Source: Gammaproteobacteria bacterium (GTDB lineage Bacteria; Pseudomonadota; Gammaproteobacteria; CAJXQU01). Taken from it: a stretch of DNA of 64,000 nucleotides. Of this stretch, positions 1 to 64,000 are shown piece after piece. The stretch covers positions 1,280,001 to 1,344,000 of the forward strand of contig CBDEGZ010000003.1 of NCBI GenBank assembly GCA_965238175.1. The letters are read 5' to 3'. The first letter of the stretch is position 1; the number at the start of each line of letters is the position of its first letter. A program made the translations under genes and the position numbers. Under the pieces are notes generated by a model. The model did not search any database. It was not told the DNA's origin and was given only the letters and a program-made list of their open reading frames with translations.

Positions 1-123
1 TTCCCAGCCTTCAAGCACAAGCCCAGCTTCAAAACGATCTTCAATATGGTAGTCGTGTCGTGCTTTTTTGTTCCGGACGATAGTGCTGGATGGAGCTTTT
101 GGTTTTTTCTTTGTTTTAGCCAT
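1..123 (-). CDS. smpB: SsrA-binding protein SmpB (5' part; runs off the window start)
   Basis: Hand translation from ATG at 123: [41 protein letters not shown], the SmpB N-terminal signature; usual smpB-ratA-rnfH-bamE neighbourhood. Confidence 0.95.
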
Positions 124-199
124 AACGAGATATTATATCAAATCCAGATTTTTCAAATTGGAAAATTAATATCAGTCGCGGCATACTTCACAATAAAAA

Positions 200-1630
200 G
201 TGTTTCCTAAAAAAGTAGATAAGAAAAGTGGACAAAAAAGATGGGTAACAATAGTGGGTAAGCGAGAATCAATTCATGGGCAGTGGTCTTCCCGCTGGGC
301 ATTTATTTTAGCAGCCACAGGATCGGCTGTCGGATTAGGAAATATCTGGAAGTTTCCCTACATTGCCGGTGAGAATGGCGGCGGTGCATTTGTTTTAATC
401 TACCTTGTTTGTATCTGCTTGATCGGCGTTCCAATTATGATGGCGGAAATTATGCTCGGTCGTCGTGGTCGACAAAACCCGATCATGTCTATGGAAACCT
501 TGGCAAGAGAAGAGAACACCTCACCGAAATGGAAAGTGCTTGGTCTGATGGGCGTGCTTGCCGGTTTTATTATTCTGTCTTACTACAGCGTCATTGCGGG
601 TTGGGCAATGTCCTATGTTTTCAAATCAGCTGCCGGGCTTTTTGTTGCAAGTGATGCAGAAACAGTGGGGAATATTTTTGCAGGACTAGTTTTATCACCA
701 CAGCAATTAACGATCTGGCATAGCCTTTTTATGCTGTTCACGATGTTTGTGGTTGCACATGGCGTGCGTTCTGGTTTAGAAAAGGCTGTTTTTTGGTTGA
801 TGCCGGGGATGTTTATTATTCTAATATTGTTAGTTGGTTTTGCAATAGCGAAAGGTAATTTCGCGCAAGGTTTTGCTTTTCTTTTCTCACCTGATTTTAG
901 CAAAGTGGAATGGGGAACAGTTTTGACGGCGATGGGGCATGCTTTTTTTACGCTGTCTCTTGGTATGGGCGCGATCATGATTTATGGGTCCTATCTGCCG
1001 GACAGTGTCTCGATCGCAAAAACCAGCTTTATGGTCGCCGCCGCTGATACGTTAGTTGCTTTGCTTGCTGGGTTGGCTATTTTCCCGATTGTCTTTGTCA
1101 ATAATCTTGAACCGGGTGCCGGTCCTGGTCTGGTTTTTCAAACCTTGCCGATCGCTTTTGGCCAAATGCCGGGTGGTGTGATCGTTGCGACTTTATTTTT
1201 TGTTATGTTGGTTTTTGCCGCCTGGTCTTCAGCAATTTCTTTGATCGAACCAGCCGTCACGTGGTTAGTTGAGAAAAAGGAAATGACGCGCAAAAAAGCC
1301 TGTGTGGTTTCAGGGTTGGTTACATGGCTTTTAGGAATAGGAACGGTTTTATCGTTTAACGAATGGTCGTTTTCTTTCACGTTTGCAGGGCAAGAAAAGA
1401 CGACTGGTTTGTTTGATATCCTTGATATTTTAACTGCAAATATTATGTTGCCGTTGGGTGGATTATTAATTGCCATTTTTGCTGGTTGGAAAATGGCGAA
1501 AAGTTCGACTTTGGATGAGCTTGGAATGACGGCTTCTGATCTTGGCTATAAATCGTGGCGTTTTCTAGTCCGTTTCGTTACACCGGTTGTGGTGATCATT
1601 ATCATGATGAAAGCACTGGCTATTTTCTAA
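200..1630 (+). CDS. Sodium-dependent transporter, neurotransmitter:sodium symporter (NSS/SNF) family
   Basis: WSSRWAFILAATGSAVGLGNIWKFPY...NGGGAF motif and many TM segments; real start may be GTG at 254. Confidence 0.93.
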   Translation: MFPKKVDKKSGQKRWVTIVGKRESIHGQWSSRWAFILAATGSAVGLGNIWKFPYIAGENGGGAFVLIYLVCICLIGVPIMMAEIMLGRRGRQNPIMSMETLAREENTSPKWKVLGLMGVLAGFIILSYYSVIAGWAMSYVFKSAAGLFVASDAETVGNIFAGLVLSPQQLTIWHSLFMLFTMFVVAHGVRSGLEKAVFWLMPGMFIILILLVGFAIAKGNFAQGFAFLFSPDFSKVEWGTVLTAMGHAFFTLSLGMGAIMIYGSYLPDSVSIAKTSFMVAAADTLVALLAGLAIFPIVFVNNLEPGAGPGLVFQTLPIAFGQMPGGVIVATLFFVMLVFAAWSSAISLIEPAVTWLVEKKEMTRKKACVVSGLVTWLLGIGTVLSFNEWSFSFTFAGQEKTTGLFDILDILTANIMLPLGGLLIAIFAGWKMAKSSTLDELGMTASDLGYKSWRFLVRFVTPVVVIIIMMKALAIF

Positions 1631-1663
1631 TTAAAAGTCTAAAAAGGAACAGATCGATTAAGT

Positions 1664-2095
1664 ATGAGCAAAATTAATAAGCGCGTTCTGGTACCGTATA
1701 CTGCCGAGCAAATGTATGGATTAGTCAACGATTCCAGCCACTATCCTGAATTCTTGCCCTGGTGCGAAAGTGTACGTGTGATTGAACAAAGTGAGACGGC
1801 AATAAAGGCAGAAGTGAGTGTCAGCAAAGGCAAGATCCGGCAGTCGTTTATTACCCAAAATAATATGGTTCCGGGTGAACGAATCGAAATGAATCTGATT
1901 GAAGGATCTTTCAAAAGCTTGCATGGTGTATGGCAATTTTCGTCACGAGGAGAAGTGGGTTGTGAAGTGACTTTGGAAATGGAATTTGAATTTGCAAAGG
2001 GCTTGCTCGGATTGGGTTTCAACAAAGTTTTTAGTGGCATAGCTGGTTCTTTGATGGATGCATTTTGCCAACGAGCAAGACAACAGTATGGATAA
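1664..2095 (+). CDS. ratA: RatA/PasT (Coq10-like START domain protein)
   Basis: VPYTAEQMYGLVND...YPEFLPWC and AFCQRA motifs; gene context. Confidence 0.92.
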   Translation: MSKINKRVLVPYTAEQMYGLVNDSSHYPEFLPWCESVRVIEQSETAIKAEVSVSKGKIRQSFITQNNMVPGERIEMNLIEGSFKSLHGVWQFSSRGEVGCEVTLEMEFEFAKGLLGLGFNKVFSGIAGSLMDAFCQRARQQYG

Positions 2096-2360
2096 AGTCC
2101 TCGTGGCCTATGGTACGGTTAAAGAACAAGTTGAGCTTGAACTGTGTTGGCTGCGGGGAGAAACGGTTGAGGGTTTGATCATACGATCAAATATTCTCAA
2201 AAGTTTTCCTGAAATTGATCTTAAGAATAATAAGGTAGGAATATTCGGAAACTTATGTGAATTAGATGATGAACCCGAGTTGGGTGATCGCGTTGAAATT
2301 TATAGACCTTTAAGAATCGAACCTAAAGAGTCCCGACGACTCAAGGCTAAGAAAACATAG
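2088..2360 (+). CDS. rnfH: RnfH/RatB (PasI) ubiquitin-like protein
   Basis: VGIFG...GDRVEIYRPL..PKE.RR motif; ATG at 2088 overlaps the ratA stop. Confidence 0.9.
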   Translation: MDKVLVAYGTVKEQVELELCWLRGETVEGLIIRSNILKSFPEIDLKNNKVGIFGNLCELDDEPELGDRVEIYRPLRIEPKESRRLKAKKT

Positions 2361-2609
2361 TTCTGAATTTTGCAAGAGTTCGGAAACCAAGAAATGATCA
2401 TATCGAAATTAATCTGAAACCCATAAGCTGACGCCAAAATTCTGATTACCATTTGAACCTACAGCGGCTTTTTTCATTCGAGACAACAGCAATCGACGTT
2501 AATAATTGAGATGAAAAAGGCCAATCCTGGTTATATCGTTACAAAACGCACTGAATATCACTCAAAGTATGAGCTGGAGGGGTTGTGTTGGGAGAACTTG
2601 CCCACGAAA

Positions 2610-2842
2610 TGCTTTGGGCATAACAGTGTCATGGAAAGATTCTTTAGGAGTTTAAAAACAGAACGACTGAATCTATTAAGTTTTATCAATCATATTGTGG
2701 CCGTTATTGTCGTAGAGAGTTACATCTATTTTTATAACTACAGACGATTACATTCTTCTTTGGGTGATATCACGTTTGCGCAGAGGACAGCAGAAATGAA
2801 AAAAGTGGCTTAAAGTTCGTTCAAAATTACTTGACTATCACA
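2610..2842 (+). mobile_element. IS3-family 3' remnant (integrase-core C-terminus plus right IR)
   Basis: NSVMERFFRSLKTE...YIYFYNYRRLHSSLG, then an IR-like end GTTCAAAATTACTTGACTATCACA. Confidence 0.85.
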
Positions 2843-3093
2843 CTTTGATTTGCCCCGATTTATTGAGTGCTAATCTTTAATCAGATTTTCTTTTTGCAAT
2901 ATTTTTTACCTGGGTACGAATAAAACGGGGAGAATTCAGTTTCAAAAAAGCCTGGTCAGTTTGATTGGATAACCTCTATAATTTATAGATAAACAAGCTG
3001 ATTTTTACACAGGCACTGAATTTAGTTATAAAGGCACATCACCTGTTTTTGTCATGTTACTAATGCTCTCCTTGTATAGGGCTCTTTTCGATT

Positions 3094-3130
3094 AAAAAAT
3101 ACCCGACAGCACAAGAAATACTGTCGGGTA
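3094..3130 (-). terminator. Rho-independent terminator of the PHP-like gene
   Basis: Stem TACCCGACAG/CTGTCGGGTA with A6 at 3094-3099 (U-tract on the minus strand). Confidence 0.75.
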
Positions 3131-3169
3131 AAAAATAAATTATTCATCTTTTATTTTTACTCTTACTCT

Positions 3170-4414
3170 TTAATTCTGTGCATCTACCCACAGAGGCCCT
3201 TTTATAGCCTGTGGCCAGGCCCGTTTGCGTGTATCTATTGGATCCAGAGCCTGGAAACGGATCCAATAGAAATCTTCCCAACCTGTATCAAGTGAAAAAG
3301 TAGTTTCGCCCTTGCTCTTGGGCATAACACCATTAACACGAACCTTATCCGTTGCAGAATCTTCCGGCTTGATCCCTTTACGTGCAATCGCCTCCATAGA
3401 ATATTGCCAAATGACCTCACTGTCTCCTGAATTGAGTGTTACCGTCCTGTTCGCTGCGTTATATACGACAGCACGTTTTGACTCATGAAGACTTAGCCCG
3501 CTACTTGCGTAAAAATCACCTGCTCGTAACGCGAGAAGAATCCCCGACCCATTAATTTCATCGTTTTCACTCGATGCCGGCCCCTCAAACTCCTCCACCC
3601 ACACATGAACAGAACCTATTGGATTATTCTTGAGCTCATCGAAGCTGTAGTCAGGACTCCAAAAAGAATCATTACCGGCAATGGCATGAAGATAGGTGCC
3701 ACGACTCAATAACTCATCAATAAGCCACTCACCATATTCAAACTGATAAGGCGTAGGTTTTCCTTTAATCGCTGCTAACTGACTGAAGCTATTAAAAATT
3801 TCCACACCCATCACGTCGAAATTAGTATAGAGTGGCTCCTTCGATTGGATGCTCCAAAGCATATTTTCCCACGTGTTATTGTCCTTATAAACAGGGACAC
3901 TTTCATTCTCACGTTCGAAAATATTGTAATACAGGGGGTGTACGATATAGGAATAAGTCGAAAACGTATCACTATGTGACTTTATCTGATTAACATGGAT
4001 AAACTGGCCACGTCTGTTTTCTGTAGAAAAGTAGCCCTTCCAATCGGCTTCTGGATCAATATCAAGATCCGGATCTGCCAGTTGCTGGGGGGTCCAGTCC
4101 CATAAATTATTTTGTAGTTCACGTGCCACCATTCCTACCATAGGAGATTTATGTGTATCAGCTTCCCAAAGACCAAAATTACCATCTTTTAATTTTCCGC
4201 TGCTGTCTGCATGTTGCGGTTTATATACATGTGGTCCACATGCAATAAAATCATATTTAGTAGGATAATCAGGATCATCTGCCAGTGTATGCGCAGCTTT
4301 AAAAACATCTGACATTGAATCTGCACCATATATATCTTTATAGGTTCCAGTTTCATACACTATTGAATGGCAGTGAATTGCGCCTACAACGGTTTTGGTT
4401 TTAAGAGCTACCAT
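3170..4414 (-). CDS. PHP-fold (CehA/McbA-like) metallo-phosphoesterase-like protein with atypical motifs
   Basis: GAIHCHS, YDFIACGPH, IVHP, GVEIFNS, AIAGNDSF and L.AL..GDFYASSG follow the PHP motif order; SD-like GAGGGG upstream. Confidence 0.65.
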   Translation of the reverse strand: MVALKTKTVVGAIHCHSIVYETGTYKDIYGADSMSDVFKAAHTLADDPDYPTKYDFIACGPHVYKPQHADSSGKLKDGNFGLWEADTHKSPMVGMVARELQNNLWDWTPQQLADPDLDIDPEADWKGYFSTENRRGQFIHVNQIKSHSDTFSTYSYIVHPLYYNIFERENESVPVYKDNNTWENMLWSIQSKEPLYTNFDVMGVEIFNSFSQLAAIKGKPTPYQFEYGEWLIDELLSRGTYLHAIAGNDSFWSPDYSFDELKNNPIGSVHVWVEEFEGPASSENDEINGSGILLALRAGDFYASSGLSLHESKRAVVYNAANRTVTLNSGDSEVIWQYSMEAIARKGIKPEDSATDKVRVNGVMPKSKGETTFSLDTGWEDFYWIRFQALDPIDTRKRAWPQAIKGPLWVDAQN

Positions 4415-4514
4415 AATAAATTCCCCTCACTTAATGTAATGTTGTTGTCATTATCGAGATTGACAATGTCATGATAAAGATTATGTGATTTTAATACTGT
4501 GGGACACGGCAAAC

Positions 4515-4551
4515 CTGTAGGCAAAAGTGTACTTAAAACTGTTGGCAAAAG
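4515..4551. promoter_or_regulatory. Imperfect 13-bp direct repeat, candidate operator upstream of the PHP gene
   Basis: CTGTAGGCAAAAG (4515-4527) and CTGTTGGCAAAAG (4539-4551), 24-bp period. Confidence 0.35.
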
Positions 4552-4589
4552 AGAGGTGGTGGTGCGAAAATCATATATGGTCTCCTCCC

Positions 4590-4819
4590 GTATTGCAAGA
4601 TAAAACATTCAGATAACAGGGACAGGATTGCTGTCATATATACGGCCTTCAATGAAGTTTTCAACTTCTGACCTGGATGTATTACGCGCCTATTTTCCTT
4701 ATCAGGTTATCGGTATTAGTTACCCCTGAGCTCGACAGGTTTTCAATAGGCTGGTTTGACCTGTTATGCCATCTTTAGTTTTACCTTCGCAATTCGTTGA
4801 AATGATTTGTTCTCTCTAT
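4590..4819 (-). ncRNA. Predicted bridge RNA/seekRNA of the IS1111 element
   Basis: Non-coding end contains exact copies of the target flank (ATCAGGTTA 4701-4709 = 5915-5923) and the donor end (TCATATAT 4634-4641 = 4571-4578) in hand-folded internal loops; RNA ends are approximate. Confidence 0.75.
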
Positions 4820-5833
4820 TTAGGCCGGTGAGTAGTCATCACCAGAAACCGTTATAGCCCAGGCCATTCTTGCCATTTTGTTGGCATACGCCACACACGC
4901 TCGATTATGCCCCCGCGTCTCAACTAAACGATTAATCCATTGACTCAGTTTATCGCCTTTCGTTTTGGCTCTTGATACCACGGCCTTCGCGCCTAGAATT
5001 AACAAACAACGAAGGTATTTATTGCCGCGTTTACTGATCCCCAGTAGCACCTCTTTACCACCACTACTGTACTGTCGTGGAACAAGTCCTAATGAGGCGG
5101 ACACATCGCGCCCTTTGTGATAATGAGCGCCGTTTCCCACTTCATTAAAATACGCGCTCGAGACCATCGGCCCAAACCCTGGAATAGTTTGTAAGCGTTG
5201 GCAAATCGCATTGTTTTTTGCCGATTGAATGATCAATTGGTCAAATGTCGCAATACAGGCATCAAGTGATTGCCATTGTTCCTTTAGCTGGCGCAGTATC
5301 CTTTTGAAAGTAACGGACAACCGTTCGTTCTCATCACTTAATAGCAACGGGATAGATTGACGTAGGGTATTTAGGCCGGGACGAAGGCTAATGCCATATT
5401 CTGCAACAAGCGCTCTCATTTGGTTACATAATGCGGTTCTTTGTCTGACCGCTAAGTCTCTTGCTTTATGTTGTGCCTGGTTGTCTTGTTGCTCAACTGA
5501 TTTAATGCCCACACTTTTTAAATGAGGTTGTTTCGCAGCAACGGCGATGGCCAAGGCATCGTTATAATCATTCTTATTGCCGATTAGAAATGCGTTAACA
5601 TGCTGAGGTGGTAGTAATTTCACCTGATGTCCCTGTTGTTGTATCGCTCGGGCCCAATACTGTGACGTTGCACAAGATTCTATTGCGACTAAACAAGGAG
5701 GTTGAGATTGAAAAAAGGAGAGTACCTGCGCTCGCTTTAACATTTTCTTTTTGATTATACGCCCTTGTTGATTACAGCAGACAGCATGAAATACGTTTTT
5801 TGCTATGTCTAACCCGATTGTTGTAGTCTTCAT
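4820..5833 (-). CDS. IS110-family DEDD recombinase/transposase, apparently intact
   Basis: GLDIAK, IESC and KNDYNDA (DEDD residues) and LGLVPRQYSSGG (catalytic Ser); start ATG 5833 behind AGAGGAG. Confidence 0.95.
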   Translation of the reverse strand: MKTTTIGLDIAKNVFHAVCCNQQGRIIKKKMLKRAQVLSFFQSQPPCLVAIESCATSQYWARAIQQQGHQVKLLPPQHVNAFLIGNKNDYNDALAIAVAAKQPHLKSVGIKSVEQQDNQAQHKARDLAVRQRTALCNQMRALVAEYGISLRPGLNTLRQSIPLLLSDENERLSVTFKRILRQLKEQWQSLDACIATFDQLIIQSAKNNAICQRLQTIPGFGPMVSSAYFNEVGNGAHYHKGRDVSASLGLVPRQYSSGGKEVLLGISKRGNKYLRCLLILGAKAVVSRAKTKGDKLSQWINRLVETRGHNRACVAYANKMARMAWAITVSGDDYSPA

Positions 5834-6019
5834 TTTGGTCTTCTCCTCTTTTGATTGTGTGTATGTCAGTTCAATCATGGCACCTAGATGCCGTTAGGGG
5901 GAGGAGACCATCACATCAGGTTAGCTCATCAGGGGCTGTTGATCGTTCATTTTTGTCACTAATTCTATCGAACCTGCCTTGGCAGAATACATAGTGTTGT
6001 GCGAAGTAATTGATACAAT

Positions 6020-6982
6020 TTAATGATGTAAAATCCAGGGAACGATTTCAGCAAGATCGTCATTCTCAACGACAACATCGGATAAATCTTTATGTGTAAC
6101 ATAATTCGGTTGGCAGGCAATGGTGAGTCCTGCTGAATTAACGACTGATTTGCCAGCAAAAGCTGCGCCTACGAATGCACAGTTGCTAGAGGAGATCCCT
6201 TGATCCCTGCAAATATATTCAATACCCCGTGACTTCTCATCAAGATCGTAGGGTGTTGGCGTAATAGACTGAAGAGATCCCCTGTTATCATATTTAAATC
6301 TATTGATGAATATATAATCGAATAGCCAGTAACAGTCCGGGATCATTATTTCCAGCAACGTATCTATACCTCCGGAAATAATAGCAGTTCGTACTCCTGA
6401 TAATTTTAACTGGTCCAGTGTTTTATAGAGATTATTTGTTACGTGGGTAGTCTGGGAAATAAGGTGAAAGTCTTTTTTTGATAATCCATAATCGATAAAG
6501 TATTTTCCGCAATATACACACCATTCCTCATAGTTAATCTTGCCGGTATAAAAAAGTTTAAGCCCCCTTTTCCTGAGTTCTCCGTTGTCACCAATAAATT
6601 CCCAAACCAATCGCCAGGAGAAATCAAACCCTTTTAACAATGTTCCATCTAAATCAAAAATAACCAACTTTATTTTATCTGTTGTTTGTTCAAATTTTAT
6701 TGCTTCTTTCTTAATTGGGCCGTCAGTTTTTTTATACAGAGACAGGAAAATTTCACCGATACTTTCAGATGGACTCAGTATGATGTCATTCCAACTTTCA
6801 AGCCCGAATCCCTTTGCAATTAATTCTAAACTTCGTTTTTGAGGTCTGAGCGTTTTGCCTGATTCCCAGAGATGATATTGTTTTCTATCAACGCCGCCAC
6901 AAGCAGTACCTGCTTCTTCCTGAGACCACCCATTTTTACAACGCAGCCAATATAACTTTTCTTTATATAATCTCCATTTCAT
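6020..6982 (-). CDS. XRE-family HTH fused to a HAD (phosphoserine-phosphatase-like) domain with degenerate motif IV
   Basis: N-terminal LR.KNGWSQEEA...WESG HTH; HAD motifs FDLDGTL, ISGG and Lys, but FVGAAFAG in place of GDGxND. Confidence 0.8.
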   Translation of the reverse strand: MKWRLYKEKLYWLRCKNGWSQEEAGTACGGVDRKQYHLWESGKTLRPQKRSLELIAKGFGLESWNDIILSPSESIGEIFLSLYKKTDGPIKKEAIKFEQTTDKIKLVIFDLDGTLLKGFDFSWRLVWEFIGDNGELRKRGLKLFYTGKINYEEWCVYCGKYFIDYGLSKKDFHLISQTTHVTNNLYKTLDQLKLSGVRTAIISGGIDTLLEIMIPDCYWLFDYIFINRFKYDNRGSLQSITPTPYDLDEKSRGIEYICRDQGISSSNCAFVGAAFAGKSVVNSAGLTIACQPNYVTHKDLSDVVVENDDLAEIVPWILHH

Positions 6983-7113
6983 TTTTCAGTGTCCTGTTTT
7001 CCAATAGATGGATCAAGTAGATCAATATAGCTGGAGTGACTGAGTTATTATGGTTGTTTTGGAAAGAATCTTCCTTAAGATGGTTAACTCACCAAAATTC
7101 AATCACCCTGATC

Positions 7114-7512
7114 CTATTGATTTTTGATCCTGCTAATTTTATTCATTTTCACCATACCGGATAAAAACTCTTGGTACAGTAATTTATAGAAGCCCCATGT
7201 TGTTAAGATTAATATCACCAAATAAGGTAATCTGGCGATAATCAATGCGGTTTGTAATGTTTTGAGTCCGGCTGCGAGTAGTAAAACTCCGACAACAGCA
7301 CCTGCAGCAATCCCTAAAAATGTACGATAGCGTGCGAAAGGATGTTCGCTACTCATCGATAACAATGTACAAATAACCAGGGTTGCTGAATCAGTCGGGG
7401 TTATAAAGTAAGTCACCAGAAGAATGGTATAAACTGATGTGGCAATTATCGTCAGAATCGTGTCCACTTCCATCAATTCAATGGTGGTGAATAGTGCTGT
7501 TTCAATACCCAT
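7114..7512 (-). pseudogene. C-terminal fragment of a BCCT (BetT-like) transporter
   Basis: YFITPTDSATLV...GLKTLQTA.I...P matches the last TMs of BCCT; the N-terminal three quarters or so is absent. Confidence 0.75.
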
Positions 7513-7653
7513 TAGTGTGCCGCTTTAAGGCTTAAAGCGGTCAGTGTAACCCGTCATTATGACAAACAGATTACAACCACTTGATTGGATACGATCTTTC
7601 AAGGCAGCTGGATATAAAATTATTCATACGCCACCTCAACAGGAGAGGTACAA

Positions 7654-7843
7654 ATGAAACAAATAGTCGTATTTATTGCACTTAGTTTTTTTATTTTTTC
7701 TCTTCTGAGTGATGTCGAAACAAAATTAATTCAAGACCTATTCAAAGATCGGCTAAAAGCATTTTCTGACAAGGTCGTGACGGAAGGTTTGATTTTGACC
7801 AAGTCTTAAGTAGTTGCCATGGAACGTAAGCAACAGGATGAGA
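7654..7843 (+). pseudogene. Short signal-peptide ORF (7654-7809) fused to an internal IS481 transposase fragment
   Basis: MKQIVVFIALSFFIFSLLS... continues into FKDRLKAFSDKVVTEGLILTKS*VVAMERK, matching FKDRLKALSDKVAGEGLILTESQVAAMERK of the IS481 copies in this window. Confidence 0.75.
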
Positions 7844-7847
7844 TGAT

Positions 7848-8141
7848 GGGACGAAAGAACATAAAAAAATTGGATGGTATTGGGTGTTGCTTATGATGTT
7901 CCTCGCATTAACATCTTTATATGACTTGATTGGTAATGGTTGGCTTAGCTTACCAGCACATATATTTACATTAACAACATTTATTCTTTTGCCTTTGGCG
8001 ATTTGGTCTGCGAGAAATGGAAAAATTCAGTTCCATAAGTATTGTATGTGCATATTATTTGGTGTTTTAATAGTAGCACTTATCGCCTTCCTTCTCGTTC
8101 CCGGTAGATTATTGAATGTCTGGTTTCTTGGCGGCGCTTAA
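7848..8141 (+). pseudogene. DUF2306-like membrane protein cassette, 5'-truncated
   Basis: GTKEHKKIGWYWVLLM...HKYCM...LVPGRLL; N-terminus replaced by IS481 debris; followed by an attC. Confidence 0.6.
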
Positions 8142-8147
8142 CCTAAC

Positions 8148-8207
8148 AGCTAACAAGGTGCTCAATCAAGGACGCGCTAACGCGCGCCGCTTAACTTGGC
8201 GTTAGCT
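8148..8207 (+). other. Integron attC site 1
   Basis: R'' AGCTAAC ... R' GTTAGCT (perfectly complementary), 60 bp, internal GC-rich hairpin, right after a stop codon. Confidence 0.85.
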
Positions 8208-8229
8208 CTATAAGAGGAATAGTAACCAA

Positions 8230-8847
8230 ATGAATGATTTATATACGCAAGTGATCACCGTTTTTTTAGGCTTTTTTGCGATCATGAATCCTATTGCCAA
8301 TACCGCAGCCTTTGCTGGTCTGGCAGGAGACAAAAACAAAGCAGAACAAATTAAAATTGCAGCTAAAGCACTGATTATTACATTTTTTGTGATTCTATCT
8401 TTTGCGCTACTTGGAAAAGCGATCTTTCACTTATTTGGTATTACTATTTCTGCATTGAGGATAACAGGAGGTATTTTAGTATTTCTTGTCGGCTATCACA
8501 TGCTCAATGGACATGCTTCCAAGTTACATTCAGCTGAAAATAAAGAAGGATCTGATATAGCGGTATCGCCTTTAGCTGTTCCGCTTCTTGCTGGCCCTGG
8601 AACCATTGCAACTGCAATGAATTATTCTTCGTCAGGAGAAATAACAGGGATACTAATAACTGTATTTGTATTTGCAGTTTTATGTCTTATAACGTTCGTC
8701 TGCTTTATTTTCAGCTCAAATATTCTGGCGGTAATAGGTAAAAGTGGCCTTAGCATTGTTACTCGACTGATGGGGCTAATTCTTGCTGTTATAGGGACGC
8801 AAATGGTGATTATTGGGGTAACTGCTGTTGTCAGTACAATGAGCTAA
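8230..8847 (+). CDS. MarC-family membrane protein (gene cassette)
   Basis: FFAIMNPI, RITGGIL, AVSPLAVPLLAGPGTIA and RLMGLILA motifs; stop codon lies within the R'' of attC2. Confidence 0.92.
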   Translation: MNDLYTQVITVFLGFFAIMNPIANTAAFAGLAGDKNKAEQIKIAAKALIITFFVILSFALLGKAIFHLFGITISALRITGGILVFLVGYHMLNGHASKLHSAENKEGSDIAVSPLAVPLLAGPGTIATAMNYSSSGEITGILITVFVFAVLCLITFVCFIFSSNILAVIGKSGLSIVTRLMGLILAVIGTQMVIIGVTAVVSTMS

Positions 8848-8922
8848 CAAGGCAATGAAAAATTACCCATAAAAAACGTGGGCTGGACTCGCTAACGCTC
8901 GCTTTTTATTGCAGCGTTGGTT
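8842..8922 (+). other. Integron attC site 2
   Basis: AGCTAAC-AAG-GCAATGAAAAA ... TTTTTATTGC-AGC-GTTGGTT; L boxes pair with one extra base. Confidence 0.8.
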
Positions 8923-8940
8923 TCATTTGGAATTCATAGC

Positions 8941-9426
8941 ATGGATTATGAGACATTAGATAACATCGCGGATTCGTATATTCCTGTGTTGGCGATTACA
9001 GCGTTTCTTACAAGTGTTCTCGTGTCTTCAGGTTCGCACAGTCGTGTAAAAATAACTTTCTTCCGTCTGGCATGCCTAAGTATTTTACTGGGGGTTGCCT
9101 ATGGTTTTATGTTTTTGGATAATGCCTACCCTATATGGCCTAACCTAGGGCTAGATTATAGTACTCACACAGCCGTTTCATTAGTCTTGGTATTATTTTT
9201 GGGGCTGCTAATTCCAAAGTTGCTTTTGCTTTGGTCTTCCTCACTAGTAGTTTATTGTGGCTTGATGCTTTATCAGGAGTATCACAGTGTGGCCGATATC
9301 TTTTCTACAGCTTTTGTATTATTTGTAGCTATGGCTGTAATTTTTTTACCAATATTAGCCGGTGGCAAAGCTAACAAGTTGCTGCACTCGAAAAAACTGG
9401 TCGCTGTGCTCCCATTTTTCCGGTAA
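8941..9426 (+). CDS. Hypothetical membrane protein (gene cassette), weak PAP2-like motifs
   Basis: About 5 TMs; DYSTHTA and YQEYHSVADI; the ORF reads into attC3. Confidence 0.65.
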   Translation: MDYETLDNIADSYIPVLAITAFLTSVLVSSGSHSRVKITFFRLACLSILLGVAYGFMFLDNAYPIWPNLGLDYSTHTAVSLVLVLFLGLLIPKLLLLWSSSLVVYCGLMLYQEYHSVADIFSTAFVLFVAMAVIFLPILAGGKANKLLHSKKLVAVLPFFR

Positions 9427-9440
9427 GCAAGGCGTTAGGC
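9369..9440 (+). other. Integron attC site 3
   Basis: AGCTAAC-AAG-TTGCTGCAC..GAAAAA ... TTTTTC..GTAAGCAA-GGC-GTTAGGC. Confidence 0.82.
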
Positions 9441-9453
9441 AACCAAGTTACCC

Positions 9454-10086
9454 ATGAATAACTATTTATTTGTTTTTCTTCCACTTATATTGACCGTAAA
9501 TGGTTGTGAATCAAGAAAATATGAGGATAAAACGTTGAAGTTGAAAGGAATAGTAATTTCTGAATAAAGCTATAATGGCGAAGATGAGTATGAAATTGTC
9601 TACTCAAATATTGACTATTTAAACTCTCTATTCCAAGAATATATCCTTGCCAAAGAAGTGTCTGATGATGCTCTCACAAGCTATTATGTCGATTACTACT
9701 TGGCTCAAGTGAATGAAGATCTTATCCATTTAAATTCATAGTGGTTAAAGCAACACCAAAAATTGGAAATACTAAATAAGGAGAAAATTTTAGGAAAAAT
9801 CAGATCAATTAGTCTTTCAATTCCAGATCGTGGATCGCGCATGCAAACAGCCTTAGAGGCAGAGCCTAGATATATGAAACTGATTAGGGCTCTTTGTAAA
9901 GAGGTGGGTCAAAGATTCGACAGAGTTACTGCTGGAGATCTAACAAATAGGTACAAAGATACTCAAATTTTAGCTTGGCACTTCTTAACCAACTTAGGGC
10001 ATCACTATATGATTGACTACAATGGACAGGCTATTATGTTCAGTGGAGAATCAAAAGAATTTGTCGTTACAATTTCGGTCGATTGA
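9454..10086 (+). pseudogene. Lipoprotein-like cassette gene with two in-frame stops
   Basis: MNNYLFVFLPLILTVNGC lipobox-like start; frame continues through TAA 9565 and TAG 9739 into ORF 9763-10086. Confidence 0.6.
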
Positions 10087-10301
10087 TGAGTATGGGATCC
10101 AGTAAAATACTAACAAATTTTGTCTGGTTGATTTTGGTCTACGTTCCTTTTTGTGCGTGGTCTGTTGGACAAAACAGTCACCGTGTTTTCATCTAATTTA
10201 TTGTATTTTGCTGAGTAATTTGAGATTTATAATATTTCAAATTGTGAGGCCAAACATAACTAAATTTTCAGACTCTCAGTTTCAACTTGAGTTAGTTTAA
10301 A

Positions 10302-11084
10302 TTAAGGATCAACAGTAGGGTTTAGTTCAGGATCATTAATGATGGCAGCATCTGGATTGACTTCTGCCTCATCATCACCGCCTAATTTGTCCCACATTTT
10401 ACCAAAGAAACCTTTTTCTTTTTCAGCGTTTTGATCAGCTTCTGGATTATTTTCTGCTTGTTTCTCAGCAGCTTCTTTAGTTGCCATTGCAGCGTCGACA
10501 TTCGTTTCAGGAAGAGTATCCTCAGTCAGTTCATTATCAATACTAGTTTGAGTGGCTTTAACAGCTTTGTCTGTATCCTTTTTCGCTTTGTCAAGATTCT
10601 TTTCTATATTAGGCGAATCATCATCTCCAAAGCTCAGTTTCTCTTTAATACGTGAAAACAAACCCGGTGGTTCTGCTGGAGGTACGTTTACACTTTCAAC
10701 AATACGTGATTCTGTCTTAATTTCACCGCGTGCAGCTTTAACATCGCCTTCGACTCGTGCTAACAATTCATCTTCAAAAAAGAGCGTTACTCGGCGTTGT
10801 TCACGTTGTTCACGACCTTCCTTAAAAGTATAGACATAATCCCAGCGATCACTGTGGAAAGTATCTGTGATCAAAGGTGTTCCCATAATGAAACGAACCT
10901 TCTTTTTATTCATACCGAATTCAAGTTGAGCCAGCATTTCTTGAGTAATAACATTTCCCTGCTGGATATCGATTGTATGGACGTAGGGGAGGTTATCTTT
11001 TGCAAGAAAACTACTGTTATCCGAGCATCCTTGGATGAACAAAAGGGATAGGCAAATTGTAAGAGTTAGGTGTTTAATTGGCAT
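10302..11084 (-). CDS. bamE: Outer membrane assembly lipoprotein BamE with a long acidic C-terminal extension
   Basis: Lipobox FIQGC; IDIQQGN...GM.K..V..IMGTPL..D.F...RWDYVY; divergent from fur. Confidence 0.93.
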   Translation of the reverse strand: MPIKHLTLTICLSLLFIQGCSDNSSFLAKDNLPYVHTIDIQQGNVITQEMLAQLEFGMNKKKVRFIMGTPLITDTFHSDRWDYVYTFKEGREQREQRRVTLFFEDELLARVEGDVKAARGEIKTESRIVESVNVPPAEPPGLFSRIKEKLSFGDDDSPNIEKNLDKAKKDTDKAVKATQTSIDNELTEDTLPETNVDAAMATKEAAEKQAENNPEADQNAEKEKGFFGKMWDKLGGDDEAEVNPDAAIINDPELNPTVDP

Positions 11085-11196
11085 ATTATTCGTTACTTGA
11101 TCTATATTGAACAGGGTATAGTATGGCAAAAGCCCAATCAATGTTAAAATCCTTAAAGTTAAATTTACTAATAGACCCGAGATAAAAACAAACCTT

Positions 11197-11601
11197 ATGG
11201 AAACTCAAGACATAAAAAAAGCAGGGTTAAAAGTTACGTTGCCAAGGATCCGCATTTTACAGATACTTGAGAACAGTGAACAGCGGCATATGAGTGCAGA
11301 GGATGTTTATAAGGCGCTGATTGAAGCTGATGAAGATGTTGGGCTGGCAACGATTTATCGTGTTTTGACTCAATTTGAAGCCGCTGGCCTGGTTGTTCGA
11401 CATAATTTCGAGGAAGGACATTCCGTTTTTGAGTTGGCTCAAGGCGAACACCATGATCATATGATCTGTCTCGAAACGGGTAAAATCATCGAATTCCATG
11501 ACGAAGCCATTGAAGAAAGGCAGCGCGAAATTGCTGATGTTAATGGCTATGAGCTACACGAGCACAGTCTCGTACTCTACGTTAAACCTAAACGATCCTG
11601 A
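11197..11601 (+). CDS. fur: Ferric uptake regulator Fur
   Basis: [31 protein letters not shown]. Confidence 0.97.
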
Positions 11602-11609
11602 CATTTCCT

Positions 11610-12353
11610 ATGACAGGTACCACCCACTTCGGTTTTGAAGATGTTCCCGTTGAGGAAAAACAACAACGAGTTGCACAAGTCTTTAGCTCGGTTGCCTCCA
11701 AATATGATCTAATGAATGATGTGATGTCTATGGGTATGCACCGTTTATGGAAGCCATTTGCAGTTGCTGTATCAGGTGTAAAGAAAGGTCATTCGGTACT
11801 TGATCTGGCTGGTGGAACAGGAGATATTGCTGCTTTGTTGGCAAAACGTATCGGTACAGAAGGTGAGATCACGCTGGCCGATATTAATGGTGAAATGCTC
11901 AATGTGGGTCGTGATCGGCTAACTAATAAAGGTTTGTTCTCAAACATTAACTACGTACAAGCAAATGCAGAAACGCTACCTTTTCCAGAAAATTCGTTTG
12001 ACGTTGTAACTATTGCTTTTGGTTTGCGTAATGTGACCCATAAAGACAGAGCTCTGGCTTCTATATACAGAAGTCTAAAACCCGGTGGGAAGTTGATGAT
12101 CCTGGAATTCTCCAAGCTGGTTATTCCAACGCTTGATAAACTATATGAGCAATATTCCTTCAAACTTATTCCTGAGTTTGGAAAGTTATTGACGGGTGAT
12201 AGAGATAGTTATCAATATCTAGTCGAGTCCATTCGTAAACATCCTGATCAAGAAACGTTAATCGGAATGCTGGAAGATGCTGGTTTTGAGATGAATATCT
12301 ATAACAATTTAACCGGTGGGATTGTTGCGGTTCATCGTGGTGTGAAATTGTGA
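11610..12353 (+). CDS. ubiE: Ubiquinone/menaquinone C-methyltransferase UbiE
   Basis: [39 protein letters not shown]. Confidence 0.97.
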
Positions 12354-12970
12354 GCCTGATTGTTGATCAGGTTTTTCAACGCGCTGAAGAGATCGTCAAT
12401 GACGTCCTGCGGACTGATCTTGATCTGCTAAAAGACATTGCAAAGATGGCAGGAAAAGTCATGGCGGTGGAATTGATCGGGCTAGACAAAACAATCTATA
12501 TTTTGCCGCAAATTGAGGGTATTCAAATACAACAGGAATACGAGGGTGATGTTCATGTTTTGGTCAAAGGATCTCCTTTTGCGCTGTTGAAAATGGCCAG
12601 GAACAAAAATGATAAACCGACAAGTTTTAATGGTGACGTTGAGATCAGTGGTGATTTAGCACTGGGTCAACATTTGCAGCAAATGGTCTCAAGACTGGAT
12701 TTGGACTGGGAAGAATTACTCTCACACAAAGTGGGTGATGTCGCCGCTCATCAGATCGGGAATATTATTCGGTCATTTACTGGCTGGGCAAAAGAATCCC
12801 ATACCAGTTTGGAACAGAACATTAGTGAATATTTACGGATTGAAGCTGAGCTTACACCTGAGCGAGTTGAAATTGATCATTTTATGGATGATGTTGATGA
12901 ACTACGCAATGGTGTAGATCGTCTTGAACAAAGGATAGCTCGCATACAAAAATCACGGATAACCTCATGA
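12350..12970 (+). CDS. ubiJ: Ubiquinone biosynthesis accessory factor UbiJ (SCP2 domain)
   Basis: DWEE.LS..VGDVAAH, EYL..E; lies between ubiE and ubiB. Confidence 0.9.
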
Positions 12971-14637
12971 TCACACCAGGTCAGTTTATTCGATTAATCG
13001 GAATTCAACGCGTTTTGATTCGTCATGGTTTGGACGAAATCATTCTCACTACCCATCTGTTTAGACCGATCAGATACTTAATGTATCTTTTACCCTGGAA
13101 TTGGCACCGTCGGAATTATGCTTCGAAAGAAGAGCGTGTCTTACATGCCCTGGAAGATCTGGGTCCTATTTTCGTTAAATTTGGCCAGCTTTTATCGACC
13201 CGTCGGGATTTATTACCCGAAGGTTTAGCCGATCAACTTGCGAAATTGCAAGACAGTGTCCCACCGTTTCCTGTTGAGGAAGCAAAGCGTATTATCGAGC
13301 AAGCCTACGATCAATCTGTTGATAAGGTCTTTTTGGAGTTTGATGAGCAGCCACTAGCTTCTGCTTCCATTGCTCAAGTTCATGCAGCTCGTCTTGCAGA
13401 TGGTCGTGAAGTTGTCGTTAAGGTAGTCCGTCCCGATATTGAAACTGTGATCAAACGAGATATGGGTTTGATTATGACACTAGCAGAACTGGCGGAAAAA
13501 TATTCTGAACATGGCCGACGTATGCGACCTGTTGGTGTCGTTGAAGAATATCGAAAAGTTATTTTAGACGAGCTTGATTTAATGCGTGAAGCTGCTAATG
13601 CATCACAATTAAAACGTAATTTTAAAGATTCTGATCAACTATATATTCCAGAAATCGAGTGGGATCTTTCTCGTAAGAACGTGATGGTAATGGAGCGTAT
13701 ATATGGGATCCATATCGATGAAACTGATGCTTTAGAAGTTGCAGATATTGATCGGAAAGAAATTGCAGAACTTGGTATTGAAATTTTTTTCACTCAGGTA
13801 TTTCGAGATCGATATTTTCATGCTGATCTGCATCCAGGTAATCTTTTTGTAATACCCGAGAAAGATCAAAAGCCATTGCAATTGGCTTTGATCGATTTTG
13901 GGATTATGGGCAGTCTCAGTGAGGAAGATCAGCATTATCTGGCAAATAATTTTATTGCCTTTTTAAGTCGAGATTACAAGAGAGTTGCAGAGCTGCATAT
14001 CGAGTCAGGTTGGGTTCCTGCAGGAACGCGTGTTGATGATTTTGAGTTTGCGATTCGCAGTGTTTGTGAACCTATTTTTGAAAAACCATTACGTGAAATT
14101 TCTTTTGGTCATTTATTACTACGACTTTTCCAGACTGCTCAGCGTTTCCATATGGTTGTTTTACCACAACTTTTACTATTACAAAAAACACTGGTTAATA
14201 TAGAAGGTGTTGGTCGACAACTCTACCCTGATATTGATATGTGGGAAACTGCACGACCGATTATGAAACGATGGATGAGCGAACAAACCGGTGTTCGACA
14301 CCTTTTTGATGCTGCGCGTGAGAATTTACCTGGTTGGATAGAGAAGCTACCTGAGATACCCAATAATGTGATTGATCTGCTGGAAAAAATGCATAAAGGT
14401 GAGTTGCAAGTACGATCAGATAAAGCGTCCTTAGAAAGTCTGAAGCAAGAGATTAAGCTCACTAACGAGCGGAATAATTTAACAACGATCGCATCAGCAT
14501 TAATCATTGCAGCGGCATTGTTATTTGGTCTTGGTGATGGAGAACAAAAATTTATTTCCTTAGGACAGATCTCCCTCCCTATTTGGTTATTATTTGCCAG
14601 TATAGTGTTGTTGTTGAAAACTTGGTCAAAAAAGTAA
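12967..14637 (+). CDS. ubiB: UbiB ABC1 kinase-like protein
   Basis: LGPIFVKFGQLLSTRRDL, ASASIAQVH, FHADLHPGN. Confidence 0.96.
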   Translation: MITPGQFIRLIGIQRVLIRHGLDEIILTTHLFRPIRYLMYLLPWNWHRRNYASKEERVLHALEDLGPIFVKFGQLLSTRRDLLPEGLADQLAKLQDSVPPFPVEEAKRIIEQAYDQSVDKVFLEFDEQPLASASIAQVHAARLADGREVVVKVVRPDIETVIKRDMGLIMTLAELAEKYSEHGRRMRPVGVVEEYRKVILDELDLMREAANASQLKRNFKDSDQLYIPEIEWDLSRKNVMVMERIYGIHIDETDALEVADIDRKEIAELGIEIFFTQVFRDRYFHADLHPGNLFVIPEKDQKPLQLALIDFGIMGSLSEEDQHYLANNFIAFLSRDYKRVAELHIESGWVPAGTRVDDFEFAIRSVCEPIFEKPLREISFGHLLLRLFQTAQRFHMVVLPQLLLLQKTLVNIEGVGRQLYPDIDMWETARPIMKRWMSEQTGVRHLFDAARENLPGWIEKLPEIPNNVIDLLEKMHKGELQVRSDKASLESLKQEIKLTNERNNLTTIASALIIAAALLFGLGDGEQKFISLGQISLPIWLLFASIVLLLKTWSKK

Positions 14638-14823
14638 ATTTTTTTTGTCTTTTGCCGCTACTTCTTTAATACATGTACTGGAACTGACAGAATTTTTCTG
14701 ATCAGATTGTTTTATAGTGTTCAAACTTCAAGGTTGATACAAGGACTGATTTGGCAATATTTCTATATTAATCAAATAGATAAATGTTAATATTTTTCAT
14801 AAAAAGTTAAATTTGAGAATGAG

Positions 14824-15384
14824 TTGGATATGGATGAGTTTCCGGAATTAGACGTTTTTTCTGAAATCGATGAGGTTTCTGAAATAGATCTCGATAAGCC
14901 CATTGAGGAACATATCGAGATGGAGTCTATCACAGGACGTTTTCGGCGTGAGGCTGTCAAGGTAGCCCAAAGTAGGGCTGAGGCTGAAGCGCTAGCTAAT
15001 AAACGTCGACATATGCGAATATCTGCAGAATTTTTTGTTGCAAAATATCTTCTTGGAGATGATCCGAATAAGTTCAGTCTGTTTGGTCATAAAGAGTGTG
15101 TTGTAGTTGATGCAAGCAATACAGGTTTGGGGATTGTAGCAAAAAAGGGATTACGTAAAGGGGATAGACTGGTTTTGACCATCTCTGATGGTGAAAATGG
15201 TGAAATTCCAGAATTTGAGATTATTGCAACGGTTATGTATGCGGGTAATGATGGGGACAAAAAAATCAGCTATGGTCTGCAATTTGATGAAAAGCCTAGT
15301 CGAGCATATATAAACTTTATCACCGCTGAAACCTTAAAACTTAAAATGGCTAAGGCAAAAGACAAGGAAAATCCTGAAGTTTAA
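14824..15384 (+). CDS. PilZ-domain (c-di-GMP receptor) protein with an acidic N-terminus
   Basis: RRHMR (RxxxR) and DASNTG (DxSxxG) motifs, YGLQF. Confidence 0.8.
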   Translation: MDMDEFPELDVFSEIDEVSEIDLDKPIEEHIEMESITGRFRREAVKVAQSRAEAEALANKRRHMRISAEFFVAKYLLGDDPNKFSLFGHKECVVVDASNTGLGIVAKKGLRKGDRLVLTISDGENGEIPEFEIIATVMYAGNDGDKKISYGLQFDEKPSRAYINFITAETLKLKMAKAKDKENPEV

Positions 15385-15532
15385 ACGGGTTTTTACTCCT
15401 TAGATCCACCCACTTCCAGTTCGACTCAATATTTAGCACACCATTTGTGTTTTTTTCTGTAAAATCCTGAACTTTACCTAATCGTAGTAATCAATATTGC
15501 CTAATGTTATCTAAATTGAGTCGCTCATTGTT

Positions 15533-16501
15533 ATGCAACACGAAAAAATTAAAAAGTTAGAAAGTTTGATTGGCCAACAAATTGTTGGTCAGAAGAAACT
15601 GATCAACCGGTTATTAATTGCGCTTTTGGCTGATGGGCACCTCTTGGTTGAGGGAGCACCCGGACTTGCGAAAACCAAGGCCGTAAAGGTTCTTGGAAAC
15701 AGTATCGATGGAAGTTTTCACCGAGTCCAGTTTACACCAGATCTTTTACCGGCAGATCTAACAGGAACAGAAATTTATCGTCCTCAGGAAGGTAGGTTTG
15801 AATTTCAAAAAGGGCCGTTATTTCATAATCTTGTGTTGGCGGATGAAATTAATCGTGCTCCCGCAAAAGTACAATCCGCTTTACTTGAGGCCATGGCAGA
15901 AAGGCAGATCACTGTTGGAAAAGAGACTTATGATTTACCCAAGCTATTTCTTGTAATGGCGACTCAGAACCCGATTGAACAAGAGGGTACTTACCCATTG
16001 CCTGAAGCGCAGCTCGATCGATTTTTAATGCATGTCACAGTAGATTATCCAGATGGAGATGCAGAGTTAGCTATTTTGAGGTTGGCTCGAAAAGAAGCAG
16101 AATCTGAGCTTATTACAGATCAAAAATATGTCCAACAACAAATTTTGCAGCAAACTATTTTTGATGCTCGAAAGGAAGTGCTGGAAATTCATATGGCAGA
16201 AAATATTGAAAAATATCTTTTGCAGATTGTCCTTGCAACTCGGCAACCTGAAAAATATGGTGATGATTTAAAACGATGGTTACAGTGGGGGGGAAGTCCT
16301 CGCGCCACTATCAGTCTTGATCGATGCTCGCGTGCACATGCCTGGATTGCTGGCAGAGATTATGTTGGACCAGAAGATGTGCAGGCAGTCGCACCAGATG
16401 TACTTCGCCATAGACTCATTCTCGATTATGAGGCAGAAGCTGAAGGGATCAACACAGAGAAAGTCGTTGGTGAATTGATCGCTCGAATTGCCGTCCCGTA
16501 A
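15533..16501 (+). CDS. moxR: MoxR-family AAA+ ATPase
   Basis: EGAPGLAKT, RVQFTPDLLPAD, DEINRAPAKVQSALLEAM, ATQNPIEQEGTYPLPEAQLDRF. Confidence 0.95.
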   Translation: MQHEKIKKLESLIGQQIVGQKKLINRLLIALLADGHLLVEGAPGLAKTKAVKVLGNSIDGSFHRVQFTPDLLPADLTGTEIYRPQEGRFEFQKGPLFHNLVLADEINRAPAKVQSALLEAMAERQITVGKETYDLPKLFLVMATQNPIEQEGTYPLPEAQLDRFLMHVTVDYPDGDAELAILRLARKEAESELITDQKYVQQQILQQTIFDARKEVLEIHMAENIEKYLLQIVLATRQPEKYGDDLKRWLQWGGSPRATISLDRCSRAHAWIAGRDYVGPEDVQAVAPDVLRHRLILDYEAEAEGINTEKVVGELIARIAVP

Positions 16502-16513
16502 GCTCTTTATAAA

Positions 16514-17422
16514 ATGACTTCTCCAATACAAGTCAGCGTTTCCGAATTGATTGCGCTTAATCGTAGTGTCGCGCTGTTGCGTAAACGTCCTCGTCGACCA
16601 AAAGCAACCCTGAGTGGTGACTACACCTCTGCCATTAGAGGTCGTGGTATGGAGTTTGACGAGTCGCGACTCTATCAACCTGGTGATGACATTCGTAATA
16701 TGGATTGGCGGGTGACGGCACGAACTGGTAAGCCTCACACTAAGCTATTTCGTGAAGAACGCGAGCGGCCTGTTTTTGTTTGGGTGGATTATCGGGATCC
16801 TATGTTTTTTGCGACAAAAGGTGTTTTTAAATCAGTTTTTGCTGCAAAAACTGCCGCACTTATTGCATGGGATGCCACTCAACAAGGTGACCGAATTGGT
16901 GGACTTATTTTTTCTGAACAAGAGCATCACGAGCTGAAGCCAGAATCAGGAAAAAAAGGTGTGCTCCGTTTGATAAACAGATTGGTAAAAGATCCAGCTT
17001 GGAACCAAAACGCTAAAACAAAAATATTAGAAAATGATCAAGGACAAACGAGCATTAGAAAAGCGATGATGCGGCTAAATCGTTTAGTTCGTCCGGGTAG
17101 TCTTGTTTATATGTTGAGTGATTTTCGAGAGTTAGAAAATTTGCATTCGGAAATTTCTAAACTTGCTAAACATTGCGAAATTATTTTATTACCGATTCAT
17201 GATCCGATAGAAGAACATTTGCCTGCAAATGGAACATTTCGTTTAAGTCATAATGATCAAGAATTGATCATAAATACGCACAACCAATCAAATCTGCAAA
17301 ACTACCAGCAGCATTACCAACAGCATATCGAGTTTTTAGAACAACTTGCTGCGCGATATCGAATGCGAATGATTTCTTGTTTAACGACGGATGATCCGAT
17401 CAAAATGTTAGGGAACCTTTAA
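16514..17422 (+). CDS. DUF58 protein
   Basis: GRGMEFDESRLYQPGDDIRNMDWRVTAR. Confidence 0.93.
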   Translation: MTSPIQVSVSELIALNRSVALLRKRPRRPKATLSGDYTSAIRGRGMEFDESRLYQPGDDIRNMDWRVTARTGKPHTKLFREERERPVFVWVDYRDPMFFATKGVFKSVFAAKTAALIAWDATQQGDRIGGLIFSEQEHHELKPESGKKGVLRLINRLVKDPAWNQNAKTKILENDQGQTSIRKAMMRLNRLVRPGSLVYMLSDFRELENLHSEISKLAKHCEIILLPIHDPIEEHLPANGTFRLSHNDQELIINTHNQSNLQNYQQHYQQHIEFLEQLAARYRMRMISCLTTDDPIKMLGNL

Positions 17423-17563
17423 CTAAATCATGAACGGTCAGATTGAGTCCAAAATAATCAAATCCAGCGTTGCAAAATTGAGCAATAGAACCGCTATTGT
17501 TTATATTTTTCGTTTTGACTTTGGTTCTAAAACTGTTTCGCCCAGAAGTAATCAGAGGCCTCT
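17410..17563. mobile_element. About 155-bp MITE-like palindromic element
   Basis: Imperfect terminal IRs AGGGAACCTTTAACTA and TAATCAGAGGCCTCT with TA-rich flanks; internal hairpin AGCAATAG-AACCG-CTATTGTT; fills an otherwise tight operon gap. Confidence 0.6.
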
Positions 17564-17572
17564 TAAATAGCT

Positions 17573-18043
17573 ATGGCGCTTGATAATCTTGAGTTGAGAG
17601 ATATTCAATTACCAGATCCTGTTTCATGGTGGCCACCGGCAATGGGTTGGTGGTTTGTATTAGTGGGGATTATTTTATTTTTTATCGCGGCTATTTTTTT
17701 GTTTAAAAAATGGCAAGGAAAACGTCGTTCTGCGAAAGTACTGGCACGAATAGAGTTACAAAAAATAGAACAGGAATTTTCTGACAAACCTGATCAAAAA
17801 TATCTAATTAAAAATCTTTCAACCTTGTTAAGAAGAAGTAGTTTGAGTAGTTTTCCACGGGAAGACTGTGCAGGCTTGACGGGTGAAGAGTGGCTATCTT
17901 TTCTTGACCAAGTTATGCAAGGTGAACATTTTACCAGGGGCGTGGGTAGATCTCTTATTACCGCGCCTTACGAAAAAGAAATGAATATTAATGCAGAACA
18001 ATTATTGACGCTTTGTAAAGACTGGATCGAGGCACTTCCGTGA
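17573..18043 (+). CDS. DUF4381 protein
   Basis: LRDIQLPDPVSWWPPAMGWW, AGLTGEEWLSFLD. Confidence 0.9.
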   Translation: MALDNLELRDIQLPDPVSWWPPAMGWWFVLVGIILFFIAAIFLFKKWQGKRRSAKVLARIELQKIEQEFSDKPDQKYLIKNLSTLLRRSSLSSFPREDCAGLTGEEWLSFLDQVMQGEHFTRGVGRSLITAPYEKEMNINAEQLLTLCKDWIEALP

Positions 18044-19050
18044 TGGAGTCTAGCATCAATTTTTTTAGCGACTTACACTTTCAATGGGCTTGGGCATTCT
18101 TTTTTTTACCGCTTCCATGGCTAGTTAGAATACTATTTTCACCAGTTGAGCAGGCTCGTGATGCTGCATTACGGGTGCCTTTTCTTGAAGACTTTAAATC
18201 ATTGTCTGGTGGTAGAGTAGGTGAAAAATATAGCAAACTAAAGTTTTGGTTAGCATCATTCGCATGGATATTATTGATCATTTCGGCGGCTAGACCGCAG
18301 TGGGTTGGTGAAGCAGTAGACATTCCTGTAAGTGGTCGAGATTTAATGATGGCGGTAGATCTGTCATTGAGTATGGAGCAAGAAGATTTCCAACTAAGTG
18401 GACAACTGATTAATCGTTTACAAGCCAGCAAAGTTGTTGCGGGTGATTTCATTGAACGAAGGGTAGGCGATCGGATTGGCTTAATATTATTTGGAGAACG
18501 AGCTTACTTACAAACACCTTTGACGTTTGATCGAAAAACCGTCAGAACGTTGTTGGATGAAGCAGCATTGGGTTTAGCTGGCAAATCCACCGCTATTGGT
18601 GATGCGATTGGGCTTGCGGTTAAACGTTTAAGAGAAGTCGAAAAAGAAGTGGAAGAAATCGATAAGGTTCTTATCCTACTTACTGATGGTGCAAATACCG
18701 CAGGCGTGATTGAACCATTACATGCAGCCGAACTTGCTGCACGTGAAGGTCTTAAAATCTACACGATTGGGATTGGTGCAGATGAAATGATCGTTCGTAG
18801 TTTATTTGGATCGAGACGCGTTAACCCTTCGCGCGATCTGGATGAAAAAACATTAACCGCTATTGCAGAAAAAACCGGTGGAAAATATTTCAGAGCTCGA
18901 GATACACAAGAGCTGACAAAAATATATTCAATACTTGATGAGCTTGAACCCGTTGAACACGATCCAGAACAATTTCGTCCGAAGAAAGCACTTTTTTATT
19001 GGCCTGCAGGCATTGCATTATTATTAGCTATGGTTGTTTTACTATTATGA
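18040..19050 (+). CDS. batA: BatA-like vWA protein
   Basis: AVDLSLSM MIDAS, DRIGLILFG, TAIGDAIG, LLTDG. Confidence 0.88.
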   Translation: MMESSINFFSDLHFQWAWAFFFLPLPWLVRILFSPVEQARDAALRVPFLEDFKSLSGGRVGEKYSKLKFWLASFAWILLIISAARPQWVGEAVDIPVSGRDLMMAVDLSLSMEQEDFQLSGQLINRLQASKVVAGDFIERRVGDRIGLILFGERAYLQTPLTFDRKTVRTLLDEAALGLAGKSTAIGDAIGLAVKRLREVEKEVEEIDKVLILLTDGANTAGVIEPLHAAELAAREGLKIYTIGIGADEMIVRSLFGSRRVNPSRDLDEKTLTAIAEKTGGKYFRARDTQELTKIYSILDELEPVEHDPEQFRPKKALFYWPAGIALLLAMVVLLL

Positions 19051-20909
19051 ATTTTGCGGATTATTCCTGGGTAACATTTTCATGGACTGAATTTCACTTC
19101 CTCAGACCTTGGTGGTTTTTAGTCTTAATTCCCCTGATTCTATTTGTCTGGAGAATGACGACGCATGTTTTAAATCCAAAGAATTGGACAGGTATTATCG
19201 ATGAAGCATTACTACCCTATGTTTTGGTTGATAGAGATGTTGGTTTAAGAAGTTGGCCGAAATGGTTGCTCGGTTTTGTTGGTTTGTTATCAATTACGGC
19301 GCTTGCAGGGCCAGTTTGGGAGCAGTTACCACAACCAGTTTATCGTAATGAATCAGCCTTAGTTATTGCACTTGATCTTTCGCGATCTATGGATGCGGCA
19401 GATCTAAAACCAAGTCGACTTACTCGAGCGCGATTCAAAATTGCTGATTTATTGAGGCAACGAAAAGAAGGACAAACAGCGCTCATAGCTTTTGCCAGTG
19501 AAGCTTACGCAGTTACGCCATTGACGGATGATACAGATACAATTTTGTCCCAAATGAAAGCCCTCACAACCGACATTATGCCGCAACAAGGTAGTCGCGT
19601 TGACAGAGCAATGTTAAAAGCGAATGAGTTGTTAAAGCAAGCAGGTGTTCGTTCTGGTGATATTTTATTGATCACCGATGCGGTGAATTCTGAAGAGGAT
19701 TTTACTGTTGCTGCTTATATAAAAAAATCTGGGCATCGTGTTTTTGTTTTTGGAATTGGAACAAAGGAAGGTGCTCCAATTCCTGATCGGAAAGGTGGTT
19801 TTTTTACAGATGATTCAGGGAATATTGTATTACCGGGTTTAGAAGAATCATCCTTACAAAGAATTGCTGAAAAAGGAAATGGGTTTTACCAGAGATATAC
19901 CGAAGATGATCAAGATGTGAATCGTTTGATACAACGTTTAGAAAAAATATCGGTTTCTAGTAAACAGGCAAAAACAGAAGTAGAAGAATCAGAATTAAAG
20001 TCTGATCAATGGATTGAACAAGGTCCCTGGTTGTTGTTATTAATTATACCCTTTGCGGCTTTGATTTTTCGTAAAGGATATTTATTGATTCTGGTTTTCT
20101 GTATGACCGGTTTTCCGACTACACAGGAGGCGATGGCAGAAGATGCGCCTGATCGAGATTTATGGAAACGTCCTGATCAAAAAGCCGAAGAGTTTTTTCA
20201 AGCAGGTGAAAATAAAAAAGCCGCTGAACTTTTTGAGGATAAAAAATGGAAGGGAAGTGCGCAATATAAAGCTGGTGAATATGAAGCTGCGTTAGAAAGC
20301 TGGCAAGATTTTGAAACGGCTGATGATTTATATAATAAAGGTAATGCCTTGGCGAAAATGGGCCAGCTTGAACAAGCGTTAGAGTCTTACAAAAAAGCCA
20401 TACAGCAACTGCCTAATTTTGAGAATGCACAATATAATTATGATCAGGTTAAAAAAGCATTAGAAGAACAGCAGAAACAACAAAAAGATCAAAATGGAGA
20501 TCAAGAGAGCGATCAAAAGAAAGAATCTGAAGAGGGTGGTGGTAGTGAAGAAGAAAAAGGTGAAAGCTCAGAACCAGAAAGCGACTCAGAAAAAGATCAA
20601 AAAGATTCGTCTGAGAATGAAAAAAATGATGAGGAATCTGATCAGAAAAAAGATCCCGGTGAGCAAGAGGGTGAACAATCAGGCCAAGATAAGTCTGGTG
20701 GACAACAGCAAGGTGACGATCAAACTAATAGCGATCTAGAACAAATGCAACAAGGTCAGGAAAATGACTCGATGGACAGTGAACAGCAGCAGGCGGCAGA
20801 AGCAGCTTTGAGAGCTATCCCGGATGATCCTGGTGGTTTGTTGCGCCGGAAATTCAAGTATCAATATCAGCAGCAAGAGGTTCAAAGCGAAGAGGCACAG
20901 CAATGGTGA
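19047..20909 (+). CDS. BatB/BatC-like vWA plus TPR protein with an acidic Q/E/D linker
   Basis: ALDLSRSM MIDAS, TPR YNKGNALAK, C-terminal IPDDPGGLLRRKF; ATG 19047 overlaps the batA stop. Confidence 0.88.
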   Translation: MNFADYSWVTFSWTEFHFLRPWWFLVLIPLILFVWRMTTHVLNPKNWTGIIDEALLPYVLVDRDVGLRSWPKWLLGFVGLLSITALAGPVWEQLPQPVYRNESALVIALDLSRSMDAADLKPSRLTRARFKIADLLRQRKEGQTALIAFASEAYAVTPLTDDTDTILSQMKALTTDIMPQQGSRVDRAMLKANELLKQAGVRSGDILLITDAVNSEEDFTVAAYIKKSGHRVFVFGIGTKEGAPIPDRKGGFFTDDSGNIVLPGLEESSLQRIAEKGNGFYQRYTEDDQDVNRLIQRLEKISVSSKQAKTEVEESELKSDQWIEQGPWLLLLIIPFAALIFRKGYLLILVFCMTGFPTTQEAMAEDAPDRDLWKRPDQKAEEFFQAGENKKAAELFEDKKWKGSAQYKAGEYEAALESWQDFETADDLYNKGNALAKMGQLEQALESYKKAIQQLPNFENAQYNYDQVKKALEEQQKQQKDQNGDQESDQKKESEEGGGSEEEKGESSEPESDSEKDQKDSSENEKNDEESDQKKDPGEQEGEQSGQDKSGGQQQGDDQTNSDLEQMQQGQENDSMDSEQQQAAEAALRAIPDDPGGLLRRKFKYQYQQQEVQSEEAQQW

Positions 20910-22672
20910 GACGATTATATAAAACGATAGCAATCTTCCTGATGTTTGCAGGAATGTTCAGCGTTGTCCATGCAGCGAATATTAAACTGACAGTTGATCG
21001 CGATGTTGTTTCACTTAGCGATTCGGTGACATTATTTTTCCAAGCAACGGGTGCAGTTGATGATGATCCCGATCTTGCACCGTTAGAGAAAAATTTTACT
21101 ATCTTAGGCAAACAGCAACGTAGCAATCTTTCTATTATTAACGGTAAGCGCAGCAGTAGTAAGGAATGGCTGGTCGAGGTTGTTGCAAAACGGGAAGGTG
21201 AATTAATTATCCCTGCAATTAATTTTGGGAAAGACCAAAGCCCTGCTGCAAAAGTGGTTGTAACCAGTGAAGCTGTAGCGACGAATCAAGGCAAAGATGA
21301 TCAAGAAGTATTTATTGAAGTGGAGATTTCTTCTCAACAAACATGGGTACAGTCGCAGGTTATTTTTACGATCAAATTATTCCGCGCAGTGAATACATTT
21401 AATTCAAGTTTGTCTGAAGCAAAAATTAATGGTGGACAAGTTATTGTCGAAAAACTCGAAGATCGCCAGTTTGAGACATCTCGAAATAATAAGCGCTATG
21501 CGGTTTTACAACGACGCTACGCATTGTTTCCACAGGCAAGTGGCAAATTTACCATAGATCCTATTGTTTTTAGCGGTCAGATTAGCCAACGTTCTCGACA
21601 ACTTTTTGATGCATTTGGACGCAGCGGTCAGACTATAAAACGTTTTTCACGCGCGATTGAATTGGACATCAAGCCTGTTCCTAAAGCTTTTTCGGGTGAT
21701 ACCTGGTTGCCTGCCCAGAAATTAGAAATTAATGAAAAATGGATGAAGGACAACCTTGAACTTATCGCCGGTGAACCCGTTACCCGAGTAATAATTGTTA
21801 AGGCGAAAGGGTTGACCTCAGAGCAATTACCCGAAATTAATGTAAAAGATCTTGATGATTTTAAAATCTATCCCGACCAACCGGAATTACATAACCAGAC
21901 TAGCCGCGATGGTGTGCTAGGTATCCGTCAGGAAAAAAGTGCTGTCATTCCAAATACAGCGGGTGAGTATGTTCTACCCGCGATCAAGCTTCCATGGTGG
22001 AATACACAAACAGGTGAAATGGAACTGGCAGAGTTACCTGAACGTGTGATCAATGTACTTCCTGCAGAGAACCAAGTTGGGGAACAGGCGACAAATGCTG
22101 TAACACAAAACGCCACAACAAATGTTGAACAATCTGAACATAAAAATGAATTTGATCATCCTACGACAGAATCTTCAACTATAAGTATTGAAGAAACAGA
22201 TAGTTCATTGACGAATCGAGGATATTGGCCCTGGATTTCCTTATTTCTTGTAATAGGATGGCTGATAACGATATTCGTGTGGTGGAATCGCAGTCGTAGT
22301 ACTACTGCGTCGGATATTGAAATAGCTTCGCTGAATCGATCAAAAGGTTCTGATGCGACACCTCGTAGTATTCTTAGAACGCTTAGAGAAGCTGTCCATA
22401 GCAATGATTCTGTTGCCACTAAAAATGCAATTTTAATTTGGGCAGAAACAATCTGGAAAGAAAATACTCCCAAAAACCTGGCCGATCTTGCTGCTCTTTG
22501 TGAACAGCCGCTTTCTGATCAATTAATGTTACTGAGTCGTCACATATATGGTGGTGGCGAACAGAATTGGGATGGAGAACAACTGTTAATTGCTATCGAG
22601 AATTTTGCTGGATCAAAACAGCAATCCTCTTCAAACGATCAAATTCAACTACAACCACTACACAATATTTAA
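20903..22672 (+). CDS. batD: BatD-family protein
   Basis: Signal peptide, VDR..V, RYALFPQ.SG, WLPA..L, IYPDQP, PWWNT. Confidence 0.88.
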   Translation: MVRRLYKTIAIFLMFAGMFSVVHAANIKLTVDRDVVSLSDSVTLFFQATGAVDDDPDLAPLEKNFTILGKQQRSNLSIINGKRSSSKEWLVEVVAKREGELIIPAINFGKDQSPAAKVVVTSEAVATNQGKDDQEVFIEVEISSQQTWVQSQVIFTIKLFRAVNTFNSSLSEAKINGGQVIVEKLEDRQFETSRNNKRYAVLQRRYALFPQASGKFTIDPIVFSGQISQRSRQLFDAFGRSGQTIKRFSRAIELDIKPVPKAFSGDTWLPAQKLEINEKWMKDNLELIAGEPVTRVIIVKAKGLTSEQLPEINVKDLDDFKIYPDQPELHNQTSRDGVLGIRQEKSAVIPNTAGEYVLPAIKLPWWNTQTGEMELAELPERVINVLPAENQVGEQATNAVTQNATTNVEQSEHKNEFDHPTTESSTISIEETDSSLTNRGYWPWISLFLVIGWLITIFVWWNRSRSTTASDIEIASLNRSKGSDATPRSILRTLREAVHSNDSVATKNAILIWAETIWKENTPKNLADLAALCEQPLSDQLMLLSRHIYGGGEQNWDGEQLLIAIENFAGSKQQSSSNDQIQLQPLHNI

Positions 22673-22753
22673 GGTTTAAAGGGCAGTGAACGACATATAC
22701 TGACGATAGTGTTGTAGACTAGAACTGTGTATTTAAACAGCTGGTGAGTACCG

Positions 22754-22942
22754 ATGAGTAAATGTAATTTTAGTTTTATAGCGTTGTTGTATTTGATCGC
22801 TTTATCGGGTTGTCAGTCGATTCCGGCAACAGAAAAAGCGGACATTGATAGCGACGTTTGTGTTGGTGATCCTGTTGTTGTGGATGATCCTGATAATTCG
22901 GTTGATTTGGAAGAAATGGCGAAACAGGCGGATTGTCCTTAA
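22754..22942 (+). CDS. Small acidic lipoprotein
   Basis: Signal peptide with lipobox LSGC; two further Cys. Confidence 0.55.
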   Translation: MSKCNFSFIALLYLIALSGCQSIPATEKADIDSDVCVGDPVVVDDPDNSVDLEEMAKQADCP

Positions 22943-23030
22943 GGATTGATCTTGAATAAACAATTGGCATTGTTTAACCATGTTTTTCGGGCCCATGTTA
23001 TATAAAACTATGTATTGCTTTTTTACTATT

Positions 23031-23601
23031 TTAGGTACTTGATTTTGATCGTCTGATCCCAACTAGTCCCAAAACTGCTGAACCGAACAACCAAATTGCT
23101 GCGGGGACGGGGACTGCTGATGGTGCAATATCAACTGATAGGGCTGATAGGCCACTCACACCATTCGTTGTATTATTACCATTATCTGTACCACCCTTCG
23201 TTAAATCATAAGTGAAGTTGTAGATGGTATTTTCAGTCAATGTTAGTGCCTGTGATACTGAAGATGTCTCCTGCGATGGTTTCATTCCCTGCTGAGTAAC
23301 CCAGCAACTGGGCATCTCCACCAGTAACAACAAGGTTAAAAGAAGTCAGGTTGAATTGGCTATTCGCATTGCCCGTTGTTCTGGCGCCAAAAAGTAGCTG
23401 ACCACTTTCAAAACGAAAAAAGTTGGAAGTACTCGGTGCTGAAAGTGTGTATGTAATCCCTGAATCCGAAAATGATAGTACTGGATCCCCTACAGTATAA
23501 TTACCGTCAGTAACGCCTGAAAAATCAAATAAAATTGCATTTGCTGAAAAAGAGATTACAAATAGCATTGGAGTTATGAAAATTTTCATTAGTTTGTACA
23601 T
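23031..23601 (-). pseudogene. PEP-CTERM (VPLPA-CTERM) sorting-domain protein, frameshifted
   Basis: Signal peptide ORF 23601-23233 and sorting signal VPVPAAIWLFGSAVLGLVGIRR in a different frame (to 23031). Confidence 0.85.
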
Positions 23602-23693
23602 TGTTTGATATCTCCTTGTTAAGATTTTCTGAAATTTATAAATGATCTTAAATCACTTCTAAAGCCTGTTATATTTTCTTCGTATATTATACA

Positions 23694-23709
23694 AGCAATT
23701 ATTATGCCA
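23694..23709 (-). promoter_or_regulatory. Sigma-54 -24/-12 promoter of the PEP-CTERM gene
   Basis: Minus strand TGGCATAATAATTGCT fits TGGCA-N-TTGCW with 10 nt between GG and GC; possible enhancer site at 23784-23801. Confidence 0.7.
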
Positions 23710-23873
23710 TTCATGTTAATTGTATGTAAATCAATAGCATGCATATTTTCTGTTGGTTTTTTACTCTGAAAAAGGCTAAATTATGCTACCTTTCAACGAC
23801 ACTTTTTTTATTTTTTGTTGCGAAAATAAATATAACTATTTGATAAATAAAGTAATATTTAGAATTTGAAGAT

Positions 23874-24875
23874 TTAGCTTTCTTGTCTCGGTTCTCTTGA
23901 AAGTAATGTTTCTACCGCTTCTCTTGGGGTGCACTTACCTTTTAGTAAACGGGTAACCTGGTTTGTGATGGGCATTTCAATATGATTCTTTTTCGCAAGC
24001 TCTGCAACTTCATTAGCGGTTCTAGCACCTTCGACGACTTGCCCAATCGCGTCGACTGCTTCTTCAATAGATTTGCCTTCAGCTAACAATAATCCAAAGC
24101 GGCGATTTCGTGATTGGTTATCGGTGCAGGTCAGAACGAGATCACCAAATCCTGCAAGACCCATAAAGGTTTCTGGCTGACCACCCATTGAGACACCTAA
24201 CCTTGTCATTTCAGCCAGGCCACGTGTTATAAGGGCTGCACGGGTATTTGCGCCAAAGCCAAGGCCATCTGTAATGCCTGCGGCAATCGCCATCACGTTT
24301 TTTACCGCACCACCAATCTCAACCCCGATCAGATCCTGGCTTGCATAGGCGCGAAAGGATTTACGATGAAAGCGGTTGATCAAATCATCAAGAAATTTCT
24401 GATTTTTCGAAGCAATGGTAACTGCTGTGGGGAGATTTGATCCAACTTCTGCGGCAAAACTGGGGCCCGATAAAACGGCGATCGGTACATCTTTCCCAAG
24501 GATTTCTTCAATGATTTCATGCACCAGCATTTGAGTTTCTGGTTCAATTCCTTTACATGCCCAAACAATTCTTTTGTCGTTAACTGACGACAGATCTACA
24601 ATTTTTTTAAGGAAAGGTCTAAGTGCTTTGCAAGGCAGGCCGATCAAAATATCCTTAGTATCTTGCAGATAGGGATCTATATTGACAACGGGGGTTAAAT
24701 CAGTGGGGAAGACTACATCCGGAAGGTATCGATTATTTTTGTGATCATCGATCAACTCTTTCATGTGGGTAGCATCACGCCCCCAGAGGAATGTGGTTTG
24801 ATCATTTCGTGCCGATGCAATAGCGAGTGCGGTTCCCCACGAACCGGCACCGGCGACCAAGATTGGCTCAGACAT
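23874..24875 (-). CDS. gpsA: NAD(P)H-dependent glycerol-3-phosphate dehydrogenase
   Basis: GAGSWGTALA, SGPSFA, GGAVKNV, GDLVLTCTDNQSRN. Confidence 0.97.
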   Translation of the reverse strand: MSEPILVAGAGSWGTALAIASARNDQTTFLWGRDATHMKELIDDHKNNRYLPDVVFPTDLTPVVNIDPYLQDTKDILIGLPCKALRPFLKKIVDLSSVNDKRIVWACKGIEPETQMLVHEIIEEILGKDVPIAVLSGPSFAAEVGSNLPTAVTIASKNQKFLDDLINRFHRKSFRAYASQDLIGVEIGGAVKNVMAIAAGITDGLGFGANTRAALITRGLAEMTRLGVSMGGQPETFMGLAGFGDLVLTCTDNQSRNRRFGLLLAEGKSIEEAVDAIGQVVEGARTANEVAELAKKNHIEMPITNQVTRLLKGKCTPREAVETLLSREPRQES

Positions 24876-25328
24876 TTACTGAATATTTTGTTGTCGACGA
24901 GCTAATTCTTGCTGGTAGACAGCATCAAAATTAACCGGGTTAAGCAATAGTGGCGGGAAGCCGCCACGGATAACTAGATCAGAAACTGTTTCTCTAGCAT
25001 AAGGGAACAGGATGTTAGGGCAAGCGGTGGCTGCAACTTGTGCTAATTGTTCTTCTGTAAATCCGTCAAGTAGGAAGATACCGGCTTGTTTAACTTCTAC
25101 AAGATAGACTGTTTTTTCTTCGAGTTTGACGGTAACCGTAATTGTCAAAGTGATTTCATGCATGCCTTTTTCTAAATTCTTAGATTCATTGTGCATTTGT
25201 AAATCGACTTGTGGTTGAGCTTGTTCCATGAAGATTTCTGGCGTATTTGGAGCTTCAAAAGACAGATCTTTCACATAGATTTTTTGCATTGCCAGTTGTG
25301 GTCCCTGGGATTGTTTTTCATCGACCAT
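24876..25328 (-). CDS. secB: Protein export chaperone SecB
   Basis: KIYVKDLSFEAPN, CPNILFPYARE, GGFPPL.L.PVNF. Confidence 0.97.
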   Translation of the reverse strand: MVDEKQSQGPQLAMQKIYVKDLSFEAPNTPEIFMEQAQPQVDLQMHNESKNLEKGMHEITLTITVTVKLEEKTVYLVEVKQAGIFLLDGFTEEQLAQVAATACPNILFPYARETVSDLVIRGGFPPLLLNPVNFDAVYQQELARRQQNIQ

Positions 25329-25441
25329 AATTTAGTTTTCCTTGTTATTTCGTATTTTTTATTTACTTAACCGAGATTATCTTACCGGGTTTAACATCCT
25401 CCAAAGGATTTTAGTCTAATAAATTCAGGATATTTATGCGA

Positions 25442-25864
25442 TCATGTTGCCAGTGGTAAGCTTGCGTGTTTCCAGTTATCTATACCGCCTTTTAAACGGT
25501 ACAGATTTTCGAAACCCATTTTTTTAAGACTCGCAATAGCGACATTAGTCGCGGTGCCCGTTTTACAGCATATGATAATGGGTCGATCACGGAGCTTTTC
25601 TAACTCAGCAGTTCGAATTTCGAACTCTGAGTAGGGAATATTTGAGGCATTAAGAATATGGCCTTCCGAGAATTCATCTGAAGATCGGATATCAACAACG
25701 ACGGCGTTTTCGCGATTTAATAAGCGGGTTGCTTCAGATGGATCGACGGAGCTTGCACCTTGTGCAACATCGTCAAGCAAGTTTTTAATCAACAAGGTTA
25801 AGATGACAACAAAGAGTACTGAAAGTACCATATGGTTTGTCACAAATTCAGAGAATTGTTCCAT
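25442..25864 (-). CDS. Rhodanese-like protein (YibN-like)
   Basis: N-terminal TM, VDIR...EF..GHI, LKGGI..W; start MEQFSEF at 25864. Confidence 0.9.
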   Translation of the reverse strand: MEQFSEFVTNHMVLSVLFVVILTLLIKNLLDDVAQGASSVDPSEATRLLNRENAVVVDIRSSDEFSEGHILNASNIPYSEFEIRTAELEKLRDRPIIICCKTGTATNVAIASLKKMGFENLYRLKGGIDNWKHASLPLAT

Positions 25865-26034
25865 TAATGTAATATTCCTTTGGAAAAATTTAAATTTATT
25901 TTTGAACGAGCAGCGTGATATTGACTCGGATATACTAAAAATAGCAAATGCCCAAGCGCCAAACACGTAAGCCCTACATGATACACTAGAGACAGTGCCT
26001 AATTATATAACGAGTTCATTTTTAATTTAACTGC

Positions 26035-27657
26035 ATGCAGATCAAAAACAGGCCTATTATTCTCATAATTATGGACGGATGGGGTTATAGTGAATCGACC
26101 ACCTATAACGCCGTTCATAGTGCTAATAAACCAGCTTGGGATGACTTTTGGTCCATCTATCCACATATGCTTTTGCGATGTTCTGGTGTTGACGTTGGGC
26201 TACCCGAAGGGCAAATGGGTAACTCAGAAGTGGGTCATATGCATATGGGGGCAGGTCGGATTATTGAGCAGGACTTTACCCGGATCAAAAACGCGATCGA
26301 AGATGAAAGTTTTTTTGAAAATGAAACGCTGATCAAAACTTTCGATCAACTCAAAAAAGATGGCAAGGCACTGCATCTGCTTGGTCTACTATCATCCGGT
26401 GGTGTTCATAGTCATGAAGATCATATTCTAGCGATGATCGAACTTGCGGCTTCGCGTGGTCTGGAAAAGATCTATCTACATGGTTTTCTTGATGGGCGTG
26501 ATACTGCACCTAAAAGTGCGGCTGATTCTATACGTCTCGTCCACACAAAATTCACTGAGCTGGGAGTCGGGCGCATCGCTTCTTTAGTGGGCCGTTCTTT
26601 CGCAATGGATCGGAATAACAATTGGGATAAAACAAAAATTGCCTATGAGCTAATTGTAGATGGTGAATCGGAGTATATAAGTGCTGATCCTTTTATCGCA
26701 CTTGATATGGCGTATGAGCGTGGTGAAACTGATGAGTTTGTCGAAGCGACTGCTATTATTCCAAGACGTAGCAAACTGGCTCGAGTTGAAAACGGTGATG
26801 CCGTTGTCTATCTTAATTATCGTGCTGATCGCGCAAGACAATTGACAAGGCCTTTTATCGATAAAAAATTCAAATTTTTTGAGCGGCAACGACAACCGCA
26901 ACTATCTTCATTTGTTTCATTAACGCAGTACAGCGCGGATTTTGATATCCCAGCTGCATTTCCACCACACGAGCTGAAAAATAGTTTCGGAGAATATATT
27001 TCCGAACTTGGGTTAAGACAATTGCGTATCGCTGAAACGGAAAAATACGCACACGTCACTTTCTTTTTTAATGGTGGTGAAGAGCGAGTTTATGAAGGTG
27101 AAGATCGTGTCCTAGTTCCTTCGCCTCATGTTGCAACCTATGATGAGAAACCGGAGATGAGCGCTCAAGCAGTGACTGATCGAATGGTTGAGGCGATTTA
27201 TGGGCTCAAATATGACGCGATTATTTGTAATTTTGCTAACTCAGATATGGTAGGTCATACCGGTAATTTTGAGGCTGCAGTAAAAGCAGTTGAAACAGTG
27301 GATTCTTGTATTGATCGCGTAGTAGCTGCTGCACAGTCTATTGGTGGTGAGATTTTGATCACAGCCGATCATGGTAATGCCGAACAGATGCGTAGCGTTG
27401 CGACTAAAATGGATCGCGGGATCCCGTATACCTCACATACGACGAATGTTGTACCTTTGGTTTATATAGGTCGTCCCGCCTCAATGATAAACTCAGGTTC
27501 TTTAACTGATTTGACTCCAACGATGTTGTATTTAATGGGCATTGATATTCCATCAGAAATGACAGGGACACCGTTGGTAAAACTTGAATCGGACTCAGAT
27601 TCACAGATGAAAGAATCAGGTGTGAAACGTGGTCGTTTAGCCAGGTTGATGAGATAA
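26035..27657 (+). CDS. gpmI: 2,3-bisphosphoglycerate-independent phosphoglycerate mutase
   Basis: MGNSEVGH, AETEKYAHVTFF, DMVGHTG, TADHGNAE. Confidence 0.97.
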   Translation: MQIKNRPIILIIMDGWGYSESTTYNAVHSANKPAWDDFWSIYPHMLLRCSGVDVGLPEGQMGNSEVGHMHMGAGRIIEQDFTRIKNAIEDESFFENETLIKTFDQLKKDGKALHLLGLLSSGGVHSHEDHILAMIELAASRGLEKIYLHGFLDGRDTAPKSAADSIRLVHTKFTELGVGRIASLVGRSFAMDRNNNWDKTKIAYELIVDGESEYISADPFIALDMAYERGETDEFVEATAIIPRRSKLARVENGDAVVYLNYRADRARQLTRPFIDKKFKFFERQRQPQLSSFVSLTQYSADFDIPAAFPPHELKNSFGEYISELGLRQLRIAETEKYAHVTFFFNGGEERVYEGEDRVLVPSPHVATYDEKPEMSAQAVTDRMVEAIYGLKYDAIICNFANSDMVGHTGNFEAAVKAVETVDSCIDRVVAAAQSIGGEILITADHGNAEQMRSVATKMDRGIPYTSHTTNVVPLVYIGRPASMINSGSLTDLTPTMLYLMGIDIPSEMTGTPLVKLESDSDSQMKESGVKRGRLARLMR

Positions 27658-27758
27658 ATTAATAAACCCGATCGATTTAGTCGCTCTGTTAAACTGCTTT
27701 GGCAAATCTATAGATGAAGGATCGGTTATACTTAAAACTCTAATAATTAATAGTATTT

Positions 27759-28973
27759 ATGAAAATTTCCCAAATAAAAGAAAGTTCTTTTCAAAAAGGG
27801 TTAGCTGTACTCTTTTCTGTAGTAATTTTTATGCCATTAGCTCTTACGCCATTAGTTCAGGCAGAGCCAATAGCTGAACCTTCTGTAAAAGCGAAAAAAA
27901 GCACCGCTGAATTAGAGGCTTTGCTTGAACAAATTCAAAAGATTAAAAAAGAAATTGATCAGGGGCGTAGTCAGTCAAGCGAGTTGAGAAAACAACTCGA
28001 AAAAAGTGAGGTTGAGATCGAAAAGGCGATTAAGGCTAACAAGGAACTGGATGAACAGATCCGAAAAAAAAATGAAGCTTTAGAAGCACTGGAAAAAGAA
28101 CAAGAAGTTAAAGTCGATATTTTTAATCAACACAAGGTTTTTTTGAGTGAGCAGATACGTGTTGCGTATATAAATCAAAATCAGAGTGTGATGAAACTGG
28201 TTCTAAATAATGAGGATCCAGCAATACGAAGTAGAAACCAGGTTTACCATCAGTATTTTTCAAAGGCAGGATCAGAAAAGATTGAACAGATCGGTAAGCA
28301 ACTCGAAGAGATTGAAAATTTAAAAAAGATAGCTGCCTATGAGACAGAGCAGTTGCGTATTTTAAAAGTATCTCAGCAACAAAGTCTGCAAGCAGTTGAA
28401 CAGAAAAAACAACAGCGAGAATTGATTATAGCCAACCTGGATACAGAACTTTCTGGTAAGGATGCAAGATTAAATCGAATGAAACAGGATAGTGCTAATT
28501 TAAGTGAACTGATCGTATCACTTAATAAAGCAGCCAGATTAGTAAAGCTGGAAAAATTGAAACTTAGTCGGTCATTTTCCAACTTGAAAGGAAAGTTAAA
28601 ATGGCCATCTTCTGGAGCGATTGCTCATCGTTATGGAACCTCTCGTAACGGAAGCTCTCTAAACTGGAAGGGAATGCTGATCAATTCACCCTTTGGCTCA
28701 GATGTAAGAGTGATTAGCAACGGGCAAGTTATCTTTTCGGGATGGTTCCAAAATCTCGGTAAATTGATCATTGTAGATCACGGCCAGAATTATATGAGTT
28801 TGTATGGTCATAATAGTGAACTGTTCAGATCGGTAGGTGATAAAGTGAAAACTGGCGAACTTATTGCAAGTGTTGGAGACAGTGGTGGCCGAAAAAACAG
28901 TGGTTTGTATTTCGAAATACGTCAAAAAGGCATCGCTGTGAATCCGTCCATATGGTGTAAAAGGCCAATTTAA
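27759..28973 (+). CDS. envC: Murein hydrolase activator EnvC
   Basis: Coiled coil plus M23-like domain, SLYGHN, LYFEIR. Confidence 0.9.
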   Translation: MKISQIKESSFQKGLAVLFSVVIFMPLALTPLVQAEPIAEPSVKAKKSTAELEALLEQIQKIKKEIDQGRSQSSELRKQLEKSEVEIEKAIKANKELDEQIRKKNEALEALEKEQEVKVDIFNQHKVFLSEQIRVAYINQNQSVMKLVLNNEDPAIRSRNQVYHQYFSKAGSEKIEQIGKQLEEIENLKKIAAYETEQLRILKVSQQQSLQAVEQKKQQRELIIANLDTELSGKDARLNRMKQDSANLSELIVSLNKAARLVKLEKLKLSRSFSNLKGKLKWPSSGAIAHRYGTSRNGSSLNWKGMLINSPFGSDVRVISNGQVIFSGWFQNLGKLIIVDHGQNYMSLYGHNSELFRSVGDKVKTGELIASVGDSGGRKNSGLYFEIRQKGIAVNPSIWCKRPI

Positions 28974-28990
28974 ACAAGCATCTTCTTGAG

Positions 28991-30310
28991 ATGCGGAGTA
29001 TACGAATGACTAAATCAGTACTTATAAAAGCATTATTACTTTCTTTGTTAGTGAGTTTTACTTCTGTACATGCAGCAGGGTCCACAGAACAAGCTCAGTC
29101 ACAAAATGTAGGTGGCAAGTCTAGTCTTCCCCTAGATGAAATCAGAACATTTACTGAAGTTTTCCAAAAAATCAAAGACGATTACGTCGAAGAAGTTGAT
29201 GAGAAAACACTGTTGAAAAATGCCATAAAGGGCATGCTGGCAGGGCTTGATCCGCATTCAAACTATCTTGATACCAAGGCTTATGAAGGTCTGCAAGAAG
29301 GAACGACGGGCGAGTTTGGTGGGTTAGGGATAGAAGTTGGGATGGAGAATGGCTACGTTAAAGTGATTTCACCCATCGATGATACGCCAGCTTATCGTGC
29401 CGGACTGCAAGCCGGTGATCTGATCATTAAGATGGACAACGCGCCGGTTAAAGGTATGGATCTCAATGATGCGATCAAGTTGATGCGCGGCAAAGTGGGA
29501 ACCAAAATCAATTTAACGATTGTAAGAGAAGGAACAAATGGTCCTTTCGACGTGATTGTCATCAGAGATATTATTACCGTTAAAAGTGTTAGAAGTAGAA
29601 CATTAGAAGACGAATTTGGTTATGTGAGGATCTCAAGTTTTCAATCACACACAGGTGATGATTTGATTAAAGCTTTGGAAAAATTGAAAAAAGAAAATGG
29701 AAATAAATTAAAAGGAATTGTGCTAGATCTGCGTAATAATCCTGGTGGATTATTAGGCGCAGCAGTTTCGGTCTCAGATAGCTTTTTAACCAATGGTTTG
29801 ATCGTATATACACAAGGTCGTTTAGAGAATTCGGAACTTCGATTTAATGCAAAACCATCTGCTATCCTAGGTGAGACACCGTTGGTAGTGTTAGTGAATG
29901 GTGGTTCAGCATCAGCTTCGGAAATTGTGGCAGGTGCTTTGCAAGATCATCGACGTGCTGTGATTATGGGTTCGCCTACTTTTGGTAAAGGTTCTGTTCA
30001 AACAGTTCTGCCAATGAAAAATGACACTGCAGTAAAACTGACTACTGCTCGATATTACACACCATCAGGTCGATCGATTCAGGCGGAAGGAATTCAGCCA
30101 GATGTTGTGATTGAGCGTTTGCGTCTCGAAGAAGTATCCGGCCCAAATTTACAGATAAAAGAAAAAGATCTTACAGGTCATCTTACACAAGGTGATAATG
30201 AAGGTGAACAAAAAACGATGAAAGAGAAAAAGCAATCTTTGGCTAAAGAAGATTATGAATTATATGAAGCTTTAAACATGTTAAAAGGTCTAGCCTTATT
30301 GAAAAAATGA
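28991..30310 (+). CDS. ctpA: Carboxy-terminal processing protease, S41 family
   Basis: LDPHS, PDZ, DLRNNPGG, SASASEIVAGALQD, FGKGSVQ. Confidence 0.93.
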   Translation: MRSIRMTKSVLIKALLLSLLVSFTSVHAAGSTEQAQSQNVGGKSSLPLDEIRTFTEVFQKIKDDYVEEVDEKTLLKNAIKGMLAGLDPHSNYLDTKAYEGLQEGTTGEFGGLGIEVGMENGYVKVISPIDDTPAYRAGLQAGDLIIKMDNAPVKGMDLNDAIKLMRGKVGTKINLTIVREGTNGPFDVIVIRDIITVKSVRSRTLEDEFGYVRISSFQSHTGDDLIKALEKLKKENGNKLKGIVLDLRNNPGGLLGAAVSVSDSFLTNGLIVYTQGRLENSELRFNAKPSAILGETPLVVLVNGGSASASEIVAGALQDHRRAVIMGSPTFGKGSVQTVLPMKNDTAVKLTTARYYTPSGRSIQAEGIQPDVVIERLRLEEVSGPNLQIKEKDLTGHLTQGDNEGEQKTMKEKKQSLAKEDYELYEALNMLKGLALLKK

Positions 30311-31110
30311 ATCGATTTTTATCAAGAATACTTTTTAGCCTGATCTTCGGATCAGGCTTTTTTATAAGTGCAGAGTTATTTGCAGAGGAACCTGTGATTG
30401 CGATAATCATTGATGATATTGGCTGGCGAAAACAGGATGATTTACGTGCATTGGAACTTCCTGGTGCGGTAACTTACTCAGTACTTCCACAAACGTCGAA
30501 TACAGCTTTTATGTCTGAAAAAGCACGTGAAAAAGGTAAGGAAATTATGTTACATATTCCGATGGAAGCAAATAAAGATAATCATTTATTAGGTCCTGGT
30601 GCTTTGACTTCGGATATGAGTAAAGAGGAATTTATTGCAACGCTAGAAACGAATTTTCAATCCGTACCTGATGCGATCGGGATTAATAATCATATGGGCA
30701 GTTTGTTAACCAATCACAAACTTTCCATGCATAGATTAATGAATGCGATGAAGCGTCCAAACACACCTTTTTTCGTTGATAGTAAAACCACAGGATCTAC
30801 TTTGGCTGGTGATGTTGCCGAAATATATGGCATTGCAAGTACGAGAAGAGATGTATTTCTCGATAATGAAAAAGATGAAAAAAGTATTCGTGATCAGTTT
30901 CAAAAACTGGTGAAAATTGCTAAGCAAAAAGGTTCTGCTTTGGCGATTGCACATCCTCATAAAGAAACAACAGAAGCATTAAAAACATTATTAACTGATC
31001 TGAAAAGTTTTGGTGTTAAATTAATCCCAATGTCAGAATTTATGCATTATAGAGATGCAAAGAACTATGAATGGCATGAATCATCTCCGTTAACAAAGAT
31101 AAAGAATTGA
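30307..31110 (+). CDS. Divergent polysaccharide deacetylase (YibQ family)
   Basis: IIIDDIG, LHIPME, INNHMGS, FVDSKT, RDVFLD, IAHPH. Confidence 0.92.
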   Translation: MNRFLSRILFSLIFGSGFFISAELFAEEPVIAIIIDDIGWRKQDDLRALELPGAVTYSVLPQTSNTAFMSEKAREKGKEIMLHIPMEANKDNHLLGPGALTSDMSKEEFIATLETNFQSVPDAIGINNHMGSLLTNHKLSMHRLMNAMKRPNTPFFVDSKTTGSTLAGDVAEIYGIASTRRDVFLDNEKDEKSIRDQFQKLVKIAKQKGSALAIAHPHKETTEALKTLLTDLKSFGVKLIPMSEFMHYRDAKNYEWHESSPLTKIKN

Positions 31111-31140
31111 TCGTTTGGATATGTTTAAAGTGGGCGCTGA

Positions 31141-31731
31141 TTGATATTGCTTGCAGATGAAGGAAAAGAGTTATTTTTAGTAGAAGGTAAATCTGCAGGA
31201 AGTACGTTACGACGAGTAATTGAATATTATAATCAGAAGAGTGTTCAAGAAGTTCTAGCTTTGCAGGGTAAGCTGATTAATGTACCTAAAGCTTCGCCAG
31301 AAAAAGTAGTTGTAGATTTAGAGTGTAAAAAGATCATTGAAATACTTTCATGTGGTGTGAAAGATAGTTGTCATCCTGAAAAAATAAAATACTCTTGTAT
31401 TTTGATCTTATCTGATCCAGATTTAGATGGTACTCATTCACGCGCTTTGCTTCTAACACTGTTTAATATTTACTTTCGACCCTTGGTCGATGTTGGGTTG
31501 ATTTCAGTTATTATTCCACCACTTTTCCGTCTTACTCTAAAGCCGGCACTAAGTAAATCAGAAGAGCACTATCATTATGCGTGGAATGAGCAAGAACGTG
31601 ATCAAATAAAAAAAGATAGTGAGGGTATAGTTTCAGTTACGCGGTTTAAGGGTATCGCACAGTTTTCGCAACAAGAATGTTTACGATTATTTTTGGATCC
31701 TGAGACGCGAAAGAAAATTAATTTAAGCTGA
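31141..31731 (+). CDS. Stand-alone GyrB/ParE-type TOPRIM domain protein
   Basis: ELFLVEGKSAG, LQGKLINV, ILSDPDLDGTH, PPLF, RFKG, LDPETR; no ATPase domain; start uncertain. Confidence 0.8.
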   Translation: MILLADEGKELFLVEGKSAGSTLRRVIEYYNQKSVQEVLALQGKLINVPKASPEKVVVDLECKKIIEILSCGVKDSCHPEKIKYSCILILSDPDLDGTHSRALLLTLFNIYFRPLVDVGLISVIIPPLFRLTLKPALSKSEEHYHYAWNEQERDQIKKDSEGIVSVTRFKGIAQFSQQECLRLFLDPETRKKINLS

Positions 31732-31822
31732 AAATCAAAAAAACAGAACATAATAAAAATAGAATGGAGAAAAAATAATTAAAAAACTCTCTCAAAAATC
31801 ATTTGTATTATTAGCTGGAATC

Positions 31823-32971
31823 ATGAGTCTTATCTTAACGATGGGCATAGCGCGTTTTTCTTATACGCCGCTGATACCTGTGATGCTAGAACAAACTTTG
31901 CTTTCAGATTTTAGTGCAGGGTTACTCGCTATGTTTAATTATCTTGGTTATTTCTGTGGCGTGCTGATTGTCGCGTCAGTGAGTGATCTTGTGTTCAAAG
32001 ATCGGTTGTATAGAATTGGACTCATCATTGCGGTTGTCACAACCTTTGGAATGGCTATCGCTGAAAACATGATCGTCTGGTCTGTAATGCGTTTTCTAGC
32101 TGGTTTTAGTAGTGCTGCAGGATTGATGATTGGTTCGGGTCTGATTCTAAATTGGTTAATGCGCCATAACTATCGTAGTGAACTTGGCGTGCATTTTATG
32201 GGAATTGGACTTGGGATTGCTATCACCGCAATAGCTGTCGATTTGATGATCGGAAATCTCGGTTGGCGTAGCCAATGGATGATTTTCAGCATTATTGGAG
32301 TTCTACTTGCGATTCCTGCATGGTGTTGGTTGCCACGACCAGAGAATGGATTGGTAACATTAACCGGAGAAAAACTGCAAGATAAACCACCTTCGAAACG
32401 TTTCACGCGTTTGATGCAATACGCCTATTTTTGTGCTGGTTTTGGTTATGTTATTAGTGCGACTTTTATTGTTGCGATTGTTGAACGACAACCAACTTTA
32501 TCGGGGCAAGGTGAATTTGTTTGGTTGATTTTGGGGTTGACGGCAATCCCAGCTGTCGTTATTTGGGATCGTGTCGCGAGAGTGACTGGAACGCTTGATG
32601 CTTTATTGATTTGCTACCTACTTCAAATAATTGGAATTGGCTTGCCATTGATAAATGATGGTTTAGAAGTGGTGCTCATTAGTGCAGTACTTTATGGTGC
32701 AACCTTTGTTGGGATTGTTAGTTTAGTCTTAACAATAGCTGGAAAATTTTACCCAACTAAGCCTGCAAAATTAATGGCGAAAATGACGATTAGCTACGGT
32801 ATTGCACAAATCGCAGGTCCGTTTTTAGCTGGGTTGCTTGCAGAAAATAGTGGTCACTATCAAGGCGGATTAACGCTTGCCGTGATCATAATGATGATTG
32901 GAACTATGATCTTGCTTTTTGTTCGTTATGTAGAAAAAAATACTGTTGATGTGCTTGATGAAAAGAATTAA
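31823..32971 (+). CDS. YbfB/YjiJ-family MFS transporter
   Basis: LTMGIARFSYTP, NYLGY, GFGYVISATF; the frame stays open for about 20 codons upstream, so the start is uncertain. Confidence 0.85.
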   Translation: MSLILTMGIARFSYTPLIPVMLEQTLLSDFSAGLLAMFNYLGYFCGVLIVASVSDLVFKDRLYRIGLIIAVVTTFGMAIAENMIVWSVMRFLAGFSSAAGLMIGSGLILNWLMRHNYRSELGVHFMGIGLGIAITAIAVDLMIGNLGWRSQWMIFSIIGVLLAIPAWCWLPRPENGLVTLTGEKLQDKPPSKRFTRLMQYAYFCAGFGYVISATFIVAIVERQPTLSGQGEFVWLILGLTAIPAVVIWDRVARVTGTLDALLICYLLQIIGIGLPLINDGLEVVLISAVLYGATFVGIVSLVLTIAGKFYPTKPAKLMAKMTISYGIAQIAGPFLAGLLAENSGHYQGGLTLAVIIMMIGTMILLFVRYVEKNTVDVLDEKN

Positions 32972-33000
32972 ATTGAGTCTTAATAAATTAATCTTGTGAA

Positions 33001-34509
33001 TTAATTTAGCAACACATTTGTACCTGGACCTAAAGGCCAACCAAGATAAATCCAAAGCAAAAGTAGAACTGACCATCCAAGCAAAAATGCGATCGAATAA
33101 GGTAGCATCATCGCAATGATTGTCCCTATTCCGATATCTTTTTTATATTGTTGTGCAAAGGCGACAACAACACCAAAATAGGGCATTAAAGGGGTGATTA
33201 TGTTGGTACTACTGTCTCCAATTCTATAGGCGACTTGTGTTGCTTCAGGAGTGATACTCGAAAGCAGAAACATCGGGATAAATATGGGGGTGATTAACGC
33301 CCATTTTGCAGATGCGCTACCGATAAATAAATTAATGAATGCGGCCATAAGAATAAATGCAATAAGCAAAGAGGATGATTTTAGTTCGAGTGTAGAAAGC
33401 AGACTTGCACCGTTGATTGCAATGATAGAACCAAGATTACTCCAGGAAAAATAGCTGACAAATTGAGCGGCAAAAAACATCAACACTAAATAACTTGCCA
33501 TCGTTGCCATATGTTTTTCCATACCAACTACAAACTCACTTGTGTGTTTGTAGTGACCGCTGACTTTTCCAAAAAGTATGCCAGCAACTGCTGCGTAAAT
33601 AGCAATAATAGTCACAATGCCTTTGATAAAAGGAGAATGTAAAATACTCTGTGATACTTGATCACGAAGAACACCACTTTCGGGAATTAGAGCTAATAAC
33701 AATAAACCGATAAAAAGCAGCGTAAAGACACCAACTGCTTTAAGAGCAGACTTTTCTTTTGTAGGTAAATTTTCAAGAGTTGCTTTTGTAAGATCGGAAT
33801 TCATTTCTGATTTTGTCCAGCGTGGACTAACTACGTGTTCCGTAATCTAGGTTGCAATAATGGTGACAAAAAAAGTTGAAGCAAAAATAAAATAATAATT
33901 CCCTGCGGCACTAACCTGATAATCTGTTTGAATAAGTGAAGCTGCTTCTGTCGAAATACCTGCAAGAATTGCATCTAAAGGACCAATTAATAAATTTGCG
34001 CTATAGCCTCCTGAAACACCGGCAAACGCGGCAGCAATTCCAACGATGGGGTGTCGACCAACACTTTGAAATATAAGCGCTGCTAGTGGGATCAAAACCA
34101 CGTAACCAGTATCAGCAGCCAGACTGGATAAAACACCGGCAAGAACAATGGTAAAGGTTAATAATGTCTCTGGAGTTTTTAAAACAGTTGCACGGAGAAG
34201 CGCACTTAATAAGCCGGAATGTTCGGCAACACCAATACCCATGATAGCGACGAGTACTGTTCCAACAGGTGCAAACGTTACAAAATTTTTGACCGTCTCG
34301 GAGAGTATTCGATGCAATCCATCAAGGCTAATCAAATTGACAGTTTGGATTGTCTGTTTTGTTATTGGATGAACTGCATTAAGACCGAGAGCACTAAGAA
34401 TTGCAGATGCAAAAAGAATGATCCCACAGAGGATCAAAAATAAAACGGTTGGATGCGGAAGACGATTGCCAGCATTCTCAATAAAATCGAGTAGCGAAGC
34501 TAGTCTCAT
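33001..34509 (-). pseudogene. abgT: AbgT-family transporter split by one in-frame TAG
   Basis: GNRLPHP and YRIGDSSTNIITPL motifs; ORFs 34509-33847 and 33804-33001 share a frame; TAG at 33849-33847 in ...IIAT*ITEH... Confidence 0.88.
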
Positions 34510-34512
34510 GCT

Positions 34513-34980
34513 TTATGAATTTGTAATATTTTTTTCCATAAAAAACATATTACCCTGATAGCCGAAGTTTTCATAAGCTTGTCTTGCGATCTTATTATGT
34601 TGCAATACTTCCAGTGTCATTTTGCAACAGCCTCGTTCTTTTGCTAAAGCTTCAATAGCTAAAAACAGTTTTCTCGATAAGCCTTTTCCTCGGTACCCAT
34701 TTATAACATAAACATCGTGTATATTCATGATCGGTTTACATTGAAAAGTAGAAAAATTTTCTATCGCGTTTAACAAACCGACGGGTTTATTTTCATCAAA
34801 TGCTAAAAAAGAAAAAAAGTCTGGACGATTTTTGATCGAAGCTACAAGATTATTTTTGGTATAAGTCGATAATTCTTTACTGCCACCCATTTGATCCATC
34901 GCATATTCATTTAGCAATAAAACCAGCGATTCGGCAAGTGAAGAATTATCTAGATCACTTGCAATTACCTGAATCGACAT
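34513..34980 (-). CDS. GNAT acetyltransferase
   Basis: YAMDQMGG, NIHDVYV...YRGKGLS, GCCKMTLEVL..N..A...Y..FG. Confidence 0.9.
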   Translation of the reverse strand: MSIQVIASDLDNSSLAESLVLLLNEYAMDQMGGSKELSTYTKNNLVASIKNRPDFFSFLAFDENKPVGLLNAIENFSTFQCKPIMNIHDVYVINGYRGKGLSRKLFLAIEALAKERGCCKMTLEVLQHNKIARQAYENFGYQGNMFFMEKNITNS

Positions 34981-34981
34981 A

Positions 34982-35617
34982 TTAATTATCCGTGTACAAA
35001 TTTCTGCGTCGACAAAATGAAACCAGAATATAACGCGTACCTTTGGTTGTTGGTCTGCCACCGTGAGGGTGTGTGATGCAAGGAAAGAGGGAACAATAAC
35101 CCCCTTTAGGGTTGGCTAATATTTGTTGCCGCGAAAACCAGGTTCCACCACCCTCAAATTCTGTATTAAGACCAACTGTAAAAGTGTAATCAGCATAATC
35201 CTGATGAATGGATAGAAGTTGCTGATCTTCAGAACGGTAACGTGCCATAAAACTTTCTTCCATCATCATTTCACGCCAGCGTTGTCCTTCTAAACGCCAT
35301 AGTTTTCTAGCTAAAGGATGGCAAAATTCTTCCAGTACCTTGTGGTACATTTCGTCTAGACCTAACTCTGTGAGCAGAACATCAGTAGTAGGGTAAAACT
35401 CATGTCTTTTGGTGGTCCAGAGATTACCTTCTTCGACCTTAGCAATAATCTCTTCGCAAAAAGCATCAGTAAATAAAGGAAAGTGATAAATTTCTGGCCC
35501 AAGCTCTTCAACCATCAATTCATATTCTTGTGTTCTTGTACCAGGTGCAATGTATTTTTCACTCCAAGCTTTCCAGTTGTCTCCCCACGAGGCGAGAGTA
35601 ATATTTTCCATAATCAT
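34982..35617 (-). CDS. 2OG-Fe(II) dioxygenase resembling the procollagen lysyl hydroxylase (PLOD) catalytic domain
   Basis: FPLFT..FCEE, YPTTD, RY...Q..L..HQD, FEGGGT.F, THPHGG.PTTKGTRYILVSF. Confidence 0.82.
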   Translation of the reverse strand: MIMENITLASWGDNWKAWSEKYIAPGTRTQEYELMVEELGPEIYHFPLFTDAFCEEIIAKVEEGNLWTTKRHEFYPTTDVLLTELGLDEMYHKVLEEFCHPLARKLWRLEGQRWREMMMEESFMARYRSEDQQLLSIHQDYADYTFTVGLNTEFEGGGTWFSRQQILANPKGGYCSLFPCITHPHGGRPTTKGTRYILVSFCRRRNLYTDN

Positions 35618-35858
35618 GTCTTCCGTGACTTATTAACATATTCAATAAAAACTCTATCGTAGTTGAAAGTTAGTTTCAATATTATGTCTCTGTCCTCGTT
35701 GCTTTGTGTCTTATTGTTTTCAAGAAGATAACATTTTATTACATTGATCGGCAAAAGCTCGGTAGATAAGCTTCAATGACGCTTATTTAGTATTCATTTA
35801 GTTAACGGGTGATAGCGTCAATATTGTGTTAATAAGAATATGCTGAGGGAGGTATAAA

Positions 35859-36845
35859 ATGACAGATCTAATAAGTAAAATAACGGGTTTTTTAGGCGAA
35901 GCAGGTTCAGGTGCGCTTGGGCATGCACTCATAGGGTTAGCAATTCTCATTGTTGGTCTAATTGTTGTTAAGTTCATCACCGAAATTTTTCGGTGCTTAT
36001 TATCAAGCTCTTCTTTTCTAAAACACACAACAGATGATGGAATGGTAACTGACTTCACCGGCCCAATCTCATCACTTATCAAAGCAATATTGACAATTTT
36101 TGTACTGATGGCTGTACTACAACATTTTGGTTTTACAGATGTGCTTGATCCATTAAAAGCAATGTTAGAGCAGTTTATGGGTGCAATACCAAATATGATC
36201 GGCGCTGGCGTAATTGCTTATGCTGGTTGGATTATCGCTAAGATTGTTTCGCAATTTGTTGGCGTTGGGTTGACTAAAATTGGTGATCAAATTGCAGAAC
36301 GAACGGGCAATTCTGATCTAAAAATATCATCCTTTGGTAGTGCTTTTATTTTCGGTGGTATTTTATTACCGATAATTGTCAGCGCGCTTGGTGTGCTAGA
36401 TATTCTTGCTATTTCTGAGCCTGCATCCGCAATGATCGAAAAATTGATGGTGGTAGTACCGAATATGATTGGTGCTGCAGTAATTTTATTAGTCGCCTAT
36501 TTTGTTGCAAAGTTTGTCGTATATATGTTGTCGGGTTTACTCGAAGGCATGGATATTAATTCGGTACCTGAAAAAATGGGCATCGCAGGAATGTTCAGTG
36601 AGAGCTTCACACCAACTAAATTGATTGGTGGATCAATCATGTTCTTTTCAATGCTGACAGCTTCAACAGCCGCGGTTAATGTTCTGGAAATTGACGTGAT
36701 TTCAAATAACTTCAGTAAAGTACTAGAATTTGGTGGGATATTGGTAGGCGGTGTGATCTTGATAGTAGGGAATTTCCTAAGCTCAATGGCACATCAAAAA
36801 TTGACTGCGTCTGGTAACGCCGGTCTAGCCAACATTAATTTTTAA
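35859..36845 (+). CDS. CmpX/MscS-associated conserved TM-helix repeat protein, probably C-terminally truncated
   Basis: Repeated P..IGA..I...AY..AK.V helices; abrupt end. Confidence 0.65.
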   Translation: MTDLISKITGFLGEAGSGALGHALIGLAILIVGLIVVKFITEIFRCLLSSSSFLKHTTDDGMVTDFTGPISSLIKAILTIFVLMAVLQHFGFTDVLDPLKAMLEQFMGAIPNMIGAGVIAYAGWIIAKIVSQFVGVGLTKIGDQIAERTGNSDLKISSFGSAFIFGGILLPIIVSALGVLDILAISEPASAMIEKLMVVVPNMIGAAVILLVAYFVAKFVVYMLSGLLEGMDINSVPEKMGIAGMFSESFTPTKLIGGSIMFFSMLTASTAAVNVLEIDVISNNFSKVLEFGGILVGGVILIVGNFLSSMAHQKLTASGNAGLANINF

Positions 36846-36869
36846 CTCAATTCGCCAAGACGGAAGAAA

Positions 36870-37490
36870 ATGAAAAGTACACTCTACTATATTCTTGATC
36901 CAATGTGTTCGTGGTGTTGGGGCTTTCGGCCAGTTTTTTCTGCGCTATTGGATCTATTACCCGAGCAGTTCGAAGTCAAATACATCATGGGTGGTCTCGC
37001 TCCAGATTCTGATCAGGCAATGCCTGACGAAACCAGAACTTATATCCAAAAGCAATGGCGTTTAGTGGCCGATAAAACAGATGCAGAATTTAATTGGGAT
37101 TTCTGGACAGAATGCATACCGAGCCGTTCCACATATCCAGCTTGTCGCGCTGTTATTACTGCAGGACTACAAGGAAAAGAAAATATTCCAAAAATGATTG
37201 AAGCGATTCAGCAAGCTTATTACTTGGAAGCGAGAAATCCATCTGATTTCAGTACACTAATCACCTTAGCTGATAAACTTAATCTTGATAGTGATAGATT
37301 TAAGCAAGATATCGTATCTTCAAAAATAGAACAGTTGCTTCAGCAAGATTTTGCAACACGCAGACTGTTCGCAGTGAATAGTTTTCCTACCGTATTACTT
37401 AAACAAGAAAAGAATCTGTCCTTTGTGGCTCAAGGAGATGACTCCTTGGAAAATATAATAAGAAGGCTACAGGCACAGTCTTTGCTTTGA
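36870..37490 (+). CDS. DsbA/FrnE-like thioredoxin-fold protein
   Basis: DPMCSWCWGF, RSTYPACRAV, FPT. Confidence 0.9.
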   Translation: MKSTLYYILDPMCSWCWGFRPVFSALLDLLPEQFEVKYIMGGLAPDSDQAMPDETRTYIQKQWRLVADKTDAEFNWDFWTECIPSRSTYPACRAVITAGLQGKENIPKMIEAIQQAYYLEARNPSDFSTLITLADKLNLDSDRFKQDIVSSKIEQLLQQDFATRRLFAVNSFPTVLLKQEKNLSFVAQGDDSLENIIRRLQAQSLL

Positions 37491-37519
37491 TATACCATAC
37501 AAAAAAAAGGAATAACAAA

Positions 37520-38320
37520 ATGAGTCTAGAAATAAGCGATCTGTCGATCTTGCTGATTGAACCATCAGATGTTCAATTCAAGCTGATAAAAAATCATCTT
37601 GAACTTGATGGAATTAATAAGATCACTCATGCGTCCACGGGTGAAAAAGCACTTATTGAAATGCGTCGATATGAACCTGATCTGGTTATCAGTAGTATGT
37701 ATTTACCCGATCTTACGGCGATTGATTTGGTGACGGTGATGCGTAACGATGAGAACTTAGTTCATATTCCTTTCATGCTAATCTCAAGTGAGACAAAGTT
37801 TGAACACACAGAGCCAGTTCGTCAGGCAGGTGTGGTTGCAATTCTTCCTAAACCCTTTGATCATGACGATCTCAGTCGAGCCCTGCACTCTTCATTAGAA
37901 TATATTGATTCGGAAATCATTGAGTTAGATAGCTTAGATGTTGAAAATATTAAAGTATTAGTGGTTGACGATAGCTCAGCTTCACGTAAACATATTTCAC
38001 GTGTCCTGAATAATTTAGGGATCGCAAAAATAACACTTGCAGAAGATGGTAAAGATGCCATTGAACGATTATCCGAACTAGAATTTGATCTGGTTGTCAC
38101 AGATCTAAACATGCCAGAAATGGATGGTCAGGAGCTAGTCCAATACATTCGGAACGAAATGCAAGACACACTTATGCCAATATTGATGGTCACCAGCGAA
38201 CATGATGAATCGAGGTTGGCCAATGTTCAACAATCTGGTGTTACTGCGATCTTTGACAAACCATTTGATCCATTTAGTATTAAAGAAGTTCTATACCGCG
38301 TTTTTGAAGATGTCGCTTAA
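37520..38320 (+). CDS. Tandem receiver-domain protein
   Basis: REC2 canonical (VVDDS, TDLNMPEMDG, KPF); REC1 has IEPS and VISS, lacking the phospho-Asp. Confidence 0.88.
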   Translation: MSLEISDLSILLIEPSDVQFKLIKNHLELDGINKITHASTGEKALIEMRRYEPDLVISSMYLPDLTAIDLVTVMRNDENLVHIPFMLISSETKFEHTEPVRQAGVVAILPKPFDHDDLSRALHSSLEYIDSEIIELDSLDVENIKVLVVDDSSASRKHISRVLNNLGIAKITLAEDGKDAIERLSELEFDLVVTDLNMPEMDGQELVQYIRNEMQDTLMPILMVTSEHDESRLANVQQSGVTAIFDKPFDPFSIKEVLYRVFEDVA

Positions 38321-38422
38321 CGCAGCAAAACCAGGTTCACTTTAGAAGACTCCATGGAAGGCTTACTAAAAAAGCATACTTCAACAAAGTAAGCTTACAA
38401 CTGCCTTATCGAGGAGATATAT

Positions 38423-41107
38423 ATGGCTCAGCCGGACAGTGCAGAATTAGAACATGAAACAGATTTAGATCCTCAGGAAACTCAAGAATGGGTAGAAGCA
38501 CTGGATGCGGTTCTTGAACAAGAAGGTGTAGGAAGGGCCCACTTTCTACTCGAAAAATTAATCGATAAAGCTCGTCGCTCCGGTGCCTACCTTCCTTATT
38601 CCGCAGAAACAGCTTACCTCAACACTATTCCACCCGACAAAGAAGAAAAATCTCCCGGCGATCCGGCAATTGAGTGGCGACTTAGATCACTAGTTCGTTG
38701 GAATGCGATGGCGATGGTGGTACAAGCAAATCGTAAAAATGGCGAGTTAGGTGGCCATATTGCAAGTTTTGCCTCAGCAGCAACCTTATATGATGTGGCT
38801 TTTAATCATTTTTTCCATGCACCAACAGAAGATCACGGTGGAGATCTAGCCTTTATCCAAGGGCATTCAGCACCTGGAATTTATGCTCGTTCATATCTTT
38901 ATGGGCGATTTACTGAAGAGCAGCTGCTCAATTTTAGACAAGATGTCGGCGGAAATGGCCTGACATCCTATCCACATCCATGGCTAATGCCGGACTACTG
39001 GCAATTCCCAACGGTATCGATGGGCCTTGGGCCAATAATGGCAATTTATCAAGCCCGATTCATGCGTTACATGCAGAATCGAGGGTTATGTGACAATGCA
39101 AAACGCAAGGTTTGGGCGTTTATGGGCGATGGTGAAATGGATGAGCCTGAATCCCGTGGTGCTATTGGATTAGCGGTACGAGAGAAACTAGATAATCTGA
39201 TTTTCGTGATCAATTGTAATTTACAACGACTTGATGGCCCGGTACGTGGTAATGGAAAAATCATCCAGGAATTAGAATCTGAATTCAGAGGTGCAGGCTG
39301 GAATGTAATAAAAGTGATCTGGGGCTCGTATTGGGATCAACTAATCGCACAAGACACATCCGGTATGTTACTCAAACGAATGGAAGAAGTCGTTGATGGT
39401 GAGTATCAGTCCTATGCGACACGTGGTGGCGCCTATGCGCGAGAACACTTTTTCGGTAAATACCCTGAAACGGCCGCATTGGTTGCGAGCATGACTGATG
39501 AGGATATTGACCGGCTTAATCGTGGCGGACATGATCCACACAAAGTATACGCTGCCTATGCCGCTGCGATGAAACACAAAGGTCAACCGACTCTTATTCT
39601 AGTTAAAACTGTTAAGGGATACGGCATGGGAGATTCTGGTGAAGGCATGAATATTACCCATCAGCAGAAAAAAATGGGTGAGGATTCTCTGAAAGAATTT
39701 CGCGATCGTTTTAATCTGCCTATCTCTGATGATGACATCAATGACATTCCATTTTTCAAACCACCCACAGACAGTCCAGAGATCAAATATCTAAATGAAC
39801 GTCGTGCAGCGTTGGGTGGTGATTTCTTCAAACCAAAAGTCAAAGCACCTGCTTTAACGATCCCCGAACTGGATGTTTTTGAAGTCTTACTCAAAGGCAG
39901 TGGCGAACGTGCTATGTCCACCACAATGGCTTTTGTACGTATATTAAACATCTTGATGAAAGATGAAAATATTGGTGAACGGATTGTGCCGATCATCGCA
40001 GATGAGGCACGCACCTTCGGTATGGAAGGTATGTTCCGACAATATGGGATTTACTCGTCCGTAGGCCAGCTTTATGAGCCTCAAGATCGCGATCAAGTAA
40101 TGTATTACCGTGAAGATATTAAAGGACAAGTAATCGAAGATGGCTTAAATGAAGCTGGTGCAATGTCTTCATGGATTGCGGCCGCAACCGCTTACCGTCA
40201 TCACAGTACTGCAATGATTCCGTTTTATACCTACTACTCCATGTTTGGCTTTCAACGTGTCGGAGACTTGATCTATGCCGCAGCTGACAGTCGAGCACGT
40301 GGTTTCTTAATGGGAGGGACTGCTGGACGAACAACCCTTGCTGGCGAAGGTTTACAACATCAAGATGGCCAAAGTCATCTGCAAGCTTCGATGATCCCTA
40401 ATTGTATTTCTTATGATCCCGCTTTTGCTTACGAACTGGCCATCATCATTAAAGATGGCTTAAAAAGAATGTACGTTGAGCAGGAAGATATCTTCTATTA
40501 CCTGACCATAATGAACGAAAATTATCAGCAGCCAGCCATGCCAGAGGGTGTCGAAGAAGGCGTTCTAAAAGGACTGTATTTATACAAAGAAAGTCACCGA
40601 GAAGAAGCCCGTTTAAGGGTACAACTTTTAGGTGCTGGAACTATTCTTAATGAAGTAATCGCCGCTGCAGAAATGTTAGAAAATGAATATGGCATTGCGG
40701 CCGATATCTGGAGTGCGACAAGTTTTACAGAACTTCGTCGAGAAGGTCTTGATTGTAAACGTTGGAACAGACTGCACCCTGAAGAAACACCGAGAATAAG
40801 TTATGTCGAACAATGTTTATCAGATCGCAAAGGACCTTTTATCGCCTCCACAGATTATATGAAGCTACAAGCCGATCAAATCAGGGAGTTCGTTCCAGGT
40901 TTTTATAATGTATTAGGAACCGATGGTTTTGGACGAAGCGATGATCGAAAACAGTTACGTAACTTCTTTGAAGTTGATCGCTATCATGTTGTGATTACGG
41001 CATTGGAAAGCTTGGCGCAAGAAGGATTCATTTCTGCTGAAAAAGTGACCGAAGCAATCAATAAATATGGTATTGATCAAAACAAACCTAACCCAGTGAC
41101 AGTATAA
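38423..41107 (+). CDS. aceE: Pyruvate dehydrogenase E1, homodimeric type
   Basis: DPQETQEW, GGHIASF, PTVSMGLG, GDGEMDEPES, GEGLQH. Confidence 0.98.
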   Translation: MAQPDSAELEHETDLDPQETQEWVEALDAVLEQEGVGRAHFLLEKLIDKARRSGAYLPYSAETAYLNTIPPDKEEKSPGDPAIEWRLRSLVRWNAMAMVVQANRKNGELGGHIASFASAATLYDVAFNHFFHAPTEDHGGDLAFIQGHSAPGIYARSYLYGRFTEEQLLNFRQDVGGNGLTSYPHPWLMPDYWQFPTVSMGLGPIMAIYQARFMRYMQNRGLCDNAKRKVWAFMGDGEMDEPESRGAIGLAVREKLDNLIFVINCNLQRLDGPVRGNGKIIQELESEFRGAGWNVIKVIWGSYWDQLIAQDTSGMLLKRMEEVVDGEYQSYATRGGAYAREHFFGKYPETAALVASMTDEDIDRLNRGGHDPHKVYAAYAAAMKHKGQPTLILVKTVKGYGMGDSGEGMNITHQQKKMGEDSLKEFRDRFNLPISDDDINDIPFFKPPTDSPEIKYLNERRAALGGDFFKPKVKAPALTIPELDVFEVLLKGSGERAMSTTMAFVRILNILMKDENIGERIVPIIADEARTFGMEGMFRQYGIYSSVGQLYEPQDRDQVMYYREDIKGQVIEDGLNEAGAMSSWIAAATAYRHHSTAMIPFYTYYSMFGFQRVGDLIYAAADSRARGFLMGGTAGRTTLAGEGLQHQDGQSHLQASMIPNCISYDPAFAYELAIIIKDGLKRMYVEQEDIFYYLTIMNENYQQPAMPEGVEEGVLKGLYLYKESHREEARLRVQLLGAGTILNEVIAAAEMLENEYGIAADIWSATSFTELRREGLDCKRWNRLHPEETPRISYVEQCLSDRKGPFIASTDYMKLQADQIREFVPGFYNVLGTDGFGRSDDRKQLRNFFEVDRYHVVITALESLAQEGFISAEKVTEAINKYGIDQNKPNPVTV

Positions 41108-41111
41108 AAAT

Positions 41112-42815
41112 ATGGCAAACACTCAAGATATTTTACTACCGGATATTGGTGATTTTGATGAAATCGATGTGATCGAGATCATGGTTAAGCTTGGAGATAG
41201 CGTCAATAAAGAAGATCCACTCATTACGCTTGAAAGTGATAAAGCCACGATGGAAATTCCTTCGCCAGAAGAAGGTATCGTTGAAAGTATCAATGTAAAT
41301 GTCGGCGATAAAATAAAACAAGGAGATCTGATTTTATCGTTAGGAAAAGCTGATCAAGGAAACCAGGCTAAAGCTCCCGATCAATCCATGATTGAAAAAA
41401 CTGTGGCAGAAGAATCTGGCGTAGCGACGATAGATCTTGAAGAATACAAAGTAGAGCTAGAACCAGAGCCCAAACCTGAACAGACCGAACAGCAAGAAAC
41501 GTCAAGCCAAGTCATTGAGATTGAATTGCCCGACATTGGTGATTTTGATAGTGTCGATGTGATCGAAATACTGGTGAATCCTGGTGATGAAATTGATGCT
41601 GAAGATCCTATCGTGACCTTGGAAAGCGATAAGGCGAGCATGGAAATACCTTCATCTCATGCTGGTCAGATAAAAGAAATCAAAGTTCAAGTTGGCGAAA
41701 AAATTTCGCAAGGTGCTGTACTATTATTATTGGAAAGTCGAACAGGTGTAAATACAGGAAATGTAGAAAAAATTTCTACCGCTGAAAGCTCAACTACAGA
41801 TCAAGCATCCGTAACGGAACAAATAAATGAAGTTGAGATTCCAATGCTTGAAATCACTCAACAAATGCCAGCACCGAAAATTCCTAAAACAGCAGAAACA
41901 GTTGGGAGCAGCCGTTCATCAAAAGCCTTAGCAAGTCCTTCGGTACGTAAACTTGCTCGTGAATTGGGTGTTGATCTGGGCCTGGTATCAGGCAGTGGCC
42001 CGCGTAAAAGAATTCTAAAGGGAGATGTAAAAAAATATACCAAATCAGTCATCAAAGGACGATCAAAAAATTCCGAATTTTCTTTACCTGAAATTCCTGC
42101 TGTTGATTTTTCAAAATTTGGTGAGATAGAACTTTCGCCTTTATCGAAGATCAAAAAGTTGACCGGCAAGCATATGCAGCGCACCTGGTTGACGGTTCCA
42201 CAAGTTACACATTTTGAAGAAGCAGACATCACCGATCTTGAAGAATTTCGCCAACTAAAAAAATTAGAAGCAAAAGAAAAAGGCACCAACCTGACATTGA
42301 TCACATTCCTGGTGAAAGCAGCAGTGGTTGCATTGAAAAAATATCCAAATTTTAATTCATCATTAGCTTCTGATAGTGAAGCATTAGTGATGAAAAATTA
42401 TTTTCATATCGGAATTGCTGTTAATACCGACAATGGTCTGGTTGTTCCTGTGCTCCGTAATGCCGACCAAAAAGGATTATTTGATATTGCACTTGAAATT
42501 ACTGCGCTCAGTGAAAAAGCCAGAAAAGGCATTCTCTCACCATCAGAAATGCAAGGTGGTTGTTTTACCATCTCCAGTCTTGGTGGTATTGGTGGCATTG
42601 GTTTTACACCGATTGTAAACGCACCTGAAGTTGCCATACTTGGCGTATCAAAATCCGATCTAAAACCTGTTTATGAAAATGATCAATTTGTACCAAGATT
42701 AATTTTACCTTTTTCTGTTAGTTACGATCATCGTGTTATTGATGGCGTTGCTGCGGCACAATTCTCAGCTTTTATCAGAGAAATATTATCTGACATCCGT
42801 CAAATATTATTATAG
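41112..42815 (+). CDS. aceF: Dihydrolipoamide acetyltransferase E2 with two lipoyl domains
   Basis: [38 protein letters not shown]. Confidence 0.96.
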
Positions 42816-42825
42816 GAGAAATATT

Positions 42826-44121
42826 TTGACCGACAATAACATTCCATTACAAGGCAATAAAATTACCATTACTAATGGCATATTAAATGTCCCTGATGAT
42901 CCCATCATTCCTTATATTGAAGGTGATGGTATCGGCCCGGATGTCTGGCAAGCTTCTGTTCGCGTAATGGATGCTGCTGTTAAAAAATCTTATGGAGATA
43001 AACGTAAGATACATTGGATGGAAGTGTTGGCGGGCGAAAAGGCCAATTTACAAACGGGCAGTTGGTTGCCAGAAGAAACGTTGGATGCCTGCCGAGAATA
43101 CCTCGTTGCGATCAAAGGCCCACTGACAACTCCGATTGGTGGCGGTATCAGATCACTTAATGTTGCCTTACGACAAATATTAGATCTATACGTTTGTTTA
43201 CGCCCCGTGCGTTGGTATAAAGGTGTGCCCTCACCTGTGAAGCATCCAGAATTAATCGATATGGTTATTTTCCGTGAGAATACCGAAGATATTTATGCCG
43301 GAATTGAATTCGAATATGGATCGGAAGATAACAAGAAATTTTTAGATATTCTGAAAAATGAATTTCCAAATTATTTTCAAAAGATCCGTTTTCCAGAGTC
43401 TTCAGGAATAGGTATAAAACCTATTTCACGCGATGGTACACAACGTTTAATTCGAGCGGCGATCAAATATGCTATCGACAATAATCGCAAAAGTATGACC
43501 ATTGTTCATAAAGGTAATATCATGAAATTTACCGAAGGTGCTTTCAGAAATTGGGGCTATGAATTAGCTGAAAGTGACTTTGCTGATCAGACCTATACCT
43601 GGGATCAGTGGGAACGAACAAAAGTAGAAAAAGGTGGCCAAGCAGCAAACGATGAACAAGAAGCTGCACTCAATGCTGGCAAAGTTCTTGTTAAAGATGC
43701 AATTGCTGATATCACTTTACAACAAGTTCTTACTCGACCGACTGACTTCGATGTTATCGCAACCATGAATCTTAATGGTGACTATCTTTCCGATGCACTC
43801 GCTGCACAAGTTGGTGGTATTGGGATTGCTCCCGGTGGAAATATCAACTATGACACTGGACATGCAATTTTTGAAGCTACACACGGAACTGCCCCGAAAT
43901 ATGCTGGGCAAGACAAAGTGAATCCAGGTTCGTTGTTACTCTCTGGTGAAATGATGTTGCGCTATTTAGGTTGGACAGAAGCTGCGGATTTGATCATTAA
44001 AGCAATGGATAAAACCATTGCCGATAGAACTGTAACCTATGATTTTGCACGTCAAATGGAGAATGCGACAGAAATTAAATGCAGTGAGTTTGCCGATGCA
44101 TTAATAAATAATTTAAGTTGA
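42826..44121 (+). CDS. icd: NADP-dependent isocitrate dehydrogenase
   Basis: [44 protein letters not shown]; TTG start at 42826 behind AGGAG. Confidence 0.96.
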
Positions 44122-44154
44122 GAATAATCAAAGTTTATATATTTAATTAAGAAC

Positions 44155-45885
44155 ATGGATAAAGAACATATCATTTCTGAATGTTCACAAACTATCTACG
44201 ATGGCTTTCAGCGCTACAATAAAAATTTTCATCGCATAACAGATCGTGCACATATCCGGTTTAAGCAAAGAGACTGGAAAGGACATCAACAAGACATTGT
44301 TGATCGGATTGAGCTTTATGAAAAATCAGCATCACGTATTGCAAGTGTTGTAAAAAAATTACTCGATCAAGAATCAGAAAATTATGAACTTTGGTACGAG
44401 ATAAGATCTTGCCTTGGCAAGCGTATTGAGAATATTCCTGATTCGGCTTTTATAAAAACATTTTTTAATTCAATTACACGTCGTGTTTTTGGAACCATCG
44501 GTTATGATCCAAATGTCGAATTTGTTTTTTCGAGCATGGATGATACATCTGATCGTGTCGCATCACTCAATTTAAAAAGATACCCTTATTGGAACTCACT
44601 AGAAACAATATTTAGTGATGTCCTGGAAGATATCAGTTTTGAAATTCCGTATGCGAATAAAAGCACAAGTATAAAAACCATTTCAGAAAAAGTGATGAAC
44701 TTTTGTAAACGTCATCTAGGTAAAGACGATGAATATGTTCGATTTGAATTCATAGAATCACTTTTCTACCAATCAGCAAGAGCTTACTTAGTCGGCAGAA
44801 TCATAAAGCTTAAAAGCATCGTTCCACTCGTTATAGCATTTAAAAATACCGATGATGGAATTAATATCGATGCAGTTCTTTTGAGCGAAGAAGAGGTTAG
44901 TGTCGTTTTTGGATATACTCGGTCATATTATTTTGCTGATCCCAATTCTGTAGAAGCTGCTGTTCATTTCTTACACTCAATCCTACCGAACAAACCTGTC
45001 GATGAGTTATTTACAGTCTTGGGACGAGTACGACAGGGGAAAACTGAACGCTATAGAAACTTCACAAAACATTTGGAAAAAACAGATGATCTGTTTGATC
45101 ATGCTGATGGTGATAAAGGTTTAGTCATGATTGTTTTTGACCTACCGTCTTATAATTTGGTTTTTAAGATCATTCGAGATCGTTTTGGTTATCCAAAAAC
45201 TATTTCTCGCCAGGGAGTTATTGATAAATATCAACTGGTCTCAAAGCATGATCGTGCCGGCAGACTAATAGACACGCAGTCCTTCTTTAATATTGAGTTT
45301 CCGGCCGATCGGTTTTCAAAAATATTATTAGATGATCTTCTGGAAAATGCAAGGCAAACGGTTTTTCTTAAAAATAATAAAGTTGTTTTTAAGCATGTTT
45401 ATGTTGAGCGATATGTACGACCGCTCAATCTATTTATAAAGGAAGTCAGTAAAGGGGAAGCCGAGTTAGCAATCCTCGATTATGGCCAAGCCTTAAAAGA
45501 TTTAGCTCAAACGAATATATTTCCTGGTGATCTATTGTTGAAAAATTTTGGTGTCACTCAACACAACCGAGTGGTTTTTTATGATTACGATGAAGTCGCT
45601 TTGATTACAGAATGTAATTTTAGAGCGATCCCAGAAACAAATGATCCTGATGATGAAATGCGTGCATCGATCTGGTATCACGTCAACGAAAATGATATTT
45701 TCCCAGAAGAACATTTGAAATTTTTAGCCATGAATAAAGATCTTCAATCCTTGTTTATTGAAGCACATGAAGATTTACTCACTGTAGATTATTGGCATGA
45801 TATAAAAGCCCGACATCTTGCTGGCGAAATGTCGGCGGTTATTCCTTACTTTCGTCCAACAGTACCGCGCATAAAATCAATTTAA
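44155..45885 (+). CDS. aceK: Isocitrate dehydrogenase kinase/phosphatase
   Basis: TFFNSITRR, GKTERYR, G.VM.VF, HDRAGR, NIFPGDLLLKNFGVT, VFYDYDE. Confidence 0.95.
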   Translation: MDKEHIISECSQTIYDGFQRYNKNFHRITDRAHIRFKQRDWKGHQQDIVDRIELYEKSASRIASVVKKLLDQESENYELWYEIRSCLGKRIENIPDSAFIKTFFNSITRRVFGTIGYDPNVEFVFSSMDDTSDRVASLNLKRYPYWNSLETIFSDVLEDISFEIPYANKSTSIKTISEKVMNFCKRHLGKDDEYVRFEFIESLFYQSARAYLVGRIIKLKSIVPLVIAFKNTDDGINIDAVLLSEEEVSVVFGYTRSYYFADPNSVEAAVHFLHSILPNKPVDELFTVLGRVRQGKTERYRNFTKHLEKTDDLFDHADGDKGLVMIVFDLPSYNLVFKIIRDRFGYPKTISRQGVIDKYQLVSKHDRAGRLIDTQSFFNIEFPADRFSKILLDDLLENARQTVFLKNNKVVFKHVYVERYVRPLNLFIKEVSKGEAELAILDYGQALKDLAQTNIFPGDLLLKNFGVTQHNRVVFYDYDEVALITECNFRAIPETNDPDDEMRASIWYHVNENDIFPEEHLKFLAMNKDLQSLFIEAHEDLLTVDYWHDIKARHLAGEMSAVIPYFRPTVPRIKSI

Positions 45886-45894
45886 GGAACTAAA

Positions 45895-46257
45895 ATGGAA
45901 CATGTTGCCATACTAGGGGCGAGTAATAATCCGACTCGTTACGCCTATAAAGCCCAAGTCTTGTTAACTGAAAATGGGCATACCGTCTATCCCGTCTCGC
46001 TTAAAGAGAAAGAAATTCTCGGTATCGAGAGTGTGACTTCATTAAGCGATATCAAACATGATGTTGACACAATTACTGTTTATATAAATCCAGAGAATCT
46101 TCATATGGTAATTAAGGATATTCTTGAAATCAAACCCAAAAGAGTTATTTTCAACCCTGGCTCGGAATCACCAAAAGAGTTGGAAACATTAGAGCAAGCT
46201 GGCATCCATATTGAATCTGCCTGCACACTCGTTTTATTAAAGACAAATCAGTATTAA
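45895..46257 (+). CDS. CoA-binding protein (YccU-like)
   Basis: ILGAS..P.RYAY, VIFNPGSE, ACTLVLL. Confidence 0.88.
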   Translation: MEHVAILGASNNPTRYAYKAQVLLTENGHTVYPVSLKEKEILGIESVTSLSDIKHDVDTITVYINPENLHMVIKDILEIKPKRVIFNPGSESPKELETLEQAGIHIESACTLVLLKTNQY

Positions 46258-46322
46258 TTACTTCGTCATAGATAATCACGAAGTGTATTATAGTCATCAC
46301 TCGTTTTCTAAAGGAAAAACTA

Positions 46323-48974
46323 ATGGATCGCACTCTTTTATCACCACAAACAATTTATCTTAAAGACTACCAACCTGCTTTATTTTTGATCAAAACAGTT
46401 GCTCTCACCTTTAAACTTGAAGAAGAAAAAACATGCGTATTATCAAAACTCGAACTCACGCGTAATACGGATTATATCAGTGACAATAACGCACCTTTAG
46501 TTCTTGATGGTGAAAAACTGAAGCTGATCGAAATTAAGCTTGATGGCATGGTTTTAGGGAATGATCAATTTTCCGTCGATGACATTTCATTGACGATAGA
46601 AAATCTACCCGATCAATTTACACTTGAAATTGAAACTGAAATTGATCCAGTCAATAACACCTCATTAGAGGGCTTGTATCAATCAAGTGGCAATTTTTGC
46701 ACGCAGTGTGAAGCAGAAGGTTTCCGTAAAATCACCTATTACCTTGATCGTCCTGACGTGATGGCAAAATTTACAACAACCATTGAAGCTGACAAACAAA
46801 AATATCCCGTAATGTTATCGAATGGCAACTTGATCGAAAAAGGGGATTTGGACGATGGTAGGCATTGGGTTCGCTGGCAAGATCCTTTTATCAAACCTTG
46901 TTATCTTTTTGCATTAGTTGCAGGTGATCTTGCTTTAACCAAAGACAGTTATACAACAATATCAAATCGTAAAGTCGCATTGGAAGTTTATACCGAACAT
47001 CACAATGCCGATAAAACCAGCCATGCTATGGAATCATTAAAGAAAGCGATGAAATGGGATGAGGATACTTTTGGACTTGAATACGATCTGGATATTTATA
47101 TGATCGTAGCAGTTGATGATTTCAACATGGGCGCTATGGAAAATAAAGGTCTGAATATTTTCAACACCAAATACGTTCTTGCTTCACCCGAATCAGCTAC
47201 AGACGGAGATTACATTGGAATAGAAGCGGTTATTGGTCATGAATATTTTCATAACTGGACAGGGAACCGAATTACTTGTCGCGATTGGTTTCAACTTAGC
47301 TTAAAAGAAGGTTTAACTGTTTTTCGAGATGAATCATTTACTGCAGATTTAAATTCACCAGCAGTAAAACGTATTGATGATGTTCGTGTTCTTCGTGCAC
47401 ACCAATTCCCAGAAGATGCGGGGCCAATGTCACACCCGATCAGACCGCAATCTTATATGGAGATCAATAATTTCTACACAATGACGGTTTATAACAAGGG
47501 TGCCGAAGTTGTACGCATGTATCAAACATTATTCGGTAAAGAGGGCTTCAGAAAGGGGATGGATCTTTATTTTGAACGACATGATGGACAAGCGGTGACT
47601 ACCGATGATTTCCGAAGTGCTATGTTCGACGCTAATGTCCAAAGCCATAATGATAATCAAAATGCGAAAAATATTGATCTTTCTGTTTTTCAAAATTGGT
47701 ATGACCAAGCTGGTACACCTGATTTATTCGTCACCGAGCATTGGGATGAAGTCACTGGAAAATACTCACTGAATTTTCGTCAAGAATGTGCAGCAACACC
47801 AGAACAAGAAACCAAACTTCCTTTTTTGATCCCAGTACGAACAGAACTTCTTGATCAAAAAGGCCAGGTAATGGTCAAAGAAACTGTTTTAACACTCACA
47901 GAAAGAGGGCGGAAATTTGAATTTGAAGGTTTATCTCAGCGACCTATTCCATCCTTACTACGCGGTTTTTCTGCACCGGTAAATCTACATTTTGATTACG
48001 ATAATGATCAGCTTGCTTTCCTGATGGCAAATGAAACTGATCAATTTAATCGTTGGGAAGCAGGTCAAAATTTAGCCATGCGCGTTTTGCTGGACTTAGT
48101 AGAAAAGGTAAAACAAGATCAAACCTTATCGATAGATAATAGTTTTGTTAATGCATTTCAAAAAACCTTAACTAGTGACAATGATCCTGCGCTAATTGCA
48201 GAAGCGATGACACTGCCATCACAAGGAGATATCGCACAACAAATGGACGTTGTTGATCCAGAAGCAATCTATCAAGCTCGAAAATTTGTTCTACAAACAC
48301 TAGCGAAAAATCTCAAAATCGATCTAGAAGAAGTTTATGAAAAAAATCGTAGCACGGGCGATTTCAAAATTGATCCTATCAGTATGGCAAAACGCAGATT
48401 GCAAAATTGCACACTACATTATTTGACAACCTTAGAGTCGCAAGAATCTCGTCAATTAGCTATTACACAGTTTACAAATGCAGAAAATATGACAGATAAC
48501 CTCAGTGCGTTACGAACATTGATTAACCATGAGTCAAAAGAAAAAAAACAAGCCCTTTCACAATTTTACGATCGGTGGAAAGACGATTCTTTAGTCTTAA
48601 ACAGCTGGTTTAGCATTCAAGCCACGAGTAGCCAACTCAACACATTGCAGATTGTTGAGGAGCTTTTGCAACACCCACTATTTAGCATGAAAAATCCCAA
48701 TAAGATTCGCGCCTTAATCGGTGCTTTCGCTCAGGGAAATCAACGTTGTTTTCACAAAGAAGATGGATCAGGTTATCGATTTTTAGCCGATCAAATTATT
48801 AAACTTGATCCAATGAATCCACAAGTCGCTTCCAGACTAGTAAGAGTTTTTACACGTTGGAAACGATTTGATGAAAATCGAAAATCTCTAATGAAGAAAG
48901 AACTGGAAAGGATCAAACAACAAGCTGATTTATCGAAAGATGTCTTTGAAATTGTTGATAAGAGTTTGGGGTAG
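46323..48974 (+). CDS. pepN: Aminopeptidase N
   Basis: TQCEAEGFR, GAMENKG, HEYFHNW. Confidence 0.98.
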   Translation: MDRTLLSPQTIYLKDYQPALFLIKTVALTFKLEEEKTCVLSKLELTRNTDYISDNNAPLVLDGEKLKLIEIKLDGMVLGNDQFSVDDISLTIENLPDQFTLEIETEIDPVNNTSLEGLYQSSGNFCTQCEAEGFRKITYYLDRPDVMAKFTTTIEADKQKYPVMLSNGNLIEKGDLDDGRHWVRWQDPFIKPCYLFALVAGDLALTKDSYTTISNRKVALEVYTEHHNADKTSHAMESLKKAMKWDEDTFGLEYDLDIYMIVAVDDFNMGAMENKGLNIFNTKYVLASPESATDGDYIGIEAVIGHEYFHNWTGNRITCRDWFQLSLKEGLTVFRDESFTADLNSPAVKRIDDVRVLRAHQFPEDAGPMSHPIRPQSYMEINNFYTMTVYNKGAEVVRMYQTLFGKEGFRKGMDLYFERHDGQAVTTDDFRSAMFDANVQSHNDNQNAKNIDLSVFQNWYDQAGTPDLFVTEHWDEVTGKYSLNFRQECAATPEQETKLPFLIPVRTELLDQKGQVMVKETVLTLTERGRKFEFEGLSQRPIPSLLRGFSAPVNLHFDYDNDQLAFLMANETDQFNRWEAGQNLAMRVLLDLVEKVKQDQTLSIDNSFVNAFQKTLTSDNDPALIAEAMTLPSQGDIAQQMDVVDPEAIYQARKFVLQTLAKNLKIDLEEVYEKNRSTGDFKIDPISMAKRRLQNCTLHYLTTLESQESRQLAITQFTNAENMTDNLSALRTLINHESKEKKQALSQFYDRWKDDSLVLNSWFSIQATSSQLNTLQIVEELLQHPLFSMKNPNKIRALIGAFAQGNQRCFHKEDGSGYRFLADQIIKLDPMNPQVASRLVRVFTRWKRFDENRKSLMKKELERIKQQADLSKDVFEIVDKSLG

Positions 48975-49023
48975 ATGAACATAATAAACATTTAGAGTCC
49001 GACCACATTTAATTTTTAGAAAT

Positions 49024-49209
49024 ATGAAAAGTGTAAATATTATTCATCTATTGAAGTTATTAGGATTACTATTATTTGCTATCCCAGGTGCGATTATTGG
49101 TTATAAGTTTGCCCCAGATGCACCTACATACCCAACTCTCCCATCAGAAGATGAGAGGGCATTAATATTTTATATAAATGTGTGGTTGGTTTTACAGTAT
49201 CATTTGTAA
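49024..49209 (+). CDS. Small hypothetical membrane protein or gene fragment
   Basis: 61-aa ORF with a hydrophobic segment, just before the IS4 end. Confidence 0.3.
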   Translation: MKSVNIIHLLKLLGLLLFAIPGAIIGYKFAPDAPTYPTLPSEDERALIFYINVWLVLQYHL

Positions 49210-49243
49210 CAGTTGCGGCAAATTATTTCTTTAAATTGCCAGT

Positions 49244-49881
49244 CATTGCTGTCCCGTTAAGAACGAATAAAGTAGGCCTGAACTCCGTCTAATTTGTTAC
49301 AATGAAATCACGACAAGTCATTGAAAAACATAAGGAGAACAGGCCATGGCCGATTGTAATACTATCTTCTCACAAATACTAAAAATGATACCGAGACATG
49401 AGTTTGAGCCCTTGGCAAATCAGCATCACCGTGGTCGTTCGTTTCGAACAGCTTCACGTTGGTCTCAGTTTGTGACACTGGCAATGGCACAATTGTCGGT
49501 TCGAAACAGCTTGCGAGATATTGTCGAGAACCTGTCAGCTCAAGCGCATCGTCTGTATCATTTGGGTAGTGTAAAATTATCTCGCTCCAATTTGTCCCGT
49601 ATCAATGAAGATAAACCTTACACACTTTATGAGGCCTTGTTTGGTAAATTGTTAGCACGTTGTCAGGGGTTAACGCCAGGACAATCTTTCCGTTTTAAAA
49701 ACACATTGTATTCATTGGATGCCTCTACGATTGACCTGTGTTTATCCGTTTTCCCGTGGGCTGACTTTCGTACAACGAAAGGCGCGATAAAGCTGCATGT
49801 TGAATTGAACCATTCAGGTTATTTACCCGAGTTTGTCCCGGTAACGGAAGGGAAAACACATGACGTGACGGTGGGTCGCAC
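49244..49881 (+). mobile_element. IS4-family element (DUF4372 plus DDE start), truncated by IS3
   Basis: IR-like CATTGCTGTCCCGTTAA at 49244; ORF from 49346 with WSQF..., SLRDI, LDASTIDL, KGAIKLH, cut at 49881. Confidence 0.88.
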
Positions 49882-49944
49882 TGAACCTGCTACATTTTAA
49901 CGGATACATTAAATAGGCGACAATATGCCTTTAGGAGTATCCAA

Positions 49945-50256
49945 ATGACCAGCAACAGAAAACCATACAAAACCTATACCCGAGAATTCAAACTAGAAGC
50001 GTTACGCTTGATGGAGCAATCAGATAAACCGTCATCTGAGATTGCCGCTGAACTTGGTATACGGCGTAATCAGCTCTATAAATGGAAAGAACAACTGACC
50101 GACAAAGGTGATACTGCATTCCCAGAACAACGTGGAAGGCCTAAGAAAGAAGCACAAAGTGAACTCACCACCTTACGCCAAGATAATGCACGGCTGAAGG
50201 AGGAAGTTGAGATATTAAAAAAGGCCGCGGTGTACTTTGCAGGCGAACTCAAGTGA
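49945..50256 (+). CDS. IS3 transposase OrfA
   Basis: YTREFKLEA HTH; slippery A-AAA-AAG at 50217-50223, where a -1 shift enters the orfB frame. Confidence 0.92.
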   Translation: MTSNRKPYKTYTREFKLEALRLMEQSDKPSSEIAAELGIRRNQLYKWKEQLTDKGDTAFPEQRGRPKKEAQSELTTLRQDNARLKEEVEILKKAAVYFAGELK

Positions 50257-51113
50257 AGTACGCCTTTATTAAAATACAACGTCGCCATCACTCTGTGTCG
50301 TTATTATGTCGCACCCTGACTGTCTCAGTCAGTGGTTATTATGATTGGTTAGACAGGCCTCAAAGTAAGACACACTCAACGAATCAACGGTTACTGACGA
50401 AAATAAGATGTTTTCATCAAGCTAGTTTTAAGCGTTATGGTTCACCTCGGATACATCGAGACCTACTCGATTCAGGTGAAAAAGTAAGTCGACCGCGTGT
50501 TGCACGTTTGATGAAGACTGCTGGCATTCAATCGAAGATGGCCAAACGGTTTGTGATTACAACCAATTCAAAAAATACCACAGCACCTGCACCCGATAGG
50601 CTCAAACGTGAATTTCGTGTCAATGAAACAAATAAAGCCTGGGTAGCTGACACGACCTTTATTCGTACTCGGCAAGGTTGGTTATATTTGGCTACCATGA
50701 TGGACTTGTATTCACGGCAAATTATTGGCTGGGCGATGTCTGAGCGTAATGACACCAAGCTAGTCACTGATGCGTTAACGATGTCGCTGTCACGCAGAGA
50801 CAAGGCAAAAGATGTGATTGTCCATTCCGACCAAGGCAGCACTTATGCCTCGGGTGATTATCGAAAGCTCATTAAAGATAATGGCTTCCTTTGTAGTATG
50901 AGCCGAAAAGGTGAATGCCATGATAATGCGGTCGCTGAAAGTTTCTTCGGCAGCCTCAAAACAGAGTTGGTTGATGATGAGGATTATCGAACACGTAGCG
51001 ATGCCAAACAAAGCCTATTTCACTATATTGAAGTGTTTTATAATCGAAGACGGAGGCATTCTTATTTAGGCTATGTTAGCCCTGTAGAATTTGAGCGGGC
51101 AAATGCCCCTTAG
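50253..51113 (+). CDS. IS3 transposase OrfB (DDE)
   Basis: WVADTT, HSDQGS, DNAVAESFFGSLK. Confidence 0.93.
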   Translation: MKYAFIKIQRRHHSVSLLCRTLTVSVSGYYDWLDRPQSKTHSTNQRLLTKIRCFHQASFKRYGSPRIHRDLLDSGEKVSRPRVARLMKTAGIQSKMAKRFVITTNSKNTTAPAPDRLKREFRVNETNKAWVADTTFIRTRQGWLYLATMMDLYSRQIIGWAMSERNDTKLVTDALTMSLSRRDKAKDVIVHSDQGSTYASGDYRKLIKDNGFLCSMSRKGECHDNAVAESFFGSLKTELVDDEDYRTRSDAKQSLFHYIEVFYNRRRRHSYLGYVSPVEFERANAP

Positions 51114-51161
51114 TTATTTGCTCCGTTAAAGTGTTGCAACCTCAATTCCGGACGGTTTAGT

Positions 51162-52387
51162 TGTAGAAATTCAGATTTGATCTGACAGTTACCCAATTAT
51201 CAGTAACCGACTGTCAGGTTAAGTTTAATTCACAAACTTTTCCTTCCAGATAGCTTGTCCGTCGATGAGTGTTTCCATCGGCGTCCTCCCGCAGCACATT
51301 TTGCCTTGGTGAGTTCGTTGAGTATTGTATTTGAGCAACCATTCGTCAAGGTCGAGTTGCAGTTCATCAATCGATTGGTAAATTTTCTTACGCAAAGCGA
51401 CTTGATAAAACTCATTGAGGATCGTCTTATGGAATCGCTCACAAATACCATTCGTCTGAGGTGATTTGACCTTGGTTTTGGTGTGTTCGATATTGTTCAA
51501 CGCCATATAAAGCTGATAATCATGCTGGTCAGCTCGTCCACAATACTCCGTCCCTCTATCTGTCAAAATGCGCAACATAGGCAAACGTTGTTCTTCGTAG
51601 AATGGGAGGACGCGGTCATTGAGCATGTCAGCTGCCGTAATCGGTGTTTTAGTCGGGTACAGTTTCGCGTGAGCGACCTTGCTGTAAGTATCAACAAACG
51701 TTTGTTGATAAACCCGACCAATGCCTTTGAAAGTACCGACATAGTAAGTATCTTGCGAGCCAAGATAACCAGGGTGTGCCGTCTCTATCTCGCCACAAGC
51801 CTCATCGTCGTCTTTTTTGCGTTCCATCGCCGCGACTTGAGACTCAGTGAGGATCAAGCCTTCACCAGCTACCTTATCAGACAATGCCTTCAGGCGATCT
51901 TTAAAGCAAGCAAGACCATGACGAAGCCAGATACAACGAACGCCACTGGGTGAGACAAATGTTCCCCGTTTGCGCAGCTCGTTACTGGTGCGCGTTTGAC
52001 CATGTGCGGGCTCTTCCAGTGCATACTCGAGCACAACGGTTTCAATAGCCGGGTCGATTCTGTTTTTAAGATTTGGGGTACGCCGATTACGATCAAACAA
52101 GGCTTCTACACCGCCTTCATCAGCCGCTTCTTTGTAGCGATAAAATGTATCTCTGGACAAACCCATCATCTTGCAGGCTTTTGAGACATTGCCGAGTTCT
52201 TCAGCGAGATTGAGTAGACCAACTTTATGTTTTATAACTTTGTCATTAGTATGAATCATGAGAGTTACCTCTTTGTGTTTTGATGTTTACGTTGCAGTTA
52301 CATCAAAGCGGGTAACTCTCACTAAATCAAGCGTCGCTACGCTCCGCTTGATTTAGTGATGTGTCAGATTGGGTCTAAACTTCTACA
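51162..52387 (-). mobile_element. IS481-family element, copy 1 (1226 bp)
   Basis: TGTAGAA...TTCTACA ends; near-identical to 61592-62817; flanks GTTTAGT and GTTGAAC are not duplicated. Confidence 0.95.
51225..52259 (-). CDS. IS481-family transposase
   Basis: GNVSKACK, SQDTYYVG, LTDRGTEY, PQTNGICERFH. Confidence 0.95.
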   Translation of the reverse strand: MIHTNDKVIKHKVGLLNLAEELGNVSKACKMMGLSRDTFYRYKEAADEGGVEALFDRNRRTPNLKNRIDPAIETVVLEYALEEPAHGQTRTSNELRKRGTFVSPSGVRCIWLRHGLACFKDRLKALSDKVAGEGLILTESQVAAMERKKDDDEACGEIETAHPGYLGSQDTYYVGTFKGIGRVYQQTFVDTYSKVAHAKLYPTKTPITAADMLNDRVLPFYEEQRLPMLRILTDRGTEYCGRADQHDYQLYMALNNIEHTKTKVKSPQTNGICERFHKTILNEFYQVALRKKIYQSIDELQLDLDEWLLKYNTQRTHQGKMCCGRTPMETLIDGQAIWKEKFVN

Positions 52388-53205
52388 GTTGAACAAACTC
52401 TGAACCGTTATCAAACGTCAATGTTTTCACCTTGTCTTTATGAGGGAGCAACAAACGAATAATCGCACGATACACCACGTCTGCTGTTCGACTGTAAACA
52501 CGTGAACAACAGGTAAATAATGAGGCGCGGTCAACGACTGTCACCAAGACACTTTTTTTATCCAAGCCAATCACGGTGTCGCCCTCCCAGTCACCCAGAT
52601 GTTGCTTTTCCTTAACGATCACAGGATGCTCCGTGATGGAAACACGGTTGGGGATCTTGGAAGCTCGTGCACCAGAGCCATAGCGTATACGTCGATGCTT
52701 GTGGCCCTGAGGAAGGTAGTGTTTCAGCGTGGCATGACGTTCAGGATCGTTGTAAATGAAACGGTAGATAGTTTCATGACTAAGTGATACACCATGATGT
52801 TCCTTCAAATAGCCACTGACGTGTTCTGGACTTAAATATTGTTGGATTAAGGACACGATCTTCTGCTCTATTTCAGGATTGAGTTTGCGATATTTATTTT
52901 CATGCCCCCATCGTTTTCTTCGTTGCCATAATTCCATTGCCCAATGGTAGGTATAGATATGTCACTGTGGGTATTTATTTCGTTTGATTTCTCGGCAAAT
53001 CGTGGAAGGAGCTCGACCTAAAGCCACGGCGATTTGTTGTTGTGTTTTTCCTTCGGGTGATGCTTGCCAGATATAAAACCTTTCTTCTTTGACTAAGTGT
53101 TGATACTGTTTCATGGTGCAATTCCTTTTGTTGGGTTAGATTCTTCGTCAAAATTATCTTAACGGCTTTCTGACGTGAGGAATTGTTCTTATTGTATGAA
53201 TGCGC
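52388..53205 (-). pseudogene. IS30-family element remnant
   Basis: Start ATG 53114 MKQYQHL..EER, internal TGA, SHETIYR, GDWEGDTV, TFDNGSEF, cut by IS481; IR-like end near 53180-53205. Confidence 0.88.
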
Positions 53206-53253
53206 ATCTTGTGATGCTTATAAAAAATTTTAGGAAGGGCTTAGGTAGTTAAA

Positions 53254-54104
53254 ATGTTGAAGAATATTTTCATCTCTGTATTGATTTTTTGGCCATTTTC
53301 CATATTGGCTAATGGCTATACGGAACAGGATAAGTTTATTAAATTTTTGGCGGTCTCTCCTTCTGGAGAATATATCTCATTTAGCTCTGCATCTTATAAT
53401 ATTGATGGGCATTATTTTGACGTATATCTTAATATACTGGATACGAGCGTAGGGGATATAAAAACAAAGAAGTTATTCTCTAAGATAGATGGGCATCAGG
53501 CACAAGGAAAGCTGGTTTGGGGGTATTGGGCAAACGATAAAGAATTTTATGCGGGCGGCGGTCACAGTTATGAAACATGTTATCAAATGATCTTCTCTTC
53601 TGGAGATTATGTTGAAGAAATAGATGAATCAAAAACTACTTGCCATGGGGCGGTAGAATCTGCAAATAATGAATTCTATGATATAGCTCCCAGAAAATAT
53701 AATTTGCTATATTCTTATGCTAGTTCAGAGGGGATAGGGATTTTTTATATATTTGATCTGAATAATAATAACATTATTCTTAAAGCAACAGGTGTAGGTA
53801 TAGGCTCACTTGATGCTAGCTGCCCTCCAAGCCGTTTTTTGAGCCATGATTTAAATATCATAGACTATAGCGAAAGCGGAGATAAATTTACCTGAAAACG
53901 AGAATCAATCCCGTAGATATTAATAGATATACCAATATTATTGAAGGAGATCTAGGGCTGTTTCCATGTTACTACGCTATGAGCAATGCCATTGCAAAAC
54001 ATGTGTTGAACAATGAGGAACCAGAAAAGATGAGCCCTGAGTTATTTGCCAAAGTACAGGCAGATGTTGAGGAAAAAATGATTCAAAATTTGGTGGAGCC
54101 CTAG
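53254..54104 (+). pseudogene. Secreted hypothetical protein, probably frameshifted near 53888
   Basis: Signal-peptide ORF 53254-53895; another frame stays open (YLKTRINPVD...NLVEP) to TAG 54104. Confidence 0.5.
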
Positions 54105-54183
54105 CCCTATACTTATAAAGTCATAAGCAGGGATACTAAAGCCTCCCGCCATTAATCTGTAACGTAATTCGTTCGCCCTGAAC

Positions 54184-54360
54184 TGTAGTGGTCTAATAAT
54201 TTTGAACAAATCTCAAGGGCTATACTAATGAACCGAAGACAACGCGTGAATTTTTCAACCGAGCAGAAAATTAGAATATGCTAAGTTGATGGTCAACGAA
54301 GGTTATGCCAATCAACGAATCAGATCTCTCTGGAGCAGGTTCAGGTTCAACCGCCGTATC
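54184..54360 (+). mobile_element. IS3-family 5' remnant (left IR plus broken orfA)
   Basis: TGTAGTGGTCTAATAATTTTGAACAA then MNRRQRVNFSTEQK / EYAKLMVNEGY; IR is the near reverse complement of 2817-2842. Confidence 0.75.
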
Positions 54361-54370
54361 TTGAGGAGAT

Positions 54371-55387
54371 TTAAGAGTTTCTGTCGACGGCAAAATCGGC
54401 TAGGGTAGTCAGGGCTGCTTTATAAGGCGAAGGAGGTAAGTCTTTCAGGCTTTCAACAGCTTTTGTTGATTCAAGTCTTGCACAGTTTGTTGTATAAGCG
54501 AGTGCCCCTGTTTCTTCTATAGCAGTCATAACCTCTTCAATTTGATCCCGGCCACCTGTTTCGATGGCTTTTTTGATCAGTTTATTTTGAGACTTGGTAC
54601 CGTTCCACATGGCATAAAGGAGTGGTAAAGTTGGTTTGCCTTCTGCCAGATCGTCACCGACATTTTTACCTAATTCGTCAACGTCTGAACTATAGTCCAG
54701 AACATCATCAACCAGTTGAAAAGCGGTGCCGAGATGGCGGCCAAAGCGTGCAGCATTTTCTTCTCGTTTTTTGTTTGAATCGCAGATCACCGCACCAAGG
54801 CGCGTTGCAGCTTCAAATAATTTAGCGGTTTTATGGCGAATTGTTTCCAGATAACGTTGTTCTGTGGTGTCAGGGTCATTGCAATTGATCAGTTGCATGA
54901 CTTCACCTTCTGCAATGGTATTTGTTGTATCTGCAAGCACAGACATAACTTGCATATTTTTCATGCTCACCATCATTTGAAATGAACGCGAATAGAGAAA
55001 GTCTCCAACCAGCACACTGGCCTCATTTCCCCAAATTTCATTGGCTGTTTTTCGGCCACGTCGCATTGCTGAATCGTCAACCACATCATCATGTAGCAAT
55101 GTGGCTGTGTGAATAAACTCGATGATTGCTGCGATGTTGAGGTGGTTAGTACCGTGATAACCATGCACACGAGCACTGAGTAGCGCCAGAATTGGTCGGA
55201 GACGTTTGCCGCCACTATTGACTATGTAATGGCCTAACTGGTTTATCAGAGCAACTTCAGAATAAAGGCTCTCATGAATGAGCCGATTGACGCTGTTCAT
55301 ATCATCCGAAATCAGATCACGAATATCATCTATCGTTTTTATCTCTACTTGTTCGTGAAGTGGTATTAAGTTCATCATGATGGCCAT
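54371..55387 (-). CDS. ispB: Octaprenyl-diphosphate synthase
   Basis: GGKRLRP, HTATLLHDDVVD, AFQLVDD, GDDLAEGKPTLP; start uncertain. Confidence 0.96.
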   Translation of the reverse strand: MAIMMNLIPLHEQVEIKTIDDIRDLISDDMNSVNRLIHESLYSEVALINQLGHYIVNSGGKRLRPILALLSARVHGYHGTNHLNIAAIIEFIHTATLLHDDVVDDSAMRRGRKTANEIWGNEASVLVGDFLYSRSFQMMVSMKNMQVMSVLADTTNTIAEGEVMQLINCNDPDTTEQRYLETIRHKTAKLFEAATRLGAVICDSNKKREENAARFGRHLGTAFQLVDDVLDYSSDVDELGKNVGDDLAEGKPTLPLLYAMWNGTKSQNKLIKKAIETGGRDQIEEVMTAIEETGALAYTTNCARLESTKAVESLKDLPPSPYKAALTTLADFAVDRNS

Positions 55388-55535
55388 TCTGCCAAGATGT
55401 TGGATGACATGCCATACTTTTGCACTTTTTTGTCATTGAATGGCTTTGTTGCCTTGTAACAGAAGGGTTTATTCCGTAAAATTACCCGGCTTTGATTTAG
55501 ACATTACATTTCAGTCAGTTTGGGAGCTAGTTCAC

Positions 55536-56189
55536 ATGTACGCAGTAATAAAGACGGGCGGAAAACAATATAAGGTCAGCGAAGGGGATATTCTCCGCGT
55601 TGAAAAACTGGATGCTGAAGAAGGCGCCACTGTTGAGTTGGGTGATGTTTTGATGCTTGGTGATGAGAGCGACATTCAGGTCGGCGCACCGATGATTGAA
55701 GGGGCTCATGTATCAGCGACCGTTAAATCGCAAGGTCGTGGTAAGAAAGTGACTATCATCAAATTCAAACGCCGCAAGCATCATCGTAAGCAGATGGGAC
55801 ACCGGCAGTCTTTCACTGAGCTTGAAATTACCGGCGTTTCAGTAACAGGTGGCACAAAAAAAGCTGCTCCAGCAAAAGCAGTGGCGAAGCCTGCGGCTAA
55901 GAAAGCAGCACCTGAAAAATCAACAGCTACAACTAGTTTCCTGAGTGCACCAGATGGCGAAGCCGATGATTTGAAACTGATTTCAGGTGTTGGTCCGAAA
56001 CTTGAAGAAAAATTAAATGCATTTGGTATTTATCATTTCCATCAAATTGCTAACTTCACTGCAGAAGATATTTTGAAAGTAGATGAAGGTTTAAACTTCA
56101 AAGGCCGAATTGAACGAGATGACTGGTTAAGCCAGGCAAAAATTCTGGCTGACGGTGGCGAAACTGAATTCAGTAAGAAAAAGAAATAA
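55536..56189 (+). CDS. rplU: 50S ribosomal protein L21 with a C-terminal linker and HhH domain
   Basis: [14 protein letters not shown]...GHRQSFTE, then an A/K/P linker and [30 protein letters not shown]...[14 protein letters not shown]. Confidence 0.96.
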
Positions 56190-56206
56190 TTTTGGAGAAT
56201 AGTTAA

Positions 56207-56470
56207 ATGGCTCATAAGAAAGCAGGTGGTAGTACACGCAACGGTCGCGATTCGGAGTCGAAACGACTTGGTGTAAAACGCTTTGGTGGTGAAATGGTTA
56301 AAGCCGGTAATATTTTGCTCAGACAACGCGGAACACGTGTTCACCCTGGGGTAAATGTAGGAATAGGCCGAGACCACACGCTTTTCGCCAAAGAAGACGG
56401 AACCGTAAAGTTTGAAGTTAAAGGTATAAAAAATCGTACTTTTATCAGTGTGACACCAGCTTCTGCATAA
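56207..56470 (+). CDS. rpmA: 50S ribosomal protein L27
   Basis: [16 protein letters not shown]. Confidence 0.98.
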
Positions 56471-56496
56471 GCGGTTCACATAAAATCTGTATGTGG

Positions 56497-56525
56497 AAAC
56501 CCCGTCTTGTGCGGGGTTTTTTTTT
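56497..56525 (+). terminator. Rho-independent terminator after rpmA
   Basis: AAACCCCG-TCTTGTG-CGGGG followed by T9. Confidence 0.85.
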
Positions 56526-56543
56526 GCCACCTAAATAACATAA

Positions 56544-57599
<1,056 letters not shown>

Positions 57600-57669
57600 A
57601 TAAACGAATAATAGAGCAGTTAAATCAACATCAAAATAATCACAAATTTAATTAATAGATGTAATCGAC

Positions 57670-58794
57670 ATGGCCGTAAGTTCCCGACAAGATCTTTCTA
57701 AAACTCGCCGCTGGGTGATCAAGATAGGCAGTGCACTTGCGACCAATGACGGTAGTGGTTTGCGCTTGGAGTCCATAGACAAATGGGTGTCTCAAGCAGC
57801 CGAGCAAATAAAAAAAGGTACCGAAGTTATTTTTGTCACCTCTGGTTCTGTGGCGGAAGGTATTTCTCGATTGGGTATGCAAGGTAGACCTTCTTCGCTA
57901 CACGAATTACAGGCAGCAGCAGCAGTGGGGCAAATGGGGCTGGTTCAAGCCTACGAAACCTGCTTTCAACGTTATGGTATAAAAACTGCACAAGTGTTAT
58001 TAACTCACCTCGATCTAGCGCATCGCAAACGTTATCTCAATGCACGTAGTACCTTAAAAACTTTAATCGATTTGAAGGTGGTGCCAGTCGTTAATGAAAA
58101 TGACACCGTCGCAACCGATGAAATTCGTTTTGGAGATAACGATACTTTGGCCGCATTAGTCGCGAATCTAATCGATGCTGATTTGCTGGTGATTTTGACC
58201 GATCAACAAGGTTTATATAGTGCTGATCCAAGATCAAACCCTGATGCTTATTTGATTTCTGAAGGAAAAGCAGGCGATCAAAAACTCGAAGCGATGGCTG
58301 GAGAAGGTGGAAAATTAGGCCGTGGAGGTATGCGTACTAAACTTACCGCAGCATCACATGCGGCCAATTCGGGTACCGCAACAATAATTGTTTCGGGCAA
58401 TGAAGATCAAATTCTTGAGAAAATCACCAATGGTGAAGAGGTTGGAACCTTACTACTGCCTGATCAAGAACCAATTATTGCTAGAAAACGTTGGTTAGCA
58501 GGCGGTTTACAAGTAAAAGGAAAATTAATTCTTGATGACGGAGCAGTAAAAGTTTTGCAACAAAAAGGACGAAGTTTATTAGCTGTCGGCGTAAAAGATA
58601 TTGAAGGTAATTTTGATCGGGGTGAACTGGTGATCTGTGTTTCATCTTCGGGAGACGAGATCGCAAGAGGTATGAGTAATTATTCTGTAGCGGAGACAAA
58701 GAAAATTATCGGCAAAGCTAGCGATCAGTTTGAATCGATATTAGGTTATTGCGGAGATTCTGAACTAATTCACAGAGATAATATGGTGGTTTAG
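57670..58794 (+). CDS. proB: Glutamate 5-kinase with PUA domain
   Basis: VIKIGS, AAAAVGQ, NENDTV, GDNDTL, GGMRTK. Confidence 0.97.
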   Translation: MAVSSRQDLSKTRRWVIKIGSALATNDGSGLRLESIDKWVSQAAEQIKKGTEVIFVTSGSVAEGISRLGMQGRPSSLHELQAAAAVGQMGLVQAYETCFQRYGIKTAQVLLTHLDLAHRKRYLNARSTLKTLIDLKVVPVVNENDTVATDEIRFGDNDTLAALVANLIDADLLVILTDQQGLYSADPRSNPDAYLISEGKAGDQKLEAMAGEGGKLGRGGMRTKLTAASHAANSGTATIIVSGNEDQILEKITNGEEVGTLLLPDQEPIIARKRWLAGGLQVKGKLILDDGAVKVLQQKGRSLLAVGVKDIEGNFDRGELVICVSSSGDEIARGMSNYSVAETKKIIGKASDQFESILGYCGDSELIHRDNMVV

Positions 58795-58851
58795 TAATAA
58801 AGGGCGAAGCTTAATATCCAGATGAATAGTAAGCTTTATATAGTTAGGCAT

Positions 58852-58888
58852 AAAAAATCCCCGGCTCATAACAACAAGCCGGGGATTT
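58852..58888 (-). terminator. Terminator between the convergent proB and rpsT genes
   Basis: AAATCCCCGGCT ... AGCCGGGGATTT stem with an A-tract on the left. Confidence 0.8.
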
Positions 58889-58898
58889 GATGTGAACC

Positions 58899-59159
58899 TT
58901 ATAGACTTTGTAGCTTGGCGCTTAGGCGACTTTTATGTCGAGCAGCTTTATTTTTGTGAATTAAGCCTTTGTTTGCCATGCGATCAATCACAGGAACGGC
59001 TTCTTTATAAGCGGCTTCTGCTGATGCTTTATCATTTGCATCTACTGCATATAATACTTTCTTAAGAACAGTACGGAATCTTGAGCGTTGGCCAGAGTTC
59101 CTCGCGTAATTCGTATCGGCTTGTCGGGCGCGTTTTCTGGCTTGTGCTGAGTTTGCCAA
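58899..59159 (-). CDS. rpsT: 30S ribosomal protein S20
   Basis: [13 protein letters not shown]...[13 protein letters not shown]; TTG start. Confidence 0.98.
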
Positions 59160-59289
59160 TGTAATAAATCTCCTAATCTGAAACTGGGAAGCCCTGCTGG
59201 GCGTAAAAACGCGTAACTATGCGTATTTTGGACACATTTGTCAATCTCTATGCTATTGTTTCGCCACTTTTTAGATGCATGATTAATAG

Positions 59290-60825
59290 ATGAGTCGCAA
59301 ACTACTTCATTCTACCGCTATTGTCGGCGCGATGACGATGATTTCAAGAGTTCTTGGTCTGGTGCGTGATCGTGCAATTGCACAGTATTTTGGCGCAAGC
59401 GTTGGTGCAGATGCTTTTTTTGTTGCGTTTAAAGTACCTAATTTTCTGCGTCGTTTATTTGCCGAAGGTGCCTTTTCACAAGCTTTTGTACCGATCCTCT
59501 CGGAATATCGATCACAAAAAACACATGATGAGACACAATCATTAATCAATAATGTCGCTGGCACCTTAGGACTCGTATTAACCATCATTACGATTTTAGG
59601 CGTACTTGGAGCGCCGATTTTGATCACCATTTTCGCTCCTGGTTTTCTTGACGATACTGAAAAATTTGATCTCACCGTTTCCTTATTACGGATTACCTTT
59701 CCGTATATACTATTTATTTCGTTAACAGCACTTGCCGCCGGCGTGCTTAATACCTACAAACATTTTGCCGGACCTGCATTGACACCGGTGTTTTTGAACT
59801 TGTCTATTATCGGCGCATCACTCTGGTTAGCGCCGAAGTTAGATCAACCAGTGATGGCATTAGCATGGGGTGTTTTCATTGGTGGGGTTATTCAGCTTTT
59901 ATTTCAATTTCCATTTTTACGAAGGTTAAGGTTAATTCCTCGACCAAGCTTCAAACGTGATGATGGTGTACGGCGAATTCTTAAATTAATGGGTCCAGCG
60001 ATTTTCGGCGTATCGGTTTCCCAGATCAATTTATTATTTGATACTTTGATCGCTTCATTTTTGATCACAGGCAGTGTCTCCTGGCTTTATTATGCTGATC
60101 GAATGTTGGAGTTTCCACTCGGTGTTTTTGGAATTGCGCTTGGTGTGGTGATCCTTCCGAACTTATCAGAAAAGCATGCACAAGGTTCTAAAGAGAAATT
60201 TTCCAGAATACTCGACTGGGCGTTTCGCTGGGTTGTAATCATAGGACTACCCGCCACGCTTGGTTTGGCATTGTTGGCCGAGCCTATGCTTTGCACCTTG
60301 TTCCAATATGGAGAATTCTCTGAGCAGGATGTCGCGTTATCCAGCAAGGCATTGGTTGCCTATTCGTTTGGATTGTTGGGTTTTATCTTAATCAAAGTAC
60401 TCGCGCCGGGTTATTACTCACGGCAAGATACAAAAACACCAGTGCGAATTGGAATTATCGCAATGGTCTCAAATATGATCTTGAACGTGATCTTTGTTTT
60501 CCCACTCGCACATGCAGGTCTTGCTTTAGCGACCTCCATATCCGCATTTATCAATGCAGGGTTACTTTATCGAGGCTTACGCAAAGCAGGTGTTTATCAA
60601 CCAGAATCAGGTTGGATGAAGGTTTTGATCAAAGTCGCTATTGCGGGAAGTCTGATGGCTTTGACCCTCTGGATCTATGTACCGGAATTACCTCAATGGA
60701 TACAATGGTCGGGGTTGGAACGTACAGTACAACTCGGTAAATGGATTAGTATTGGTGGTGCTATTTATGTTGGAACGCTGTTTTTGCTTGGGGTCAGATG
60801 GCGAGATCTGAATTTGTCGACTTGA
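59290..60825 (+). CDS. murJ: Lipid II flippase MurJ
   Basis: SRVLGLVRD, PNFLRRLFAEGAF, YYADR..EFPLG, DTKTPV. Confidence 0.97.
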   Translation: MSRKLLHSTAIVGAMTMISRVLGLVRDRAIAQYFGASVGADAFFVAFKVPNFLRRLFAEGAFSQAFVPILSEYRSQKTHDETQSLINNVAGTLGLVLTIITILGVLGAPILITIFAPGFLDDTEKFDLTVSLLRITFPYILFISLTALAAGVLNTYKHFAGPALTPVFLNLSIIGASLWLAPKLDQPVMALAWGVFIGGVIQLLFQFPFLRRLRLIPRPSFKRDDGVRRILKLMGPAIFGVSVSQINLLFDTLIASFLITGSVSWLYYADRMLEFPLGVFGIALGVVILPNLSEKHAQGSKEKFSRILDWAFRWVVIIGLPATLGLALLAEPMLCTLFQYGEFSEQDVALSSKALVAYSFGLLGFILIKVLAPGYYSRQDTKTPVRIGIIAMVSNMILNVIFVFPLAHAGLALATSISAFINAGLLYRGLRKAGVYQPESGWMKVLIKVAIAGSLMALTLWIYVPELPQWIQWSGLERTVQLGKWISIGGAIYVGTLFLLGVRWRDLNLST

Positions 60826-60891
60826 ACTTAAAGATTTAAACCGCCTCTATACTTGTAGTGTAGAAGCTATAACGCAACAGGGAGAACAAAA

Positions 60892-61410
60892 ATGTATCTA
60901 AAAAGAATTTTATCAATATTGTTGTCATTGAGTTTCCTTTCGTCAGTGATGGTTTCGACCGCCATAGCTGGGGAATTTGATCTCGACATGAAAATGAAAA
61001 AGCTCGACGGTGAAAATGGAAGTCTTCAAGAACATGTCGGCAAAGGCAAATGGACGTTGGTCATGTTTTGGGAAACGACCTGTAGTATCTGCAAACAGCA
61101 AGAGCCGGAATACGCAAAATTTCATACAGATCATAAAGATAAGGATGCACAAGTCGTCGCCATCTCAATTGATGGAATGGATCAAGTCGAATTGATCAAA
61201 AACTACAAGCAGCAAAATGCATTACCGTATCCTGTTATGGTCACTGACAAGCCAGAAATCCGAGAAAAGTTTCTCGCCGCAACCGACGAACAATTTCGTG
61301 GTACACCGACCTATTTATTATTCTCACCGGAAGGTGAACTAAAAGCCGCTCAACCAGGGATGTTGTCGGCGACTTCGGTGGAAAATTATATTGCCAAGCA
61401 GAGTAACTAA
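60892..61410 (+). CDS. TlpA-like exported thioredoxin
   Basis: Signal peptide, FWETTCSIC, GTPT. Confidence 0.85.
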   Translation: MYLKRILSILLSLSFLSSVMVSTAIAGEFDLDMKMKKLDGENGSLQEHVGKGKWTLVMFWETTCSICKQQEPEYAKFHTDHKDKDAQVVAISIDGMDQVELIKNYKQQNALPYPVMVTDKPEIREKFLAATDEQFRGTPTYLLFSPEGELKAAQPGMLSATSVENYIAKQSN

Positions 61411-61591
61411 GCTATTGTTAAGTAAATCCAAGGGGGCAGCAACTGTCTTCAAAGATCAAGCCTGTTAGCAATAGTTTGTTATAAAAAGAAAGCTATCATT
61501 AATGGATTAAACCCTATGGTAACCAGCGCAGGCAGATAAAGAGATTTTCTCAGTTTGGCATAGCCCATTTAGATAATCTGGAACGATTAAT

Positions 61592-62817
61592 TGTAGAAGT
61601 TTAGACCCAATCTGACACATCACTAAATCAAGCGGAGCGTAGCGACGCTTGATTTAGTGAGAGTTACCCGCTTTGATGTAACTGCAACGTAAACATCAAA
61701 ACACAAAGAGGTAACTCTCATGATTCATACTAATGACAAAGTTATAAAACATAAAGTTGGTCTACTCAATCTCGCTGAAGAACTCGGCAATGTCTCAAAA
61801 GCCTGCAAGATGATGGGTTTGTCCAGAGATACATTTTATCGCTACAAAGAAGCGGCTGATGAAGGCGGTGTAGAAGCCTTGTTTGATCGTAATCGGCGTA
61901 CCCCAAATCTTAAAAACAGAATCGACCCGGCTATTGAAACCGTTGTGCTCGAGTATGCACTGGAAGAGCCCGCACATGGTCAAACGCGCACCAGTAACGA
62001 GCTGCGCAAACGGGGAACATTTGTCTCACCCAGTGGCGTTCGTTGTATCTGGCTTCGTCATGGTCTTGCTTGCTTTAAAGATCGCCTGAAGGCATTGTCT
62101 GATAAGGTAGCTGGTGAAGGCTTGATCCTCACTGAGTCTCAAGTCGCGGCGATGGAACGCAAAAAAGACGACGATGAGGCTTGTGGCGAGATAGAAACGG
62201 CACACCCTGGTTATCTTGGCTCGCAAGATACTTACTATGTCGGTACTTTCAAAGGCATTGGTCGGGTTTATCAACAAACGTTTGTTGATACTTACAGCAA
62301 GGTCGCTCACGCGAAACTGTACCCGACTAAAACACCGATTACGGCAGCTGACATGCTCAATGACCGCGTCCTCCCATTCTACGAAGAACAACGTTTGCCT
62401 ATGTTGCGCATTTTGACAGATAGAGGGACGGAGTATTGTGGGCGAGCTGACCAGCATGATTATCAGCTTTATATGGCGTTGAACAATATCGAACACACCA
62501 AAACCAAGGTCAAATCACCTCAGACGAATGGTATTTGTGAGCGATTCCATAAGACGATCCTCAATGAGTTTTATCAAGTCGCTTTGCGTAAGAAAATTTA
62601 CCAATCGATTGATGAACTGCAACTCGACCTTGACGAATGGTTGCTCAAATACAATACTCAACGAACTCACCAAGGCAAAATGTGCTGCGGGAGGACGCCG
62701 ATGGAAACACTCATCGACGGACAAGCTATCTGGAAGGAAAAGTTTGTGAATTAAACTTAACCTGACAGTCGGCTACTGATAATTGGGTAACTGTCAGATC
62801 AAATCTGAATTTCTACA
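61592..62817 (+). mobile_element. IS481-family element, copy 2 (1226 bp) with a 7-bp target duplication
   Basis: TGTAGAA...TTCTACA flanked by GATTAAT on both sides (61585-61591, 62818-62824). Confidence 0.96.
61720..62754 (+). CDS. IS481-family transposase
   Basis: Protein identical to 51225-52259. Confidence 0.95.
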   Translation: MIHTNDKVIKHKVGLLNLAEELGNVSKACKMMGLSRDTFYRYKEAADEGGVEALFDRNRRTPNLKNRIDPAIETVVLEYALEEPAHGQTRTSNELRKRGTFVSPSGVRCIWLRHGLACFKDRLKALSDKVAGEGLILTESQVAAMERKKDDDEACGEIETAHPGYLGSQDTYYVGTFKGIGRVYQQTFVDTYSKVAHAKLYPTKTPITAADMLNDRVLPFYEEQRLPMLRILTDRGTEYCGRADQHDYQLYMALNNIEHTKTKVKSPQTNGICERFHKTILNEFYQVALRKKIYQSIDELQLDLDEWLLKYNTQRTHQGKMCCGRTPMETLIDGQAIWKEKFVN

Positions 62818-62926
62818 GATTAATACTACTTCCAAACTGTTTTATGCTGGGCTGAGTCCAGCATCACTACTCATCTGTTTCGAATTATCAAACAAAGCAA
62901 TATCAATTTAACCTGCTCCTATTGAT

Positions 62927-63028
62927 AATCAACAACGCATTTATCAAACATTAGATTATCAATCTCCAAATGAGTTTGAATTATTGAATGCAGCTTAATT
63001 TACCTGTCCGTTTTTATAGGTAGTTTAC
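62927..63028 (+). mobile_element. IS3-family extreme 3' remnant
   Basis: NQQRIYQTLDYQSPNEFELLNAA* followed by an IR-like CTGTCCGTTTTTATAGG. Confidence 0.55.
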
Positions 63029-63029
63029 C

Positions 63030-63097
63030 CTGATCTTTGTTTTATGTTTATACTTTCGTTTTAGTACTCAACCCACTATTTTTATCTCGTGTTAGCG
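63030..63097. repeat. Half of a palindromic cassette-boundary-like element
   Basis: ACTCAACCCACTATTTTTAT...GTTAGCG; its reverse complement resembles ATAAGAATAGTAGCGAGT on the other side of the gene. Confidence 0.4.
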
Positions 63098-63106
63098 CTT
63101 TGTTAT

Positions 63107-63892
63107 TTAAGTTTGAGACCATTCTAATATACAGTTCTCAAAATTATTATTTCTCAAATCGTTTTCTTCTATAAGAATGTTAAAAACACCTTCATCATTA
63201 AATCCATTTTCTCCAATTTGCAAGAGAACAATTTTTGACTTCATTACCTCAAGCTTTTCTTCGCTAGATAATTGACAATTTGCGTACACACCAAAAATTT
63301 TAGATTTTTCACAACCATTAAAATCTCCCCAAATCTTTCCTTCCTTATTTAAGTTTAGAGCATTCATCTGATTTTTCTTGATGTCTTCATCACATGCACA
63401 TGTTAGTATGTTATCTTCACATTCCCAGCATTCTAAATCATCTTCATAAGGTTCTTCATAATAGTCAGAAAAAGATTCTTCGGTTGATCTAATTTTTTTT
63501 ATGAGTACCCCTAAAAAGAAATTATCTTCATGTTCAATTATTAACCGCCGCAAATTTTCATTTTCCACATCAACATAAATTACTTTTCCTTTATCTTTTA
63601 AAAGATCTGCAAAAAATATAAGCTGCCCTGTTTTTGGTAATAAACCAGTCTGGTCGTATTTAGAAATTTCTTTTAAATCCAATTGCCCTGCAAATCTCAT
63701 TTCCTCTGGGTGTTCCATATCTTTAGGTAAATCAACGACACAACCACCATAACGAGAATGACCTAATGGAATCTCTATTTCAGAATAGCTTACGCAATTA
63801 TCGCCCATCCAATCTTCCTTTTCCATGTAACTTGGATAGTATTTTTTTTCTTCTGCAGTTAATTCTATAATTTTAAATGATTCTTCTTTCAT
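63107..63892 (-). CDS. DUF1963/YwqG-family protein, very AT-rich
   Basis: SRYGG..DLP, FAGQLDL.E, LLPKTGQL.FF, SKIFG, LLQI, F.I...DL....F....L..SQT. Confidence 0.8.
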   Translation of the reverse strand: MKEESFKIIELTAEEKKYYPSYMEKEDWMGDNCVSYSEIEIPLGHSRYGGCVVDLPKDMEHPEEMRFAGQLDLKEISKYDQTGLLPKTGQLIFFADLLKDKGKVIYVDVENENLRRLIIEHEDNFFLGVLIKKIRSTEESFSDYYEEPYEDDLECWECEDNILTCACDEDIKKNQMNALNLNKEGKIWGDFNGCEKSKIFGVYANCQLSSEEKLEVMKSKIVLLQIGENGFNDEGVFNILIEENDLRNNNFENCILEWSQT

Positions 63893-63910
63893 AATTTTTT
63901 TATTTTTAAT

Positions 63911-64000
63911 GGCTGCGAATGATCTAGCATAAGAATAGTAGCGAGTTTTTACACACTCATTTTTTAGTTTAGCTCTGAACTTTGCTTCAAGATCAGCTTA
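63911..64000. repeat. Start of a palindromic cassette-boundary-like element (runs off the window)
   Basis: GCTGCGAATGATCTAGCATAAGAATAGTAGCGAGT..., complementary in part to 63066-63097. Confidence 0.4.

Follow-up and report, generated by a model that had tools for sequence, protein, structure and literature searches.

The window analysed in this work is a stretch of 64,000 nucleotides from a gammaproteobacterial genome and carries, on its minus strand, an insertion sequence at 4572..5918, as delimited by the junctions of 25 genomic copies, by empty sites and by the junctions of relatives; this span includes a copy of the core dinucleotide TG at both junctions. The element body runs from 5916 to 4574 (1343 bp, or 1345 bp with one core included), and all features given below are on the minus strand. 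At the left junction the target contributes its left half, TAACC (5923-5919), ahead of the core (5917..5918); after the core come the terminal extension ATGTG (5912..5916), which represents the right half of the donor, and the subterminal inverted repeat (sTIR) ATGGTCTCCTCC (5900..5911). At the right junction the sTIR GGAGGAGACCAT (4577..4588) is followed by a terminal ATA (4576-4574), by the second core copy (4572..4573) and by a flank, ATTTTCGC (4571 downward), which is off-consensus. An extension of the form ATGxx is found family-wide and tracks the RDG loop segment of the RNA discussed below. An earlier sequence-only reading had given the junctions as GCTAACC-TGAT-GTG-ATGGTCTCCTCC on the left and GGAGGAGACCAT-ATA-TGAT-TTTCGC on the right, and both strings are present where it had placed them.

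The transposase/recombinase of 337 aa is encoded at 4820..5833, with an ATG at 5833 and a GAGGAG upstream at 5848-5843, and contains the Pfam domains DEDD_Tnp_IS110 (PF01548, 3.2e-16) and Transposase_20 (PF02371, 6e-20); it scores 302.9 bits against the NCBIfam model NF033542, "IS110 family RNA-guided transposase", for which the cut-off is 140. The DEDD residues and the catalytic serine, which had been described as intact, were found in place as D9, E52, D89, D92 and S257-G258. Among 50 relatives with an ORF >300 aa, D9 is conserved in 48 and E52, D89 and D92 in 49 each, while the position of S257 is occupied by S in 46 and by T in 4. The motif GLVPRQYSSG, which includes S257, fits the GL-P----S(T)G motif of the IS1111 group and aligns with the IS621 motif; similarity to the IS621 protein is detectable in the C-terminal domain only, and alignment of this domain to the transposase in 8wt6 (E 2.3e-4) places S257-G258 on the Y-E-S-G motif. 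An exact look-up of the 337-aa form, as opposed to that with the 352-aa start, found no entry in the protein collection.

In the IS1111 group the inverted repeats are subterminal, 7-17 bp long and set in from the tips by short extensions, as are the 12 bp sTIRs here with their extensions ATGTG and ATA. As the group also requires, the longer non-coding stretch is downstream of tnp, with 246 nt between the stop codon (ending at 4820) and the right end at 4574 versus 83 nt upstream (5916-5834). BLAST of the genome identified 25 near-identical copies of the element, at ~100% identity and all with an intact ORF, and no solo copies of its 3' region. Judged by its sequence, the element is an intact, recently active or expanded IS1111-group (IS110 family) insertion sequence, a clean example of a known RNA-guided kind and no new type; its earlier assignment as an intact IS1111-group element is borne out by the two Pfam domains and the NF033542 score. 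A distant-mode search of a plasmid collection returned 54 records, none covering at least 80% of the query; the best covers the 3' region only, at 70.7% identity, and its unnamed IS110-family transposase (L111, on an IncHI2A plasmid, 43% protein identity) belongs to the only enterobacterial relative compared. The ends of this plasmid relative were not located by an sTIR pattern search, and a full-text literature search with the sTIR strings gave, among the matches listed, unrelated primers only.

The target of the element was analysed across the 25 copies. The left flank reads TAACCTG in 24 of them and AAACCTG in one, and the fourth base, counted at 24 right flanks, is A in 19, G in three, C in one and T in one. 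As this base varies among the copies, and as the base after TG is T or G in the relatives L034-L036, the core common to all is TG; the TGAT proposed earlier as a 4-bp core exists as a repeat at the window copy alone. The proposed target TAACC[TGAT]TTTCG holds for its left half, and its right half is untypical of the other copies. The commonest right flank is TGAACTCGG (8/24 copies), and the usual target, TAACC[TG]AACTCGGGATAAG, is the terminal inverted repeat of a MITE-like repeat of ~215 bp. Empty sites read TAACCTGAACTCGGG, TAACCTGAACTCGGGATAAG and TAACCTGAGCTCGGGG. From these comparisons the preferred target is most likely the ~22-bp terminal inverted repeat TAACC[TG]AAYTCGGGATAAGAA of the ~215-bp MITE-like repeat. 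IS4321 and IS5075, of the IS1111 family, reportedly insert at one position in the 38-bp terminal inverted repeats of the Tn21 family, and our element resembles them in using one fixed position in the terminal inverted repeat of another mobile element, here the MITE-like one. For the window site, a search for the empty version with the left flank (5915-6400) gave no match in 20 other genomes, six of them of the same genus. Contigs from four public runs compared with 3900-6600 covered the IS body and not the flanks; they contained no joint across the IS and no circle joint, and thus bear on neither an empty site nor a circle.

These copies also bear on whether the element still moves. An element correct in its anatomy which is now inactive, and which reached 25 copies by duplication or homologous recombination, would account for the right flanks that are common to several copies and located in other repeats; moreover, almost none of the words sampled from the element occur in other samples assigned to this species, which is no proof of absence. 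Against this, the left flanks beyond TAACCTG differ among all 25 copies, the copies are ~100% identical with an undamaged ORF, and of the 37 TIR-like 20-mers found, 12 carry an insertion, always at one identical position. An inactive element spread in this way is considered highly unlikely.

The non-coding region downstream of tnp is predicted to encode a bridge/seek RNA at 4593..4792 (nominal ends), with an outer stem pairing UUGCGA (4792-4787) to UUGCAA (4598-4593). A consensus structure calculated with RNAalifold has two internal loops, and 43 pairs in nine helices were scored on an alignment of 51 sequences. In this alignment 95.6% of cells are paired, compared with 34.5-38.3% when the partners are slid, 24 of the 43 pairs show change on both sides, and none of 500 shuffles reached any of these measures. 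The stem that closes the target-binding loop has its 5' half GCCUAUUG at 4744..4751 and its 3' half at 4695-4688, and corresponds to the GCCTATT/AATAGGC stem of the sequence-only reading (4751-4744 with 4695-4688); as helix 4 it is changed on both sides in 8/8 pairs, with 99.0% of cells paired. Next to it is the conserved scaffold AAAACCUG (4736..4743), a run of nearly invariant columns, the CCU of which pairs with AGG (~4699-4697; helix 5, 99.3%). Within the target loop a small hairpin, GGUA..UACC (4712..4724; helix 6), has both sides changed in 4/4 pairs, and the donor-binding loop contains a stem-loop at 4644..4673 formed by GGUC..GGCC and GAAG..CUUC (helices 8 and 9). The two-loop RNA that had been proposed for the 3' non-coding end thus appears sound, as judged by folding and covariation in 51 relatives. 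The structure was read from the family consensus rather than from the single-sequence minimum free energy fold, which for this region has -61.3 kcal/mol (z -2.91) and in which parts of the loops are paired unlike the consensus. It should be noted that an RNAalifold hairpin GGU/ACC (columns 52-54 with 58-60) competes with a helix ACAGG/CCUGU that is paired in 93.7%, and that a terminator-like hairpin GACAG/CUGUC, on inspection of the alignment by eye, seems unable to form in more distant relatives. Scanning 4300-6200 against Rfam with E values up to 10 gave no matches; Rfam 15 may lack a model for bridge RNAs of the IS1111 type.

A simple scan for a sigma-70-like promoter upstream of the RNA region found none, and among public sequencing runs none of RNA was found listed for this organism. 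A candidate promoter across the circle junction is located at 4570..4598, where 17 nt separate a -35 TTGCAA (4598-4593) from a -10 TATGAT, with 9/12 matches over the two hexamers; the -10 would arise when the ends are joined, from the right end, the core and the beginning of the left end, and from its sequence the whole may function as a promoter in the excised circle. The hexamer is conserved in the 51-row alignment.

Four short matches between this RNA and its target or donor had been proposed as guides, and their chance level was determined with 5000 shuffles of the 230-nt region. A 9-nt stretch identical to the target top strand arises in 1.0% of shuffles and one of 8 nt matching the donor top strand in 6.8%, while a 7-mer within one mismatch of the target bottom strand arises in 99% and a 5-mer matching the donor bottom strand in 98%, so that two of the four matches are meaningless by themselves. 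This would suit an explanation in which target recognition is a matter for the protein alone, the 3' region serving only as a UTR or terminator and resembling the flanks by chance or as a relic. As their own matches were at chance level, ACATC and GAAAACC were decided by comparison with the family. GAAAACC (4744-4738) was rejected as the right target guide; it belongs to the scaffold, being conserved in nearly all of the 60 sequences, and it falls partly within a stem, with CCU-AGG paired in 99.3% of cells, an outcome that the sequence-only reading had itself named as refuting. The right target guide is instead CGAGCUCA (4727..4734, read 4734-4727), which pairs with the top strand TGAGCTCG and the columns of which track the right flanks of the relatives; it matches the empty site at C3:393936 in 8/8 positions and the commonest flank in 7/8. 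The other three candidates were upheld. The left target guide UAACCUG (+AU) at 4701..4709, proposed as TAACCTGAT (4709-4701), has the same sequence as the top strand across the left target and the core, and its loop columns track the flanks in relatives. ACATC (4680-4676) is part of the right donor guide UACAUC (4676..4681), which is complementary to G+ATGTG at the left end, with a G-U wobble as the final pair; among relatives the segments UACAU, YUCAU, UCCAU and ACCAU go with left ends ATGTR, ATGAR, ATGGA and ATGGT. The left donor guide (G)UAUAUAUG(A) at 4634..4643, proposed as ATATATGA (4641-4634), reproduces the ATA of the right end together with the core TG and follows the core variants across the family, reading ATATATG in relatives with a TG core and ATATACG in those with CG; its core equals the right-junction core in 48/52 relatives.

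The correspondence between guides and flanks was analysed across 81 loci (our own and 80 others), of which 21 with no detectable sTIR pair or too little flank were dropped; collapsing identical guide pairs reduced the remaining 60 to 52 distinct ones, and the alignment above has 51 rows as L065 was excluded for a large deletion in its 3' region. For our own row the majority flank among the 25 copies stood in for the right flank of the window copy. Over seven non-core positions the right guide agreed with its own flank in 258/364 cells, where shuffling gave a mean of 114 (sd 8.9), and the left guide did so in 255/364, where it gave 103 (sd 8.9); none of 10000 shuffles reached the observed value on either side. 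The 26 strongly different guide sets gave 122 and 128 of 182 against ~50. Poor matches were seen for the left guide of L035 and L036 (5/9 each) and for the right guide of L105 (2/9) and L106 (1/9). L031, with a transposase 77% identical to ours, has the guides AUAACCUCA and CGAUCUG and the flanks CAGATC[TG]AGGTTAA; L033 (Shewanella frigidimarina KCTC 23109; 76% identical) shares the left guide and differs in two of nine positions of the right guide (GCGAGUUCA vs UCGAGCUCA). With loop columns tracking flanks in 52 distinct relatives, stems that keep pairing through compensatory changes, and transposases 77% identical at different sites which each match their own loops, recognition by the protein alone is extremely unlikely. 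The earlier description of the system as reprogrammable finds comparative support, in that relatives share the scaffold while their loops differ and match their own flanks.

Covariation of this kind cannot separate an RNA from the DNA strand of the same sense, and the guide could in principle be single-stranded DNA of the element end, as in the DNA-DNA target reading of IS200/IS605-type elements. G-U pairs are nevertheless common on this strand (columns 68/122: UA 17, UG 17, CG 17), and the account of seekRNAs in PMC11187229 describes related IS1111 transposases which co-purify with a required RNA from the non-coding region. A DNA guide is accordingly judged exceedingly improbable, and an RNA guide is retained in what follows.

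Within the genome the guide also separates used from unused sites: the right guide matches in at least 6/8 positions at 17 of 24 occupied sites, against 17 among the 491 TAACCTG sites that carry no insertion (Fisher P = 2e-17), where it should be noted that the 25 copies are not fully independent as to flanks since several right flanks lie within other repeats. Seven of the 24 copies match in at most 5/8 positions. The window copy is one of these, at 4/8, and the expectation that its right flank is what the RNA specifies did not hold. Loose reading of the right half, or later alteration of these flanks, would account for this. Several copies with a low right-guide match adjoin other IS.

The anatomy, copy number, target consensus with empty sites, and covariation of RNA pairs and of guides with flanks were read directly from the sequences compared, and the element is very probably an intact, recently expanded IS1111-group IS with a two-loop guide RNA. 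The DEDD/Ser recombinase would act with a structured RNA of ~200 nt encoded between the stop codon and the right subterminal repeat, and this RNA would have two internal loops, one reading the target and the other the donor. In the target loop the two guides would overlap at the TG core, and in the donor loop UACAUC and AUAUAUG would read the joined ends of the excised circle (..CCATATA-TG-ATGTGATGG..). By analogy with the publications on ISEc11, ISPa11, ISKpn4 and IS621, we infer that the RNA is made, is bound by the protein and directs recombination.

The element resembles ISEc11, ISPa11, ISKpn4 and ISPst6 as described by Siddiquee et al. (2024; PMC11187229), which have sTIRs, a long non-coding region downstream of tnp, a transposase that is 330-350 aa long and contains the GL-P----S(T)G motif, and an RNA in which the top-strand match is 5' of the bottom-strand match, the two overlapping in the target. 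As described there, the top-strand binder of IS1111 seekRNAs lies 5' of the bottom-strand binder, and our element has the same order. Compared from that description the target and sTIR sequences differ, and the account reports target matches only, whereas our element also has an evident donor-reading loop. Natural retargeting, as described there for ISEc11 and ISXne4, is likewise seen between our element and L031. For ISEc11 an RNA piece of roughly 80-100 nt with the target loop is also reported. With IS621, as presented by Durrant et al. (2024; PMC11208160; 8wt6-8wt9), the element shares a two-loop RNA, guides to opposite strands, a dinucleotide core, a DEDD plus Ser recombinase and the strand assignments of the LTG/RTG/LDG/RDG scheme; IS621 has a promoter rebuilt across the circle junction, and our element has a candidate for one. 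In the same account IS621 differs in carrying its RNA ahead of the gene, in the left end rather than the right, in having the reverse guide order, and in having a CT core and subterminal repeats of 2-3 bp instead of TG and 12 bp sTIRs. ISPpu9 and ISPpu10 of Pseudomonas putida are described (PMC12288879) as IS110-family elements which insert in repetitive extragenic palindromes and in which the transposase gene is followed by one for a small RNA; extra solo copies of this RNA gene are reported for ISPpu9, unlike our element, for which BLAST of the genome found no solo 3' region.

In 19 of the 52 distinct relatives the left-junction dinucleotide is one transition off the right-junction core, which is that specified by LTG and LDG (TG vs CG 12 times, TA vs TG 4 times), and the left half-site in this genome is essentially invariant, unlike the right half-site. 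It is possible, if rather doubtful, that this IS1111 clade keeps natural footprints of top-strand-first or top-strand-only transfer and of half-site targeting. If this were true, comparative genomics of the clade could bear on the disputed question of whether both strands are exchanged through a Holliday junction or the top strand is inserted, and also on the off-target rules for bridge recombinases.

RNA-guided IS110/IS1111 recombinases are under development as programmable genome-insertion tools. The element adds nothing new in kind, and its value is that of a well-resolved natural data set: one conserved scaffold of sTIRs and stems with at least 26 clearly different guide sets and their cognate flanks, a donor loop which follows the end and core variants, and a genome of 25 copies with mapped empty sites and graded right-half mismatches. 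Such a data set is useful for the guide rules and the mismatch tolerance in IS1111, the less-studied branch. For the annotation of this genome, the element accounts for 25 insertions, with the MITE-like repeat as their landing pad.

The element is 1345 bp long, one core included, and reads along the minus strand of the window (5923-4564) as GCTAACC-TG-ATGTG-ATGGTCTCCTCC ... GGAGGAGACCAT-ATA-TG-ATTTTCGC, with inverted repeats of 12 bp each at 5911-5900 and 4588-4577 (minus strand). The transposase ORF (5833-4820, minus strand) encodes 337 aa from an ATG that follows GAGGAG, while the ORF listing gives a longer version of 352 aa from an ATG further upstream; 246 non-coding bases separate the stop codon from the right end. 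Both Pfam domains, DEDD_Tnp_IS110 and Transposase_20, are present in the protein, which scores 302.9 bits against a cut-off of 140 with NCBIfam NF033542 (IS110 family RNA-guided transposase). In IS621 the catalytic serine is S241. The C-terminal domain of our transposase aligns with that of IS621 (PDB 8wt6, E 2.3e-4), S257-G258 falling on Y-E-S-G. Among the 50 relatives with an ORF of >300 aa, D9, E52, D89 and D92 are conserved in 48-49, and at residue 257 there are 46 with S and 4 with T, which bears out an earlier sequence-only reading that had taken the DEDD residues and the serine to be intact. Each defining IS1111-group feature accessible at the sequence level was found in the element. 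It lies between two genes reading the same way on the minus strand: upstream (6020-6982) a gene with a helix-turn-helix, recognized by eye, and a HAD-IB phosphatase-like match (TIGR01491, 2.5e-20, below cut-off), and downstream (3170-4414) a gene for 414 aa with a weak CehA/McbA metallohydrolase match.

The genome (3.35 Mb in 3 contigs, the large contig, C3, having 40% G+C) contains 31 matches to the element, composed of 6 fragments and 25 near-full-length copies that are ~100% identical, of which one is truncated at the contig start. The DNA to the left differs among all 25 copies as far as a common TAACCTG, present in 24 and replaced by AAACCTG in one. Since unoccupied sites also carry TAACCTG, it is part of the target and not of the element; empty sites read TAACCTGAACTCGGGATAAG at C3:123564 and C3:467766 (minus) and TAACCTGAGCTCGGGG at C3:393936. 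All 24 right flanks that could be read open with TGA; at the fourth position 19 have A, 3 have G and 1 has C, and the copy in the window alone has T. Relatives with the same ends have T or G after TG (TG followed by TTAAC in L034, and by GGTAT in L035 and L036). Because the fourth base varies among copies and the third among relatives, the crossover core is the dinucleotide TG; the 4-bp core TGAT proposed from the sequence alone is peculiar to the window copy. The comparison of flanks upheld the left side of the proposed target but showed the right flank of the window copy, TGATTTTCGC, to be an outlier, the most frequent being TGAACTCGGGATAAG; a search of 20 other genomes for the window copy's left flank did not find it in any, and contigs compared with the region aligned to the IS body only. 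A match to CGAGCUCA at >=6/8 positions was seen in 17 of the 24 occupied sites and in 17 of the 491 unoccupied sites with TAACCTG (Fisher P = 2e-17); the 24 are not fully independent, because one has the left flank AAACCTG and several right flanks lie inside other repeats. As a side observation on these flanks, the right half of the target appears to be loosely read in vivo.

The target lies within the ~22-bp inverted repeats, TAACCTGAAYTCGGGATAAGAA, that bound a MITE-like unit of ~215 bp, of which 9 copies of >=150 nt were found (e.g., C3 2509893-2510109 and 1507014-1507235). There are 37 genomic 20-mers with <=4 mismatches from the repeat end, 12 of them occupied by the element, and this MITE-like repeat is the element's landing pad. 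Another repeat unit has identical ends and a different interior, and the window itself holds a 44-nt partial match (~10166-10209). Many other IS crowd the genome. The copies at C3:945279, 2865993 and 2278726 (minus) have right flanks adjoining a repeat of ~59 copies that begins TGTAGAAGTTTAGACCC, and a second repeat, of ~58 copies and beginning TGTAGAAATTCAGA, is 37 bp away from those at 1050199, 1390025 and 3326129 (minus). One copy sits between tandemly arranged paralogues encoding small secreted proteins in locus L011 (C3, ~1220830-1225177; locus positions 1-560, 3057-3680 and 3923-4348), proteins that by eye end in a PEP-CTERM-like tail (..VSEPSTMALMGLGLLGL..RRK..). Loci L026-L030 (C3:2357911-2358383, 1154716-1154798, 2897431-2897503 and 1393274-1393339) hold left-end pieces, solo or degenerate, that derive from the element or a relative; they measure 40-390 bp at 72-100% identity, and two overlap one another head to head. 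For the 3' RNA region the search of the genome yielded no solo copy.

The 3' region has no Rfam match, and its single-sequence fold outperformed shuffles by a moderate margin only (z -2.91). From a genome collection we fetched 80 relatives of the transposase (identity 49-78%), the closest being from Halioglobus, Colwellia, Shewanella frigidimarina, Pseudoalteromonas and Paraglaciecola. Of the 81 elements inspected, our own included, 60 had both subterminal repeats and sufficient flank, and these have in common the ends [flank]-YG-ATGxx-ATGGTCTCC ... GGAGACCAT-ATA-YG-[flank]. The alignment of their 3' regions is good, and from it RNAalifold derives an outer stem and two internal loops, of which the first is large, is closed by a stem and contains a small hairpin, and the second encloses a stem-loop; the helices ATGACA/TGTCAT and ACAGG/CCTGT, from the element's own fold, were added before counting. 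Over 51 sequences the 43 pairs were formed in 95.6% of cells, against 34.5-38.3% when partners were moved by 1-3 columns; 24 pairs were changed on both sides, and none of 500 shuffles matched any of five structure measures. The GCCTATT/AATAGGC stem noticed earlier corresponds to helix 4, with 8/8 pairs compensatory and 99.0% of cells paired.

Two segments of the first loop vary between relatives. The predicted right target guide consists of the 9 nt that follow a conserved AAAACCUG (UCGAGCUCA in the element, 4735-4727) and is the reverse complement of the core plus right flank, as in relatives L036 (AUAUACCCA vs TGGGTATAT, 9/9), L067 (AUUAACCCG vs CGGGTTAAT, 9/9) and L031 (AUAACCUCA vs TGAGGTTAA, 8/9). 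That of the element matches its majority flank at 7/9, whereas positions 4734-4727 match the window copy's right flank at only 4/8. The left target guide occupies the 9 nt that precede AU(A)AGG (GAUAACCUG, 4711-4703) and equals left flank plus core, with 8/9 in the element and 7/9 in relative L034 (GAUAACUUG vs CCTAACTTG). Across 52 distinct guide pairs, with the two core positions omitted, cognate matches numbered 258/364 on the right and 255/364 on the left, against shuffled means of 114 and 103 (sd 8.9), and 0 of 10000 shuffles reached the observed values; in 26 sets differing at >6/18 positions the counts were 122/182 and 128/182 vs ~50. The second loop carries UACAUC (4681-4676) and (G)UAUAUAUG (4643-4635). 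Left extensions of ATGTR, ATGAR, ATGGA and ATGGT go with UACAU, YUCAU, UCCAU and ACCAU, respectively, in the columns of the former, and the latter reads ..AUAUG with core TG and ..AUACG with core CG, agreeing with the right-junction core in 48/52. As its columns follow the element ends, this loop would read the donor, i.e., the abutted ends of the circle. Three of the four guides proposed in the sequence-only reading hold: TAACCTGAT (4709-4701) is the left target guide, ATATATGA (4641-4634) the left donor guide, and ACATC (4680-4676), a match that chance alone gives in 98% of shuffles, is shown by the family comparison to be the right donor guide. The fourth, GAAAACC (4744-4738), is no guide, being conserved in nearly every relative whatever its flank; 99% of shuffles contain such a match, and its CCU pairs with AGG in helix 5 (99.3% paired). 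The actual right target guide is predicted 3 nt further 3', at 4734-4727.

A simple promoter scan upstream of the RNA gave no promoter-like site. The one such site on the element strand, TTGCAA-17-TATGAT (4598-4570, minus), is likely a circle-junction promoter, and we regard it as a candidate: TTGCAA also forms the 3' half of the RNA outer stem, TATGAT runs from the right end across the core into the would-be left end in the circle, and hexamer and spacing are kept in the family alignment. At the right end the site points toward the downstream gene. A Pjunc promoter of ISEc11 has reportedly been the subject of a paper. The candidate is consistent with the junction promoters described for the IS110 family (PMC11208160).

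The RNA of the element has the sequence-level features of a bridge or seek RNA, and its function would rest, by analogy, on published experiments with relatives. As in IS1111 seekRNAs, the top-strand binder is 5', the bottom-strand binder 3', and the two overlap in the target (Siddiquee et al., PMC11187229); the strand logic of target and donor guides also follows the LTG/RTG/LDG/RDG scheme of IS621 (PMC11208160). The sole enterobacterial relative compared was 43% identical. Durrant et al. report predicting a right-end bridge RNA for 93.0% of IS1111 elements. There is nothing new in kind here: the element belongs to a known group, and the NCBI family model already labels such proteins RNA-guided.

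The left-junction dinucleotide was unlike the right-junction one in 19 of 52 distinct relatives (L051, L056, L058, L059, L065, L076, L077, L083, L085, L086, L088, L093, L094, L100, L103, L105, L107, L108 and L109), with a single transition in 17 of the 19 (12 TG vs CG, 4 TA vs TG); our element has TG at both junctions. The right-junction core agrees with the cores of the left target and left donor guides in 48/52, the left-junction core in 34/52. These unlike cores may be the footprint of strand-asymmetric transfer, and might bear on the current debate between top-strand and dual-strand transfer (abstract of bioRxiv 10.1101/2025.10.25.684509). The element is valuable for the clean, naturally occurring series it offers, in which one scaffold carries retargeted guides.
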